A stretch of DNA of 64,000 nt from Phormidesmis sp. (GTDB lineage: Bacteria > Cyanobacteriota > Cyanobacteriia > Leptolyngbyales > Leptolyngbyaceae), in assembly GCA_965248535.1 (NCBI GenBank), contig CBDFJR010000002.1:1920001-1984000 (forward strand), read 5' to 3'. Shown piece by piece: positions 1-64,000 of the stretch. The position numbers and the translations under genes are program-made. The notes below the pieces were generated by a model that saw only the letters and a program-made list of their open reading frames with translations, did no database searches and was not told where the DNA came from. Each line of letters starts with the position of its first letter. Position 1 is the stretch's first letter.

Positions 1-23
1 TAAAGGCGCGAGGTTAACGAGCA

Positions 24-194
24 ATGACTTCTAATCAACCGACAACGGCTCCCAAAATAAGCGAACCCAAGTTTGGCTTTAATGATTATGCAGAGCGCCT
101 CAACGGCCGAGCCGCTATGATTGGCTTCGTCGCCGCGTTGATCGTTGAGTATGTAACGGGTCAAGGCGTGATGTCTTGGCTAGGTTTGATGTAG
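24..194 (+). CDS. hli: High-light-inducible protein (HLIP/SCP, CAB/ELIP family), 56 aa; not in the ORF track
   Basis: Manual translation MTSNQPTTAPKISEPKFGFNDYAERLNGRAAMIGFVAALIVEYVTGQGVMSWLGLM contains the ExxNGRxAMxG chlorophyll-binding motif. Confidence 0.95.
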   Translation: MTSNQPTTAPKISEPKFGFNDYAERLNGRAAMIGFVAALIVEYVTGQGVMSWLGLM

Positions 195-224
195 CTTGAG
201 TTCTGAATCTAAGATTCGTCAGCG

Positions 225-249
225 GGGCAGACTCTCATCTGCCCTTTGT
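225..249 (+). terminator. Probable intrinsic terminator of hli
   Basis: GGGCAGA/TCTGCCC stem followed by TTTGT. Confidence 0.5.
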
Positions 250-426
250 TATGATTGAATGATCTGCCTAAATCAGCGTGCTGCTGCCCATAATTTTGCT
301 TATAATCGTCGCAACTTGATTATTTAATTCGCCATTTTAGGTCAAAAACTATAGAAATCTAGAAGCCCTATCCTTGACAAGTTAACGGCTTTAAAATAAG
401 AAGTAACTGCAACAGAGCTAAATTTT

Positions 427-723
427 ATGAGTATTGTCTGGTCACGGATGTTCAGAACCGTTTATCGGAAGGAACCAATCACCGGATTTGTGCTGATTGC
501 AGGGGCCGTCGATGCGGCGATCGGGGGCATTGATGGCAGCACGTCACTGGTGATATTTGGTCTGAGTGCGGTTGGGGTGGCGATCGCGCTCAGACTGTGG
601 CAATCTCAAAAACGCTCTCCTGACATGCCAGAACGCCGAGCTATCCACGCGCTGCCGCCCGCGTCTTCTCGTCCCTCTCTACCGATGCTCTCGATGTCCA
701 AGAAAAGCCCACCTCAGAGCTAG
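427..723 (+). CDS. Small membrane protein of unknown function
   Basis: 98-aa ORF with two hydrophobic helices and a Pro/Ser tail. Confidence 0.75.
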   Translation: MSIVWSRMFRTVYRKEPITGFVLIAGAVDAAIGGIDGSTSLVIFGLSAVGVAIALRLWQSQKRSPDMPERRAIHALPPASSRPSLPMLSMSKKSPPQS

Positions 724-774
724 CGTTTTAGGGAATTTTTGTCAGGGCATTGAGGCCCCATCGTCTATGTACCT

Positions 775-1860
775 CTAAGTCCAATATAAAATCTGGGCTT
801 GAGGAAAGCGATCGTGAATTTGCCCTTCAAAAAACTGGCGCATCGTCTTCATGGTCGTCGAGTCATAAACGTATTTAACGCCGCCGAACTTATTTCGCTT
901 CATGACGCGCTTCGACTCATCCATCTCTAGCTTGCTGTTGGGATACCAACTCTGCAACACCTCTTTAGAACCAGGCGTAAAGCGGTGGGAGATTAGCTCA
1001 AAAGTCAAGTCGCAGTCAAAATCTAAAGCAGCCCCAATCGACTCAAATAAGCGATCGTAGTGCAATTCCCAATCTTCGATCGGCATGATTGGCGCAATCA
1101 CCAACCCAATCGGATAGCCGCCTCCCCCTTGCTGACGCGGCAAGGCCAGGTTTCTCAACGCTTGAAGTCGATTGGCGACCGATGCTGTGCCGCCTTCGAG
1201 ACGATCGCTAATCGGGGCAGCATTGACGCTAAATCGGCAGCGCGTGTGACCATTGTGCGGCAGATCGAGCAGGTCATCGACCCCATCAAATTTCGACACC
1301 CAGCGCAGATAGCCGTTGTCCCGCGTCCCAAAATAGCGAATGCACTCGGCTAAACTGCCCGTCAAATGCTCAATGCCGAGCGGATCGGTGTAGCAACTCA
1401 CCTCAAAAGAAGTTGGCTTGTCTGATCGCTCATAGCCACCAAGATTTTGCAGTGTTTGAGGCAGATTGGCAAAGGCTCTAATCACAGGCGGCCCCGACAG
1501 ACTCCCGGCTAGATAGCAATATTGACAATGAGCCGGGCAGCCCTCAGCTAAGTGAAACTGCCAATCAGCAGACGGCGGAATCGGACTCAGTTTGAGGCTG
1601 CTGGGTGGCGCATTCACCACGGCTAGGGTGCGTTTGGAGATAGCGTAGGTCTCGCGATCGGTCTCGCCGCGCAGACCTGTCAGGCGATTTTTGGGCAGCG
1701 TCTCAACGGGCAAATTGAGCGCTGTGACTCGCGAAAGAATTTCTTGACCCCACGGCTCATCTAGCGCCGCCGGAGTGAAGAGAACCTGTTCAGGCATCCA
1801 CAAACGAGTTGGATGCGTGACTTTGGGGATAGAAATCTGAGGCCCGATCGAGTGAACCAA
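775..1860 (-). CDS. splB: Spore photoproduct lyase family radical SAM protein
   Basis: CxxxCxxC (GCPAHCQYCYL), FEVSCYTDPLGIEHLT, HNGHTRCRFSVN, TFELISHRFT and C-terminal ILYWT align by eye with Bacillus SplB. Confidence 0.88.
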   Translation of the reverse strand: MVHSIGPQISIPKVTHPTRLWMPEQVLFTPAALDEPWGQEILSRVTALNLPVETLPKNRLTGLRGETDRETYAISKRTLAVVNAPPSSLKLSPIPPSADWQFHLAEGCPAHCQYCYLAGSLSGPPVIRAFANLPQTLQNLGGYERSDKPTSFEVSCYTDPLGIEHLTGSLAECIRYFGTRDNGYLRWVSKFDGVDDLLDLPHNGHTRCRFSVNAAPISDRLEGGTASVANRLQALRNLALPRQQGGGGYPIGLVIAPIMPIEDWELHYDRLFESIGAALDFDCDLTFELISHRFTPGSKEVLQSWYPNSKLEMDESKRVMKRNKFGGVKYVYDSTTMKTMRQFFEGQIHDRFPQAQILYWT

Positions 1861-1947
1861 TCTCTCTGCTCCATCTTGTTTGCTCTATCCCTATTGTCGT
1901 TTTTCTTGCGCGATCGAAAAACCTCAGTATGAGCGGGTTTCACGACT

Positions 1948-2988
1948 TTAAGACGGGTTTTCAGGGGAGCTTGCCGACGGCTTAAAAGCAGGGAGATTTT
2001 CAGCCTGGCTGGGCGTTGATCGAAGGCGATTAAATTGCCCTAAGGCCCAGAGAGCGGTCTCTTGCACCTCCTGATCGGGGTCGTCAGACGCTTGATGCAG
2101 CAGATGGCTCATTTGAGAAACCAGGTCATAGACGCGAGTCAAATCTCGAATCGCATTTTTACGCACATCGGCGCTCTCATCTTGCAGCGAAATCGCCAGC
2201 GCTCGACTGAGAGGTTTGAGTGTCCGGGTGCCAATCTCAGAGAGGGCAGACAAGATCAAACTGCGCTGCTTAGAGTCAGAATCAATCAGCAGGTCAACCA
2301 TCGGCTGCACGGCCCGCGTGTCGCCTCGTTGCCCCAGTTCCCAAATGATTTTTTGCCGTTTTGTGGGATCGGGAGTGCGAAGCTCTCGCAGCAATTCGTC
2401 AACAATACTGATTTTGGCCAGTCGGGTCGTTTCAGAAACCTGAGACTCTTCGCCCCGATTGACTTCGGAAAGTTCTTTAGGGTGAGACGGCTCTGAGACG
2501 GAACTTGGTTTGACGAGATGACTCTGGCTAAAACTGGCTGAATGAGCAGCAGGTTCTTCAGGGGTTTCTCTGACTCTAGATGGCTCGATCGCATCCTCTA
2601 AGCTGATCTTGGGCGAGAGCATCGACGACTCTAGCAGGGGGGATGACCTTGACAAAACGGACTGTCGCCTGAACACAAAAAAGGCTAGCCCGCCTCCCAC
2701 CGCAGAAACCGCTACAAGGCTCAAAAGTCCCCATTTTGGGGATGAGTGATTAACGTTAGCGACTCCATTTGAGATCTGCGCCGGAGTGATTTTGGCTCGG
2801 TCGGCAGCGATCGCGACTGGATCACGAGAGATTTTTTGAGCCTTAGGTGCTGAAGACTCGCTCACAGTCGCCGTTGCAGGTGAGGAAGCTGGCTGACTCA
2901 CCCAACTTTTGACCGATTCAGGAACTGCACCTAAACCAGCCAAGCTAGCAACGAGTAACCAACCGACGTAGCGAAAAACCATAAGCAA
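1948..2988 (-). CDS. Membrane-anchored HEAT/PBS-lyase repeat protein
   Basis: N-terminal hydrophobic segments, Ser/Pro-rich linker, C-terminal HEAT repeats (IWELGQRGDTRAV, LQDESADVRKNA, DDPDQEVQETALWAL). Confidence 0.8.
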   Translation of the reverse strand: MLMVFRYVGWLLVASLAGLGAVPESVKSWVSQPASSPATATVSESSAPKAQKISRDPVAIAADRAKITPAQISNGVANVNHSSPKWGLLSLVAVSAVGGGLAFFVFRRQSVLSRSSPLLESSMLSPKISLEDAIEPSRVRETPEEPAAHSASFSQSHLVKPSSVSEPSHPKELSEVNRGEESQVSETTRLAKISIVDELLRELRTPDPTKRQKIIWELGQRGDTRAVQPMVDLLIDSDSKQRSLILSALSEIGTRTLKPLSRALAISLQDESADVRKNAIRDLTRVYDLVSQMSHLLHQASDDPDQEVQETALWALGQFNRLRSTPSQAENLPAFKPSASSPENPS

Positions 2989-3119
2989 ACCCAGATGGGA
3001 GTAGGACTAGCGTACCAATAAAGGTGTCTTTTCTGGCTAGCTCAATGCTAACCGCCATCCCTGGATTGTCTGCAAAAAAGTTTCGCTAATCTTCGGCGAT
3101 TGGCTCTAATTTCAGACGG

Positions 3120-4238
3120 TTACTCAGATTCCGATTCGGCGATCGTGACTGCCCCGATCGTCCGCTCACCCACCTCTGATGCAGATAGAGGCGATCCATT
3201 CTGATTCTCACCGGATTGATCCCCAAGCACTTCGCCAAACGTGGGTCGCTTAAAGCGTTGGCTCAACTCGTCTCGTTGGTTGATCAAATAAATGCTGACC
3301 AGCGTTAGACACACCCCAAACCACTGCACCTGACTCAGCACCTCTGAGAGAAAAAGATTGCCAAATAAAAGCGCAAAAACGGGCGTGAGAAAGGTGAGAG
3401 AACTGAGGCTCGTCAAGCTTCCGCTAGCGGCAAAATAGAAAAATAACCCGTAAGCGATCGCGCTCCCAAAAATTGTTGCGTAGGCTAGAGCCAGCCAGTT
3501 AGCCGTCGTCAGATCGACCCACTGTGCCGATTCCAACTGGTTAGACAGCGCAAAGAGCGGCAATCCACCAATAATCATGTGCCATCCTGTCGCGGTCACC
3601 GGGTCAGCGTGGCGGCAAACATAGCGCACCATGACTGTGCCGATCGCCATCGACAAAGCGGCTAACAGCATCAGCCACTGACCGTTGTCAAACAGGCTGA
3701 GAACGATCTCAGAGACGGCACGATCGCTGGAAATAGTCCACTGCCCGCTTGCGATCGCGGTCTTCACCCACTCGCCTGCCGACCCGATCCAGGCTTCGGG
3801 CAGCCCCAGCAGGCTGATTCCCAATACGCCGATGCCCAGACCGAGCCAACCCCAAAGCCCGATCGTCTCTCCAAATAGCCACAGCGCTAGCAGGGCGACC
3901 GCTAACGGCTGTGAGTCGATCATCACCGAGCCTAGACCCGCCCCAGTTCTCATTAAGCCTTGGGCTAAAAACCCTTGAAAGAGCGCTCCGTCAACCAAGC
4001 CAAACAGCGCAATCCACAGCCAGGCAGCCCACCCTTTAGGTTGAGGTCTGCCCATCCACACCCCTGCCGCTAGCACCAGCACCCCCGCAGGCACTAATCG
4101 CACCCCTGCCATAAAAAATGGAGTCGTGTGGGGAATCACCCCTTTCATCGCCACCATTGCGGTTCCCCAGAGAAAAAAGGGCGCAATCAGCAGCAGAGGC
4201 ATAAACGACGATCGAGACTCGGTGAGCTTGAGAGACAT
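3120..4238 (-). CDS. DMT/EamA family transporter
   Basis: Multiple TM helices with two EamA repeats; ATG 4238 preferred over TTG 4271. Confidence 0.88.
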   Translation of the reverse strand: MSLKLTESRSSFMPLLLIAPFFLWGTAMVAMKGVIPHTTPFFMAGVRLVPAGVLVLAAGVWMGRPQPKGWAAWLWIALFGLVDGALFQGFLAQGLMRTGAGLGSVMIDSQPLAVALLALWLFGETIGLWGWLGLGIGVLGISLLGLPEAWIGSAGEWVKTAIASGQWTISSDRAVSEIVLSLFDNGQWLMLLAALSMAIGTVMVRYVCRHADPVTATGWHMIIGGLPLFALSNQLESAQWVDLTTANWLALAYATIFGSAIAYGLFFYFAASGSLTSLSSLTFLTPVFALLFGNLFLSEVLSQVQWFGVCLTLVSIYLINQRDELSQRFKRPTFGEVLGDQSGENQNGSPLSASEVGERTIGAVTIAESESE

Positions 4239-4404
4239 GGGCGGCTGGTGGCTAACGGGAATTTTGGTCAATTCTATTCGGTTATGTACTTATGTTAAGT
4301 GACCAGCGCCACGGTTGAATCGTTTCTGATCCCCAATTTTCCCCCTCGCTGCTGGACTTGAGGCACACTAGAAGATCAAGTCGTTCTCACTCACCGTCGG
4401 TTTA

Positions 4405-5259
4405 ATGCCCATGATTTCGCTTTTTAAGTCTCGGTTTCGCAAACAAATTGCTCGCATTGAAATCAAAGGCGCGATCGCGGGGGCAACGCGCGATCGGGTG
4501 CTTAAAGACCTTAAATTGGTCGAAGAAAGACGCTTCCCCGTTCTATTGCTGCGGATTGACAGCCCCGGTGGAACGGTTGCTGATTCCCACGAGATTTATT
4601 GTGCCCTCAAGCGGCTGCAAGAAAAGGTCAAAATCGTTGCTAGTTTTGGCAATATCTCAGCATCGGGCGGAGTCTATATCGGCGTAGGCGCTCAACATAT
4701 CATGGCCAACCCTGGCACCATCACAGGCAGCATTGGCGTGATTTTGCGGGGCAACAACCTAGAGCGTTTACTAGAGAAGGTGGGTGTGTCGTTTAAGGTG
4801 ATCAAATCAGGGCCTTATAAAGATATTTTGGCCTTCGATCGTCAACTCACCGATGCCGAACAGCACATTTTGCAAGAACTGATTGATGTCACCTATGCCC
4901 AGTTTGTGGGCGTGGTTGCCGAAGGGCGAAATCTCACCCCTGAGACGGTGAGACAGTTTGCTGATGGTCGCGTCTTTACGGGGCAGCAGGCCCTATCGCT
5001 CGGACTCGTCGATCGCCTCGGCACCGAAGAAGATGCTCGTCGCTGGGCAGCCGAACTGGCCGGACTCGATCCTGAAAAAACCAAATGTTTCACCTTTGAA
5101 GAGAAAAAGCCCCTGGTCAGCCGTCTCACCTCAAATGGCAGTGTAAATGAGGGTGTCGCCCGCGCCTTTTCTAACCTGCCTGGGCTGGCGGCTGGTGCTG
5201 AGTGGTTAGAGTTTGAGTTGTCTACCAATGGGCTTCCCCTGTGGCTCTATCGCCCTTGA
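4405..5259 (+). CDS. sppA: Signal peptide peptidase SppA, 36K type (S49)
   Basis: RIDSPGG, SASGGVYI, TGSIGVI, KSGPYKD, DGRVFTGQQA motifs. Confidence 0.93.
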   Translation: MPMISLFKSRFRKQIARIEIKGAIAGATRDRVLKDLKLVEERRFPVLLLRIDSPGGTVADSHEIYCALKRLQEKVKIVASFGNISASGGVYIGVGAQHIMANPGTITGSIGVILRGNNLERLLEKVGVSFKVIKSGPYKDILAFDRQLTDAEQHILQELIDVTYAQFVGVVAEGRNLTPETVRQFADGRVFTGQQALSLGLVDRLGTEEDARRWAAELAGLDPEKTKCFTFEEKKPLVSRLTSNGSVNEGVARAFSNLPGLAAGAEWLEFELSTNGLPLWLYRP

Positions 5260-5271
5260 TGCTAACCCGAT

Positions 5272-5309
5272 GATGCCTGAGACATCCCAACTCTGCCGTC
5301 TCAGGCATC
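5272..5309 (+). terminator. Hairpin downstream of sppA (terminator or RNA-stabilising stem)
   Basis: 12-bp perfect inverted repeat GATGCCTGAGAC/GTCTCAGGCATC; no clear U-tract. Confidence 0.5.
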
Positions 5310-5487
5310 TCAACGAGCCTCGTGTAATCCCTTAGATCAGCAAATTCACGGGGCTGAATTAAAACTTTTTTTATCCTTTATCGTTGATTTTGCATCGCTT
5401 CACACTCTCTTGATAAGCTGGTGATTAAGGCAGGAGCGACTACAATTAATCGGCTGGCAACTAGCAAAAACCCGGAGGGATGAAACT

Positions 5488-5901
5488 GTGCAGTGGAGAG
5501 TTCGAGCGGTTCGTGGGGCAACCACAGCTTCGAGCAATAGCATCGAGGCGATTCGAGAAGCGGTCACTGAGTTACTAGATGAACTGGAAGCTCATAATCG
5601 ACTTGATTTTGACGAGATTATCAGTGTTACATTTTCTGCAACTCGTGATTTGGATGCCATCTATCCAGCCGCGATCGCTCGTGAGCGTCCTCACTGGTCA
5701 AACGTGCCGTTGCTAGACGTGCAGCAAATGTATGTCGAAGGCAGTTTAGAGCGCTGCATTCGCTTCTTGATTCACTTCAACACGCCTGACCCAGAAATTA
5801 GAATTTATCATCCCTACATGAGACACGCCAAGAGTCTTCGACCCGATTGGACGCTGGCTCAACTCACCGCTTCACCCATGAGGCTCAGAAGCCGCGATTA
5901 G
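5488..5901 (+). CDS. aroH: AroH-type chorismate mutase
   Basis: VRAVRGATT, FSATRDLDAIYPA, LERCIR, LRPD motifs; GGAGG RBS before GTG. Confidence 0.93.
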   Translation: MQWRVRAVRGATTASSNSIEAIREAVTELLDELEAHNRLDFDEIISVTFSATRDLDAIYPAAIARERPHWSNVPLLDVQQMYVEGSLERCIRFLIHFNTPDPEIRIYHPYMRHAKSLRPDWTLAQLTASPMRLRSRD

Positions 5902-5969
5902 AAACCGATTTAATATCAAAAATTTGGGAAGGGAGTTCGCTGTGGGGCAGGCTCCCTCTTTTGTAGTGG

Positions 5970-6521
5970 TTAACGCATCTCTTGCAGCAACGGCATAATC
6001 TCGTCACACCAAGCCAGCCAGCCCGTTTCATAGTGAATGCCTCGCAGCAAGGTCATGTATTGAAACTGGAGGTTTTTTGACAACGCTTGCGGATTTTTGA
6101 AGTATTGGCTGCTGATGTCCTGATAAATCGCCAATCGTTGCTGATGTTGCTGACGATGCGCCTCAAGCTTTATCACGATCGTCGAACCCGGTACTAAATG
6201 CCCAACATAGAGTTTCACGAGCAGATCATCTTTGATCGGTGCCATCTCCTCTGCCTTGGCGACCCATTGACCTAGCTGCTGTTTGCCCAAGGCCGTCACG
6301 CCATAGATGCGCTTGTCGGGGCGATTTTCTTGCTGCACCGCTTCGGCTTGCAGCCACTCCTTTTCCTCTAAGCGGCTCAGTTCTCGATAAATCTGTTGAA
6401 AGCTAGCGCTCCAGAAAAAACCAACCGACCCTTCCACCGAGGGGTTAAATCGTTTGGCCAGGTCATAGCCGCTGCTAGGGGCAGTGATCAAGACCGACAG
6501 AATGGCATAGGTAAGAGACAT
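5970..6521 (-). CDS. PadR/AphA-family transcriptional regulator with C-terminal dimerisation helices
   Basis: SGYDLAK, FFWSASFQQIYREL, RPDKRIYGVT motifs. Confidence 0.92.
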   Translation of the reverse strand: MSLTYAILSVLITAPSSGYDLAKRFNPSVEGSVGFFWSASFQQIYRELSRLEEKEWLQAEAVQQENRPDKRIYGVTALGKQQLGQWVAKAEEMAPIKDDLLVKLYVGHLVPGSTIVIKLEAHRQQHQQRLAIYQDISSQYFKNPQALSKNLQFQYMTLLRGIHYETGWLAWCDEIMPLLQEMR

Positions 6522-6536
6522 GGGCAATCAGTTGAC

Positions 6537-6587
6537 ATATTCACTTAATTGAATATATCTTAGATTGCATATTCAATTAAGTGAATA
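6537..6587. promoter_or_regulatory. Two palindromic operators (ATATTCA-N6-TGAATA[T]) between divergent padR and its likely target
   Basis: TATTCACTTAATTGAATAT (6538-6556) and its exact reverse complement at 6569-6587; each arm is itself near-palindromic. Confidence 0.75.
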
Positions 6588-6641
6588 GTCTCATTTTTGA
6601 ATTAAAACTCACAGGCAGCATTATTGAAAAGGAGTCTGAAA

Positions 6642-7046
6642 ATGGCCAGTGTCAAGCGCTATTCGGTTTACCAACTTGATCTGCCGGAGCACCCAGAGGC
6701 AGTCGTCTTTGTGAATGGGTTTTTGGCCCGCGATCGCGCCGGATTTTTCTGGATGTGGAAACATCTGTGGTGGATCAAGAGCGCCACGCTTAAAGCAGAA
6801 GGCTGTGTGCAAGTAAAAGCTGGAATTTGCGACTCTAACGAAGTGATCATGGTCAGCTACTGGCGTTCTGACTCTGACCTAAAACAGTTCTTTCAAGGTG
6901 AGGCACATCGACGGATGGTGCAGTTTGTGATGAAAAACCCCAACAGCCTCTGTTTATATAACGAAACCTATCAACCGGGGCACAGTGGCAAATATAGCCA
7001 TGAGCCACAGGGGATGGCGACCCTCTACGCAAGTTCGACACCGTGA
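6642..7046 (+). CDS. DUF4188/ABM-like dimeric alpha-beta barrel protein (putative monooxygenase)
   Basis: MVSYWRSDSDLKQF..GEAHRR..LYNETY pattern; AAGGAG RBS before ATG 6642. Confidence 0.7.
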   Translation: MASVKRYSVYQLDLPEHPEAVVFVNGFLARDRAGFFWMWKHLWWIKSATLKAEGCVQVKAGICDSNEVIMVSYWRSDSDLKQFFQGEAHRRMVQFVMKNPNSLCLYNETYQPGHSGKYSHEPQGMATLYASSTP

Positions 7047-7232
7047 ACCCCTGACCAGATCGTCTGCTGCCCGTGGTGATTCAGGTTGGGGGCTGCTGCC
7101 ATCGTTGGCTCATGGCTCTGGCACGCAGTTCCTAATATCTCTTTAGACAGATTGCCAGCCTGGGGAATTATGAGAGAATTTTACACACTTTAATACACAT
7201 CTAATACAATTTTAATCAGGGATAGTAAATTT

Positions 7233-7424
7233 ATGGAACTCAAGAGACGGCTCGACTTAATTCGGTTTTTAAGAGAAGAATTAGCGCTTCCGGCGGCGGC
7301 GATCGAGCTAGCCACCCGCCAGCCTGACCAAGACGCAACCTCGCTGCCGATGGTGCTGTGGCAATATGGCTTAGTGACGCTCTCGCAGCTAGATCAGATT
7401 TTTGACCGGATGGAGATTATCTAA
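7233..7424 (+). CDS. DUF2949 family small protein
   Basis: LIRFLREELAL...LPMVLWQYGLVTLSQLDQIFD signature. Confidence 0.85.
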   Translation: MELKRRLDLIRFLREELALPAAAIELATRQPDQDATSLPMVLWQYGLVTLSQLDQIFDRMEII

Positions 7425-8161
7425 TAGTTCACCGACGACAGTCGCCCGTTTTTGATCTGCACGACTGGATGATTAGAAAGACGAATCAAACTCTCATCAT
7501 GAGTCGTCACAATCACCGTAATCCCAATCTGATTTAGCTTTTTAAGAATCTTAATCACCTGCCAAGAGTTGTCTGGGTCAAGGTTTCCGGTTGGCTCGTC
7601 TGCCAGAAGTAAGGGAGGCGTGCCCACGATCGCTCGTGCAATGCTGACGCGCTGCTGCTCACCCCCCGATAGCTCTTCAGGAAAACACGCTGCTTTATGC
7701 TGCAATCCCACCATTTTGAGGGCAGGGGGCAGTCGTCGCTCGACTTCTTTGCGCGTGTAGCCCTGGGCCCACAGCACAAACGAGATATTCTCAGTCACCG
7801 TGCGCCGAGGAATCAGCTTATAGTCTTGAAACACGATGCCAATGCGACGACGCAATAATGAGAGGCGATCGCCCCGCAGCTTGGCCGGAAACTCATTATC
7901 CACTCTGACTTCGCCTTGAGACGCGCACTCTTCGCCATAGAGCAGCTTGAGAAACGTAGATTTGCCAGAACCCGATGGCCCCGTGACAAACAAAAAGTCA
8001 CCCCGCTTGACCTCTAAGCTGACATCGATCAGCGCTTGGCTGCCATTGCGATAAGTCTTGCTGACGCTCTGAAGCTGAATAATGTTGTCTTGAGGAGGCT
8101 GGCTCGACGATCGGCGATCGCGCTGCCCATTTTCAGACGAATCGGTGAGAACTTGCGGCAT
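7421..8161 (-). CDS. ftsE: Cell division ATP-binding protein FtsE
   Basis: [48 protein letters not shown]. Confidence 0.9.
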
Positions 8162-8217
8162 GAGACGTGACGAGGGAAAGTCAACCTATTAGAACACAAA
8201 CGGCCAGAGTTCACACG

Positions 8218-9036
8218 TCAAAATCTGGTGCTGACGGGGTTGCGACTTGTGAGCCGATAGAGCAGCGATCGCCACGCAAACTGCGGCAGCGCCAGCATTC
8301 TGCGCCAGCGCCACGGCTCTTGATAGAGGCGATAAACCCACTCTAGATGGTTATCTCTAAGCCAGCCGGGGGCACGGGTCTTGGTGCCTGCCCAGATGTC
8401 AAAACTACCGCCCACGCCGATCCACAGCGATTGAGGGCAGAGATGACGGTGGGCGGCGATCCACAGTTCTTGACGCGGAACGCCTAAGCCGACCAAAATA
8501 ATCTCAGGCTGTAAGGTTTGCAGAGTTTTGAGAAACGCAGGTTCTTCTTGAGCCGAAAGATAGCCGTTTTGCACCCCGGCGATCGCTAGCCCCGATAACC
8601 GCTTTTGCCACTGGTCGGCGGCGATTTGAGCTACGTCTGGGGCGCTGCCAAAAAAGAACACTGAGATCGGCGATCGCGCTGAGGCATTTAAACCCTGAGA
8701 AATCAGCGATCGCTCTAAGTTCAGCCGAGCCGCTTTTTTGAGAATTGCCTCTGCTAACTCAATACCGGGGCATCGGGCCACACGCTTGCCATAGAGCCGC
8801 AGATAAAACACAATGCCCGCCCCATCGGGAATCACCAATTCAGCCTGATGGATAATGTCTGCCAGAGCGGAATTTTGTGCAGCCTGCATGGTCATCTCGG
8901 CGTTGAGAGTGACCACCTGACAGCCCAGGCGCTGATCGATGCGATCGAATAACCAGCCAGAATAATCGTCTCGCAAGTGCATAGGCAGCCCCATCACCGA
9001 AAATTGATGGTCTGTTTTCATGGTTGGATGGCTCAC
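8218..9036 (-). CDS. WecB/TagA/CpsF family glycosyltransferase
   Basis: VVTLNAE, PDGAG, VGLGVPRQE, GVGGSFD, LEWVYRLYQEPWR. Confidence 0.92.
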   Translation of the reverse strand: MSHPTMKTDHQFSVMGLPMHLRDDYSGWLFDRIDQRLGCQVVTLNAEMTMQAAQNSALADIIHQAELVIPDGAGIVFYLRLYGKRVARCPGIELAEAILKKAARLNLERSLISQGLNASARSPISVFFFGSAPDVAQIAADQWQKRLSGLAIAGVQNGYLSAQEEPAFLKTLQTLQPEIILVGLGVPRQELWIAAHRHLCPQSLWIGVGGSFDIWAGTKTRAPGWLRDNHLEWVYRLYQEPWRWRRMLALPQFAWRSLLYRLTSRNPVSTRF

Positions 9037-9118
9037 GATCGTTCCTCACGTTCCCGCTATAGATTTTACGCTATGGATTTTAACTGAACAGGTGAAGGTT
9101 GCCCCCAAGATATCGCTT

Positions 9119-10231
9119 TCAGTGGCTCAACACCAAATTATCTCGATGCACGATCGTCTCGGCTCCTTCATAGCCCAAGATTTTTGGGATCTCTTCGGAT
9201 TGGTGCCCTTGAATTTTTTGCAACTCTTCGCCACTGTAGTTCACCAGCCCTTTAGCGATTTCATGACCCGCCTGATCGCACAGCGTTACCGCGTCATGAC
9301 TCTCAAACTCGCCCTCGACGTGCAAAATTCCGGCGGCGAGCAGTGATTTTCCGGCCGTGCGAATGGCTTCGACGGCTCCTTCATCTAGGATGAGTTTGCC
9401 TGTCGAGACCAAGCCGTGAGCGATCCAGCGTTGCCGGGCGTTAAACGGACGCGGCTGCGGCTCAAATTGAGTGCCGATCGCGTCGCCTGCCAAAATCTTT
9501 AAGAGGTTCAGCGGCGATCGTCCCTGGGTAATCACCGTTCTCACTCCAGCACCCGTCGCGATCTGAGCCGCCGCGATTTTGGTCACCATGCCGCCTGTGC
9601 CCCAGCGAGATCCCGCGCTGCCTGTCTGCACCTGAAGATCTGCCAGGTGCTTGATGTTTTGAACTAGGGAAATCGGTTGAGCATCGGGGTTATTGCGCGG
9701 ATCGTCGGAATAGAGGCGATCGACATCGGTGAGCAAAAATAACCAATCGGCATCGACTAAACTAGCCACCAGCGCTGACAGCGTATCGTTATCACCAAAC
9801 TTGAGTTCATCCACCGCGACGGTATCGTTTTCGTTGACGATCGGGACTACTCCCAAGTGCAGCAACTCTTGAAAGGTGCGATAGACGTTGACATAGCGAC
9901 TGCGCTCAACCAAATCGCCACGGGTCAATAACACTTGCGCGATCGGCTGCTGCATGGCGGTGAAAAAGTCATCATAGATTCGCATCAGGCGGCCTTGCCC
10001 AACGGCGGCGACGGCTTGTTTAAGGGCGATCGATTTAGGGCGATCGGTCATTCCCAACCTGGCGCAGCCGACTCCGACGGCTCCTGAAGACACCAGCACG
10101 ACTTGATAGCCCTGCTGCCGCAGAGTGCTGAGAACTTCGACTAAGGCCGCGATCGTGGATAGGGCGAGTTGACCCGTCTCAGGCTGAGTCAAACTAGACG
10201 TGCCAATTTTGACTACTACTGTTTGAGCCAT
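9119..10231 (-). CDS. proB: Glutamate 5-kinase with PUA domain
   Basis: [39 protein letters not shown]. Confidence 0.97.
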
Positions 10232-10428
10232 AGAACATTTAAAATAATGGTTGGATGATTGAGAGCGTTAATCCCTAAAGACATAGAAAATTAGTCGTGA
10301 ATTTCGCGCTAGGATCAACCATTAATCATAGAGTGAAGATGGGTAGGATCAATCATTCTACTGAAGGTTTGATTTTGACACGATCGCGCAATGCAGGCGC
10401 AGACACTATTGAGAGCAATGCTAATGCC

Positions 10429-11001
10429 ATGACCCAAACTAAGCAACGGTTTTGCAGTTTCGAGGAGTATCTTGACTATGACGACGGGACGGATAATGTC
10501 TATGAACTGTTCAACGGAGAGTTAATTGAGGTGCCGCCAGAGTCAGGGTTTAATGTTGAGATTGCAGCTTTTCTCATGGTTCACTTTGCTGCGATCGTAG
10601 GACATCGGAGAGTCAGACCCCACGGACTAGAACTTGAAGTCAGAGGCGAACCGCGTAACCGCTTTCCAGATCTGACCCTTATTCGTGAAGAACATATTGA
10701 ACAACTGAGACGGCGCAACACGATTCGTTTGTCGATGGCTCCTCCGCTGTTGGTCATTGAAGTAGTTAGCCCTGGAGACTTGCAGCGAGACCGTGACTAT
10801 GTGGCAAAACTGGGGCAATATGCCGCGATCTCTGTCCCTGAATATTGGATCATTGACCCTGAAACTCAAGGGATATCTGTCTGCACTCTAATCGACGGAA
10901 GTTATGCAGTGCGGGAGTTTCGAGGGAATGATCGAGTTCAATCTCAGCTTGAGGTTCTTCAAGGGTTGCAGTTGACGGCTAAAGAAATATTGTCAGATTA
11001 G
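10429..11001 (+). CDS. Uma2 (DUF820) family PD-(D/E)XK endonuclease-like protein
   Basis: SFEEYL, RFPDL, LVIEVVSP, PEYWIIDP; ATG 10429 preferred start. Confidence 0.9.
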   Translation: MTQTKQRFCSFEEYLDYDDGTDNVYELFNGELIEVPPESGFNVEIAAFLMVHFAAIVGHRRVRPHGLELEVRGEPRNRFPDLTLIREEHIEQLRRRNTIRLSMAPPLLVIEVVSPGDLQRDRDYVAKLGQYAAISVPEYWIIDPETQGISVCTLIDGSYAVREFRGNDRVQSQLEVLQGLQLTAKEILSD

Positions 11002-11187
11002 ATCAGTTCGAGGCGATCGTGGATGGGGAGTGCAATAACTTGGGTTTCAGGTCTGATGAAAGCATGGTGCAGGTTTTAGGATGCAACAATTGATTTCAGT
11101 ATAGGCACGATCGCCCTGGTTAGATTGAGATACGATCGCTGAAGCAGAAAAGAGCGATCTCTTCTCTCAGAGTCCGGTCAGATACAA

Positions 11188-11472
11188 TCAGTAAACTTCA
11201 TCATGACTGCCAATATCGATCAAGAGGATTTCTTCTTCGTTTGTCTCTAGTTGCTTAATGAAATCGAAAACGATGCGGCAATCGTACTCTACTGTGCAAG
11301 CCCAAGAACCCACTAGTTGCCCTTTAAGCTTGTGAGTTTGGAGGGAGGGTTCAAAAGGATCACTGGACAAAAGCTGTAGGACAGATTCTACTTTTGGCTG
11401 AAGCGCAGGGCGTTTCCGAAGGAGTGCTTTGTAGGCACGCTTAAACGAGGTATCGAAGGTGATGGTTCTCAA
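11188..11472 (-). CDS. RelE/YafQ-family type II toxin (mRNA interferase)
   Basis: FKRAYK, LQTHKLKGQL, DCRIVF, DIGSHDEVY; overlaps the upstream antitoxin by 4 nt. Confidence 0.88.
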   Translation of the reverse strand: MRTITFDTSFKRAYKALLRKRPALQPKVESVLQLLSSDPFEPSLQTHKLKGQLVGSWACTVEYDCRIVFDFIKQLETNEEEILLIDIGSHDEVY

Positions 11473-11681
11473 CGATTTAACTCTGCGATCGCATCTTCCA
11501 CAGAGCCTCTAAATACTGTGCCTGCTTGGTGAGAGGCTTTCGCTTGAACAATGTTGCTAGCAATTTCCGCACGGCGGTGTTCGATGAGTCGGCGCTGGAC
11601 AATTTCGAGTAGCGCCGCTTGATCGTCGATCGAGAGAGATTCGATCGCTTCTAACGCTCCGTTAAATGTGACGGTTTGCAT
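11469..11681 (-). CDS. Cognate antitoxin of the RelE/YafQ-like toxin
   Basis: 70-aa ORF directly upstream of and overlapping the toxin. Confidence 0.75.
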   Translation of the reverse strand: MQTVTFNGALEAIESLSIDDQAALLEIVQRRLIEHRRAEIASNIVQAKASHQAGTVFRGSVEDAIAELNR

Positions 11682-11784
11682 GACGACTGGGACTCCAAGC
11701 AGGAAGGTCTATTGCTTTTATTCTATTCAATCACAAGCAATATCTTGTCTGTTTCACTCCAAGAGCGATCGCACATTCAACAAG

Positions 11785-11818
11785 AAGCGATCGCCCTTAG
11801 GAATTTGGGGGCGATCGC
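11785..11818. repeat. HIP1-capped hairpin repeat, copy 1
   Basis: AAGCGATCGCCCTTAGGAATTTGGGGGCGATCGC; 32/34 identical to 12633-12666. Confidence 0.85.
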
Positions 11819-11858
11819 TGATCTCGAAATCTGTCTACGTTTAATTACGCCTGACCAC

Positions 11859-12263
11859 TTACCAAATAGTTTGGATTGCGTTGCAGGCTTGAATTTTGTG
11901 ATCGCAGGTGACTAGCGGTAGTTTGAGGGAAAGCGCGGTTGCGGCAATGATCCGATCGGGCATATCGGGAACGACTGCGCGATCGATATGAGCCAGATTT
12001 TCGCTAACCTCTAGGTCGAGGGCAACAATTTCAATACTAGGGATATCCGATTTCACAATTTTGAGAATTTGATTGAGAACACCGCTATCAATACGATTGC
12101 GTTCAGTGAGGTATTGCAGTTCAACCATAGAAATTGCGGAAAGATAGATCATTTGCCCTGATTGTGAGGTCTGATCTAGAGTCTGGATCGCCGTTTCGGA
12201 GAGTTTTTCAAGGTTGCTTAAGTACCACACGATCGCATGCGTATCGGCGATTACTGCACTCAT
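11859..12263 (-). CDS. vapC: PIN-domain (VapC) toxin
   Basis: VIADTHAIVW, SAISMVE, DMPDRIIAATA, LVTCD; ATG 12263 overlaps the antitoxin stop. Confidence 0.9.
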   Translation of the reverse strand: MSAVIADTHAIVWYLSNLEKLSETAIQTLDQTSQSGQMIYLSAISMVELQYLTERNRIDSGVLNQILKIVKSDIPSIEIVALDLEVSENLAHIDRAVVPDMPDRIIAATALSLKLPLVTCDHKIQACNAIQTIW

Positions 12264-12490
12264 GGGTAGAATTCCTCGTGGGGAAAACTTGCCCAAGCTT
12301 CTTGGCGGGCTTGGGTGAAGTCTGCCAAGGTGAGATCAACGGCAGTGTTGCGGCAAAGTCCTTTGATGTTAGGGCGCGGTTGTAGACTGCTGACTTTGGT
12401 ATGGAGGAATTCCGCGAAGTTTATGAGTTCGCGCTGTTGTTCTGGGAGAAGGTCGCGCCAGTATTCAAGGAGAAGTTCTTCTTTACTCAT
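12260..12490 (-). CDS. DUF2281-like antitoxin paired with the PIN toxin
   Basis: LLPEQQRELINFAEFL motif; ATGA overlap with vapC. Confidence 0.8.
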   Translation of the reverse strand: MSKEELLLEYWRDLLPEQQRELINFAEFLHTKVSSLQPRPNIKGLCRNTAVDLTLADFTQARQEAWASFPHEEFYP

Positions 12491-12632
12491 GGTTTGGGCG
12501 GCTTTGATCGCGCTTCAGTGGCATTATAACGCTAGCCTTGGGTCGCTCAATGCATTACGCCACGATCGCCCACTCCACAGAACCGCGTTGGCGTAGTCTT
12601 TCCGACTGAGCATCGCCCGTTACTCTATAAAA

Positions 12633-12666
12633 AAGCGATCGCTCTTAGGAATTTGGGAGCGATCGC
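12633..12666. repeat. HIP1-capped hairpin repeat, copy 2
   Basis: AAGCGATCGCTCTTAGGAATTTGGGAGCGATCGC. Confidence 0.85.
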
Positions 12667-12829
12667 GGTTTGGGTGGAGAGATACGATCGCCGATTCAGC
12701 CAACCGAAAGCCCGATCGCCCGTCTCGAAAGGTGATTGGCAGCAAATAGGTGGGCGCACGATTCATAGAAATGCAATTTTACATCCCGTTCTAATTTCCT
12801 TCGACGTTGCGATAATAGAGGGAATCTAG

Positions 12830-12949
12830 TTTAAGATTCGTCCGGCAGTGATCGTGTCTGCGGATATGCTCAATCAGGTTTTGGATGATGTGATGGTGGT
12901 GCCCTGCACGTCAAATACTCGCCGCCCGATCGCATCAATGGTTGTTTAA
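12830..12949 (+). pseudogene. PemK/MazF toxin fragment
   Basis: Translates FKIRPAVIVSADMLNQVLDDVMVVPCTSNTRRP (KxRPxxxxS...N...VVPxTS motif); in-frame TAG just upstream and premature stop. Confidence 0.7.
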
Positions 12950-13165
12950 TCGCAGCGTTGTCACTTTAGTCTACGAGTCGAAAATTTAGGGATGAGCGAT
13001 CGGGCCTTGAAAATCTAAACGAGAGAGTAATAACCGTAGAATTATGCAGTATACATACAATTACTTAGACTATAAATATTAGATGTAAAAACTATACAAA
13101 ATTTACTTAAACATATACGGAGAGCTTTTGCTAGGGTTGCGTGGTTTGTCTACGCGCATGCCCCA

Positions 13166-14823
13166 ATGAATGAGTTGTATTACGGCGATAATCTGGATGT
13201 TTTGCGGAAGTATGTAAAAGATGAGTCGGTTGATCTTTGCTACATCGACCCGCCGTTTAACTCAAAGCGAAACTATAACCAGATCTATAACAATGTGGGT
13301 AAGGAAGATGTTGCCCAAGCTCAAGCATTCATAGACACTTGGGTTTGGGATGATCTGGCAATTAAGGGTTTTGATGAGATTGTTGAAAATCAGCGCGGGA
13401 TTTTTACACCACAAACCATTAACTTGATCTTGGGATTGCAAACAGTTTTAGGTCAAGGAAGTTTGTTAGCGTATCTGATCAGCATGACGCTAAGAGTTGC
13501 CGAAATTCATCGTGTTTTGAAACCGACAGGTAGCTTTTATTTTCACTGTGATCCAAGCTCTAGTCACTATTTGAAGTTAATTCTAGATTCTATTTTCTGC
13601 GCTCAAGGTGGAGATTTTAGTAACGAAATTATTTGGCAACGCACAACAGCTAAATCATGCAATGACTAAGCAATTGCCAAACAACCACGATGTAATTTTT
13701 TGTCTATCACAAAAGTAGAATTTACATGGAATAGTGAAGCCGCATTTCTCTCTTATGATTTAGAGAATTTGAGCAAGAAACGTCTAGCAAATATTCTATA
13801 AGCATTCTTGGGCGATTGTATCAACTAGATAATTTGACTAATCCCAATCCAGATCGCCCAAACATTAACCTACGAGGGTTTTTTTACAAGGGTATGGCGG
13901 TGGACAAAGGAACGGATGCAGACTGCATATGAAGCAAGAATTATCCAACCCCAGGCTCTGTTCCTCGCTTAAAACGTTATCTTGGATGAGCAGGGTTGCC
14001 TTTGGGCGACACCTGGACAGATATTCCACCATTAAGTTCTCAAGCAAAAGAACGCCTCGGATATCCTACACAGAAGCCTGAAGCCCTTTTAGAACGCATC
14101 ATTCAAGCTAGTAGTAACGAAGGAGATGTAATTCTTGATGCCTACTGCGGATGTGGAACAACCGTTGCTGTTGCCCAAAAACTTAACCGTAAATGGATTG
14201 GCATCGACATCACTTATCAAAGCATTAGTTTAATTCTCAAACGCCTTGAAGATAGCTGTGGTCAAGCAGCCGTCTTTAACGTCAAAATGACAGGCATTCC
14301 TAGAGATATGAAATCTGCCGAAGCCTTAGCCAACAAAAACGACGATAGAACCCGCAAAGAATTTGAAAAGTGGGCAATTCTCACCTTTTCTAACAACCGC
14401 GCCGCCATCAATCAAAAAAAAGGAGCCGACAAAGGCATCGACGGCACCGCATTTTTTATCGAGTCTGAAGGCGGACACGGGCGCATTGTTTTTCAAGTCA
14501 AATCTGGCAAAGTCGATTCTCGTGATATTCGCGATCTCCACGGCACCATGACCCGCGAAAAAGCCGCCCTTGGTGTTTTTATCACCCTCAAAAAACCCAC
14601 CAAAGATATGCTGCAAGAAGCCAAAACTTGCGGGCTTTATCATCACAAAATCATGGGATGTTCCTATGACAAAATCGCGATCGTCACCATTCAAGACATT
14701 ATCGAAGACGGTCTCCGGCTCCACGTTCCTCTCAGCATGGAAGTGCTTAAATCTGCCCAGCGCAAAACCACTGAAGACACCCAACTCCCCATCTTTTTAG
14801 AGCAGATGGATGAAGCTGTGTAG
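13166..14823 (+). pseudogene. N4/N6 DNA methyltransferase fused to a C-terminal Mrr-like endonuclease, multiply frameshifted in 13660-14000
   Basis: YGDNL, IDPPFN (motif IV), [24 protein letters not shown] (motif I), DKGIDG..QVKSG; the middle fragments (MTKQLPNNHDVIF, GRLYQLDNLTNPNPDRP, VWRWTKERMQ) are in different frames. Confidence 0.85.
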
Positions 14824-15152
14824 AATGCAACAACTGTCAACCTAGCGATCGCGATTGGTTGCATAGACTAAACTGAAGTTTGAGCATATTTACACAATTT
14901 AAATTTATAGGTGTGATGAGCTTAGTTCATGAATTTTGAATGGGACGATCGAAAAAACGAGCTTAACATTAGCAAACACGGCTTTGACTTTGCTGATGCT
15001 TATCGCATCTTTGACTTGCCAATGGTCGTTGACCTAGATGAGCGCAGCGACTATGGTGAAGACCGCTCGATCGGGACTGGACTGCTAGACGGACGGGTTG
15101 TAGTGGTTATCTACACTGAGCTGATCAAAGAACAATTCGCATTATTTCCCTA

Positions 15153-15995
15153 GAGGGTGTTATGCACTTTTGTTAAACTGGGAGCATGAGTAGAAAGCCT
15201 TACCCAACAGACGTGAGCGACGAAGAATGGGCATTTGTGGCTCCATATTTAACGTTAATGACAGAAAATGCTCCTCAACGAGACCACAGCCTGCGTGAAG
15301 TGTTCAATGGCTTACGGTACGTGGTGCGAGCGGGAGAAGCTTGGCGACTGATGCCGCATGACTTACCGCCGTGGCATACGGTCTACCAACAAACGCAACG
15401 GTGGCTCAAAGCTGGAGTCTTTGAAACGATGGTGCAGGATTTGCGCGAGACTGCGAATTTTAGCGGGACGCAACGAGCAACCGAGTGCGGTGATTCTAGA
15501 CAGTCGCACCTTGCAATCGACGGTGGAAAGTGGACATCGAGCGGGCTACGATGGCGGGAAACGCAAAAAAGGGAGCAAGGTTCACATGGCGGTGGACACG
15601 CTAGGACATTTGCTTGCCCTGCACGTCACGCCTGCGAACGAGCAAGACCGAGCGCAGGTCGCAGAACTGATGCACCAAGTGCAGCAGATGACGGGGGAAT
15701 CCGTTGAGGTCGCCTTTGTTGACCAAGGCTATACAGGAGCGCAAGCTGCCGCCGATGCTGAGGCAGAAGGCATTCGACTGGAAGTGGTGAAACTGCCGGA
15801 GGCAAAGAAATTTTGTGTTGCTGCCTCGGCGCTGGGTCGTTGAGCGCAGTTTTGGCTGGATGTCGCGGTTTCGGCGATTAGCGCGAGATTACGAGCGGCT
15901 CACAGAAACCCTAATTGGCTTTCACCTGATTGCGTTTGTAATATTGATGGTCAGGCAGTTCGTGAGTATCGGATTTAAAAGTGCATAACACCCTC
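15153..15995 (+). mobile_element. IS5-family insertion sequence (IS1031-like), 843 bp
   Basis: Perfect 19-bp terminal inverted repeats GAGGGTGTTATGCACTTTT / AAAAGTGCATAACACCCTC, flanked by a TA duplication (15151-15152, 15996-15997). Confidence 0.93.
15186..15988 (+). pseudogene. IS5-family DDE transposase with two frameshifts (near 15450 and 15810)
   Basis: [56 protein letters not shown] spread over three frames; stop lies inside the right IR. Confidence 0.88.
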
Positions 15996-16028
15996 TAAGA
16001 AAAGCACTCTCTCACGAAAGGAAGCGTT

Positions 16029-16310
16029 ATGAACAATCCCTCAAGAACCGACTGGTCTAGAATCGACGCAATGACCGATGACGACATTGATACATCAGAT
16101 ATTCCGCCGCTTACAGATGAGTTCTTTTCAAAAGCAACCTTGCGGATGCCTGCTTCAGCGCTAGCTACCGTCTCTATTCAGGTTGATTCTAAAACTTTAG
16201 AGTGGTTTCAGTCAAAGGGTGAAGAAGCTGAACACCATATGGCTGCTGCTCTACAAATTTATGCAGAAGCACAAAAAAACGCTGCTAGTGCGCGTCAATC
16301 AGCTCAATAG
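16029..16310 (+). CDS. brnA: BrnA-like antitoxin
   Basis: SRTDWSRIDAMTDDDIDTSDIPPLTDEFF..VSIQVDSKTLEWF; overlaps the brnT 3' end. Confidence 0.85.
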   Translation: MNNPSRTDWSRIDAMTDDDIDTSDIPPLTDEFFSKATLRMPASALATVSIQVDSKTLEWFQSKGEEAEHHMAAALQIYAEAQKNAASARQSAQ

Positions 16311-16417
16311 TACATCAGTTCGATGAGTTTTTGCGCTTCGTTCTCAGCGGCCTCTGCCGAACTGACGTTAATAATATGCTGGAGTGACGAACAGAGTCTT
16401 TTTTGAGATTGACTCTT

Positions 16418-17047
16418 CTAAACTCCTGCTGAAAAGATTTGTTCTGCGGTTAACGTCAACTCTGGGAAGATATCGGAAATAACCCGATCGTTCCCTCGAA
16501 ATTGCTGCACCTGATATTCTCCCTCAAGCAACTGATAAACCGAAATCGTCGGCTGTTTGGGAGAGCCAATATATCGTTTTGCGCCCAATCCTTTAAAATC
16601 GACAATCCAATACTCAGGAATGCCCATCCGTTCGTAGTCTGTCACCTTGTTTCCATAGTCGGTGCCCCAATTAGTACTCACCACTTCTACGGCTAACTTG
16701 ATCGATTCACCCCGTTCGATCGTCGATGATTTCTTCCAGCGAGGTTCATCCTGAAGTGCCGCTCGGTCTAAAACAAGCATGTCTGGTTGATAGCCACTGT
16801 CTTCACCGGGAGGCTTAACAAGGTAGGTTCTGGGAATGATGTATGGCAAATTGAGGCGATCGATTTCAAGAATCAGCTTTCGAGTGGTAAATGCAGTCAC
16901 TTCTTCGTGATCACCTGTTGGCAGCATCTCAACGATCGCTCCTCGATATAGTTCGTAGCGTCCTTCTCGATCGGGATACGACTCTACAAACTCCTCAAAA
17001 CTCATGAACTTTGGCGAAGCTTGAACCACGATGCTTGCCTCTCTCAT
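16418..17047 (-). CDS. Uma2 family endonuclease-like protein
   Basis: SFEEF, YQPD, LAVEVVSTNW, GIPEYWIVD. Confidence 0.9.
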   Translation of the reverse strand: MREASIVVQASPKFMSFEEFVESYPDREGRYELYRGAIVEMLPTGDHEEVTAFTTRKLILEIDRLNLPYIIPRTYLVKPPGEDSGYQPDMLVLDRAALQDEPRWKKSSTIERGESIKLAVEVVSTNWGTDYGNKVTDYERMGIPEYWIVDFKGLGAKRYIGSPKQPTISVYQLLEGEYQVQQFRGNDRVISDIFPELTLTAEQIFSAGV

Positions 17048-17230
17048 CTTTTAACTGACACTACAATAACGCAAACTGAAAAGATTTATTGATTACCGGA
17101 GTTTATGAGGTATACACAGTCAAAATTTATGATAGATTAACCTCAATTCTTCCGCTTAAACAGGTGTCCAATCTTGAGGTTAAAGGGTAAAGGTAGATCA
17201 TTGTTTAGTCCGCATGATCTGCCGAACAGA

Positions 17231-17512
17231 ATGAAGCCAAGACAATTTTGCCGCCTGTGGTTCAACGTCAGCGAAGAAGACGAGAAAGCCAGAGGCTACC
17301 GCACCCAGTGCGTAAATCTGCTTTCCCGCGTTATTGGCTTAGAGAAAGACACCATCGATCGCTGGGGTTCAGGAGTCGATTTTCCTGGGATGCCAGACCA
17401 ATATGAAAACACCCTAGGCTATGCCATGACCATTAAGCGAATGCTGGAGGAGGGCGGAAGAGGTCAGCGCGAGATCTTTCAGGCCGTTTTGCAACAGCTA
17501 GAAGATTCATAA
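17231..17512 (+). CDS. Hypothetical protein, possibly helix-turn-helix-like
   Basis: Open frame 17174-17512 with uncertain start; CVNLLSRVIGLEKDTIDRWG resembles an HTH. Confidence 0.6.
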   Translation: MKPRQFCRLWFNVSEEDEKARGYRTQCVNLLSRVIGLEKDTIDRWGSGVDFPGMPDQYENTLGYAMTIKRMLEEGGRGQREIFQAVLQQLEDS

Positions 17513-17570
17513 AACTTATCAAAGAATTAGTCTCCAACTTTTTACCGGAAAACCTGACTACTTTCTATTG

Positions 17571-17594
17571 ACCCCAAGCCAGGGGTTTTTTATT
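17571..17594 (+). terminator. Possible intrinsic terminator
   Basis: ACCCC-AAGCCA-GGGGT followed by TTTTTATT. Confidence 0.45.
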
Positions 17595-17631
17595 GTCAGA
17601 GAGTCCAGCTATTTTTCACCGCAGCCAGACT

Positions 17632-17865
17632 ATGAGTTATCAAGACTCCCTCAGACCGTGGGTGATTTATCGTCACCTGCCCGATTTTCAGCGTCAATTA
17701 ATCGATCGCTTTCGTCGCCGCACCTACGCCGAAGACTATTTAAAAGTGATTCAGCGCCTCAGCCCCCAAGCTAAATTTGAACTGGTTTACGAAATCGACC
17801 TAAAAAGCGTTCTCGATCGTGGGCAACCCCCCGCCCCACACTGCAATCTAGAACCATTCACTTAA
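17632..17865 (+). CDS. Small basic hypothetical protein
   Basis: MSYQDSLRPWVIYRHLP..RFRRRTYAEDYLKV; resembles recurrent small cyanobacterial ORFs (from recall). Confidence 0.65.
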   Translation: MSYQDSLRPWVIYRHLPDFQRQLIDRFRRRTYAEDYLKVIQRLSPQAKFELVYEIDLKSVLDRGQPPAPHCNLEPFT

Positions 17866-17893
17866 TCATTGTTCAATGCAGTCTTTAAACGAT

Positions 17894-17924
17894 TGACAGG
17901 GACGCTCATAGAACGTCCCTGTCA
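17894..17924. terminator. Hairpin between convergent genes
   Basis: 11-bp inverted repeat TGACAGGGACG/CGTCCCTGTCA. Confidence 0.6.
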
Positions 17925-17958
17925 GCAATCTCTATTCTGTGATTAATCTGTTAGGAGT

Positions 17959-18666
17959 CTAGTAGGTTGGGCTGAGGGCCAAAGAATTATTCAACGTCAA
18001 CGACAAATCAGTTTGAGGATTCACCACCAACACATCAGCACTGCCGCGCTTTAGCAAAAATTGACCCAGTGCACCCAAACCAGCGCCGAGCAACACGTTG
18101 GTTTTAGAAATGCGACGGTTGCCCGTGATGCCCCCAATAATGGCAGCAGCCCCCGCGCCGATTCCAGCCCCGGTCAAAATTGCGCCCGTGTCGGCTCCTT
18201 TTCTGATCGTTTCTTTGCGAGTCACGACCTCAGAAGATGCGTTGATCGGCAAGCGATCGCCGTTGGTCAACACCAGCGTTTTAGCAAAAAACTGAGTCCC
18301 ACCCTGCGAAGGTCTAAGCTCCCCTTCGACCTGGCTTCCTGCCGGAATCAACAGTGAGCCAGACGAGGTGCGAATGTTTCTAGCAATCTTGAGAGTGACA
18401 CCACTGGTTTCGTTGGGGGCCACCACAATTCTCTCTTTGTCATAGGTGACAGGCAAAACTGTGCCCCTCGGAATTCTCACCTGACCCGATTGAGCCTGCT
18501 GAGTCGAAGGATATTGAGGGTACTGAGGATATTGAGGATATTGCTGCGATGGAAACAACGGAGCCGCGTTAGCATTGCCGATCGCAAAGGGCGCAAGACT
18601 GGTTGAGGTCATGCCCAATGTGAGAGCCAGGACAGTCCCCGTTTGCCATTTTCTGAATTTCAACAT
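17959..18666 (-). CDS. Secreted protein with QYP repeats and a glycine-zipper segment
   Basis: Signal peptide (ANA-A), (QYP)4, GAGIGAGAAAIIGG. Confidence 0.8.
   Translation of the reverse strand: MLKFRKWQTGTVLALTLGMTSTSLAPFAIGNANAAPLFPSQQYPQYPQYPQYPSTQQAQSGQVRIPRGTVLPVTYDKERIVVAPNETSGVTLKIARNIRTSSGSLLIPAGSQVEGELRPSQGGTQFFAKTLVLTNGDRLPINASSEVVTRKETIRKGADTGAILTGAGIGAGAAAIIGGITGNRRISKTNVLLGAGLGALGQFLLKRGSADVLVVNPQTDLSLTLNNSLALSPTY
18508..18543. repeat. 4 x 9-bp tandem repeat encoding QYP
   Basis: AGGATATTG AGGGTACTG AGGATATTG AGGATATTG. Confidence 0.85.
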
Positions 18667-18940
18667 TTGCAGATCCTTAATAGTCTTTTGATAGCGATGG
18701 TTTCAATGACCGAAGGAAGTTTAGCAAGGTTCCTAGGGAGGGAAAAATCACCCCCAGGGCATATAACGCCGATTTCTGGCTCCCAGATTGATGATAAAAA
18801 CGGCCCGATCGCACCCCCAGTTTTAAGAGTTTTTAGAAAAACCGTTACGGACTAACCCTTCGAGCGCGTACACTACAAGAAGTGCGAGTGTACTTCGGTG
18901 CATTTGTACTCCATTCATCCGATCGGGTGACCCGCTCTTC

Positions 18941-21900
18941 ATGATTCCTCAGCAACTCACACTCAAGAATTTTTTGAGTTATCGTGCCGCCACCCTAGAC
19001 TTTCGGGGGTTGCACACTGCCTGCGTGTGTGGGTCTAACGGGGCAGGCAAATCGTCGCTGCTAGAGGCGATCGGCTGGGCAATTTGGGGCGAGAGTCGAG
19101 CCGCGATCGAAGACGATGTGATCCACGTCGGTGAAGCCGAAGCGCGAGTTGAGTTTGTGTTTAATATCCACCAACAAACCTACCGCGTGATTAGAACTCG
19201 ACAGCGCGGAAACGGCGTGGCCCTAGAGTTTCAAATTGCCCACGGCTCAGTCAACCCTCCCGGTTCTGACGAGTTGCCCTCCTATCGATCGCTGACCGAA
19301 AAAGGCATTCGAGCCACTCAAAATTTAGTGTTAGAACACTTGAAGCTCGACTACGATACCTTCGTCAACTCAGCCTATCTGCGGCAGGGTCGCGCCGACG
19401 AGTTTATGCTCAAACGGCCGGGCGATCGTAAACAAATTCTCGCTGATCTGCTAAAACTCCAGCGCTACGACGAGCTATCAGAGCAAGCCAAAGACAAATC
19501 ACGCCAGTTTAAAGGGCAGATAGAACTGCTCGAACGAAATTTAGCATCCATTCAGCAACAGTTGCAGCAAACCGACGCGATCGCCCAAGAGCGCACCCAG
19601 CTAGAAGCCACGCTCACGCAAATGCAGCAGCAGCAAACCGCCTATAGTGAGCAGTTGCAAAACCTTTTAGCCAGACAGCAACACCGACAAACTGCAAAAC
19701 AGCAACTCACCTGGCAACAACAGCAGCAACGCACCCTCAATCAAGACTGTCAACGCCTGCAAAAAGAACTCACTCAGATCGATCATCAACGACAAACACT
19801 GTTGGAATTGCTGCAACAAGAACGCACGATCGCAGCAGGCTATCAGCAATGGCAAACTCTGCAACAGCAAGAAGATGGCTTTGCAACAAAATTTCAGGCT
19901 CACCAAGTGGCGCAAACCACACGCCAACACTATCAGCAGCAGCAAACCACCAAACTCAACAGTCTGCAAAATCAGCTACAAAATCTGCAAGCGCAAGGGG
20001 TCGCCCTAGAGCAGCAGTTTCAAGACCTTCAGCACACCCTCAGCAAAGCCGCCGACATCGCAGCCGGAGTCGAGCAACTTCGCCAAGCCCGGCTGCAACT
20101 GACGCATTTAGATCAACTGCAAATGCAGGTGGCTCCTCTGCTTCAGCGCCGTCAACACTTGCAGAGCGACCTCGATCGCGCCTCTACCCGCCTCACCACC
20201 CGCCTCGAAGAATTGAAAGCCTCTGCCCATCAGCTTCAGACCCAACAGCAGCGTCAGCCCAAACTCCAGCGCGCTGCTGTCGAGGTCGCCACTCACATTG
20301 AAGCGTTAGAAAAACTCAAACGCTATCAAGAACAAGTGCGCGAAAAAGGACTAGAGCGCCGCAGCTTTATGGATCGGCTGCAAGCCCACCAGCGCGATCA
20401 CGAAGCCCATCTAGCCGAACTCGATCACAAACTGCGGATGCTCAAACAAGACACCCTGAGCACCTCAGAGCTTGCGACTCTAAACCGGGAGTTGACCGCC
20501 GATCGCGTCCTCAATGATTCCTTGCTTCACGCCGCTGAGTCTTCATCGTCTGCCCCGGCCGTCGCGACGCTAACACAACCCTTGAGCCTTGGTCTTCAAG
20601 ACTCTTCCTATCCGCCTTGCCCGTTGTGCGATCGCCCCCTTGACGAACCTCACTGGCACCTCGTCTTGCAAAAACACGAGCAGCAGCGCCAAGACGTGCT
20701 CGATCAAATTTGGGTGATTCGAGAGCAGCTAGCGGTGTCTGAGCGAGAAATTCAAGTTCTGCGCCGAGAATATGCCGAGTTGGATGCTAAACTCGCCCAA
20801 CTGGGTTCAGCCCTTGAGCGACGCGGACAACTGCAAGAACAGCTTCAAACCACCGCCGACGTGCAAAAAAGCTTAGAGCAACTCACGGCTGAAGCGTCTC
20901 AACTCGAACAAAAACTGCACGATCGCGCCTATGCCACTGACCTTCAAGAAGAATTGACCCTGCTCGATCGCAGCCTGCAACACCTCAACTACGACGAAAA
21001 AGACCACGCCCTAGCTCGCGGAGCCGTCGATCGCTGGCGCTGGGCAGAAATCAAACTCGCCGACATCAAACAAGCCCAGCGCCGACAGACTCAAATCACG
21101 GCCCGGCAGCCAGAGCTAGCGGCCCAAATGACCCAGCTAGACCAGCAAATCGAGCGGCTGCAAGCCGACACCGCCGCCGGGTTTGGGCAGAGCGATCGCC
21201 AAATCGCCGCCATCGGCTATGACTTAGCGCAACACAACGCCCTGCGAGTCGCCCTTAGGCAGGCCCAGCCCTGGCAGTTGCGGTTTCAAGAACTGAGGCA
21301 GGCCCAGCAGCAGTTTCCTCAGGTGCAGCAGCGGCTGCAAGACTTGGCGCAAACGCTCCAGACGCGGCTAAACGAGTTGCAAACCGTGAGTCTCCACACT
21401 CAAGAACTGGTCAGTTATCTAGAGCAAACCCCGGACTTCACCGATCAAATTCAGGCGATCGAACAAGAACTGCAACGCCAACGCCAACAGCTAGATGAAC
21501 AGCTTGCCCGTCTGGGTCGGCTTCAGCAGCAGCAACAGCAGCAAGATGCCCTCAGACTTCAAGACGGTGAACTCAGAACTCAGTTAACTCTGGCCCGTCA
21601 GCAAGGGCGAGTCTATCAAGAACTGGCTTTGGCTTTTGGCAAAAATGGCATTCAGGCCCTCTTGATCGAAAACGTGCTGCCGCAGCTAGAAGCGACCACT
21701 AACCAGATTTTGTCTCGGCTCAGTGCCAATCAACTGCACGTTCAATTTGTGACTCAGCGCAGCGCCCGCAGTGCTAAATCGTCGAGCAAATCGGCCCGAG
21801 GCATCACCCAAAATTCCAAGTCGATCGAGACCCTCGACATTCTGATCGCCGATGCTCACGGCACGCGCCCTTATGAAACCTATTCTGGCGGCGAGGCCTT

Positions 21901-22168
21901 TCGGGTTAATTTTGCGATTCGGCTGGCGTTAGCTCGATTGTTGTCGCACCGATCGGGCACTGCTCTGCAAATGCTGATCGTCGATGAAGGGTTTGGCACC
22001 CAAGATCAAGAAGGCTGCGATCGCTTGATTGCGGCCATTAACGCGATCGCGCCTGATTTTTCCTGCATTCTCACCGTGACCCATATGCCCTATTTTCGCG
22101 AGGCGTTTCAAGCCCGCATTGAGGTCACCAAAACGTCAGAAGGCTCACAGATTATGCTCTGTCTCTAG
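18941..22168 (+). CDS. sbcC: SbcC/Rad50 SMC-like ATPase
   Basis: GSNGAGKSS, CPLC zinc hook between coiled coils, YSGGE signature, LIVDEGFG. Confidence 0.93.
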   Translation: MIPQQLTLKNFLSYRAATLDFRGLHTACVCGSNGAGKSSLLEAIGWAIWGESRAAIEDDVIHVGEAEARVEFVFNIHQQTYRVIRTRQRGNGVALEFQIAHGSVNPPGSDELPSYRSLTEKGIRATQNLVLEHLKLDYDTFVNSAYLRQGRADEFMLKRPGDRKQILADLLKLQRYDELSEQAKDKSRQFKGQIELLERNLASIQQQLQQTDAIAQERTQLEATLTQMQQQQTAYSEQLQNLLARQQHRQTAKQQLTWQQQQQRTLNQDCQRLQKELTQIDHQRQTLLELLQQERTIAAGYQQWQTLQQQEDGFATKFQAHQVAQTTRQHYQQQQTTKLNSLQNQLQNLQAQGVALEQQFQDLQHTLSKAADIAAGVEQLRQARLQLTHLDQLQMQVAPLLQRRQHLQSDLDRASTRLTTRLEELKASAHQLQTQQQRQPKLQRAAVEVATHIEALEKLKRYQEQVREKGLERRSFMDRLQAHQRDHEAHLAELDHKLRMLKQDTLSTSELATLNRELTADRVLNDSLLHAAESSSSAPAVATLTQPLSLGLQDSSYPPCPLCDRPLDEPHWHLVLQKHEQQRQDVLDQIWVIREQLAVSEREIQVLRREYAELDAKLAQLGSALERRGQLQEQLQTTADVQKSLEQLTAEASQLEQKLHDRAYATDLQEELTLLDRSLQHLNYDEKDHALARGAVDRWRWAEIKLADIKQAQRRQTQITARQPELAAQMTQLDQQIERLQADTAAGFGQSDRQIAAIGYDLAQHNALRVALRQAQPWQLRFQELRQAQQQFPQVQQRLQDLAQTLQTRLNELQTVSLHTQELVSYLEQTPDFTDQIQAIEQELQRQRQQLDEQLARLGRLQQQQQQQDALRLQDGELRTQLTLARQQGRVYQELALAFGKNGIQALLIENVLPQLEATTNQILSRLSANQLHVQFVTQRSARSAKSSSKSARGITQNSKSIETLDILIADAHGTRPYETYSGGEAFRVNFAIRLALARLLSHRSGTALQMLIVDEGFGTQDQEGCDRLIAAINAIAPDFSCILTVTHMPYFREAFQARIEVTKTSEGSQIMLCL

Positions 22169-22304
22169 CAAAATCTGTCAAGTGTTCTTCCCGAAACCGA
22201 GGACGATCGGATTTGCCTAAAAAAAGACAACCCCAAATCGGAGTTGCCTAGTTAAGTCTGGAAAGGTGAATATAAAGAGTTACTCCTAAGGAATCATTGG
22301 AAAA

Positions 22305-22670
<366 letters not shown>

Positions 22671-22726
22671 TTAGTCTATCAATCTCTCAGCATGACTCTT
22701 CTATCACCGTTAGCTAGCAGCGATTT

Positions 22727-22740
22727 GTAACGACGACTAC
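22727..22740. promoter_or_regulatory. NtcA-binding site upstream of glnB
   Basis: GTA-ACGACGAC-TAC (GTA-N8-TAC) 84 nt upstream of the start; no canonical -10 seen at the 22-nt spacing. Confidence 0.7.
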
Positions 22741-22910
22741 CCTTTTAGATTGAAGTCATGCTTTTTTGCGTAGTTATAGTCTAGAGTCTCCCACGATCGC
22801 ACCCCGATTTTTTTGACGAACTGTTGCACACCTGGCGAGACTAGCGATCGTTTTATCAAGATTTGTGGCAACGTGTAACGTGTTCTCAGACTGGACGATT
22901 TCAGATCTGT

Positions 22911-23501
22911 CTATTTATTGCCAGAGGGCAAAAGCGGGCGCACAATCAAAAAGCCAGTGCCAAAAGCTGTAATCACGATCGTGACAATAATTAGCCCCAA
23001 CAGCCACCCACTCAACTCAGCCGGGCGCTTGTCAGACTGCATCTTGCGACGAGGCTGACTCTCATGCTCAAAAACCAACTCATCTGACAAAAGGGCAGAC
23101 TCGTTAGACTCTACTCCATAAGGCTTGGGCAGAGGCGGTGCAGGCGGACGCGACCCCGCAGAAGCCTTAAATCTAGCCTCTAGGTCGGGCATCACATCCC
23201 CAAGAGCGATTTGCGGCAGATCCATATTTACAGGCGGCAAACTGCTGACCACTTGACGAAGATGCAGAGTCGTCAAGGCAGCTTTTTCGACCTCTTGGCG
23301 CAGATAATTATTTTGCTTGGCTAACTGCTGGTTTTGCGCTTTGAGCGCCTCGACGGTTGACTTAGAAGCCTGAAGTTCTGCGGTCACCTCGCGATAGAGA
23401 GAAATGGGCACAGACGGAGAATAGGAACTGGCAGACGAGGCTGGTTGCCCAGATGCTTTAGCAGTCCGCGCAGAGGGTTGAGGGTTCACATTAGAAGTCA
23501 T
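22911..23501 (-). CDS. Coiled-coil protein with C-terminal TM anchor
   Basis: SVPISLYREVTAELQ coiled coil and a C-terminal hydrophobic helix. Confidence 0.75.
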   Translation of the reverse strand: MTSNVNPQPSARTAKASGQPASSASSYSPSVPISLYREVTAELQASKSTVEALKAQNQQLAKQNNYLRQEVEKAALTTLHLRQVVSSLPPVNMDLPQIALGDVMPDLEARFKASAGSRPPAPPLPKPYGVESNESALLSDELVFEHESQPRRKMQSDKRPAELSGWLLGLIIVTIVITAFGTGFLIVRPLLPSGNK

Positions 23502-23825
23502 AAATTTGCATCACCACAGTCAAACAGTCAGCAGAGTCTGAAAACTATGCCACAGAATAGCTGTAATTTAGGCAATTGCGGCAAAAATAGTCAAAAAATT
23601 TGGCAAAAATCGCCAGGGTAGCGGCGAAATTCTCTCAATCGGTCAAAAGATGGCTCAGAAAGTCTCAAATCCATCCAAAACAAGGGCAAGAGACCCTAGT
23701 GTACTGTGCCTTTTCGGTAGAGGCACGACATCGCCTATCCCACCCAAACTCGCCCACAAGATTGCTATGATCGATCGGTTTTAGAATAGTGACTATCTAC
23801 TGAATTTTATGATCTGCCAATCCCC

Positions 23826-24239
23826 ATGACTCAACCTCACTCTCAAGAAACGCTGTCGGCTCCAGAAGTCAAATATGGCGAACGCATTATCGAAGAAGGT
23901 GGGCTGATCACCTTTCCCAATCCGCGACCGGGGCGGCGCTATACGATCGCCATCACGTTGCCAGAATTTACCTGCAAATGTCCGTTTTCTGGCTACCCCG
24001 ACTTTGGGACTATTTACGTCACCTATATGCCTGATCAGCGAGTGGTCGAGCTAAAAGCCATCAAGCTTTATATCAATAGTTACCGCGATCGCTACATCTC
24101 TCACGAAGAGTCTGCCAACCAAATTTTGGATGATCTGGTCGCCGCTTGCGATCCGTTAGAAATCAACGTCAGAGCCGACTATACGCCCCGTGGCAACGTG
24201 CACACCGTCGTTGAGGTCAACCACAAAAAAGGCGAATAG
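23826..24239 (+). CDS. queF: NADPH-dependent 7-cyano-7-deazaguanine (preQ0) reductase
   Basis: PEFTCKCPFSGYPDF, VELKAIKLY, SHEE, PRGN. Confidence 0.95.
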   Translation: MTQPHSQETLSAPEVKYGERIIEEGGLITFPNPRPGRRYTIAITLPEFTCKCPFSGYPDFGTIYVTYMPDQRVVELKAIKLYINSYRDRYISHEESANQILDDLVAACDPLEINVRADYTPRGNVHTVVEVNHKKGE

Positions 24240-24241
24240 GC

Positions 24242-24622
24242 TCATCTCGTCCATCGGCGGAGCGCCTTCACCCAAGCCCAGCCTAAAAAGCTGCCCACAA
24301 AATAAGGGGGAAAGTCTGACCAACTAAAGGTGTTGCCCAAGACCAATCTCCCTGGTAGGGTGGCGCGAATGGCTTGCAGCAATGGCGGCTTCCAGAGTTG
24401 AAGGAACTCGATCGCGCAGGATGCGAGACAAACGGCGATCGCTACTCGCATCACAGACGCTTTGGGAAAGCAGCCCATCACCAGCAAAATCCAAAAAATC
24501 TGGTAGGCGAGACTGCCGCCAATGTCATGCAGCCATTCCGCCCCAAACTGGGAAAACCTCACCCAATAGCCGATGGGAATAAGCACGATCGCGCACATGA
24601 AAAGAGCAACTCGATCAGACAT
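24242..24622 (-). CDS. DUF2809 family membrane protein
   Basis: IEFLQLW..LQAIRATLPGRLVLGNTFSWSD. Confidence 0.82.
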   Translation of the reverse strand: MSDRVALFMCAIVLIPIGYWVRFSQFGAEWLHDIGGSLAYQIFWILLVMGCFPKASVMRVAIAVCLASCAIEFLQLWKPPLLQAIRATLPGRLVLGNTFSWSDFPPYFVGSFLGWAWVKALRRWTR

Positions 24623-24704
24623 AATCAGTCCATAAAGGTTGAGATCTATTCAAACTGGTGTCATTAAGGGGGTAGAAACCAGCGCTATTCGCGGCTTAAG
24701 ATCA

Positions 24705-26108
24705 TCAAACTCCGGCCAGTTGAGTGCTTGTTTCTAAAGCATTTTCTTGTCGATCGCTAATCTGATCCAACATTTCTAAAAACTCGCGCTCAAAGGTAAC
24801 TTGAGCACGGTTGGTGTTGCCACCAATATAAAACTTGCCGTCTTTTTGCAACGCCCAAATCTGGGAATGAGACACATAGCTCATCATCGTGCTGATCATC
24901 AGCAAGCCAAAGCCTAGATACACGATCGGGATGCCCGGATCGGCTTTGATTTGTAGACCTGTGCTGCCGATGATGTCGGCGATCGCCAACGTCACGCCTT
25001 TGACTTGCACCGACATTCCTTTACGGACGGTTGAGATCAGCTTGCCATCGGTGTCATAGATCAGCAGCAGCCCCTGTAAGTCTCTCGCAATTAGAGACAC
25101 GCCATCACTCAAGTCAGGCTTAAGCGGCACCCAAGTGCCCCAAACTCGACTGCCGATCGTCTCTAGCTTCGCCATCGGAAACTGCAAAACTGGACTTTTG
25201 TTGAGTTTGACTTGCACCGCCGCGATCGACCAATCTGCCTGATAGAGGGTCACGCCGTTGTGTTTGAGCGGTTCATTAACGTGAATGGTTTTGCGATCGA
25301 CCTCTTTGCCGTCGTTGTCTAAAACGGAGAGATCGGAGTAAAACTGATCAATCTCACCCGTGGGCAAATAATCAATCCAAAACCGATTGACTTTGACAGC
25401 CCAATCTTTGGGAAATTGAGGCTCTGCCCACGGCCCCGCGTCAATGATGTTTTTGATCAGAAATGTTGACCCACTCGGAGCCGATTCTTGAGCCATAAAG
25501 CCTGTCATTGCCCCCACAACACCGCCGATCAAAATCAGCATCATGCTGACGTGAACGACGATCGGGCCAATTCTCCCAATAATGCCTTTGCGGGCGTAGA
25601 TCGTTTCACCACTGCGAAACACGCGATAGCGACGTTTTTCTAATAGAGAAACAGCTTCTTCTAAGGAGGCAGACTCAAACTCAGCGCTCAAGGCAAACTT
25701 TTGAAACTGGCGCGGCTGGGTATAAAACTTGCTGGTGTTGCGCGTAAACCACCGCAGCGCGGGCAACTGGCGTACAAAGGTGCAGGCGGTCAGGCTAGAG
25801 CCAAAGAGAATCAGCAGCGCCAGATACCACCAGGTGCGGTAGACGTGATCAAACCCAGCCGTTAGCAACACCTTCCAGGTGAGAAAGCCAAACAGGGCAG
25901 GGTGTTCGGGATAGTTGGTTTGATAAAACGAGAGGGATTGCCCCTGCTCGATCACGGTGCCTGAAATGCTAAAGATAGCGATCGCTAATAGCAGCACGAT
26001 CGCCAGTCGCAAATCTGCCAGCAGCGGCAGCAGTTCTTTTTTGAAATAGCGTTTAGGAGCCGATCCCCAATCGGATAGCTGCATCAGAAACGAACGATCT
26101 GTCGTCAT
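24705..26108 (-). CDS. ccs1: Cytochrome c biogenesis protein Ccs1/CcsB (ResB family)
   Basis: [35 protein letters not shown]. Confidence 0.93.
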
Positions 26109-26110
26109 GT

Positions 26111-26857
26111 TTAATTAAAAAAGTTAATTCTAGAAAGCAGCGAAAACACACCAAACCCAACCAACAAACTGCCACTGACAGGATTAATCCAACCTGACCA
26201 GCGCCGCAACTCTAATAGTTTTTTAATCGATGCGGTAAACGTGCCCGCTAACACAAGCGGAGCCACATAGCCAGCGGTGTAGCACAGCAGCAGCGTGCCG
26301 CCCACAAAGGGATCTTGAGTGGTCGAGATCCAGGTCAATAGCGTCGCCAAAACGGGCGTGCTGCACGGAGAGGCGACCAATCCAAAGGTTAGCCCGATCA
26401 GATAAGACCGCACCCCCGCAGGCAGGTCTGGCGAGATCCACTCAGTGCCACCCCAAGATGGCAACCGCAAGGGTAATGCTTCTAAAAGGTTTAGCCCCAT
26501 GATGATCGCTACAAGACTGACCACGATCGGGAGTCCGATCCCAATCTGCCCATAGACTTGACCGACGACGGTGGCAAAAATTCCTAGCCCGGCCAGGGTG
26601 GTGGCCAGCCCTAACGAAAACCAGAGAGATTGCGCCGCCGCCTGCATTCGGCTTTGGGTCTCATAGCCGCCGATATACCCGATCGTGATCGGCAACATTG
26701 ATAACGTGCAGGGAGTCAAACTCGTGAGCAACCCGGCGGCAAAAATCACGCCGACGCTGATTAGAGACAAATGAGTTAACTGATTAGAGACTAGATGATT
26801 GGCAAACTGCTCTAGCTCGTACAGACGGGTTTGAAAGGCTTCTAGCATAGGGTTCAA
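26111..26857 (-). CDS. ccdA: Cytochrome c biogenesis protein CcdA
   Basis: [12 protein letters not shown] and ASPCSTPVL motifs. Confidence 0.93.
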
Positions 26858-26973
26858 GGATCGGGGGCAATTCTTTCGACTTGACCACTCCGAATTTAGA
26901 GTGAGGGCGTTAACTCAATGATTACGCTGCTTTAAGCGCCACTCATATTCTACTGATCTTCTGACCACTCAAA

Positions 26974-28263
26974 TTAAGGAGCGTTGCGAGGTCTAAATCG
27001 TCTCGGCTCTGAAGGCGCTTTAGTCTGCGGCTCTGAGGCGGGCTTACGTCGCCATCGTCCTTTTGCAGGGTGGGGAGTCAGTTTAGAAGGCGAGACGGGT
27101 TTGGCGGCTCGTCGCTCTGGCAAAGAGACGACTTCTGCTTCGCTGCTTTCTCGCGCCACTCGAATTAATAATGCTGTCGAGATTAGGCTAGAAATCATAG
27201 AACTGCCGCCATAGCTAAAGAAGGGGAAGGGCAACCCAGTGGTGGGTAGTGCTCCGGTGGCGACGGCGATATTCAATAGCGACTGACCGACCATAAGCAC
27301 CATGATGCCGATCGCCACTAATCGCTGCACGGTAGTTCGGGCTTTGCGGGCGATGATTAGCGCCAGGGTGCCATAGGTTAACAGCAAGATGATCAGCAGA
27401 CTGCTGCCGACCAAGCCGAATTCTTCGGCAAAAATGGCAAAAATAAAGTCGGTGTATTGAATGGGTAAGTAGCCCATTTTTTGCTGCGAGAGTCCGAACC
27501 CGGTGCCAAAGGTGCCGCCTGACCCGATCGCCAACAGACTTTGAATGAGTTGATAGCCATCTTGCGCCGGGTCAGCCCACGGATTCATAAATGACATGAT
27601 CCGCTTGCGCTGATATTCTCGCAGGCTGATGCTCAAAGTTGCCAACAGCAGACCGCCGCCCGCCGTGCACCAGAGATAGACGTAGGGCAGCCCGGCAGCC
27701 AGGGCGACCAGCCAGAGCGTGATCCCACAGAGGGCGGTGGTGCTAAGGTTGGGCTGAAGCAAAATGCCCACCAGCATGATGCAAAAAATGCTGACCCAGG
27801 TGATACGAGTTGCCCACGAAAGTCGCTCCCACTGCCCAAAAATGCGCGCCGATTGCAGCACCAGAAAGGGTTTGATTAACTCCGAGGGTTGCAGCAAAAA
27901 CGGGCCAAGGGCGATCCATCGGGCACCGCCCCCGATCGAGGTGCCGATCCCCGGCAATAGCGTGACGAGAATTCCGCCGAGACAGATAAGCAAGAACCAG
28001 TCAGCGATCCCCAAAACATAGCGCAAGGGCGTATGGACGAGCAGATTAAACCCGATCATGCCAATCAAGACAGCCAAAACTTGCCGCTTGATGTAGTACA
28101 AACCGTCGCCAAAATCGGCATCCCCCACTGGGTAAGAGGCTGAAAACATCACCGCCAGCCCCACAAACAGCCAAAGAAACGTCAGCCATCGCAAAATGCG
28201 GGCTTCTGCTGCCCAATCTTGAGCCGTCGTATCAAAAAAAGGAATTAGTTGGCGCAACTTCAC
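26974..28263 (-). CDS. ftsW: SEDS peptidoglycan polymerase FtsW
   Basis: GARWI, QPSE, GYQLIQSL, TDFIFA, PFFSYGGSS. Confidence 0.88.
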   Translation of the reverse strand: MKLRQLIPFFDTTAQDWAAEARILRWLTFLWLFVGLAVMFSASYPVGDADFGDGLYYIKRQVLAVLIGMIGFNLLVHTPLRYVLGIADWFLLICLGGILVTLLPGIGTSIGGGARWIALGPFLLQPSELIKPFLVLQSARIFGQWERLSWATRITWVSIFCIMLVGILLQPNLSTTALCGITLWLVALAAGLPYVYLWCTAGGGLLLATLSISLREYQRKRIMSFMNPWADPAQDGYQLIQSLLAIGSGGTFGTGFGLSQQKMGYLPIQYTDFIFAIFAEEFGLVGSSLLIILLLTYGTLALIIARKARTTVQRLVAIGIMVLMVGQSLLNIAVATGALPTTGLPFPFFSYGGSSMISSLISTALLIRVARESSEAEVVSLPERRAAKPVSPSKLTPHPAKGRWRRKPASEPQTKAPSEPRRFRPRNAP

Positions 28264-28393
28264 AGCGATCGCTCTCCATCACGGGCGGCACCCCTTAGGG
28301 GAAGGTGTCAGATTACAGGGGTTAATGACCATTGGCATCCGAGTTAACCCTGAGTTAAAAAATTGACCCTGATTAATCGATACGTTAAGTAGA

Positions 28394-28997
28394 TTATTGA
28401 TTTCTAATTTGGGCTTCTAATAGGTCTATGTCGTCTCTGAGAAATAGCGTTAGTCGCCCTGAGTAGGCGCGACCTTCAGGCGTTTGGGCGATTTCTAACC
28501 AATATCCATAGCGACTTCCGCGCCGCAGTTCTCCTTGCAGAGAGGCGATTAAGGGATTATTCTGAGCGATCGCTTGCTGAACGGTGACTTCACTGGGGTA
28601 GCTGTAAACCACCTGGGCCCGATCGAAATCCTGAGAGATTTCTGAACCATAAATGGCTCTGAGAGATTCTTTGAGACGCTCTTGGCTCACGCCGTTTTGC
28701 ATATCAAACAACATCAGCCGCTCACTGCGAATGATGCCCGCGTTGGGCGATCGCTTGAGTCCGTCCTGGCGGCAGCAGCGACGCTTCAAAGGTAAATCGT
28801 TGAGCCGCCGTACTGCTCTTAGTGACCAAAAACTTTTCGCCACGGCTAGGGCGCAGCGTTGAGTTTGCTTGCATCCAGGCTGCCACTTCTTTAGTGGTTT
28901 GACCGGGTAGTGCTCTGGCGGGGTTGGCTCCTGAGATCAGCAGCAGTCCAAATCCCCCAAGTCTCAATAATTTTGAGCCAAATCGAATCCTGTTCAT
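28394..28997 (-). CDS. Exported hypothetical protein split by a 1-nt frameshift near 28760
   Basis: Signal peptide ARA-LPGQT; joining the frames gives ..LLPPGRLKRSPNAGIIRSER.. Confidence 0.65.
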
Positions 28998-29054
28998 AAA
29001 AAAGTCCGATCTAAACCAATGTCTTTTGGATGGCCGCCGTTCGATCTTGCTTCT

Positions 29055-30080
29055 CTAAGGCACGATCGCCACTTTCACGACTTTGCGCTGCTTCATATCT
29101 TGAAACACCTGTTCTAAATTCTTTAACGGTTGGCGATCGCTGATCAGCAACTCAAAGGGAACGGTGTGACTCGCAATCAGGGCAAGCGCGGCTCTGACAA
29201 ACTCAGGCGTGTTGTGGAAGACCCCTTTGAGAGTCAGTTCATTGTAGTGGAGTTGTTCGGTGTTGACGGTAATTGTTGTATCGCGTGGGCAGCCGCCAAA
29301 TAAATTCACCGTGGCACCCGGACGGGCACAGGCGATCGCCGTCTCCCAAGCCGCCGGAACGCCCGTCGCCTCAATCACCACATCTGCGCCCCAGCCATCG
29401 GTCAAGTCTCGCACTAGATGAGGCAAATCGGTCACTTGCCGATAGTTAAAGGTTTTAGCCGCGCCGAATTTTTTGCCAATCTCCAATCGAGCCTCACTGC
29501 CGCCAAACAAAAACACCTCGGCAGATTGTTGAGCTAGAGCCGCCACAAACATGAGTCCGATCGCGCCATCGCCCAACAGCACCACCCGATCGCCCGGTTT
29601 GACGTTGGATCTAGCTACGCCATGCAGCACACAGGCTAGCGGCTCAGTCATCGCAGCTAGGTCATCTGACACGCCTGCGGGAATGGAGAGCAGATTATGG
29701 CGCACGATCGGGGCCGGAATTTTCAGATATTTAGCAAAGGTGCCGTTGTTGAAGGTCAGATCGGTGCAGAGCGAAAATTCTTGGCGATGGCAAAAAAAAC
29801 AGCTTAGGCAAGGAGCAGAATTGTTGGCAACGACACGATCGCCCACTTCCCAACCCGTCACGCCTGCGCCCAGTGCCACAATCTGTCCAGCAGCCTCGTG
29901 CCCAAACAACGTGGGAGGTTTGAGCATTTTGGCGTGTCCGCCTCGTCGCCAGACCTTTAGATCGGTTCCGCAGGTGGTGGCAGCCCCGACGGCCATGACG
30001 ACCTCTCCATCGGCAGGCGTAGGGTCAGGCACGGTTTCTAAACGCAGGTCTTCTTGACCATAAAGCAGGGCGGCTAACAC
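29055..30080 (-). CDS. Zinc-dependent medium-chain alcohol dehydrogenase (sorbitol/threonine DH-like)
   Basis: CGTD, GHE, CxxCxxCx7C, GDGAIG. Confidence 0.9.
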   Translation of the reverse strand: MLAALLYGQEDLRLETVPDPTPADGEVVMAVGAATTCGTDLKVWRRGGHAKMLKPPTLFGHEAAGQIVALGAGVTGWEVGDRVVANNSAPCLSCFFCHRQEFSLCTDLTFNNGTFAKYLKIPAPIVRHNLLSIPAGVSDDLAAMTEPLACVLHGVARSNVKPGDRVVLLGDGAIGLMFVAALAQQSAEVFLFGGSEARLEIGKKFGAAKTFNYRQVTDLPHLVRDLTDGWGADVVIEATGVPAAWETAIACARPGATVNLFGGCPRDTTITVNTEQLHYNELTLKGVFHNTPEFVRAALALIASHTVPFELLISDRQPLKNLEQVFQDMKQRKVVKVAIVP

Positions 30081-30212
30081 AGCGATCGACTCTCTAATAA
30101 GATTGCTCCAAAATCTTACAGGGTTTTGCAGGATCAGCGATTGCGATCGTCAGCCGTCAAATTTGTAAACACAGCTTCTATGCTTAGAGGGAAGCGATTA
30201 ACAGGAGACTGC

Positions 30213-30392
30213 ATGTTTAATCTAGGCTGGACAGAGGTTGTGATTGTTTGCGTCGTCGCAATTCTGGTTTTTGGGCCCAAAAAAATTCCTGAACTCGGCA
30301 GCACGTTTGGCAAGACGCTGCGAAGCTTTAAAGAGGGCATCAGCAAACCCGAAGAAGAACCTGACAAGCCCGATCACGACTACGAGGGTTAG
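30213..30392 (+). CDS. tatA: Twin-arginine translocase TatA/E
   Basis: LVFGPKKIPELG..FKEG; AGGAG RBS before ATG 30213. Confidence 0.93.
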   Translation: MFNLGWTEVVIVCVVAILVFGPKKIPELGSTFGKTLRSFKEGISKPEEEPDKPDHDYEG

Positions 30393-30402
30393 CTCAATGA
30401 AA

Positions 30403-30453
30403 AGATTTCCGACTTCTTTCAAGAAGTCGGAAATCTAAAGAAGTCGGAGATCT
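30403..30453. repeat. REP-like hairpin with a third arm between convergent tatA and cphA
   Basis: AGATTTCCGACTTCTT-TC-AAGAAGTCGGAAATCT followed by AAGAAGTCGGAGATCT. Confidence 0.75.
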
Positions 30454-30475
30454 TTCGTTAGCTGTCTGCGATCGT

Positions 30476-33175
30476 TTAACTCGACACGATCGCTTTCTCG
30501 GTCACAGACGCAACCTGTCCGTTTGAGTAAACCGTCGGCTGACTCGTGGGAGCAACGACCTGCACGGGGTTGCGCGCCTCGATTAGCTGAATGGCGCGAT
30601 TGACACTCTCTGGCAAAATCACCACGAGACTGCCGGGAGTCGCCGTATCCAGCGCTTTTTGAATGGCCGCCACTTCGTCAAAAATGACTTCACACCGGGC
30701 ATCAGGCTTGGCTTGCTCAATGCCTTGATGAATCCACTTGGCTGCCTCGCCGCGATCGCGCCCTCTGGTATCGTCATCTTCTTTAATCACAATGCGATCG
30801 AAGATCTGGGCTGAGAGCGTGCCGAGAGAGATAAAATCTTCATCGCGGCGATCGCCCGGCCCCCCGATTACGCCAATGCGCTCTCCGGTCGTCCAGTTTT
30901 TGACAAAGCCGCCCAGAGCCTGATAGCTGTGAGGGTTGTGAGCGTAATCGATCAGCGCGTGAAAAGTGCCTAGATTGAACAGGTTCATGCGTCCGGGAGT
31001 TTGCTTGGTCGAGGCTTGAAAACTCACCAACGCCGCCCGAATATCTTCAATGCGAACGCCCTGAGCAAACGCCGCCAAACTTGCCGCTAACGCATTGGCA
31101 ATCATAAAGGGTGCCCGCCCGCCCAACGTTAAGGGCACATTCACCGCTTGCTCGATTCTCAGAGTCCAGTCGCCTTTGAGAATGGACAGATAGCCATTTT
31201 CATAGACGGCCGCGAGTCCGCCTCGCTGAGTGTGCGATCGCAGCAAAGCATTATCAGGATTCATAGAGAAATAGGCAATCTGTGCCGATGCTCGATTTGC
31301 CATCGCCGAAACGAGGGGATCATCGGCATTCAGCACCGCGTAGCCGTTGGGCATCGCAGATTCGGCCACCACGCTCTTAACCCGCGCCATGTCTTCAATG
31401 CTGTTGATGTCTCCTAGCCCCAAGTGGTCAGCAGCGACATTTAAGACTACTCCGACATCACAGGCGCTAAAGGCTAGCCCCGATCGTAGAATTCCACCGC
31501 GGGCGCTCTCTAAAATTGCGACTTCCACCGTTGGGTCTTGCAAAATCAGTTGAGCACTTTGCGGGCCAGTGTTATCACCTGGCTCGACTAAATAATCACC
31601 AATATAGGTGCCATCGGTCGTCGTGTAACCCACCACTTGCTGAGTTTGTCTGAAGATGTGGGCAATTAAGCGAGTTGTCGTCGTTTTGCCGTTGGTGCCC
31701 GTGACAGCCACGATCGGCACTCGACCGGGCGACCCCGGCGGAAACAGCATATTGATCACAGGCTCGGCCACATTGCGAGGAATGCCTTCACTGGGGCAGA
31801 TGTGCATCCGAAACCCAGGAGCCGCATTGACTTCAACGATCACTCCATCTACGTCACGCAGAGGCTTTGAGATATCAGACGTGACGATATCAATTCCGGC
31901 AATGTCTAGCCCGATGATCTTGACCACTCGCTGTGCTAGCCAAATGGTTTCGGGGTGAATATCATCGGTGCGATCGACCGCAATGCCGCCCGTGCTGAGA
32001 TTCGCCGTGGCCCGCAGATAGCAAACCTCACCGACGGCCAGCGTGGTATCAAGGGTGTAGCCTTTTTGATCTAAAAGCTGCCAGGTAGTGCGATCGACCT
32101 CAATCTTGGTCAAAACGTTGTCATGGCCCTCCCCGCGTCGGGGATCGCCGTTGGTTTCTTCGATTAGCTCGCTGATGGTGGAGGTGCCATCGCCAGTGAC
32201 GTGAGCCGGAATCCGCTCGGCAACGGCAACGACTTTGCCATTGATCACGAGAACGCGGTGATCGCGCCCTTCATAAAACCGCTCGACGATCACTGCTTTA
32301 GACACTTCTTTGGCTGCGTCGTAGGCGGCCTCTGCCTGTTCCCACTCGTTGATGTTGATGGTGATGCCGCGGCCGTGGTTGCCGTTGAGCGGTTTGACCA
32401 CGATCGGGTAGCCGCCCAGATCGGTGATCGCGTCTCTCAACTCGTCTAAGTAATTAATCACGGTGCCGCGAGGAACCGGAATGCCTGAGGCTCGCAAGAT
32501 CTGCTTGGTGCCCTCTTTGTCGCAGGCCAGTTCTACGCCTAAAACGCTGGTACGATCGCTCAACGTTGCCTGAAGTTTCTTTTGATGAACGCCATACCCT
32601 AGCTGAATCATGGCCCGCGTCCCTAACTCCATCCAGGGAATTCCACGGGCTTCGGCTTCTTTGACCAACGTCTCGGTGCTGGGGCCCAAAGCTGCATCTG
32701 CCGCAAAGTCGCGCAGATCTTTCAGATCTTGCTCCAACTCTTCTTCCGAATAGGTTCCGGTAGCAATCACGCTTTCGCAGAGCCGCACAGCAGCCCGAGC
32801 CGCATAGCGTCCCGCTTGCTCATTTTCATATTCAATCACCACCTGGTAGGTGCCGGGGGTCGCTGTCTCACGGGTGCGCCCAAACCCAACGGGCATCCCC
32901 GCCAATTCTTGAAGCTCCAGCGCCACATGCTCAATGATGTGCCCCATCATGGTGCCTTCCAAAACCCGGCTTAGAAAGCCACCCCGGCAGCCAGGAGAGC
33001 AAAAATGCTCGACTAAACTAGGCAGCGTCGAGACTAAACCCTCATAAAAGCCAGGAATCTCACTGGAGGGCGATTCTGCTAAGTCTTCCAAATCTAGGCG
33101 CATGATCACGAGTTTGTGTCGTCGAATGCTCCAATAATTGGGGCCGCGTAGCGTCTGGATCTTGAGTATTTTCAT
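30476..33175 (-). CDS. cphA: Cyanophycin synthetase CphA1
   Basis: LRGPNYWS, EHFCSPGCRGGF, ATP-grasp domain plus Mur-ligase domain (GTNGKTTT, DYAHNP). Confidence 0.97.
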   Translation of the reverse strand: MKILKIQTLRGPNYWSIRRHKLVIMRLDLEDLAESPSSEIPGFYEGLVSTLPSLVEHFCSPGCRGGFLSRVLEGTMMGHIIEHVALELQELAGMPVGFGRTRETATPGTYQVVIEYENEQAGRYAARAAVRLCESVIATGTYSEEELEQDLKDLRDFAADAALGPSTETLVKEAEARGIPWMELGTRAMIQLGYGVHQKKLQATLSDRTSVLGVELACDKEGTKQILRASGIPVPRGTVINYLDELRDAITDLGGYPIVVKPLNGNHGRGITININEWEQAEAAYDAAKEVSKAVIVERFYEGRDHRVLVINGKVVAVAERIPAHVTGDGTSTISELIEETNGDPRRGEGHDNVLTKIEVDRTTWQLLDQKGYTLDTTLAVGEVCYLRATANLSTGGIAVDRTDDIHPETIWLAQRVVKIIGLDIAGIDIVTSDISKPLRDVDGVIVEVNAAPGFRMHICPSEGIPRNVAEPVINMLFPPGSPGRVPIVAVTGTNGKTTTTRLIAHIFRQTQQVVGYTTTDGTYIGDYLVEPGDNTGPQSAQLILQDPTVEVAILESARGGILRSGLAFSACDVGVVLNVAADHLGLGDINSIEDMARVKSVVAESAMPNGYAVLNADDPLVSAMANRASAQIAYFSMNPDNALLRSHTQRGGLAAVYENGYLSILKGDWTLRIEQAVNVPLTLGGRAPFMIANALAASLAAFAQGVRIEDIRAALVSFQASTKQTPGRMNLFNLGTFHALIDYAHNPHSYQALGGFVKNWTTGERIGVIGGPGDRRDEDFISLGTLSAQIFDRIVIKEDDDTRGRDRGEAAKWIHQGIEQAKPDARCEVIFDEVAAIQKALDTATPGSLVVILPESVNRAIQLIEARNPVQVVAPTSQPTVYSNGQVASVTEKAIVSS

Positions 33176-33613
33176 AAGGCTAGGTTAAGAGATGAAAGGC
33201 TAACTGCAAACGTGCAGCCGATGACAAGCAGCTATCTAAGGAGATCAGGTAAAGAGTCGTCTAAGAGAAGCCATAGCTCAGTTTCGAGGGCCTAAAACTC
33301 TTGAACTGCTCACTGTGAACAGTTCACCCTAAGAGTTATCGCCAAATCATTCGATACGTTAAGCAATGGGATCAGCAAAGGAAGTCACTCAGGCATAGAT
33401 TCAATATTACAAAATGTAAGTGATAAATAATTTGTAATGCAGTCTATTAAAAGTTGTGAATTTGCTCTACGGGAAACTTACCACGACAGGTGCCTGAATT
33501 TAGAGATTAACTTGCAAATTTCTTTGGAAGCGAGGGGCAACGTTAAGAATAAAAAACAAATAAGATAGCCTTATCTAGCGTTCTTAGTTCTTAATCTTAC
33601 CGATCGACCGTTG

Positions 33614-34465
33614 TTATTGCGGAGAACGGGTCGAAAGTCGCTTGTTAAGATCATAGCGGCATCCCTGACTCAAGATATGAACTTTTAAGTTGCAGATGCA
33701 CAGCGGGTCAGCTAGAGCTACGGTAGCGCGATTGGTGTAGGTCATCTCGCCGGGGTCAATGATGGTGACTGTGCCTTTGCCTAAAACTTGGAGAGTGCCA
33801 TCTCCTTCAAACAGGGCGCAGGTGTCTTCGTCAATGCCAATCCCCAACCGATCGGGGTGAGCCGCGATCGCGCTCATCAGGCGAGCCATCCGATTGCGAT
33901 TGTGAAAGTGTTGATCGACAATCACTTCAGGAATAATTCCTAGCCCCAAGGTCATATCGACTAGAGAAGAATTGGGAGATTCACCGCTGCCGCCGCCTGC
34001 AATCATGTGATAACCCATCACCGCAGCCCCGGCACTGGTTCCGGCTAGGGTGACTGAGCCAGACTGAGCGCGGGCCAGCACGATCTCCATAATCGGCGTA
34101 TCTGACAGCAGCGCGCAAAGCCGTAGCTGATCGCCACCCGTCATAAAGATGCCCGTGCAATTGCGGACATATTCCTGCAAGATTGGATCATCGCACTGGA
34201 CGCGATCGCAGATGTTGAGAACCTCGATCGCTTTTGCGCCCATCTCAGTGAAAATTGCGCGATATCGCTCTCCGATCACGTCTGGCTCACGAGATGCACA
34301 AGGAAAAATGGCAATGCGAGCCTCTTCACCGCCAGCCCGCCAAAAAAAGCTGCGGAGGATATCGCGCCCATGCACTTTGTCTTCCGCTCCCCCAATGACC
34401 ATAATGGCGGTATTTGTGGGTTGAGGCATCTTTGATTTCAGGGATTGCAAGGCTAACTCTATCAT
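33614..34465 (-). CDS. cphB: Cyanophycinase
   Basis: IGGAEDK, TGGDQLR, GTSAGAA, DQHF, GIDEDT; start 34465 or 34504. Confidence 0.96.
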   Translation of the reverse strand: MIELALQSLKSKMPQPTNTAIMVIGGAEDKVHGRDILRSFFWRAGGEEARIAIFPCASREPDVIGERYRAIFTEMGAKAIEVLNICDRVQCDDPILQEYVRNCTGIFMTGGDQLRLCALLSDTPIMEIVLARAQSGSVTLAGTSAGAAVMGYHMIAGGGSGESPNSSLVDMTLGLGIIPEVIVDQHFHNRNRMARLMSAIAAHPDRLGIGIDEDTCALFEGDGTLQVLGKGTVTIIDPGEMTYTNRATVALADPLCICNLKVHILSQGCRYDLNKRLSTRSPQ

Positions 34466-34691
34466 GGGTGTCTCTGGGACGTGAAACACATCAATGGAGG
34501 ACAATCGAAAGGCTGGTTTTGATCCAATCTCATCGGCTGGACAAGCCAGCTAAAGGCATAACATTAAACTTTTGTTAATACGAATCATGCCAGATTATTA
34601 ACCATAAGTTAAGTAATTAAAAGACTTTTGTGTGTAAACTCCTGCCGATCGCTTGACCTGGCAATTTCCTTTATCCCCATTGCCTTCCTTT

Positions 34692-35402
34692 ATGCGCTTT
34701 GACATCGTAACCTTATTTCCCGACTTCTTCGCCTCCCCCCTCAGTTCAGGGTTGCTCGGAAAAGCCCTCGCTAAAGAAATCGCGACCGTCCATTTGATCA
34801 ACCCCCGTGAGTTTGCCCTCGACAAGCACCGCCGAGTCGATGACGAGCCTTATGGGGGCGGGGTGGGCATGTTGATTAAGCCAGAACCCGTTTTTGCTGC
34901 CGTCGAATCATTGCCGATATTGCCCCGACGGCAGGTGATTTTTATGACCCCCCAAGGCACCCCGATGACTCAACCGCTACTGAAAGAACTGGTTGTTGAT
35001 TATGATCAACTTGTCATCCTTTGTGGACATTATGAAGGCATTGATGAACGGGTGCTCAACTTGGTCGATCGCGAGATCTCTCTGGGCGATTTTGTGCTCA
35101 CCTGTGGAGAAATCCCAGCACTGGCCTTATTAAATGGCACGGTTAGGCTGCTGCCCGGCACGATCGGCAAAGAAGAGTCTCTAAAAACTGAAAGCTTTGA
35201 GGCCGGCTTGCTCGATTACCCTCAATACACCCGGCCGTTTGTGTTTAGGGAATGGGAAGTGCCAAACGTGTTGAGATCAGGGAACCATGCAGAAATCGAT
35301 CGCTGGCGCAAAGAGCAGCAGATCGAGCGAACCCGGATTCGTCGCCCCGATCTCTATCAGCAGTGGTTGGAAAAAGAAAATCAGGGAGCAGATGTCAGCT
35401 AA
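34692..35402 (+). CDS. trmD: tRNA (guanine37-N1)-methyltransferase
   Basis: VDDEPYGGGVGM, CGHYEGIDER, SLGDFVLTCGE, YPQYTRP. Confidence 0.97.
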   Translation: MRFDIVTLFPDFFASPLSSGLLGKALAKEIATVHLINPREFALDKHRRVDDEPYGGGVGMLIKPEPVFAAVESLPILPRRQVIFMTPQGTPMTQPLLKELVVDYDQLVILCGHYEGIDERVLNLVDREISLGDFVLTCGEIPALALLNGTVRLLPGTIGKEESLKTESFEAGLLDYPQYTRPFVFREWEVPNVLRSGNHAEIDRWRKEQQIERTRIRRPDLYQQWLEKENQGADVS

Positions 35403-35422
35403 AGCGCCGTTGAGTCAACAAG

Positions 35423-36391
35423 ATGAATGCTATGAGAAGAGATTTCAAGCTTTTTTGCACCACCGTTGCCAGCTATGGTTTGCTGAGTTCCCTCAGTTTG
35501 CCGATCGTCTCGCTGCAAGGCAACGCCTTAGACTTCACAAACGCCGCCTACGCGAAAAGCAGTGGCGGACGCAGCAGTGGTGGCTCATTTCGCAGTTCGC
35601 CGTCTCGATCGAGCGGGTCGTCTAGCAACCCCAACAACTCTGGCGGCTATAGTGGCGGCGGCTATGTGCCCTACGGAGGTTCGTCTTATGGTTATGGATA
35701 TGGCGCGAACCCGATCGGCGGATTGGGTCTGCTGTTGGTGATGCTGCTGTTAGTAGGGGGCGGTGGATTTCTGATCTGGATGCTGATTTCTGCTAGAAAA
35801 GGTCTCGGCCCTAAGTCAGAACTAGAGAACGATAAAGTAACGGTCAGCAAACTCCAAGTGGCCCTATTGGCCGAAGGTCGCGCTCTTCAGCCGCAGCTAT
35901 CCGAAATTGTCCAGAACGCCGACACTGAGACATCCGAGGGGCTTCAGAGAGAACTCCAAGAAGTAGTTTTAGCGCTGTTGAGAATGCCAGAAAACTGGAG
36001 TCATGTGTCCGCCAGTTCGCAAACGGTCAAAACTCGCGAAGAGGCGGAGACATTATTTAATCAAGCCTCGATCGCCGAGCGCAGCAACTTCAGTGTTGAA
36101 ACCTTGACCAATGTCGGGGGCAAAGTCACCACCAAGACCTTTACGCCTGATCTGGACGAAGATCCTGCGTCTTATATTGTGGTGACGCTAATTGTCGGAA
36201 CGGCAGATGACAAGCCATTATTTAAAGATGTCCGCACCACGCAGGCCCTCAAAGAGACTCTAGAGAAGCTTGCGTCGATCAACGCCGACTATTTAATGGT
36301 GTTTGAATTGCTCTGGAGTCCCCAAGATGAGACCGATCGTCTCACCTATGACGAGTTGCTCACTGAATATTCAACCATGATGCAAATCTAA
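35423..36391 (+). CDS. DUF1517 family protein (FLAP1-like)
   Basis: SGGRSSGGSF, VSKLQVALL, YIVVTLIVG, LLWSPQ. Confidence 0.87.
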   Translation: MNAMRRDFKLFCTTVASYGLLSSLSLPIVSLQGNALDFTNAAYAKSSGGRSSGGSFRSSPSRSSGSSSNPNNSGGYSGGGYVPYGGSSYGYGYGANPIGGLGLLLVMLLLVGGGGFLIWMLISARKGLGPKSELENDKVTVSKLQVALLAEGRALQPQLSEIVQNADTETSEGLQRELQEVVLALLRMPENWSHVSASSQTVKTREEAETLFNQASIAERSNFSVETLTNVGGKVTTKTFTPDLDEDPASYIVVTLIVGTADDKPLFKDVRTTQALKETLEKLASINADYLMVFELLWSPQDETDRLTYDELLTEYSTMMQI

Positions 36392-36405
36392 GCAAACTCA
36401 GAAGT

Positions 36406-36762
36406 CTATTCTGCCAGAGCAGAACCGTCGGGTTTGACTTGAGGCAAACCGAGGCTGTAGTTGAGCACGCGGCTGTTGAGGTTGTAGGAAATTTCGCCTT
36501 TGTTGAGCAACGATCGCACCAAATGCTCTAAGTCTGACCCAATGCGACGCAGATTATAATCGGTCAAATCAGCCCCGCTAGACGACTCGACTAACTCATC
36601 AAATTTGCGATAGATTTTTTGCAGGGCATCATCGTTCCAGTTCAATTCATTATCTGGGTCAACGTCTAGCGTCAAGACGTTTTCACTCGGAACAAGCTCA
36701 TTCTTTTCAACTTCAGCCGTAAAAATACGAATGTGGCGGGTGGTGGACTTCACTAAGGTCAT
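36406..36762 (-). CDS. ndhM: NDH-1 complex subunit M
   Basis: KSTTRHIRIFTAE, LDVDPDNE, YNLRRIGSDLE. Confidence 0.95.
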   Translation of the reverse strand: MTLVKSTTRHIRIFTAEVEKNELVPSENVLTLDVDPDNELNWNDDALQKIYRKFDELVESSSGADLTDYNLRRIGSDLEHLVRSLLNKGEISYNLNSRVLNYSLGLPQVKPDGSALAE

Positions 36763-36927
36763 AAAATTACTCGGCTGAACTGGGTATACAAAACTTGCTA
36801 CTGCAATTGTAATCGGACTTTAGCCCCAAACACTCTCAACCATTGGCGACATTCCAATAGAAGTTTTCAATGCTAGAACTTGAACAATACCAATGTCTAG
36901 CCCCCATTCCACTCGTTTGGTTTTACG

Positions 36928-37671
36928 ATGTCTAAAGTGCTCAAACTCCTGTTCATTCGTCACGCTCAATCGACTGGCAACCAGCAAAAACGGATGCAAG
37001 GACACGGAGATTTTGAGCTTTCTAGCACGGGCAAAATGCAGGCAGAGAAACTCGCGCACTATCTTTTGGCAGAATCCTGGCATCCGTCTCACGTCTATAG
37101 CAGCCCGCTTAAACGTGCGGCTCAAACCACAGAAATCTTGTTATCGTCCTTTCAATTAGCGCCGCTGCCTGCCACGGTGAGTGATTTGATCGATCCATCG
37201 GCCGAGTCTTCATCCACTGAGCTAGAGGCGAAGGATGCCGCGATCGCTATCCACTATGCTAACGAACTCAAAGAATTTCAAAACGGAATTCTCAAAGGGT
37301 TAACCTGGGCTGAGGCGCGCAGTCGCTATCCTGACCTGTGCCGCCGTCTAGAAGCCTCCCCCGACTGGATTCAGATTCCCGAAGCTGAGTCACTGCACGA
37401 TGCCCGCACTCGCGCCCGTCAATTTATCACGCAGTTGATTGAGCGCCACACCGACGGCGATCGGGTGTGGATTGTCAGCCATAGCTGGATCTTGCAGCAT
37501 CTCATCGCTGAATTGTTAGGCAGCGATCGCTCTTGGCGAGTCAGAGCCAGCAACACCGCCCTGTTTGAGTTTTGGATCGACCGATCGCGCTGGCACCAAA
37601 CCAGTCAAAACCGCTTTAACACTGACCTTTGGCAGATTCGTCGCTTCAACGATTCTCGTCACCTTAACTAG
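36928..37671 (+). CDS. Histidine phosphatase (phosphoglycerate mutase family)
   Basis: FIRHAQS, SSPLKRA, IVSH. Confidence 0.88.
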   Translation: MSKVLKLLFIRHAQSTGNQQKRMQGHGDFELSSTGKMQAEKLAHYLLAESWHPSHVYSSPLKRAAQTTEILLSSFQLAPLPATVSDLIDPSAESSSTELEAKDAAIAIHYANELKEFQNGILKGLTWAEARSRYPDLCRRLEASPDWIQIPEAESLHDARTRARQFITQLIERHTDGDRVWIVSHSWILQHLIAELLGSDRSWRVRASNTALFEFWIDRSRWHQTSQNRFNTDLWQIRRFNDSRHLN

Positions 37672-37775
37672 GCAGACATCTACGAAGAAATTGATGATTC
37701 ATCTACCCATCTACAGATCTCCTGTTATCATGACTTCTTAATCAAGCCGATCGGGGTTCATTCCACACCAAACTG

Positions 37776-38615
37776 ATGAGCATGACAGTGGATTCGGTTA
37801 ACGATATCTTTCGACAGGCCCACCAGGGAAGCGTCGCAGCCATTATTCAAGTGCTGAACGACAAGCTTGCAGATTCTGGTGTCAGAACACGCGCTATCTT
37901 TGCCAACGGCATTTTGCAACTGCTTTGTGAGGCTCCGACCGAGGCGCAACTCGATCAAACGCTGCTGACCGATCGGGTGCGAAAAATCTTAGAAGCGATC
38001 GAGCCTCGCAGCGTGCGCCGGGTTAACATCAACAGCCGCATTGTCCGCGAACAGCAATTATTGTGGCTCGAAGAAATCAGCCGTGACCCCGATGGGCAGG
38101 TGCTTTGGTCAAAAGAAATCACGCTAGCGCGCAAAAATCCTCTCAAGCGATTTCTAACCGATTGGCGAACCGACCGCCTTGAAAGCCTCGATCGCCCCCG
38201 ATCGATCTCTCCTCACTTGATCCGTGAAAAACGCCAATTCACTAAAGGCATCGTCGGCGGATTGGGGTTAAGCGCCGGATTGCTATTAGCAGGTTGGGGA
38301 GTCTACACCTGGCAAACCGGACGATCGCTCCTAGTTCCAGCATCTCAGCCCAAAGATGCAGCCAGAGAATCGGAAAGCGTGATCAAGCCCGAACCGGACA
38401 ATTTTGCAACGGCAGTTCGCTTGGCAGAGCGGGCCTCCGAAATCGGCAAAACAGCGCAAACCCCCGACCAGTGGCGCAACTTAGCCGATACTTGGGGCAA
38501 AGCCTCAATATTAATGGGAACGGTTCCGGCTAGCGACAAGCGCTATGCGATCGCCCTCGATCGCACAGCCCTCTACCGCAGATACGAAGAGTCGGCCCTG
38601 CAAAAAGTGAAATAA
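37776..38615 (+). CDS. Hypothetical single-TM protein
   Basis: 279-aa ORF with a central TM helix and a helical C-terminus. Confidence 0.75.
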   Translation: MSMTVDSVNDIFRQAHQGSVAAIIQVLNDKLADSGVRTRAIFANGILQLLCEAPTEAQLDQTLLTDRVRKILEAIEPRSVRRVNINSRIVREQQLLWLEEISRDPDGQVLWSKEITLARKNPLKRFLTDWRTDRLESLDRPRSISPHLIREKRQFTKGIVGGLGLSAGLLLAGWGVYTWQTGRSLLVPASQPKDAARESESVIKPEPDNFATAVRLAERASEIGKTAQTPDQWRNLADTWGKASILMGTVPASDKRYAIALDRTALYRRYEESALQKVK

Positions 38616-38675
38616 CGGCTACGGCCCTTCAGGACAAACGCATCTTAAACCCAACTTTGACCTTCGGGTCTAACG

Positions 38676-38762
38676 AGCTAACGTTCCGGTTGAGTAGGTG
38701 CGAACATCCTCTGCATCCACACCAAAACATTGAGGCGGTCTGCTCCGACCAGATTGTTGGCT
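38676..38762 (-). mobile_element. Integron attC-like recombination site (87 bp)
   Basis: Minus strand, 4 nt after the stop codon: R'' AGCCAAC - 5 nt - L'' GGTCGGAG ... L' CTCAACC - 5 nt - R' GTTAGCT. Confidence 0.62.
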
Positions 38763-38766
38763 TGTG

Positions 38767-39180
38767 CTATCCATCGAACCATTTTCCATCTACGAACCAA
38801 TCTCCAATCGCCTCGCGATATGTCAATAGCCCTTTGAAACTTGTTAACACCTCAAGAGTTATGAAGTATTCGTCTAGATAGTCACACTCATAATCTGTCT
38901 CAAGACTCCATACTTCGACCCGGCGACAACAAGTTGCAGCTTCCTGCATTCGCAGATCGTTCGGGCTATCCCTTGCACCCTCTTGGTGCTCCTCTAACAC
39001 AGATGGCTCGTCCGCCAAACCAACTTCAAAATCCCAATCTCCCCAACAAACAGTGAATACCTTTTCACGGTAGTCCTTGATGGTAACGCTGGTCAGTGCC
39101 CCCAATTTTTTAGCGGCTGATTCCATCGAAAAATCGCTGTCATCTTTGATAAAGATAAACGTGTTGTAAGCGTTTGACAA
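38767..39180 (-). CDS. Acidic orphan protein (cassette-like)
   Basis: GGAGG RBS 5 nt before TTG 39180; D/E-rich; no perfect HIP1 octamer seen. Confidence 0.7.
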   Translation of the reverse strand: MSNAYNTFIFIKDDSDFSMESAAKKLGALTSVTIKDYREKVFTVCWGDWDFEVGLADEPSVLEEHQEGARDSPNDLRMQEAATCCRRVEVWSLETDYECDYLDEYFITLEVLTSFKGLLTYREAIGDWFVDGKWFDG

Positions 39181-39379
39181 AGTTGCCTCCAATAGCACAA
39201 GACGTGGCTAAATCGAATGTAGGAAGATTAACCGTAATGACACAACCGCGATGGTACTAGTACTTCAGTCATTCCAACCTCATGCGAAGCTGGAGCGGCT
39301 TACTCCGAAAATGTACAAATGGAGCACCAGCTTTGATTGCTGCACTCAATTCTTGATGAAGTCATCTTGCTGCAACTCG

Positions 39380-41074
39380 CTAATCAATGCTTCGCCCTCG
39401 CACCGTTGGCACTCGTTTAGGAATAGCGATCGGGGCTTGCTCGATCGTCCGCTCTTGCACACGATGAGTCTGAAAGTGCTTCCGCCACTCTTCGGGCGCA
39501 TTCAGCGTTTCGCCCCCGTGCTTGGTGAGCCGTTGCCGCACTTTGCACAAAACCGGAGTGTTGACACACGCCCCAGATATAATCACCTGTCCTTTAGTCA
39601 GTGCAGGTAATTCTTTCAGCAAATCTCGACCTGCTGCCTCGACTCCATGCTTCAGGCTCTCCTGATCCACCGGATTCACAATCCGCATGATGAACTGACT
39701 CATACACTGCGACAGCACATCTGAGTCAATCTTGCCCGGACGCTGGGTAATCAGCCCGATGCCCACCCCAAATTTTCGACCCTCACTGAGAATAGTTCTC
39801 AGCACGGCTTTACAGCGAGACGGCTCGTGGGCTGGGGCAAAGCGATGCGCTTCCTCAATTAAAATGAACACGGGGTAGGGCAGATAATTTTCGTCGCTGC
39901 TTTCCGTCAGCCCGCGATGGGTGTTCATGCGCGCTTGGTTAGATTGTCGCAGCACCGCCGCACAGATCACCTGCTGCTCATCTTGACTAATCTCATTCAT
40001 TTGCAGCACCGTGACTTGCCCCGGCTCAAACAAATCTTTGGGGCTAACCGTGTGCTCAAAGGTGTGAAAATAGTCCGATCGCTCCAGTCGCTCTAGCTTC
40101 CACTCCAAGGCAGGAGCCGACGATCCCTGTTTGAGATTGCCTTCGTCGTCTTCCTGCACGTCTGCCTCCCGCACCGCCGCAATCAAATCTTGAATGCCCC
40201 AGCGATAGTCGCCTTTTTTATGCTTTTGCAGCAGTCTGTAGGCTTTGTTGAGAATCGACTGCTGGCGATCGCTCATCTCTGGCAGCAGCGTCAAAATATC
40301 TGAATAATCCAGCGAAGACACCCGAATCCGAATATCTTCTGGCTTCAACACCTTCACCTTGGGCGAATAACCATCAGGGTCTTGAAACGCAGGATGACCG
40401 CGCATTTCGGTTAGGGTGCCATATTCCCCGTGAGGGTCGAGAATCAGCACCGCCGCCCGATTGTGGGGCAACAGCAACTCTTCGACCAAAACGCCCGCCG
40501 TGTAGGATTTTCCCGATCCCGTCCCGGCCAAAATGGCCATGTGGGTGCTGACTAATTCTTTGACATCGAGCGCGATCGGCACGGCACCCGCTTCTCTCAG
40601 CAGCAGCGACCCGATGTGAGCCGACCCCATCTCTTGGGGCTGTTTGCGGTTGAGAATCAGCCTCAACATCCCATCGTCTGCCAGACAGACCTTCGCGCCA
40701 GGATTGGGACTCTTGCGGGGATTCATAAACCCCAACGATCGGTCAAAATAACCAATCACATCCACGCTAACTTCATAAATCTCAGGATTGTCATAGGTGA
40801 AACCCACCAGAGCCGCGATCGCTTCGGGGCTAATCTCCGTATCGGCAAAGATACGATCTGGCAAATGATCAATCAGCCGCCGCGCCGAAATTTTGCCTAA
40901 AATCTTAAACGCACTCTCGCCTTCTTGGACTTCGTAATAGACATATTCGCCAATCTTGACCGAGCGATTGTCAGACGTGATAAACACATACTGATTGCCG
41001 TTTTCGCCTGGGCCTTTGACCGTGCCAATCACCTTGGGAGGCATAGACGTTTGATTTAGGATCATGCTTGCCAA
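39380..41074 (-). CDS. herA: HerA/FtsK-family ATPase (HAS barrel plus DUF87)
   Basis: HMAILAGTGSGKS, LDPHGEY, IEEAHRF, EGRKFGVG, ITQRP; start uncertain. Confidence 0.88.
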   Translation of the reverse strand: MASMILNQTSMPPKVIGTVKGPGENGNQYVFITSDNRSVKIGEYVYYEVQEGESAFKILGKISARRLIDHLPDRIFADTEISPEAIAALVGFTYDNPEIYEVSVDVIGYFDRSLGFMNPRKSPNPGAKVCLADDGMLRLILNRKQPQEMGSAHIGSLLLREAGAVPIALDVKELVSTHMAILAGTGSGKSYTAGVLVEELLLPHNRAAVLILDPHGEYGTLTEMRGHPAFQDPDGYSPKVKVLKPEDIRIRVSSLDYSDILTLLPEMSDRQQSILNKAYRLLQKHKKGDYRWGIQDLIAAVREADVQEDDEGNLKQGSSAPALEWKLERLERSDYFHTFEHTVSPKDLFEPGQVTVLQMNEISQDEQQVICAAVLRQSNQARMNTHRGLTESSDENYLPYPVFILIEEAHRFAPAHEPSRCKAVLRTILSEGRKFGVGIGLITQRPGKIDSDVLSQCMSQFIMRIVNPVDQESLKHGVEAAGRDLLKELPALTKGQVIISGACVNTPVLCKVRQRLTKHGGETLNAPEEWRKHFQTHRVQERTIEQAPIAIPKRVPTVRGRSID

Positions 41075-41570
41075 TCAACCGCTTTAGATTAAGGGTATGC
41101 GATCGTTTCATTGTCCGTTCAAGTGTACTATGTCAACTTCAAAAAGAGAGAAGAGTTTTAGGTTCAGCGTTAAACGGGTTTCCCATGAGGACTGCTTGGC
41201 TCCCTCAGTGCAACTCTAGAGGTTTTGAGACTGCCCCAAACAGATCGTAGGGAAATTACGGATACTGGATAATTCTTAGCACGTTAACCTGATAGCTGAC
41301 GATGCCAGTCAAATCGGTAGCTGGCAAAAACAAACCCCACTCGCACCCTAAAACAGCGCTAGCCTGCCGCCGAGTTATTTAGGTGAGGTCACTCTCCCAG
41401 TTAAGCAACTGCGAGCACGATCGCAGAATGCAACCAAAAGGTTTACATGGCTCCCCAGAGCCACAAAAAGTAGTCGGGCTGATCAACTCTGCCAACCCAG
41501 AGAAGAGCGCCTTGTCATCGCATCCGAGTGCAGATCTTCACTCTCCAACCGTCCAGGTGAAAGTGCTTTC

Positions 41571-43517
41571 GTGTATCAAAGTCATATCCAGCCCACTCAG
41601 CAAAGTTCAGAAGCGCTCCTGTGGCACAAGATGACTCAGGTAGTTGCTAATGTCCAACCAGAGGTTATTTTGTCTGAGATTGCTGCGATTTTAGGAGAAG
41701 AATTCAAGGTAGAAGGGTGTGTGATTTCAATCTGCCCTCAGCCCTCGGCTCAACACTCTGTTGCTAGCTGGTTTGGTAACCATTTGACGGCTGCCCAGCA
41801 AACCGGAATCTTGGCCACTTATTCAACCCTCGAAGCGGCCACCTTAGAGGCAGGTAGCCTGATTATTTCCGACTTACAGACCAGTGATCTGGTTCCTGCA
41901 TGGCGATCGTTCTCGATCGCATCTGTTTTATCAGTCGTCACTCGATTTCAAGGTCAAGTCAATGGAGCGATCAGTCTTATGCGATCCCAGTCTCATTCTT
42001 GGACAGAGCCAGAAGCAACCACCCTCACCACCGTGTCTGATCAGGTTGCTGCTACCGTTTCTCAACTTCTGCTTCAGCAACAAGTTTTTAAACAAGCTCA
42101 ATATCAATCACTGATTCGAGAGTTGACGATAGCCATCCAAAACTCAGTGGATTTGCCACAAATTCTCAAACTGGCCATTGACGGCACCGCCCAAGCTCTT
42201 CAGGTGGCTCAGGGTTCTGTGTTGCGCCTGAGATATTGGGACCCTCGCCATAATCTGCGTTCTCTAGACCGCATTCCTAAAGCCAGAGTGATCGTAGAAT
42301 GCCAGTGGCAACAGGAGCGTTTAACGGCGATCGCGCCAGAGCCACCCCAAAGCGCAAATCCTGCTAGCGAGACGCTTTTAAGTCAGTCTTTTTGGGTTTC
42401 AGAATGCGTCGTCTGTCAACACGCTGTCAATCACTCTGCCGAGCCGACGGTGTTTAGCGATCGTGGCGATTTTTCAACCCCGACAGAAACCACCGGAATC
42501 GCAGCTTTATTTGCACCTGAACGAATGCCGTCTCTATTGATGGTGCCTCTAGAGAGCAAAAATAAACTCCTAGGGTTCATCACCCTTCAGCACAATCAGC
42601 CTCGTGTCTGGCAACCTGACGAGATTGAGTTTGCAGAATTGGTGGGTGCTCAGATCAGCACTGCCATTATGCAAACTGAGACGCTGCGCCAGGTTGAGTC
42701 ACTCGTTGAAGAGCGCACGTCCCAGCTACAGCAGAGCTTAGAGCTTCAGGCAAAACTCTATGAGATCACCCGCCGCCAAATTGAAAAACTGCGAGAAATG
42801 AATCAACGCATGGATGAGTTTCTCAGCACGTTGAGCCATGAACTGCGAACGCCGCTGACCAGCATGATGCTAGCGATTCGGATGTTGCGTGAGGCAGATT
42901 TGCCGCCCGATCGTCGTGCTCAATATCTCAATATCCTAGAGCAGCAGTGTGTTCAGGAAACGAGTCTGATCAATGATTTGCTCGCCCTGCAAGAGCTAGA
43001 GAGCAAACAAGTCACGATTCAGCTTCAAAAAGTCGATGTGAAACAAGTGATCACTGACGTAAGTCAGTCTTTTTATCAGCGTTGGGCACCCAAAGAGCTA
43101 ACCTTAGAAATTGAGCTACCACCCCGATCGCCAGCGCTCAACACAGATCTAGCCAGTCTCAACCGAATTTTGTTAGAGCTATTGACCAACGCTGGAAAAT
43201 ATTCAGACCCCAACAGCACCGTTTTGGTCAAGGTTGCACCCCAAGCGGGACAGCAAATTGCGATCACTGTCTGCAACGATGGCCCTGGAATCTCAGCCGA
43301 AGAATTGCCCTACATTTTTGAGAAGTTTCGACGATGCCAAGGCATGACCCAAAATGCCGTGCCCGGAACGGGATTAGGACTGGCGCTCGTGAAGAGCTTA
43401 GTGCAGCACTTAAATGGCACGATCGAGGTCTCTAGTTTGCCGATCGCGGGCACCCAGTCGCTCGAAACTCGCTTTACGGTGACGCTGCCACAAAATCTTG
43501 AAATTGCCCTCACTTGA
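41571..43517 (+). CDS. GAF-GAF sensor histidine kinase
   Basis: Two GAF-like regions; SHELRTPL, ELLTNAGKY, NDGPGI, GTGLGL. Confidence 0.92.
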   Translation: MYQSHIQPTQQSSEALLWHKMTQVVANVQPEVILSEIAAILGEEFKVEGCVISICPQPSAQHSVASWFGNHLTAAQQTGILATYSTLEAATLEAGSLIISDLQTSDLVPAWRSFSIASVLSVVTRFQGQVNGAISLMRSQSHSWTEPEATTLTTVSDQVAATVSQLLLQQQVFKQAQYQSLIRELTIAIQNSVDLPQILKLAIDGTAQALQVAQGSVLRLRYWDPRHNLRSLDRIPKARVIVECQWQQERLTAIAPEPPQSANPASETLLSQSFWVSECVVCQHAVNHSAEPTVFSDRGDFSTPTETTGIAALFAPERMPSLLMVPLESKNKLLGFITLQHNQPRVWQPDEIEFAELVGAQISTAIMQTETLRQVESLVEERTSQLQQSLELQAKLYEITRRQIEKLREMNQRMDEFLSTLSHELRTPLTSMMLAIRMLREADLPPDRRAQYLNILEQQCVQETSLINDLLALQELESKQVTIQLQKVDVKQVITDVSQSFYQRWAPKELTLEIELPPRSPALNTDLASLNRILLELLTNAGKYSDPNSTVLVKVAPQAGQQIAITVCNDGPGISAEELPYIFEKFRRCQGMTQNAVPGTGLGLALVKSLVQHLNGTIEVSSLPIAGTQSLETRFTVTLPQNLEIALT

Positions 43518-43688
43518 GTTCTGATTCGGATTCGATCGGTTGGAGGTTGTAGCTAATCTCTGCAAAAACTGGATTATATTTTGAGAGGAATTCTTTGAGA
43601 AGAATTCTCATGCCTCTTTGCAAATTCAGTGAGGGAATCGAGGCTTTCCAGATTCAAGCGGGAAGACTGGCTATAATAACCTGAAGCT

Positions 43689-45374
43689 ATGTTGCAAACC
43701 CTCTCACCCAAACCTCTGCGCTGGCAACAGCAAACCAAGTCTCCACTGGCGCGTCAAGTGGATGTTTCTCTGTCGGCTGCTCAGTTTGCTTTTTATCTGT
43801 GGTGGGACAGTCACATTGCAAACCGTTCTCCAGCCCGCCGCGATCGCCGCGCTCAATGGCTGGTTAGCACTTTACTCAATTTAGGCCCGACGTTTATCAA
43901 GATTGGGCAAGCGCTCTCGACTCGCGCAGATTTGCTGCCGATCGAATATGTCAAGGCGCTCTCACAGCTTCAAGATCGCGTCCCAGAATTTGGCGCTGAC
44001 CAAGCGATCGCCATTATTGAATCAGAACTGAATGGCCCCCTGCACACGCTTTATTGTGAGTTTGATCGGGTGCCTCTAGCTGCCGCGAGTTTAGGACAGG
44101 TTCATCGCGCCAGACTGCACACGGGCGAAGAAGTCGTGGTCAAAGTGCAGCGTCCTGGACTCGACCAATTATTTGACTTAGATCTCAAAGTTTTAGATCG
44201 CGTCGTTCGGTTGAGCACTCGATATTCGGCGATCGCCCGACAATACGATCTCGGTGCGATTTATCAAGAGTTTGCCGAAATTCTCTATAAAGAGGTCGAT
44301 TATGTTCAAGAAGCGATGAACGCCGATCGCTTTCGCCATAATTTCGTCGATCACCCTCGCATTGTGGTGCCCAAGATTTATCCGCGCTACACCACAAAGC
44401 GCGTGTTGACCATGGAGTATGTGCCCGGCATCAAAGTCAACGATCGTCGCAGCCTAGAAGCGATCGGCATCGATCCCAAAGATATCAATCATTTAGGCAT
44501 TTGTGCTTATCTGAAGCAGTTGCTGCAAGACGGCTTCTTTCAAGCTGATCCCCATCCCGGCAATATGGCAGTGACGATCGACGGACGGCTGATCTTCTAT
44601 GACTTTGGCATGATGGCAGAAGTGATGCCGATCAACCGCGATCAGATGGTCAAGACCTTCTTCGCCGTTTTAAAAAAAGACACCGACGAAGTGATTCACA
44701 CGCTGACTGATATGGGCTTAATTGAGCCAATGTCAGACATGACCCCTGTGCGGCGCGTCTTAGGGTTTTTAATCGATCGCTTCACCGATAAGCCCGTCGA
44801 ACTGCAAGCCTTTAAGAATTTGCGAAACGAGCTATACACCCTGTTTGAAAAGCAGCCCTTTCGACTGCCTGCCAAGATGACGTTTATCATCAAGGCGTTG
44901 ACAACGCTAGACGGGGTGGCTCGCGATTTAGATCCGCAATATAGCCTGCTGATTGCTGCAAAACCCTTTGTCAAGAGTCTGGTGACCACGGCCCCCAAAA
45001 ATCACGGCAGTGGGTTGGGTGAGTTGGTGCGCCAAGCTCAAAGTTTTCTGACCTATCAGATTCGCAAACCCAACTCGGCAGACCTGACGATTCAGCGACT
45101 CGAAGCGCGACTCGAACAAGGCGAATTTCAAATTCGAGTCCAATCAGAGAGCGATCGCCACCTCAAAACCCTACACTTGGCGGTGAAGTCCCTAATTTAC
45201 GCCTGCTTAACGGGGTTTTCGGGCTTGTCAGGAGTGGTGCTGCTCGTGGGGGCTTATCAAGGAGGTGCGATCGCGAGTTTTGTCGTCGCGGGCGTGTTTG
45301 GCGTTTTTCTAATCAAATCGCTGGTGCGACTCGCCTTGAGAGAACGGCTCGAATCACTGCGGAATCCCTCTTGA
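43689..45374 (+). CDS. ABC1/AarF/UbiB atypical kinase
   Basis: LGPTFIKIGQ, AAASLGQVH, VKVQRP, ADPHPGN, YDFGM. Confidence 0.93.
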   Translation: MLQTLSPKPLRWQQQTKSPLARQVDVSLSAAQFAFYLWWDSHIANRSPARRDRRAQWLVSTLLNLGPTFIKIGQALSTRADLLPIEYVKALSQLQDRVPEFGADQAIAIIESELNGPLHTLYCEFDRVPLAAASLGQVHRARLHTGEEVVVKVQRPGLDQLFDLDLKVLDRVVRLSTRYSAIARQYDLGAIYQEFAEILYKEVDYVQEAMNADRFRHNFVDHPRIVVPKIYPRYTTKRVLTMEYVPGIKVNDRRSLEAIGIDPKDINHLGICAYLKQLLQDGFFQADPHPGNMAVTIDGRLIFYDFGMMAEVMPINRDQMVKTFFAVLKKDTDEVIHTLTDMGLIEPMSDMTPVRRVLGFLIDRFTDKPVELQAFKNLRNELYTLFEKQPFRLPAKMTFIIKALTTLDGVARDLDPQYSLLIAAKPFVKSLVTTAPKNHGSGLGELVRQAQSFLTYQIRKPNSADLTIQRLEARLEQGEFQIRVQSESDRHLKTLHLAVKSLIYACLTGFSGLSGVVLLVGAYQGGAIASFVVAGVFGVFLIKSLVRLALRERLESLRNPS

Positions 45375-45509
45375 CACTCCCACGGCTCCGCAAAGCTAAA
45401 GCCGTGGGATTCTTGATTCAATGAAACCACTTAACCTAGAGTCCTTGCGTCATCTAGACCAGAGGTGGGATTCTCCCCAAGCGTTAATTCGGGTATGCCC
45501 TACCCTATT
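45355..45509 (-). ncRNA. TnpB omega-RNA (reRNA) scaffold plus flanking guide, overlapping the last ~19 codons of a deleted tnpB
   Basis: TnpB-type tail NRVGHTRINAWGESHLWSR* (45450-45509), then ..TGAATCAAGAATCCCACGGC..GTGTCAA; the guide would begin GAGGGATTCCGCAG; exact RNA ends inferred. Confidence 0.68.
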
Positions 45510-45888
45510 TGCGCTTCTTACTCAGTTGCCTGCGACGGGAAACTCGTCTTCAGCACTGAGCGCCGCAAGTCCTGTTTAAGTTTGAAGCAGATAGGCCTCA
45601 AAATGCTGTTTGTCTAGCTCCTCTGAATCTTTTACCTACTGCGAGGGGGAGTCTAGAAAAATGCAGTAGAACCGCATAGATTCAATTTTCAAGGTTCAGC
45701 GTGTCTCTCGACAGCAAGGTTTTTTAAGTGGTTGATTACCTTTCCACAAGTACAAAATTATCACAAATCGGAGTGCGATTTCATGAAGATTGCTGGACTC
45801 TGCCTGCTGCCGCAGGCGCGAGAACCCTCGCTACATCCCACGGCTGAAGCACGATGGGTTTTGCGGGTTCTCAGGCTCTCCCGTTTCT
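45371..45888 (-). mobile_element. Non-autonomous IS200/IS605 derivative (PATE/MITE-like), 518 bp, with no transposase or tnpB ORF
   Basis: Minus strand: TTAT target at 45889-45892, left-end hairpin (45820-45872), right-end hairpin TCCCACGGCT/AGCCGTGGGA ending in GTGTCAA; excision restores ccc tca taa. Confidence 0.85.
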
Positions 45889-46017
45889 ATAAAATCGCCG
45901 TGCTGATTAATTTGTCCCCCACAAAATCCGTCTAGGGTGTAGAAAGGATCAGGGATGTCGGTTGCCTCCCATCCATCCCAGTAGACTGTCCTTTCTAATC
46001 TCTCTGCACACGGCGCT

Positions 46018-47796
46018 ATGGTTTCTACGGTTTTCTCAAAAGATTTTCAGCGTTATTGGCTGTTGGTTTTGCTGGCGATCGTGACTGCGATCGCTCTCAG
46101 TGCCTGCAACCCTCAACTCTATCGAACGTCGGCCGCGCAAGTGCCCCAACTGGTTGACTCAACTCTCAGCGACCCTAAAAGCTTTAACTATGCGCTGATT
46201 AACGAAGACCCCAGCATCGCCACCCTGATGTATGAGGGGTTGATTACCGAAAATGGCTTAACCGGGGCCGTTGAGCCAGCCCTAGCCGAATCGTGGACGA
46301 TCTCCGAGGACAAAAAACGCATTCAGTTCACCCTGCGTCCGGGGTTGCAGTGGTCGGATGGAGAACCGCTCACCGTCGAGGATGTGCTGTTTACCTTCCA
46401 AGATATTTTTCTCAACCCAGCCATTCCAACCGACATTCAAGACGTGTTGCGGATTGGCAAAAGTCGCGTCTTTCCCACGGTGCGAAAAGTGGACGATCGC
46501 CGCATTGAGTTCACCACGCCAGAACCGTTTGCCCCGTTTTTAAGAGCCTTAGGGTTGGCAATTTTGCCTAAACACGTTTTGCAAGAGGTCGTCAAAACCA
46601 AAGGTCGCGACGGCAACCCTCTTTTTCTCTCGACTTGGGGCACCGGAACTGATCCCAAAAAGATCATTTGCAACGGCCCTTATTTGCTCGACGGCTACGC
46701 AACCAGTCAGCGGGTCATCTTTCGCCGCAACCCTTACTATTGGCGTAAAGATGCTCAAGGGAAGTCTCAACCCTATATTGAGCGCATTGTTTGGAGTGTT
46801 GTAGAAAATCAAAACACGAGTTTGCTGCAATTCCGATCGGGCGGACAAGATCTCTCAGAGCCAATTCGACCCGAAGATTTCACGCTCTTAAAGCAAGAAG
46901 AAAAGCGCGGCAAATTTACGCTAAAAATGGGCGGCCCGCGACCGATTACGACGTTTATGGCCTTTAACCTCAACCAGGGCCGCCGCAAAGGAAAACCCCT
47001 CGTTGACCCCATTAAAGCGAAGTGGTTTAACAACGTCAAATTTAGACAAGCTGTGGCCTACGCCATCGATCGCGACAAGATGAACAACAATATCTATCGC
47101 GGGCTAGGGGCTTTGGTCGAGTCGATCATCATGGAGCAAAGTCCTTATTATGTGCCGCCTCAGCCGGATAAAATTTATCGATTTGACCCCAAAAAATCTA
47201 AGCAACTGCTGACCGAAGCGGGCTTTAAATATGACGCAAACGGTCAGCTATCAGATGCAGGTGGGCATCGAGTCCGCTTTAACTTGATGACCAATGCGGG
47301 CAACACGATTAGAGAAGCCTCGATCGCGCAGATCAAACAAGACTTGGGCAAAATCGGGATGCAGGTTGATTTGAATCCGATCAATTTCAACACGATGATC
47401 GACAAGCTTGACAACACGCTAGATTGGGATGCTTATTTGATGGCAATGGGCAACTCGCGAGAGCCAAATTCGGGGTCTAATATTTGGTCGCCGGATGGGT
47501 CATCCCATAACTTTAATCAGCCATCGCTGCCCGGCAAGCCGATCGAAAATCGCGTCGTGGCTGAGTGGGAGGCAGAAATCGGTCGTCTATATATTGAGGG
47601 CGCGCAGGAGCTTGACGAAACCAAACGCAAAGCGATCTATGGCAAAATTCAGCAAATTGCCCATGAGAATTTGCCCTGGATCACCTTGATGAATGCACGA
47701 GTCATGGCGGCAGTGCGCGATCGGGTGCAAGGCATAAACTATCCTGAGTTGGGCAGCGCCTTGTGGAACATTCAAGACTTAAAAGTTGTGGATTGA
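46018..47796 (+). CDS. ABC transporter substrate-binding lipoprotein, family 5 (peptide/nickel)
   Basis: Lipobox LSAC, SDPKSFN, PALAESW, WSDGEPLTVEDV. Confidence 0.92.
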   Translation: MVSTVFSKDFQRYWLLVLLAIVTAIALSACNPQLYRTSAAQVPQLVDSTLSDPKSFNYALINEDPSIATLMYEGLITENGLTGAVEPALAESWTISEDKKRIQFTLRPGLQWSDGEPLTVEDVLFTFQDIFLNPAIPTDIQDVLRIGKSRVFPTVRKVDDRRIEFTTPEPFAPFLRALGLAILPKHVLQEVVKTKGRDGNPLFLSTWGTGTDPKKIICNGPYLLDGYATSQRVIFRRNPYYWRKDAQGKSQPYIERIVWSVVENQNTSLLQFRSGGQDLSEPIRPEDFTLLKQEEKRGKFTLKMGGPRPITTFMAFNLNQGRRKGKPLVDPIKAKWFNNVKFRQAVAYAIDRDKMNNNIYRGLGALVESIIMEQSPYYVPPQPDKIYRFDPKKSKQLLTEAGFKYDANGQLSDAGGHRVRFNLMTNAGNTIREASIAQIKQDLGKIGMQVDLNPINFNTMIDKLDNTLDWDAYLMAMGNSREPNSGSNIWSPDGSSHNFNQPSLPGKPIENRVVAEWEAEIGRLYIEGAQELDETKRKAIYGKIQQIAHENLPWITLMNARVMAAVRDRVQGINYPELGSALWNIQDLKVVD

Positions 47797-47821
47797 ACAT
47801 TTCTCTCTGGATTGAGAAAAG

Positions 47822-47865
47822 CTTAACAAAACCTTGATAGCTCGTTAATCACGGATTGGTAGGGT
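47822..47865 (+). promoter_or_regulatory. Pho box (SphR) and -10 of phoD
   Basis: CTTAACAA, CTTGATAG and GTTAATCA at 11-bp spacing, then TAGGGT (TAN3T) at 47860-47865. Confidence 0.7.
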
Positions 47866-47897
47866 TCTGTTAACTACTGACATAACCCTATACCGTC

Positions 47898-49472
47898 ATG
47901 AATTGGTACGATTCTTCACGTCTATTCTCGGCAGACTTTAAACGACGCGATCTGCTCCGGGGGGCTGGTCTCTTGACAGGACTGGCGATCGCCACCCAGT
48001 TTCCGCAACAGGTGATTGCTCAACCTCGATTTTCGGGCTATCCGTTTACGTTGGGAGTTGCCTCTGGCGATCCTCTCGCCGATGGCATTGTGCTGTGGAC
48101 ACGGCTGGCACCCGATCCGCTCAATGGGGGCGGAATGCCGAACCACAGTGTGCCTGTGCGCTGGCAAATTGCCACCGACGAAGGGATGAGGCAAATTGTC
48201 AAATCTGGCACCGAACTGGCGATCGCCGAGTTTGCCCATTCTGTTCACGTCGATGTGCGCGGGCTGCAACCCGGTCGTCACTATTGGTATCGGTTTAAGG
48301 CAGGCAATGAAATTAGCCCGATCGGTCGCACCCGCACCGCGCCCGCGAGAGGTCAGCGATTAGATCGGCTGCGTTTTGCTCTGGTCAACTGTCAAGACTG
48401 GCAAAACGGCTACTACACCGCTTATAAGCACGTTGCTGAGGAAGATCTGGATCTGGTGGTGCACGTCGGGGACTATATCTATGAATATGGGCCTCAACCC
48501 GGCGGCCCGCGTCAGCACAATAGCCCTGAAATCATCACCCTCGCCGATTATCGCAACCGTTATGCTCTCTATAAAGGGGATGCCAATCTTCAGGCGGCTC
48601 ATGCAGCCTTTGCTTGGGCTGTCACCTGGGATGATCACGAAGTTGCCAACAATTACGCCAACGATATTTCTGAAAACAAAGACCCGATCGACCAATTCTT
48701 AATTCGCCGCGCCGCCGCTTATCAAGCCTATTATGAGCATATGCCGCTGCGTCGGTTGTCACTGCCCGATGGGGCTGACCTGCGCCTCTATCGCCGCTTG
48801 CAGTTTGGGGATCTGGCTCAGTTCCACATTTTAGACACTCGCCAATATCGCACCGATCAACCCTGTGGGGATGGTCTCAAACCGATCTGTGATGCCACCC
48901 TTGACCCCAACGCCACGCTGACCGGGCAGACCCAAGAGCGCTGGCTGTTTGAAGGATTGAAGCGATCGCCCGCTCGATGGAATGTGATCGCCCAGCAAGT
49001 TATGTTTTCGCAGTTTGACTTTGATCCGCGCCCAGAGGTGCAAGTGTTTAACATGGATCAGTGGGATGGCTATGTGGCAGCCCGCAATCGGGTGTTGGCG
49101 TTTCTCGATCGACAGCGCCCGTCTAACCCGATCGTGCTAGCGGGTGACATTCACTCTAGCTGGGTTCACAATATCAAGCGTGACTTTAATCAACCCGACT
49201 CGCCGACGATCGCGACCGAGTTTGTAGCTACCTCGATCACGTCTGACTTTCCGACTCAGTTTATTCAGCCTGTGACCCTAGCGCTGTCTAACAACCCTCA
49301 CACCAAATTCTTTAACGGGGCTTTGCGGGGCTATGTTCGCTGTGATCTCAACCGCAAGCAGTGGCAGAGTGATTATCGAGTCGTGTCTACCATTCGGCAA
49401 CCCGAAGCCACCATTAGCACACTGGCATCGTTTGTGGTCGAAAATGGTCAACCGGGCGCTCAACGGGCTTAA
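47898..49472 (+). CDS. phoD: Alkaline phosphatase D, Tat-exported
   Basis: KRRDLL Tat motif, GVASGDP, GDYIYE, WDDHEV, LDTRQYR, DQWDGY, GDIH. Confidence 0.95.
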   Translation: MNWYDSSRLFSADFKRRDLLRGAGLLTGLAIATQFPQQVIAQPRFSGYPFTLGVASGDPLADGIVLWTRLAPDPLNGGGMPNHSVPVRWQIATDEGMRQIVKSGTELAIAEFAHSVHVDVRGLQPGRHYWYRFKAGNEISPIGRTRTAPARGQRLDRLRFALVNCQDWQNGYYTAYKHVAEEDLDLVVHVGDYIYEYGPQPGGPRQHNSPEIITLADYRNRYALYKGDANLQAAHAAFAWAVTWDDHEVANNYANDISENKDPIDQFLIRRAAAYQAYYEHMPLRRLSLPDGADLRLYRRLQFGDLAQFHILDTRQYRTDQPCGDGLKPICDATLDPNATLTGQTQERWLFEGLKRSPARWNVIAQQVMFSQFDFDPRPEVQVFNMDQWDGYVAARNRVLAFLDRQRPSNPIVLAGDIHSSWVHNIKRDFNQPDSPTIATEFVATSITSDFPTQFIQPVTLALSNNPHTKFFNGALRGYVRCDLNRKQWQSDYRVVSTIRQPEATISTLASFVVENGQPGAQRA

Positions 49473-49518
49473 CTCAGTCGGGGCGGACTAGATTGCGGAG
49501 GCTCAAGCCTTTAGTCAA

Positions 49519-49558
49519 GGTTGATCTCAGAGACTATTCGTGATATCTGAGATCAACC
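49519..49558. terminator. Hairpin between phoD and the second substrate-binding gene
   Basis: 13-bp inverted repeat GGTTGATCTCAGA/TCTGAGATCAACC; no U-tract. Confidence 0.5.
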
Positions 49559-49586
49559 CCTAGTCGCGCCTTTCATTCTTTGAGCG

Positions 49587-51401
49587 TTGCCCATGATTTT
49601 TAACTTGACGTTGCACATTCGTCGCTGGTTGCTCGGTTTAGGAGTGGCGATCGCTATCACGATCGGGCTATCGGGCTGCAATCCTCATTTGTTAAAAACT
49701 CAAGTAGCGCAGGTGCCGCAACTGATTCTCAGCACGCTTAACGACCCCAAAACCTTTAACCCGGCGCTGATTCAAGAGTTTCCTAATATCTCGCTGTTTT
49801 GTTTTGAAGGGTTGACCAAATCTGACGGATTGACGGGCGAGATTGTGCCAGCGTTGGCGGAGTCTTGGCAGATTTCTGACGATCGTCAGCGCGTCGTGTT
49901 TAAGCTGCGATCAGGGCTGAAATGGTCAGACGGTCAGCCGTTAACCGCCGATGATGTGGTGTTTACGTTTGAGACGATTTTTAACCCCAAGATTCCGACT
50001 GACTGGAAGGACGGCCTTAAAGTTGGGCTGCAAGGTGTGTTTCCGATCGTTAAAAAACTGGATAACTTACGCATTGAGTTTGCGCTGCCAGAGCCGTTTG
50101 CGCCGTTGTTAAATGCCTTGTCTGGCGCGCCCGATAATATTGTCATTTTGCCAAAACATATTCTCGGCGACTCGGTGAAGACGATCGGGCGTGACGGCAA
50201 TCCGCCTTTTCTCTCAACTTGGGGGACGGACACTGACCCGAAAACGCTGGTCGTGAATGGGGCTTATCAGATCGAAAGTTTTCTCGGCGGGCAGCGATTG
50301 GTCTATCGGCGCAACCCTTATTATTGGCGCAAAGATGCCCAGGGCAACCAGTTGCCCTATATCGATCGCATCATTTGGCAATTTATTGAAAATGTCGATA
50401 CGCAATTGCTGCGGTTTCGATCGGGCGATCTCGATGTGATGGGCGATGCGCGTCCTCTGCGACCCGAATATTTTTCTCTGCTAAAGAAAGAAGAACAGCG
50501 CGGAAATTTTAAGCTGCAAAACGGCGGCGCTTGGTCAGGCACGCTTTACATGGCGTTCAATCTCAATCAAGCGTCTAAAAATGGCAAGCCGATCGTAGAC
50601 CCGATCAAATCTCGCTGGTTCAATACGCTGGCGTTTCGTCAAGCCGTAGCCTACGCCATCGATCGCGATCGGATGAATAACAATATCTTTCGCGGCTTGG
50701 GCACGATTCAAAACTCGCCGATTACGGTGCAAAGTCCGTTTTTTCTGTCGCCCAAAGACGGTTTAAAGACCTACGACTATCAGCCGCAGCGATCGCGAGA
50801 ATTGCTCAAAGGTGCCGGATTCAAACTCAATAATCAAGGACAGTTATTGGATTCTGACGGTCATCGAGTCCGGTTTACGTTGATTACCAACGCGGGCAAC
50901 AAAGTCAGAGAAGCGATCGGGGCGCAAATCAAACAAGACCTAAGCAAAATTGGCATTCAGCTAGACTTCAACCCGATCAATTTCAACACCTTGATCGACA
51001 AAACTTCGACTTCACGAGAGTGGGATGCCCACATGATCGGCTTCACAGGCGGCGTTGAACCCCACAGCGCAGCCAATCTGTGGATGAGTGGTGGCGGCTC
51101 TCACTCATTTAATCTCAAGCAGCAGCCAGGGCAGCCGCCGATCCAAAACTGGGTCGCCAACGACTGGGAACAAGCCATCGATCGCTTATTTATTCAAGGC
51201 TCACGAGAACTCGACCCCGCAAAACGTCAAAAAATCTACGCTCAGTTTCAGCAAATTGTGCAAGAACAATTGCCTGTGATTCATCTCGTCAACGACTCGG
51301 CGCTGATGGTGACCCGCGATCGGGTTCAAGGTCTAAAATACTCCGGTCTACCCAGTTGGGGACTTTGGAACATCGACGAACTTAGAATTAGAAAAGAATG
51401 A
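49587..51401 (+). CDS. ABC transporter substrate-binding lipoprotein, family 5 (paralog of 46018-47796)
   Basis: Lipobox LSGC and shared blocks such as RRNPYYWRKDAQG and FRQAVAYAIDRD. Confidence 0.92.
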   Translation: MPMIFNLTLHIRRWLLGLGVAIAITIGLSGCNPHLLKTQVAQVPQLILSTLNDPKTFNPALIQEFPNISLFCFEGLTKSDGLTGEIVPALAESWQISDDRQRVVFKLRSGLKWSDGQPLTADDVVFTFETIFNPKIPTDWKDGLKVGLQGVFPIVKKLDNLRIEFALPEPFAPLLNALSGAPDNIVILPKHILGDSVKTIGRDGNPPFLSTWGTDTDPKTLVVNGAYQIESFLGGQRLVYRRNPYYWRKDAQGNQLPYIDRIIWQFIENVDTQLLRFRSGDLDVMGDARPLRPEYFSLLKKEEQRGNFKLQNGGAWSGTLYMAFNLNQASKNGKPIVDPIKSRWFNTLAFRQAVAYAIDRDRMNNNIFRGLGTIQNSPITVQSPFFLSPKDGLKTYDYQPQRSRELLKGAGFKLNNQGQLLDSDGHRVRFTLITNAGNKVREAIGAQIKQDLSKIGIQLDFNPINFNTLIDKTSTSREWDAHMIGFTGGVEPHSAANLWMSGGGSHSFNLKQQPGQPPIQNWVANDWEQAIDRLFIQGSRELDPAKRQKIYAQFQQIVQEQLPVIHLVNDSALMVTRDRVQGLKYSGLPSWGLWNIDELRIRKE

Positions 51402-51434
51402 CTTGACTGATTAAACTCCCTCTTCCTGCTCAAC

Positions 51435-52232
51435 ATGACTCAACCCGAAGCTCTCAAAACTCTCCTTAACTCTGTGGCGCTAGGAGACATTAGCCCAGAG
51501 GACGCGATCGCTAAACTCAAACATCTCTCCTATGAGCGCGTCGGAGACTTTGCCCACATCGATCACCATCGCGCCCTGCGGACAGGCTTCCCCGAAGTGA
51601 TTTGGGGGCCCGGAAAAACACCCCAGCAGATCGCCCAAATCATCGAAGCCATGCGAGACCGCACCTCGGTGATCATGGCAACTCGCATCGAGCCTGACGT
51701 TTACGCGGCGGTGAAAGCGATCGTGCCCGATGTCCACTACTACGCCACGGCTCGAATTTGTGCTTTAAAGTCTCCCGAAAACCTGACCCAAAGCAGTTCT
51801 CAGATCGGAGTGATCGGCATTCTCTCAGCCGGAACCGCAGACCTTCCTGTGGCCGAAGAAGCCGCCATCACCGCCGAGCTTTGTGGCTTTAAGGTGCAGC
51901 GCCTGTGGGATGTCGGAGTCGCCGGAATTCATCGACTTTTAAGCAACCTGCACGTCTTAAATGATGCCGATGTGCTGATTGTCGTGGCAGGCATGGAAGG
52001 CGCACTGCCCAGCGTAGTCGGGGGCTTGGCAGATTGCCCGATCGTCGCTGTGCCAACGAGTGTCGGCTATGGCGCGAGCTTTAACGGACTCGCACCCCTG
52101 TTGACCATGCTCAACTCCTGCGCTGCGGGGATCGGGGTCGTCAACATCGACAACGGGTTTGGAGCCGCCATCCTAGCCGGACAAATTCTGAGAACTGCCG
52201 CAAAGCTCAGAGCAAAGTCAGAAACCCCTTAG
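51435..52232 (+). CDS. larB: LarB/CpmA (PurE-like) protein
   Basis: DHHRALRTGFPEVIWGPGKT, AGTADLPVAEEA, DVGVAGIHRL, VNIDNGFGAA. Confidence 0.88.
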   Translation: MTQPEALKTLLNSVALGDISPEDAIAKLKHLSYERVGDFAHIDHHRALRTGFPEVIWGPGKTPQQIAQIIEAMRDRTSVIMATRIEPDVYAAVKAIVPDVHYYATARICALKSPENLTQSSSQIGVIGILSAGTADLPVAEEAAITAELCGFKVQRLWDVGVAGIHRLLSNLHVLNDADVLIVVAGMEGALPSVVGGLADCPIVAVPTSVGYGASFNGLAPLLTMLNSCAAGIGVVNIDNGFGAAILAGQILRTAAKLRAKSETP

Positions 52233-52251
52233 AAGCTGACTCAATCCGACC

Positions 52252-53076
52252 CTAGCGACGGTCAGGAGCCGGGGATGGAGTTGACTTTTTACAGTCCTCG
52301 GCATACACCCGAAAATAGTCTATGTCCATCACCCTGGGCAATTTAGCCTTTGAGACATCGCCGCACCACCCGCCGCAGGTTTTGACCCCAACACCCGGAA
52401 AAAGGGCTTTGGTGGCGACCCCGATCGTCGTTCGCCATCGTTCTTGCCCATCAATATAAAAAACGAGTAAGTCCGGCCGCCAGCGCAGTCCGTAGGTGTG
52501 GTAGCGCCGACTCAACGCCACCGGACTCTCCCATGTCCCCTCGTTGGATTTGTTGTCAGCGTCGTAGTGATTGGTCATAAACACTTTGCGCTCTTGCTGC
52601 GGAATCTCAAACACGTCGATCTCTGGCGGCCAAGAGCGATCGACGGCCCCAAAATCAAAAAACGACAACAGCCCATCTCCTGACACAATCTTGGCCCGCA
52701 CCTCCCAATAGCCATAGGTTTGAGAAAATTTGCCATAGGTGTTGATCTGGGAACTCGCAAACGGCTTGCCCTCCACCGATCGCTTCTCAACTTTGATGTG
52801 CGCGGCTCCATTCTTGACCCACACATTGTCATCGGTGTAGTAGTTGAGAGACCCATCGTGAATGGTGCCGTCGCCCCACCAAAACCGAGTTGTCCACTTC
52901 GACCCATCCAGCGACTTGCCATCAAACTCGTCATGAAAGGTTTGCCTCAAGGTGCAAGATTCTCGCAGCGGGTCGGCAAAAACCGTCGATCGCGACACGC
53001 AGCCTAGACCCGTCAGGAGCACCGCAAAACAAAGAACTATTAACCTTAGCCCCGCCAGCTTGGTCTGTTTTTTCAT
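52252..53076 (-). CDS. Glycoside hydrolase family 16, probable lipoprotein
   Basis: FHDEFDG, WPPEIDVFE (ExDxxE), YHTYGLRW, DIDYFRVY. Confidence 0.88.
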   Translation of the reverse strand: MKKQTKLAGLRLIVLCFAVLLTGLGCVSRSTVFADPLRESCTLRQTFHDEFDGKSLDGSKWTTRFWWGDGTIHDGSLNYYTDDNVWVKNGAAHIKVEKRSVEGKPFASSQINTYGKFSQTYGYWEVRAKIVSGDGLLSFFDFGAVDRSWPPEIDVFEIPQQERKVFMTNHYDADNKSNEGTWESPVALSRRYHTYGLRWRPDLLVFYIDGQERWRTTIGVATKALFPGVGVKTCGGWCGDVSKAKLPRVMDIDYFRVYAEDCKKSTPSPAPDRR

Positions 53077-53083
53077 GCGAGTT

Positions 53084-54166
53084 TTAGGATTTTAGGCTGC
53101 CTCGCTTTAGCTGTTCTTGCTCGATCGCTTCAAACAAGGCCCTAAAATTGCCCTCTCCAAACCCTTGAGCTTGATGCAAGCGATCGTTGACTTCATAAGT
53201 CTGGCGCTCGATCAACTCAAAAAAGAACGTCGGTTGCTCAAAAATGGGTTGAGTAAAGGTTTGCAGCAAAACCGCTTTAGGCAAGTCTGCTGACCAATCG
53301 ACCAAAATCTGCTGGGCCGCGATCGCCTCTAGCTCGGTCTCAGAGAGCGCACAATCAGGGCGCTGCCGCAACTGAGTGTAATAAGTGGCAGGCACATTCA
53401 AAAACGCAAGACCTGCCTGACGGAGTTGAGCGATCGCATCCACAATATTCTCGACATGAATCGCAATATGCTGCACCCCTGCGCCTCGATTCAGATCTAA
53501 AAATTCTTGAATCTGAGAACTATCGGAAGTCGGCTCATTGATCGGCACCTGCACCCGACCATTGGGATATCGCATCACCCGACTGCACAGCCCAGAGCGA
53601 TCGGTTTTAATCGCAAACATCTGCTGCGGCTCAAAGCCAAGAACGGCTTCATACCAGTCTACGGCTCGGTCTAAATCACCCAACGCCACATTGAGCACGA
53701 CATGATCAATCCGGCTAAAGGTGACCCTCGGAGCCGCCCCCAACGGCTGACCCAGGGGCAATGAAGAGGGAATCAACCGTTCAACCAGCGTGTGGTTTAA
53801 AGTTCCCCAAGCGGCAATCTGGGCCCATTTTAGGGTTTCTTGAGTTTGCAGAGGTTGCAGGACTTTGGCTCCCTGGTCGATCGCCCACTCCATCACCGTG
53901 TCTAGATCCTCTACTGCCAGAGCCACATCGACCACACCGGGAGGATGGGCGCGCAAAAAATCAGCGACCGGACTGGAATCGTTGAGCGGAGCCGAGAAGA
54001 CCAGATAGATCGAGCCATGGGCAACCACTTCAACTTGAGTGTGACCAGACGGGGCGATCGTAAAGCAAAACTCGTTTGGAATCGAGTAAAAGCCCATTTT
54101 TTGAATAAACCAGTCTCGCGATTGACCCGCGTCTTCTACATAAAAATGAATGTGATCGATTTGCAT
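53084..54166 (-). CDS. hppD: 4-hydroxyphenylpyruvate dioxygenase
   Basis: IDHVV, PINEP, GVQHIA, LLQTFT, FFELIER, GFGEGNFRALFEAIE. Confidence 0.95.
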   Translation of the reverse strand: MQIDHIHFYVEDAGQSRDWFIQKMGFYSIPNEFCFTIAPSGHTQVEVVAHGSIYLVFSAPLNDSSPVADFLRAHPPGVVDVALAVEDLDTVMEWAIDQGAKVLQPLQTQETLKWAQIAAWGTLNHTLVERLIPSSLPLGQPLGAAPRVTFSRIDHVVLNVALGDLDRAVDWYEAVLGFEPQQMFAIKTDRSGLCSRVMRYPNGRVQVPINEPTSDSSQIQEFLDLNRGAGVQHIAIHVENIVDAIAQLRQAGLAFLNVPATYYTQLRQRPDCALSETELEAIAAQQILVDWSADLPKAVLLQTFTQPIFEQPTFFFELIERQTYEVNDRLHQAQGFGEGNFRALFEAIEQEQLKRGSLKS

Positions 54167-54399
54167 AAAAACCCGACTACTTCGCCCAATGACTCTGCCT
54201 GTAGATTTTGCCTTGATTATCGAATTTTAGGGTCGCTCTCAAGGAAGAATCCAGATCAGGGCGATGCGTGCCCCGTGGCATAGACCAAACCTTGCATCTC
54301 TACAATCAAGTTGTGGATCAATAGTTCTAGGAGTGATGCCCCGATCGTGTGATCGAGAGCAGATATCTGATATCGTGACAAAAAGCCACGGGAGGAGCA

Positions 54400-55230
54400 G
54401 TGGAGTATTCGGATTCATCAACACAGGCAGAGCAACTCAAAGCCATCGGGTCAAAACTGAGCCACGAGCGCGAAGTACGATCGGTGTCTTTAGAAGCGAT
54501 TGCGACCAAAACCTACATCCCCCTGCGTCTGCTCAGTGCGATCGAAGCAGGACGACTTGATCTATTGCCAGAACCCGTTTTTGTTCAGGGGTTTATTCGT
54601 CGCTATGCTGACACGCTGGGCTTAGATGGAACCGCCTTATCCAAGGAGTTTGCGATCGAGTCGCCTGTACCTAGATATGAGACCTTGCCCCCGCTAGAGC
54701 CAGTCGAGGTTTTGTCCGATTCCTCCTCTGAGCGTCCAGTCTGGCTTTATGCGCTTGCAGGCACGATCGGGCTAGGAGCGCTAGGGCTAATCGTCACCAG
54801 TCTGGTCAACCATGCCAAACCGACTGCCCCCCCCACCGCAAAACCCGTCACCTCTAACAGCGTCGCCCCTCAAAAAGCACCGCCCAAAGCGCCTGCACCA
54901 TCCCCTAGCTCCCCGTCAGCTTCGCCGAGTCCAATCGCCAGCGCTTCGCCCAGTCCGAGTGTTAGCCCTTCACCTGTGGCCACCGGCCCCGTGGCCATCA
55001 AGCTAAATGTGACCGACGAAAGCTGGGTCGAGGTGATGGTAGACGGCAAAGTAGAGTTTGAGGGCACCTTGCAAAAGGGCACGCAAAAAACCTGGGGTGG
55101 ACAAAAGCAAGTCACGATTAGCTCCGGCAACGCAGGCGGCATCTTGGTGTCTTACAACAATGGGGCGGCTAAACCTCTGGGCGCACCGGGCGATATCGTG
55201 CAAAACGTGAAATTTCCACCGACTCCCTAG
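54400..55230 (+). CDS. rodZ: RodZ-like protein (HTH, TM, DUF4115)
   Basis: LPEPVFVQGFIRRYA HTH, TM helix, Pro/Ser linker, SWVEV..DG..GNAGG. Confidence 0.82.
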   Translation: MEYSDSSTQAEQLKAIGSKLSHEREVRSVSLEAIATKTYIPLRLLSAIEAGRLDLLPEPVFVQGFIRRYADTLGLDGTALSKEFAIESPVPRYETLPPLEPVEVLSDSSSERPVWLYALAGTIGLGALGLIVTSLVNHAKPTAPPTAKPVTSNSVAPQKAPPKAPAPSPSSPSASPSPIASASPSPSVSPSPVATGPVAIKLNVTDESWVEVMVDGKVEFEGTLQKGTQKTWGGQKQVTISSGNAGGILVSYNNGAAKPLGAPGDIVQNVKFPPTP

Positions 55231-55249
55231 GCGGGTTGAGGGCTAACGC

Positions 55250-56041
55250 TTAGGCTCGAACCAGCTTTTGGGCGATCGCGACTGCCCGATCGAGTCCCTG
55301 GGCTTGATATTGCCCCGCCGCGTAGTGATCAAGGTGTTGAAAGACCGCGATCGAGGGCACCGTGCAGCAGGTAAAAAACTCTAGCGCTGCTTTGCCATCG
55401 GGCAACAGCCGAATCTTAGGGGAGAGATCTTTCACTGCTTCGGTGCGCCACTGCCACTGCACCTGAGCCGGAAGCGCATCAATCAGCCGATGATTTGACC
55501 AGTTGCGAGCCGCGCCCAAGGCCCCAAACTCCTTGAGTTCTCGCCGCAGCACTGAGGCAATCACAAACGACATTGGGGAGCGATCGCCGATCACAGCTTC
55601 CATAAAATTAGCCAATCTCCCGGCTGGCGCTGGCGGATTTTCTAGCCCGTCACAGGTCTTTAAAGCCGCTTCTAAAAGGGCGGTGGTGCTCAATGGCTCT
55701 GGCAGCGCCCAAGTCACGCTCAGACCCTCTTCTTGAAAGCGATAGAGATAGCTCACAAGCCGAATGCCAGGTTTTAGCTTGAGTCCGGGTAGCTTGATGA
55801 GGGCAGCGCCTGGGTTGGCCGCACTGATAAACCACTTTCCCCCCAAGTTCGGCATATGCGCGGTGAGGTCTGGGGTGTCGCCTACTCGAAATAAATCTCC
55901 CAAACCTGCCAGAGAATCCGGCTCGGCGAGGTCAAGCGATCGGGCTTGGGGATGATTTTCTGATTCGGGCAACGCTAGCGCAATTTTCAGGTGTTGCCTA
56001 ATTTTCTGAAGCGCTTCTAAAGGGACTTTTTGAGTAGACAT
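55250..56041 (-). CDS. Hypothetical protein
   Basis: 263-aa ORF; no motif recognised. Confidence 0.72.
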   Translation of the reverse strand: MSTQKVPLEALQKIRQHLKIALALPESENHPQARSLDLAEPDSLAGLGDLFRVGDTPDLTAHMPNLGGKWFISAANPGAALIKLPGLKLKPGIRLVSYLYRFQEEGLSVTWALPEPLSTTALLEAALKTCDGLENPPAPAGRLANFMEAVIGDRSPMSFVIASVLRRELKEFGALGAARNWSNHRLIDALPAQVQWQWRTEAVKDLSPKIRLLPDGKAALEFFTCCTVPSIAVFQHLDHYAAGQYQAQGLDRAVAIAQKLVRA

Positions 56042-56153
56042 AAGAGAGTTAGGAATCGCGCCTTTTTATTTAGAATTCCCAAATGCAAGCCAAGTACAGC
56101 GTTTTAATGGCTTCTCGACTCATAATGAGAACAGGACTTTACATTGCTTCATC

Positions 56154-57668
56154 ATGGCGAGAGATCTGCGAGGATTCATCAAACAGCTTGAGCAACGGGG
56201 GCAGTTGCGCCGCATTAGCGCCCCTGTTGACTCAGATTTAGAGATCGCTGAGATTGCAAACCGGATGTTGCAGCGGGGCGGGCCAGGGCTGCTGTTTGAA
56301 ACCGTCAAAGGCTCTCCCTACCCCGTCGCGATCAATCTTTTAGGAACCGTCGAGCGGGTTTGCTGGGCGATGAATATGGAGTCTCCGCAGGAGTTAGAGA
56401 CGTTGGGCAAAAAACTGGCGCTGCTCTATCAGCCCAGACCACCCAAAAAAGTATCTCAAGCGATCGACCTCGGCAAAGTCTTGTTTGATGTCTTGCGAGC
56501 AAAGCCCGATCGTGACCTGTTTCCGGTCTGTCAGCAGGTGGTGCTCAAAGGCGATGACGTAGATCTGACCACGCTGCCGATGCTGCGCGTTTATCCCGGT
56601 GATGCGGGCAAGGTGATGACGCTAGGATTGATGATCACCAAAGATCCCGAAACCAAGATTCCGAATGTGGGTGTCTATCGCTTGCAGTTGCAGTCCAAGA
56701 ATACGATGACCGTGCAGTGGCTCTCGGTGCGCGGCCCAACTCGACATTTGAGAAAGGCGGCCGCAATGGGACAGGATTTGGAAGTGGCGATCGCTCTAGG
56801 AGTCGATCCCCTCGTGATTTTGGCGGCTGCGACTCCCGTCCCGGTTGATCTGTCTGAGTGGCTGTTTGCCGGACTCTATGGCGGATCGGGCATTCATTTA
56901 GCTAAGTGCAAAACCGTTGATCTAGAGGTGCCCGCCACGTCTGAAATCGTCCTAGAAGGCACCGTCACGCCAGGCGACGTAGGCATAGATGGGCCAGCAG
57001 GCGATCACATGGGCTACTACGGCGGCGTAAATGAGAAAGCCCCCCTGTTTCGATTTCACTGCATGACTCACCGCAACGATCCGATTTATCTGACGACCTT
57101 TAGCGGTCGGCCGCCTAAAGAAGACGCGATGATGGCTCTAGCGCTCAACCGGGTCTACACGCCCATTCTCAGACAGCAAGTGCCCGAAATCATCGATTTC
57201 TTTTTGCCGATGGAGGCGTTGAGTTATAAAGCGGCCGTGATCTCGATCGACAAAGTGTATCCTGGGCACGCCCGCCGCGCTGCGCTGGCATTTTGGAGCG
57301 CCTTGCCGCAGTTTAGCTATACAAAATTTGTGATTGTGGTCGATAAAGACATCAACATTCGCGACCCTAGAGCCGTCGTTTGGGCCATTACTTCAAAAGT
57401 TGACCCCGCTAGAGATGTCTTTATTTTGCCCGATAACCCCTTTGACTCTCTGGATTTTGCCACTGAAAAACCCGGTTTAGGCAGCAAGATGGGCATTGAT
57501 GCGACGACGAAACTCTATCCAGAAACCGATCGCCCCTGGGCTGCGCCGTTGGTGTCTGACCCCGATGTGGCAGCCATGGTCGATCGGCGCTGGGCGCAAT
57601 ATGGGCTGGCAGATTTGGAGCTTGGCGAAGTCGATCCCAGTCTGTTTGGCTATGACATGAGCGTCTAG
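56154..57668 (+). CDS. ubiD: UbiD-family prFMN-dependent decarboxylase
   Basis: DLRGFI, NVGVYRLQ, EIVLEG, GDHMGYY, GRPPKED, KMGIDAT. Confidence 0.92.
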   Translation: MARDLRGFIKQLEQRGQLRRISAPVDSDLEIAEIANRMLQRGGPGLLFETVKGSPYPVAINLLGTVERVCWAMNMESPQELETLGKKLALLYQPRPPKKVSQAIDLGKVLFDVLRAKPDRDLFPVCQQVVLKGDDVDLTTLPMLRVYPGDAGKVMTLGLMITKDPETKIPNVGVYRLQLQSKNTMTVQWLSVRGPTRHLRKAAAMGQDLEVAIALGVDPLVILAAATPVPVDLSEWLFAGLYGGSGIHLAKCKTVDLEVPATSEIVLEGTVTPGDVGIDGPAGDHMGYYGGVNEKAPLFRFHCMTHRNDPIYLTTFSGRPPKEDAMMALALNRVYTPILRQQVPEIIDFFLPMEALSYKAAVISIDKVYPGHARRAALAFWSALPQFSYTKFVIVVDKDINIRDPRAVVWAITSKVDPARDVFILPDNPFDSLDFATEKPGLGSKMGIDATTKLYPETDRPWAAPLVSDPDVAAMVDRRWAQYGLADLELGEVDPSLFGYDMSV

Positions 57669-57734
57669 ATCGGATATTCCTCTAAAAGGTCGTAGTTTCC
57701 CCCGATCGGAGTACACCTCTTTTTTCTTAAAAAC

Positions 57735-57750
57735 TGTATGATTGGATACA
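57735..57750. promoter_or_regulatory. NtcA site overlapping the -10 box (repressor geometry)
   Basis: Perfect TGTA-N8-TACA containing TATGAT (57737-57742). Confidence 0.85.
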
Positions 57751-57760
57751 GAAGGAAAAA

Positions 57761-57822
57761 CGTTCATCCCCTCTAAAAACACAGACGGGGACGGAAGTAA
57801 GGACATTCCTGAAGGAACGCGC
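57761..57822 (+). ncRNA. Glutamine riboswitch (glnA motif, class I)
   Basis: CGTTCATCCCC...GGGGACGGAAGTAAGGACATTCCTGAAGGAACGCGC matches the glnA-motif pattern, upstream of a DUF4278 gene. Confidence 0.85.
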
Positions 57823-57863
57823 TTCTCTTCATCCCATAAAGCAACTTTTTGGAGAAGCGACTC

Positions 57864-58310
57864 ATGAAACTGATTTATCGTGGCAACACTTACGACTACG
57901 ACCCGACCCAATCTAGACCCACCAACGCCGGGCGACCCGTCAAGTCTGCACCCCGTCTTCAAGCACCCTACACCTTGATGTATCGTGGCGAAACCTATCA
58001 CGTCGATCCGACGGCTCCTCAAGCTCCAGCTTTCTCTCAGCCCAGAGCCTATGATCTGATCTACCGGGGCGAAACCTATCACGTCGATCGTGATGCTCAA
58101 GGAACCTTAACGGCCTTGACTCAAGCGACCCATTCCTCTCGATCAAAGCCCGTTGCGACTAGAGTGTCTCAGCGAGAACTGAATCGATTGCATCAAGCCA
58201 ACTTGTTGAGCAACCTACAGCGCCGCTTGCAAGCTGCTCAAGAACGGGGCGATCAAACGCTGCTTGACTTGCTAGAGGCAGAGCGCCAGCAAATCACAAC
58301 CAGCCACTAA
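57864..58310 (+). CDS. DUF4278-repeat protein with C-terminal PirA-like domain
   Basis: Three L(I/M)YRGxxY repeats, then HQANLLSNLQRRLQAAQERGDQTLLDLLEAE; GGAG RBS. Confidence 0.8.
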   Translation: MKLIYRGNTYDYDPTQSRPTNAGRPVKSAPRLQAPYTLMYRGETYHVDPTAPQAPAFSQPRAYDLIYRGETYHVDRDAQGTLTALTQATHSSRSKPVATRVSQRELNRLHQANLLSNLQRRLQAAQERGDQTLLDLLEAERQQITTSH

Positions 58311-58330
58311 ATCTTCTGTAGAGTTTTATC

Positions 58331-58371
58331 AAACGTAGGCGCTTTCTGTGGAGAGTGCCTACGTTTTTTTG
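58331..58371 (+). terminator. Intrinsic terminator
   Basis: AAACGTAGGCGCTTTC/GAGAGTGCCTACGTTT stem followed by a T-run. Confidence 0.8.
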
Positions 58372-58606
58372 TAGCAGTCCCGACGGCCAATCATCAGCCG
58401 GATTCTCATCGCAGCGCTAATGTCAAGGAAATTTGACGATCGAATCGGCGCTTAAATTAACTAGACTATAGAGATAGCCAGGGTTGTGGCGCGATCGTCA
58501 ATAATGAGTCTCGACAGGGATCGTAATCGGCACTACACTTGGTTTCTATCTATTGCATCTTTAGATACAAAAATTATCCACTTAGACGGTTTGGCGAGGT
58601 TCCTCA

Positions 58607-60441
58607 GTGCAATTGCAACGAGTGGCAGTACAGCGGGTGACGGGTGGCTTTGCGCTCATCGATAGCCTTAGACGGCACGGCGTTAAGCACATCTTTGGGT
58701 ATCCGGGCGGAGCGATTCTGCCCATCTATGACGAGCTTTATAAGGCAGAAGCGATCGGCGGCATCCAGCACATTTTAGTCAGACACGAGCAAGGGGCCGC
58801 CCACGCCGCCGATGGCTATGCCCGCGCCACTGGGCAAGTGGGCGTGTGTTTTGCCACCTCAGGCCCCGGTGCAACCAATCTGGTCACTGGCATCGCCACC
58901 GCGCATATGGATTCGATTCCGCTCGTCGTGATCACAGGGCAAGTGGCTAGAGCTTCGATCGGGAGTGATGCCTTCCAAGAGACCGACATTTACGGCATTA
59001 CGCTGCCGATCGTCAAACATTCCTACGTGGTGCGCGACCCTAAAGACATGGGGCGCATTATCGCAGAAGCGTTCTACATCGCCAGCACGGGCAGACCGGG
59101 GCCGGTATTAGTCGATATTCCCAAGGACGTGGGCACTGAGTTGTTTGACTATGAGCCAGTCGAGCCGGGGCTGTGCGGCTACCGGGCTATCGCCCCACCG
59201 TCAAAGGTCATCCCCATCAGATTGGGCAAGCCTTAAAGCTGATTCGGCACGCCAAACAGCCTCTGCTGTATGTGGGGGGTGGCGCGATCGCGGCCAATGC
59301 TCACGCCGAAGTTAAAGAACTGGCAGAGCGCTTTCAACTGCCCGTGACGACCACCTTGATGGGCATTGGGGCCTTTGATGAACATCACCCCCTCGCCGTA
59401 GGAATGTTGGGAATGCACGGCACCGCCTACGCCAACTTCTCGGTGACGGAGTGTGATTTGTTGATTGCAGTCGGAGCGAGATTTGACGATCGCGTCACGG
59501 GTAAACTAGATGAATTTGCCGCTCGTGCCAAAGTGATTCATATCGACATTGACCCCGCCGAAGTGGGCAAGACGCGAGTTCCTGAGGTGCCGATCGTGGG
59601 CGATGTGCGGCAGGTGTTGACTCATTTGCTCGATCGCAGTCACGAAGATGGCGACCCTGCAACCTCAGATCAGACCCGCGAGTGGCTAGCCCGCATCGAT
59701 CGCTGGCGCGAAGATTATCCCCTCGAAGTGCCTCACTACCCTGACAAACTTTCGCCCCAAGAAGTCATTGTCGAATTGGCGCAGCAGGCACCCCACGCCT
59801 TTTACACCACCGATGTCGGGCAGCATCAAATGTGGTCGGCGCAGTTCCTCAAAAACGGCCCGCGTCGCTGGATTTCGAGCGCGGGTTTGGGCACGATGGG
59901 CTTTGGGCTTCCAGCAGCGATGGGGGCTAAGGTGGCAGTTGGAGATGAACAAGTCATCTGCATTAGCGGTGACGCGAGCTTCCAGATGAATTTGCAGGAG
60001 TTGGGCACGCTGTCGCAGTATGGCATTGCCGCCAAAATTGTGATTATTAACAATGGCTGGCAGGGCATGGTGCGTCAGTGGCAAGAGGCGTTTTGGGAAG
60101 GTCGCTATTCGTCGTCTAACATGGAGCCGTCGATGCCCGATTTTGTGAAGCTGGCAGAGGCCTACGGCATTAAGGGCATGATGATTAGCACTCGCGACCA
60201 GTTGAGCGGCGCGGTGGCTGAGATGCTGGCTCACGATGGGCCGGTGCTGCTGGATGCGCGAGTCAATCGAGCCGAAAACTGCTATCCAATGGTGGCTCCG
60301 GGCAAGAGCAATGCTCAGATGTTGGGGTTGCCCGATCGTAAGAGTCTAGAGCGCGCCACTGAGCTAATTTATTGCAGCAGTTGCCGGGCTAAGAACGTCG
60401 CTAGCAACAAGTTCTGTCCTGAGTGTGGCACCAAACTGTAG
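58607..60441 (+). CDS. ilvB: Acetolactate synthase large subunit with C-terminal zinc ribbon; apparent 1-nt frameshift at 59167-59170
   Basis: [45 protein letters not shown]; one extra G joins the frames (EPGAVRLPG). Confidence 0.93.
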
Positions 60442-60549
60442 AGGATCTGGCGTTGAGTTGGGAAACCTGATCATCGGGTTTCCCTGCCCTTGGGCTGCTT
60501 TGGTCAAGATGGGTCAGAAAATTCCCCCAAGAGTGTGATCGAGCCTAGG

Positions 60550-62484
60550 CTAACTGTCGGCAACGTCAGCCGCGAAGGTTTGGACAGTCTCGATCGCCAG
60601 ATTCAGCACAGGCTCAGGCATAGGAATTTCGACTTCTGGCAATTCTTCTAAGGTTAAGCGCAGTTGACTCGACCCAGACAACCGTTTTAAGAGCTTAGGT
60701 TTGGGGTCATAGAGCAAATAAATTAAGCGATCGTCCACCTGCCATTCAGCCTCTGCGGGGGTGATTTGCAAAGAGCCACTGCGCTCGATCAGCAGGGGCA
60801 TTAAACTTCCGGCTTCGACTAGGGATCGTAGATGAGCCTGCTGCTCATCAAGTTTGCCTTCTTTAAAGGTCGTTTCACCGAGTTTTACCGATCCTTCGTT
60901 CAGATATTGGTTCCAAACCTTGAGCAAGATTTGAGAGCTAAACGCTTGTTGAACGCGATTATTTGAGACGCTGACCTGGGAATCACGAGGAAATATGGCT
61001 AAAACTCTGGGGGGACTGAATTCTTCGATCGCCCGCTGCGCCACCACCAGATTGACTTCTCCATTATTTGTCATGGCTAAAAATGTGCCCACTTTAGAAA
61101 GCCCCGCTTCTTCTAACACATCGGTGTCGAGGGCGCTGCTAATAAACACTTTTAGACGCGGCTGAAACTCTGACGGTTGAGAATCAGGATCGGTATCAAT
61201 CAGGGCAACGAGTTCGTCACGCTCTAGAAACAGTCGAGCGATTAACAAACTTAATGGACTGCACCCTACAATGACAGCGCCTGTAGCATCTTTGGACGTA
61301 ATCTGAAGTAGATTGGCCACCCATTGAGCCGTTAATGCCTGAATAACAACGGTTAAGATAATGGTCAAAAACACGAGCGCCTTAATAGAATCACCGCCGT
61401 TAATGCCACGCTGAGTTAATAGAATGGCAAACAGGGAAGCAACGGAAGCTGCAATGATGCCTCTGGGCGCAATCCATCCTAAAAAAATCTTTTGTTGCCA
61501 CGTTAAATCACTATTCCAAGTGCAAATCCAAACGCTGAGAGGACGAACCACGATCATCAGCGCTAACACCGTGAATAATCCACCCCAGCCCAAGGCAAAA
61601 ACGCCCGCGATCGACAAATCTGCCGACAATAAAATAAACAGCACCGACGTTGACAGCACAGTGAGTTGCCCTTTAAAGCGCCTGAGCATCCGTTCTTCGG
61701 GCAGGGCCGAGGCTCTGAGAACAATGCCTGCAATCACCGTTGCCATCAGACCCGCTTCACTGCGAATCATCTGCGCCAACCCAAACAAGCCCCACAAGCC
61801 AGCCAGCACCACCAAATTTCTCAAGTCTTCTGATAAAAACGTGGCGCGTTTGAGAATGAAGCCGAGCAGCCAGCCACCGCCTGCCCCGATCGCGGTGCCG
61901 CTGCCCAATCGGATGCCGAGATCGCTGGCTACCGTCCACAGGTCAGGGTTGCCGTTTAATAAAACATTGAGCACCACGACGGCTAGAATTGCCCCTACCG
62001 GATCGATCAAGACCCCTTCGCCTTCTAGCAGGGTGGCAACTTGGCGATCGACGTTGACCTGCCGCAGCAGCGAATTGATCACCACTGGCCCCGTCACCAC
62101 AATCAGAGAGCCATAGAGAAATGCTAGCGCCCAAGGAAATTCACTCAGCCAGTGGGCCGCCATGCCGCCGCCTACCAGGGTGATCAACGTGCCGATCGTG
62201 ACTAAATTCCGCAGGCTGCCCGACACTCGATCTAAATCTCGCAGTTGTAGATTAAAGCCCCCTTCAAATAAAATCACCGCCACCAGCAGCCCAACCAATA
62301 CGTCTAAACCATTGCCCAAGCGATCGGGATGCAGCACCCCAAACGCACTCGGCCCCAGCAGAATGCCAAAAATCAGCAAAAAGACGATGCCAGGAATTTT
62401 GACAAACTCCGCCAGCACTTGAGCACCAATTCCTGCAATCACAGTGATGACGATTTGCAGAGTTAGATCGAGGGAGGCATCCAT
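60550..62484 (-). CDS. CPA1 cation:proton antiporter with TrkA-N/RCK-like tail
   Basis: ILFEGG, TGPVV, EGVLIDPVG, APRGIIAAS. Confidence 0.9.
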   Translation of the reverse strand: MDASLDLTLQIVITVIAGIGAQVLAEFVKIPGIVFLLIFGILLGPSAFGVLHPDRLGNGLDVLVGLLVAVILFEGGFNLQLRDLDRVSGSLRNLVTIGTLITLVGGGMAAHWLSEFPWALAFLYGSLIVVTGPVVINSLLRQVNVDRQVATLLEGEGVLIDPVGAILAVVVLNVLLNGNPDLWTVASDLGIRLGSGTAIGAGGGWLLGFILKRATFLSEDLRNLVVLAGLWGLFGLAQMIRSEAGLMATVIAGIVLRASALPEERMLRRFKGQLTVLSTSVLFILLSADLSIAGVFALGWGGLFTVLALMIVVRPLSVWICTWNSDLTWQQKIFLGWIAPRGIIAASVASLFAILLTQRGINGGDSIKALVFLTIILTVVIQALTAQWVANLLQITSKDATGAVIVGCSPLSLLIARLFLERDELVALIDTDPDSQPSEFQPRLKVFISSALDTDVLEEAGLSKVGTFLAMTNNGEVNLVVAQRAIEEFSPPRVLAIFPRDSQVSVSNNRVQQAFSSQILLKVWNQYLNEGSVKLGETTFKEGKLDEQQAHLRSLVEAGSLMPLLIERSGSLQITPAEAEWQVDDRLIYLLYDPKPKLLKRLSGSSQLRLTLEELPEVEIPMPEPVLNLAIETVQTFAADVADS

Positions 62485-62510
62485 AGGTGATCAGGGTTCA
62501 AGCGTTGGAG

Positions 62511-63236
62511 TTAGACTTCGTTGGGATCAATGCCCATCTGACGCAGCCGTTCAGCGAGCCGATCCGCTCGTTGCTTTTCTCGTTCTGCTCGTTCGTCGCC
62601 CGTTGACAGCAGATTGCCTTCACCATCCCACCAGCGCAGCCAGGGGAGCGCCATTGATTCATAGTCTCCCTGCCAAATGCCTAGCTCAATGCCCATCGGC
62701 GGAATGGGATAATGTCCACGGTGGTTGGCAGTTATAGGCTGATAGCGGCCTTCGACCAGATGATATAGCTCGATCGTGCCTTTACTGCACTCATAAATGC
62801 CATAAAACGGGATGCGAATGGCCTGTTCATAGACCCAAAACTTTCCGGTGACGGGAGTACAATCGCGCTCTTCGCTGCCGTCTCCAGACGCAAATTCTAG
62901 GACGATTAGGGGCGCAACATATTCTTGCCACAGCACATACGATCGGCGAAACACTCCCTTGAGCAGAGGAGGAACGTTAGGCACATAAAACCAATCGGGA
63001 GCCTCGGCTCCTTTTTCGAGGGGATCGGTCAACCGCCAATAGATGCCGCAATCTTGACCAATGCAATACTGTCCATCGGGGTGAAGTTGCTGCAACATGG
63101 GGCGAAGGGAGTCAGTCAAGAGGCTGCTTTGGGGGTGTTCTTGAAAATTTTTCACAAAGGTGCCGTCTGACTCTGGAAGCTGCGTGTGATCAGGAAGCGT
63201 CTGGGTCGTAAACTCAGAAAATTGGGTTGCTGTCAT
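62511..63236 (-). CDS. Uma2 family endonuclease-like protein with coiled-coil tail
   Basis: LPESDG, APDWFYVP, PLIVLEFAS, KFWVYEQ, ADRLAERLRQMGIDP. Confidence 0.9.
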   Translation of the reverse strand: MTATQFSEFTTQTLPDHTQLPESDGTFVKNFQEHPQSSLLTDSLRPMLQQLHPDGQYCIGQDCGIYWRLTDPLEKGAEAPDWFYVPNVPPLLKGVFRRSYVLWQEYVAPLIVLEFASGDGSEERDCTPVTGKFWVYEQAIRIPFYGIYECSKGTIELYHLVEGRYQPITANHRGHYPIPPMGIELGIWQGDYESMALPWLRWWDGEGNLLSTGDERAEREKQRADRLAERLRQMGIDPNEV

Positions 63237-63302
63237 AACAAATGCCCTTCACCGTTGGGAGCTTGAGTCCATTGTAGGGATTTTGGGGGCTGAACTCGTC
63301 AT

Positions 63303-64000
63303 CTATTTCAGCAGCAGATAATAAAGCTGTCCGGTGGCGTTGACCAGTCCGGCGCGATCGCCCGCCGCCTTTCCAGTGCCCATAAAAATATCGACTCGAC
63401 CCGCGCCAATAATCGCACCGCCCGTATCTTGATCCAACACAAATCGACTGACGGGGCGTTGTTCTAACGATTGGTTCGCCGTTAAAACTGGCATTTGAGT
63501 TTGCATCAGCGCGATCGCGCCTGCTGGCATTAAAAACTTATCTGTGGCGATCGAGCGTTCTGCCGTCACCGGAACGCCTAAACTCCCCATAGCAGGTGCA
63601 CCGTGAGTATTTTGAAAGAACACAAACCGCCGATTGCGAGGCAAATAAACATCCAACTCGTCGGGGTGCTGCTGAAAATAGTGCACCACATTGGGAAGAT
63701 TTAAATCTTCGAGATGAAGTTTGCCATCTTTGACCAATTCTCGCCCGATACCCGTGTAGGGTTGATTGGTGTGAGCCGCAACCCCGATCGCCATCGTGGT
63801 GCCATCGGTAAGTTGCAGTCGCGCCGAGCCTTGCACCTGCACGAGAAAGGCTTCTAAGCGATCGGGCAACCACACCAACTCCAATCCTCGCAAAAGTCCT
63901 TTATTGGCTTGCAACCCGTCTTTGCCTTCTAGCTCAAGGCGGGTGGGATGAGGGGTTTTCAATCCGGGCGCTCGATAAAGTGGATAGCGATAGTCTGCGG
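63303..64000 (-). CDS. mltA: Membrane-bound lytic murein transglycosylase A (5' end beyond the window)
   Basis: YRYPLYRAP, VQVQGS, SIATD, LDQDTGGAIIGAGRVDIFMG (3D domain). Confidence 0.9.
   Translation of the reverse strand, partial: ADYRYPLYRAPGLKTPHPTRLELEGKDGLQANKGLLRGLELVWLPDRLEAFLVQVQGSARLQLTDGTTMAIGVAAHTNQPYTGIGRELVKDGKLHLEDLNLPNVVHYFQQHPDELDVYLPRNRRFVFFQNTHGAPAMGSLGVPVTAERSIATDKFLMPAGAIALMQTQMPVLTANQSLEQRPVSRFVLDQDTGGAIIGAGRVDIFMGTGKAAGDRAGLVNATGQLYYLLLK

Follow-up and report, generated by a model that had tools for sequence, protein, structure and literature searches.

The window analyzed here, a 64,000-nt stretch of the genome of the cyanobacterium Phormidesmis sp., contains a short sequence that carries the ends of an IS200/IS605 transposon and no protein gene. 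This raises the question of whether the locus is the leftover of a transposon that lost its genes or a mobile unit in its own right, built around an RNA. A preliminary description, made from the letters of the DNA, had favored the second possibility and proposed that the element expresses a long structured guide RNA and borrows TnpA and TnpB in trans.

Boundaries, ends, and coding content of the element

The element occupies window positions 45371 to 45888 on the minus strand (518 bases) and is a non-autonomous, protein-free IS200/IS605 derivative with a hairpin at each end (Table 1). Its left boundary reads TTTTAT/AGAAACGG at 45894-45881, with 45888 as the first base of the element; at the right end, CCCACGGCT, a loop, and AGCCGTGGGAGTGTCAA lead to the final base, 45371, and the cleavage site TCAA (45374-45371) closes the element. 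Both ends, the extended -10, the GNRA hairpin, CTGAACCTTGA, and the right-end hairpin were all found where the preliminary description had placed them. On the plus strand, the TTTAT target overlaps the original TAA stop of an ABC1-kinase gene, so the insertion lies exactly at the stop codon, and the element is antisense to both neighboring genes. Among sense-strand open reading frames of at least 30 aa, a single one touches the element; it is 57 aa long and exits at the right end. No Y1 transposase match was found at the position of the element.

As in PATEs, the gene-less IS200/IS605 elements discussed below, the element is free of any transposase or other protein gene (ORF list, tblastn, and Y1 search), has no terminal inverted repeats and bears subterminal hairpins at both ends that resemble those of full-length IS605, lies 3' of a short target motif that its insertion did not duplicate (empty sites in 7/7 congeners), and occurs in several copies with different flanks (this genome and 66 relatives).

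Table 1. Features of the element, in window coordinates
Feature	Positions	Strand	Basis
Putative guide, ~16 to 20 nt of flank after TCAA (GAGGGATTCCGCAGTGATTC), antisense to the ABC1-kinase gene at its 3' end	45351..45370	-	position only
3' omegaRNA-type scaffold, ending at the right-end TCAA	45371..45516	-	covariance model R1, nhmmer
Subterminal hairpin of the right end (CCCACGGCT / AGCCGTGGG); last RNA stem and presumed recognition hairpin of TnpA	45379..45408	-
Nested 50-nt hairpin mini-repeat (CTCAGT...ACTGAG), inserted in an RNA loop	45514..45563	-
5' RNA domain, ~190 nt: stem P1 (GTGG...CCAC), GNRA hairpin, long-range helices	45559..45748	-	covariance model R2, nhmmer, covariation
Promoter-like site: ATGAAA, 16-nt spacer, extended -10 (TGTGATAATTT)	45755..45784	-	promoter scan and conservation; predicted start
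Left end (LE), nested hairpins	45796..45888	-	comparison with copies and autonomous IS605
Target/transposon-adjacent motif TTTAT, directly 5' of the left end	45889..45893	-	TTAT before copies A, B, and C; empty sites of congeners

Copies, empty sites, and mobility

The genome holds three full copies (A, B, and C; 100, 98.3, and 96.8% identity over 525 to 527 nt) with unrelated flanks, and two variants. In copies A, B, and C, TTAT stands directly before the element. All 66 complete relatives examined end in TGTCAA and 64 of them in GAGTGTCAA, and their flanks differ in almost all cases. At the orthologous site, the flanks are 1 to 22 nt apart in 7/7 other species of the genus; that is, the site is empty. 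In genome G063, window positions 45370 and 45890 are separated by 1 nt, which delimits the element to 45371-45888/9. The 97 to 100% identity of copies A, B, and C, their intact ends, and the empty site A in 7/7 congeners argue for recent mobility rather than a fixed locus. The element, with no protein gene inside, thus behaves as the mobile protein-free IS605 derivative that had been proposed.

Copies differ in their state. Copy D has no LE and ends in TCAT, so that it is, to judge from its ends, dead, and some copies are thus of this kind. Variant copy E lies between kaiB and kaiC, antisense to kaiBC and pointing into the 3' end of kaiB, and its LE and RE hairpins mirror one another; it has the element in common with a look-alike in genome G059, at a different locus. 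A left-end variant carries a small ribbon-helix-helix gene (RHH_1, E = 1.3e-4) that faces away from the RNA gene. A second family, whose 5' domain differs, is also present in the same genome; one of its copies (F2b) is dead, and the existence of this family hints that add-on domains arise repeatedly.

Promoter and transcription

The minus-strand promoter scan returned the promoter-like site of Table 1 with TG in front of GATAAT (45762-45757; promoter sequence TGTGATAAT). Two promoter-like sites were found in 45100-46050, compared to 0.5 ± 0.6 in shuffled sequences. In homologues, the -10 register, TGnTAnnnT, lies 2 nt downstream of the hexamer first proposed. Across the 66 complete modules, this motif stands 6 to 8 nt upstream of the first RNA stem and is kept under at least four different left ends. 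The notion that tnpB was replaced by a transcription unit therefore gains support, as the -10 keeps its distance from the first stem whatever the left end.

Metatranscriptome contigs from two studies (X3 and X1) cover 45396-45747, with summed depths of up to 2,730 and 636; these contigs derive from relatives in mixed communities and carry no information on start, end, or strand. Nothing in the X3 and X1 contigs covers 45748-45791, where homology between relatives also stops, and one X3 contig extends 255 nt further upstream. A further sample, X2, is probably DNA and contributed one contig. The analysis took in 4 of 24 listed RNA runs, and the small shares of the runs (0.05 to 0.07) are left out of the argument. 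We infer that the RNA is probably transcribed from its own promoter, with a start near the first stem.

The 3' part matches scaffolds at tnpB 3' ends

Covariance model R1, built from the 3' part, scored 135.6 bits at the scaffold and gave full-length matches at the 3' ends of five resident tnpB genes (95.9, 75.3, 71.6, 65.8, and 54.5 bits), with weaker matches at six more. Using nhmmer, the scaffold matched the same five tnpB 3' ends with E values of 1e-6 to 5e-12. The right-end subterminal helix (helix 14) shows compensatory changes at 7/9 pairs among 50 relatives, and the covarying structure of the 3' part (helices 9 to 12) reaches ~100 nt upstream of the end hairpin. By these comparisons, the last ~140 nt are a TnpB omegaRNA-type scaffold, homologous in sequence and structure to tnpB 3' ends, and the intact omegaRNA/right end postulated earlier is borne out by the R1 matches. 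The class name is used here for an element without tnpB, that is, for a scaffold that is neither encoded with a tnpB nor overlapping one. The preliminary description had also seen the last ~19 codons of tnpB in this region. As homology this stands, given the R1 matches and a colinear tblastn match of one resident TnpB to the 3' part (residues 437 to 452, 16 aa, E = 0.012), but as an open frame it does not.

The structured region spans ~375 nt, or ~325 nt minus the nested 50-nt mini-repeat. The latter is missing from most relatives, is also found free-standing elsewhere, and occupies two other positions of the module in the copies of G059.

The RNA would, by analogy with omegaRNAs, bind and guide TnpB in trans. 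Seven flanks tested as guides each had one perfect match in the genome, which was their own site, and no perfect-match trans target of the guides was found in this genome. The guide of the family-2 copy F2b has a match with one mismatch inside a tnpB gene.

A separate 5' domain

Upstream of the scaffold, the TGTC-GAGA-GACA hairpin and CTGAACCTTGA are present in the element and nearly invariant among relatives. Covariance model R2 scored 201 bits at the 5' domain, and its genome matches at E ≤ 1 were the five module copies alone; nhmmer with the same domain likewise gave no match beyond these five. With filters off, the best match of R2 to tnpB elements, searched in this genome and at four loci, was 10 bits. 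Neither tblastn nor nhmmer nor the covariance model revealed a counterpart of the domain in any of the 27 resident tnpB genes. The tblastn comparison of the 27 resident TnpB proteins with the element at E ≤ 10 gave many short chance matches. The lowest E value (0.004; 66 aa, 26% identity) belongs to a match that spans the left end and promoter on the other strand; it was judged to be noise.

The domain covaries. Stem P1 occurs as GTGG/CCAC, ACAGG/CCTGT, GCAGG/CCTGC, GCGG/CCGC, and GAGG/CCTC, and two-sided changes were seen at 13 pairs in helices 2 to 5, 7, and 8, the domain being as conserved as the 3' part. Helix 6, which joins the 5' domain to the last scaffold bases, showed no two-sided change. 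Two matches to the motif of the 5' domain come from viral contigs. Judged by homology search and covariation, the 5' domain is a separate, conserved, covarying domain absent from tnpB elements. This agrees with the view that the element is not a plain internal deletion, since tblastn, nhmmer, and covariance model revealed no similarity of its ~190-nt interior to tnpA or tnpB and the interior covaries across genera.

Conservation and spread of the module

The 5' and 3' parts occur together in 78/80 loci from many cyanobacterial genera, ranging from Nostoc and Scytonema to Arthrospira, Microcoleus, and Pseudanabaena; these 80 loci are those fetched from a motif scan of public species genomes, the full set comprising more than 116 loci. 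A tnpB-like sequence lies within 2 kb at one of the 80.

Among 50 relatives, changes on both sides were observed at 37 of the 67 predicted pairs. Paired cells amounted to 97.8%, compared to 88.4% in shuffles (none of 500 shuffles reached 97.8%), and the covariation score was 0.315, compared to 0.140 when shuffled and at most 0.069 with partners slid. G.U occurred in 290 cells and A.C in 21, which favors the minus strand. Both strands fold better than shuffles (z = -2.87 for sense and -3.80 for antisense); therefore, single-sequence folding cannot assign the strand. The covariance-model check proposed in advance thus came out in favor of a structured RNA, with no real match in Rfam. At the gathering score, Rfam 15, which includes the IS605-orfB motif families, gave nothing on the element across the whole window and a glutamine riboswitch elsewhere in it. 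At E ≤ 10, the element matched noise alone, namely sR48 (E = 2.4) and mir-933 (E = 8). We found no published description of this cyanobacterial RNA family in full-text searches of openly accessible articles.

Resident IS605 and possible partners

An autonomous IS605 resides in the same genome (G000:C2:2302811-2304585). Its LE and that of the element share 96% identity over 97 nt, it has the same RE hairpin and the same last 11 bases (terminal GGGAGTGTCAA), and it encodes intact TnpA (C2:2302909-2303313; Y1_Tnp, E = 2.4e-36) and TnpB (C2:2303362-2304519; OrfB_IS605 plus TNB domain). The preliminary description had suggested a search for a genomic tnpB with the same right end; one exists so far as these 11 bases go. 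No close copy of the scaffold was found at any resident tnpB, the best tnpB-linked match scoring 95.9 bits versus 135 to 140 for the modules. That a resident TnpB would recognize the scaffold is therefore assumed. A dead TnpB or TldR-like protein had been offered as an alternative partner; nothing in our analysis points to one.

No tnpB-bearing parent element was found beside 14 family-level homologues or beside the three partial matches with enough context (L043, L049, and L051); 7 of 12 stretches retrieved for this comparison end at contig edges and are uninformative on a parent tnpB. Of 90 genomes from the family, 15 have module-type R1 matches (at least 125 bits). Lower-scoring scaffold relatives are present in 13/15 module genomes versus 23/75 others, related genomes not being independent samples, and the link of these lower-scoring matches to tnpB genes was established in the present genome alone. 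One genome that is 99% complete (G005) has one module and no other R1 match at E ≤ 1e-8.

Interpretation and rival explanations

With a probability of roughly 60%, we regard the locus as a PATE-type IS200/IS605 element that is non-autonomous and centers on an RNA gene: a guide-RNA-only element that uses TnpA and TnpB in trans is, overall, the best explanation. According to this model, TnpA of the resident autonomous IS605 would excise the element and reinsert it as single-stranded DNA. The element's own promoter would drive an RNA through the right end; as transcription would pass this end, the 3' tail of the RNA would be the flank, serving as guide. TnpB from a full-length element would then bind the 3' scaffold and cut the emptied donor site, TTTAT plus flank (here, TTTAT + GAGGGATTCCGCAGTG), after which recombination would copy the element back. 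The element would thus parasitize the TnpA/TnpB machinery with nothing but a guide RNA. The 5' domain would most likely stabilize the free-standing RNA or aid it in competing for TnpB. Possible, though in our view doubtful, is a wider proposal, in which the 5' domain is a functional module missing from ordinary omegaRNAs that may outcompete resident omegaRNAs for TnpB (as a hyperparasite) or recruit another partner, the elements forming an ancient family of self-propagating guide-RNA genes across many cyanobacterial genera.

We consider it unlikely that the RNA acts without TnpB, whether as an antisense or cis regulator of the abutting gene, as a structured RNA with another protein, or as a ribozyme, its omegaRNA-like part being kept mainly through overlap with the right end that TnpA needs. 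The covarying 5' domain, conserved as well as the 3' part and without a tnpB counterpart, would fit such a role, as would the near absence of tnpB from the surroundings of the 80 loci, the solitary module of G005, and the orientation of copies, which run antisense into the 3' ends of genes that converge on them (the ABC1 kinase in this case, kaiB at copy E). However, the covarying 3' structure extends ~100 nt beyond the end hairpin and is the same as at tnpB 3' ends, and recognition by TnpA in IS608 reportedly needs less structure upstream of that hairpin. The different flanks of almost all 66 copies leave no common target for an antisense regulator, and a ribozyme is disfavored by the lack of any Rfam family, ribozymes included, at E ≤ 10 apart from the two noise matches. 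Highly improbable, in our estimate, is a fixed regulator that lost its mobility, such as a guide RNA domesticated to serve a TldR-like, nuclease-dead TnpB. Against it speak the nearly identical copies A, B, and C with intact ends and an empty site A in congeners, the 79/80 loci with no adjoining tnpB-like gene, the lack of any guide with a second perfect target in the genome, and the fact that copy E and its G059 look-alike have the element and not the locus in common; the separate promoter, the position of copy E between kaiB and kaiC, and the RHH_1 gene of the left-end variant would suit it.

The two remaining readings have next to no probability in our assessment. An inert, decaying internal-deletion remnant of IS605, with an interior of degraded tnpA/tnpB, would account for the homology of the 3' part to a tnpB 3' end and for dead copies such as D and, in the second family, F2b. 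This reading is already contradicted by the present data: the interior matches none of the 27 TnpB proteins, the sole colinear match being 16 aa in the extreme 3' part; the 5' domain is confined to the five module copies in nhmmer and covariance-model searches; and the module is complete in 78/80 loci, with covariation far above controls. An IStron-like element, in which a self-splicing intron fused to IS605 ends would leave host transcripts, has a similar layout, with a large structured 5' RNA followed by an omegaRNA 3' end, and gene-less elements with IStron ends are described in a preprint (bioRxiv 10.1101/2023.11.20.567912). Yet Rfam gave no group I or group II intron at E ≤ 10, and neither a group I intron core nor a sense orientation in host transcripts was found. 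The element has its own promoter and is antisense to both neighbors here and to kaiBC at copy E, which argues against splicing from a host mRNA.

If the RNA loads into TnpB, the element would show how, in nature, guide RNAs spread as selfish genes that borrow their enzymes, and its 5' domain would be a natural add-on that stabilizes or favors a stand-alone guide, of practical interest where TnpB editors require guides expressed separately. Otherwise, the RNA would be an unclassified large structured RNA of cyanobacteria.

Comparison with known systems

In canonical TnpB omegaRNAs or reRNAs (ISDra2 type), the scaffold directly adjoins the right end, and the flank after TCAA supplies the guide. 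The RNA of the element is alike in that its 3' ~140 nt match tnpB-linked scaffolds of the present genome and that its guide would come from the flank. It differs in lying outside any tnpB frame or mRNA, in being much longer, and in its probable expression from a dedicated promoter instead of processing from tnpB mRNA, the latter as reported for omegaRNAs by Nety et al. (PMC10278001). TldR-associated guide RNAs, as presented by Wiegand et al. (bioRxiv 10.1101/2023.11.30.569447), are similarly omegaRNA-derived RNAs with an expression unit of their own; relative to that account, our element has no adjoining tnpB or tldR, its copies are mobile and recent, and its guides are its own flanks. The gene-less IStron derivatives in the preprint of Zedaveinyte et al. 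(bioRxiv 10.1101/2023.11.20.567912) are also protein-less, of the IS605 type, and place a large structured RNA before an omegaRNA end, whereas here there is no Rfam intron signature, the promoter is the element's own, and the orientation is antisense to host genes. Nezha MITEs of Anabaena/Nostoc, which are 130- to 170-bp inverted-repeat and direct-repeat elements, were considered and are of a different kind.

PATEs of the IS200/IS605 group that encode omegaRNAs have been described, for example, in Geobacillus stearothermophilus (Meers et al., bioRxiv 10.1101/2023.03.14.532601). As portrayed in that preprint, they are protein-less, have LE and RE hairpins in common with full-length elements of the same genome, are presumed to be mobilized by TnpA in trans, and carry a right-end RNA that would need TnpB in trans, all as in our element. 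Compared to the PATEs of that account, two thirds of the RNA here are a conserved, covarying ~190-nt domain without a tnpB counterpart, the promoter accompanies the RNA whichever of several left ends is attached, and the complete module occurs across many genera of cyanobacteria, with tnpB alongside at 1/80 loci. Gene-less IS605 elements that retain a guide RNA have so far been regarded as remnants; in the present case, the element seems to exist for its RNA. Gene-less, guide-RNA-bearing elements that would use TnpB in trans are thus already known as PATEs, and the novelty lies in the additional conserved 5' domain, with its promoter and its spread over many cyanobacterial genera.

Results

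The element is mobile and has exact ends

Most of the intergenic gap between an ABC1-kinase gene and a solute-binding-protein gene is occupied by copy A of the element. The only sense-strand ORF of at least 30 aa touching it is a 57-aa frame that exits the right end. The host genome (5.03 Mb, five contigs) contains two further full copies, B and C (100, 98.3, and 96.8% identity for A, B, and C over 525 to 527 nt). Homology among the three extends from TTAT/AGAAACGG to GTGTCAA, and the flanks are unrelated. The flanks of copy A lie 1 to 22 nt apart in 7/7 other species of the genus; in the related genome G063, a single base separates the equivalents of window 45370 and 45890. A contig from sequencing run X22 also presents the copy A locus without the element. 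The element is real and well delimited, and it has moved recently.

The insertion point is exactly the TAA stop of the kinase gene (window 45372-45374 and 45889-45893). Before insertion the gene ended in CCC TCA TAA, and it now ends in CCC TCT TGA; the protein is unchanged because the TCAA end of the element, reverse-complemented, gives a new TGA stop. The TTAT target is ATAA on the opposite strand and may direct the element family to gene ends.

Copies and variants in the host genome

As at copy A, the last bases of a convergent ORF are overlapped by the right end of copy C (C5:1479210-1479213); copy B is located 5 nt past the end of its adjoining ORF. The right-end hairpin of copy C (C5:1479175-1479206, versus window 45379-45408) is inverted relative to A, B, and the variant copy D: the stems are alike, and its 12-nt loop is the exact reverse complement of theirs. 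Copy D itself lacks the left end and terminates in TCAT.

Copy E, the other variant, lies between kaiB and kaiC in the kaiABC clock cluster, where the gap between these genes is widened to ~660 bp. The guide inferred for copy E falls directly past the stop codon of kaiB and is on the other strand from that gene. Copy E and one copy in the related genome G059 have in common an alternative left part of ~215 nt, preceded by TTTAT or TTTAC, with a hairpin that mirrors the right-end hairpin. A small ribbon-helix-helix gene on this left part is on the opposite strand and points away from the RNA promoter. At another G059 locus (L040, contig C93, 346-1758, minus strand), a 470-aa frame directly upstream of a 5'-truncated module resembles, by eye, a group II intron reverse transcriptase/maturase, probably an intron insertion into the module.

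Features of the element, its relatives, and the window (C2 and C5, host contigs; L, extracted loci; unprefixed positions, window)
Feature	Position	Strand	Remarks
Element copy A	45888 to 45371	minus	reads TTTTAT/AGAAACGG...GGGAGTGTCAA
Copy B	C2:1792739-1793265		full copy
Copy C	C5:1478690-1479213		full copy
Copy E	C5:1702650-1703243 (L005 ~1288-1874)	antisense to kai genes	different left end
Small gene, alternative left part, G059	L015:1808-1933	plus	intact, 42-aa ribbon-helix-helix (CopG-type; RHH_1, E 1.3e-4)
Small gene, alternative left part, copy E	L005 ~1320-1460	minus	frame shifted by 7-nt deletion
Second gene-less family, two copies	C2:933288-933757; C2:598364-598718		81% alike; different left-end types
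Autonomous IS605	C2:2302811-2304585	tnpA minus, tnpB plus	
ABC1-kinase gene	43689-45374	plus	borders element gap
Family-5 solute-binding-protein gene	46018-47796	plus	other border of element gap
Glutamine riboswitch aptamer (glnA leader type)	57759-57823	plus	Rfam RF01739, 58.7 bits, E 2.2e-10

The module joins an omegaRNA-type scaffold to a 5' domain without tnpB counterpart

An nhmmer profile of the last 133 positions found the five module copies and five tnpB 3' ends, all from genes of one subfamily (E 1e-6 to 5e-12). R1, a covariance model of the 3' part built on 41 sequences, scored the module copies at 135 to 140 bits. It also gave full-length matches at C2:2304438-2304574 (95.9 bits), C5:1505230-1505362 (75.3), C5:921274-921406 (71.6), C2:2252169-2252302 (65.8), and C5:1039271-1039401 (54.5); six further, weaker matches were likewise at tnpB 3' ends. 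Because R1 matches fall at tnpB 3' ends, the 3' part is an omegaRNA-type scaffold, and these profile and model comparisons show its homology to omegaRNA.

The 5' domain comprises the first ~190 nt (45748-45559). In the host genome, nhmmer found nothing beyond the five module copies at E<=0.01, and R2, a covariance model of this domain (34 sequences), had no match outside them at E<=1. With filters off, R2 was also run on two elements with tnpB, one of them the autonomous IS605, and on two further gene-less ones, and reached at best 10 bits (E 0.28). Searching the element by tblastn with 27 TnpB proteins gave one colinear match, of 16 aa, in the 3' part (E 0.012). Since the 5' domain matches only module copies and the sole colinear TnpB match is in the 3' part, a decayed tnpA/tnpB interior is refuted in this genome, in line with the preliminary description, which had argued against a plain internal deletion.

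A 50-nt hairpin repeat (CTCAGT...ACTGAG, window 45563-45514) separates the two parts. It is missing from most relatives and also stands alone in several genomes of the family (host C5:460117-460169; several sites in G059, G065, and G040). Across copies it is nested at three different module positions (the two others in G059), always in predicted loops.

A second gene-less family of IS605 type in the host genome follows the same plan: the left end is succeeded by a -10-like box, then by a long ORF-free stretch, and last by an omegaRNA-type right end that R1 recognizes (59.5 and 46.3 bits). Its 5' part is different, having no R2 match and no TnpB match.

The module is conserved as a structured RNA with its own putative promoter

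RNAalifold on 50 diverse modules predicted 67 pairs, with changes on both sides in 37. Paired cells amounted to 97.8%, versus 88.4% in shuffles, and the covariation score was 0.315, versus 0.140 in shuffles and at most 0.069 for slid structures; 0/500 shuffles attained any of five measures. Both the 5' domain and the 3' part contribute, with 13 pairs changed on both sides in 5' helices 2-5, 7, and 8; the first stem covaries as GTGG/CCAC, ACAGG/CCTGT, GCAGG/CCTGC, GCGG/CCGC, and GAGG/CCTC. The 290 G.U pairs versus 21 A.C cells favor the minus (sense) strand, though RNAalifold was itself run on that strand. Single-sequence folds beat shuffles with z -2.87 on the sense and -3.80 on the antisense strand and so do not assign the strand. 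On comparative grounds, the covariation shows that the whole module is conserved at the RNA level. The structured interior proposed in the preliminary description is thus upheld, and an Rfam search of the element found no family.

A TAnnnT box, frequently preceded by TGn, lies 6 to 8 nt upstream of the first stem in modules with left ends of four or more unrelated types. As the box stays constant under differing left ends, the putative promoter accompanies the RNA and not the transposon end. A consensus promoter scan at the element returned ATGAAA-16-GATAAT, with TG; this is the extended -10 with GATAAT recognized in the preliminary description.

The runs compared were 4 of 24 matched. Contigs from X3 (a microbial-mat RNA study) and X1 (a freshwater metatranscriptome) cover 45396-45747, with summed word depth maxima of 2,730 and 636. 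They omit the 50-nt insert, and depth is zero at 45748-45791; coverage in X22 (library kind not recorded) runs on through the left end. The X3/X1 stop is where the homology of relatives stops anyway, and one X3 contig extends 255 nt upstream. These data place close relatives of the module among the RNA sequenced in two studies, start, end, and strand not being readable from contigs.

The module is widespread in cyanobacteria

The 5' domain is present in 15 genomes of 8 genera (family set: 90 genomes, 27 genera). A motif taken from the 5' domain, scanned against one genome per species (185,579 species), matched more than 116 stretches. Genera in the labels of the 80 loci fetched of the >116 listed include Nostoc, Anabaena, Dolichospermum, Scytonema (S. 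hofmanni UTEX 2349), Arthrospira (A. platensis), Microcoleus, Phormidesmis, Chamaesiphon, Pseudanabaena, Pleurocapsa, and others. Two of the 80 have non-cyanobacterial labels (L134, JAAUTE010000108.1, and L140, CALRKB020000089.1; bins Chloroflexaceae and Rhizobium) and complete modules; they may be cyanobacterial contigs put in the wrong bin. The motif also occurs on two IMG/VR viral contigs, L189 and L190.

The 3' part directly follows the 5' domain in 78/80 fetched loci, contig ends interrupting the other two. A TnpB-like tblastn match (E<=1e-5) within 2 kb was found at 1/80, on the other strand and 1.6 kb off. All 66 complete modules terminate in TGTCAA and 64 have GAGTGTCAA; their 3' flanks differ in almost all cases.

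Putative resident IS605 partners

The host genome has 27 extracted sites matching the TnpB zinc-ribbon family and 11 Y1 transposase family matches. The left end of the autonomous IS605 is 96% identical to that of copy A over 97 nt, and its right end has a similar hairpin followed by GGGAGTGTCAA, as in copy A. A tnpB with a matching right end, as the preliminary description had suggested seeking, exists in this genome, in an element with intact TnpA and TnpB. TnpA is full length (Y1_Tnp, E 2.4e-36), as is TnpB (OrfB_IS605, E 2e-25; TNB domain, E 2.5e-21), in which GLDVG, YEDL, and DRDHNAA, which we take to be the RuvC residues, are kept as judged by eye.

Discussion

We propose that TnpA would transpose the element as single-stranded DNA, that the module RNA would be transcribed past TCAA into the flank, and that TnpB from a full-length element would use this RNA to cut the emptied site, restoring the element. 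For the cut-and-restore step we adopt the model put forward by Meers et al. (bioRxiv 10.1101/2023.03.14.532601).

We give this whole reading, with TnpA and TnpB acting in trans, a probability of roughly 60%. It fits the seven guides tested, each of which had one perfect match, its own flank only. It also fits the occurrence of lower-scoring scaffold relatives in 13/15 genomes with module-type R1 matches versus 23/75 others, a comparison weakened by such hits having been checked as tnpB-linked in the host genome only. Two observations argue the other way: the highest-scoring tnpB-linked scaffold is well diverged from the module (95.9 versus 135 to 140 bits), and the related genome G005 has the module and no other R1 match at E<=1e-8. 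Action of the module RNA independently of TnpB seems to us unlikely.

In the main text of openly accessible articles, we found no description of the module RNA family. The closest known kind is the omegaRNA-encoding palindrome-associated transposable element, as portrayed by Meers et al. Unlike these, the element has a 5' domain that is large, conserved, and without relation to tnpB, and its putative promoter belongs to the RNA. Further distinctions are that it occurs in many cyanobacterial genera, nearly never beside tnpB, and that a sister family exists whose 5' domain is different.
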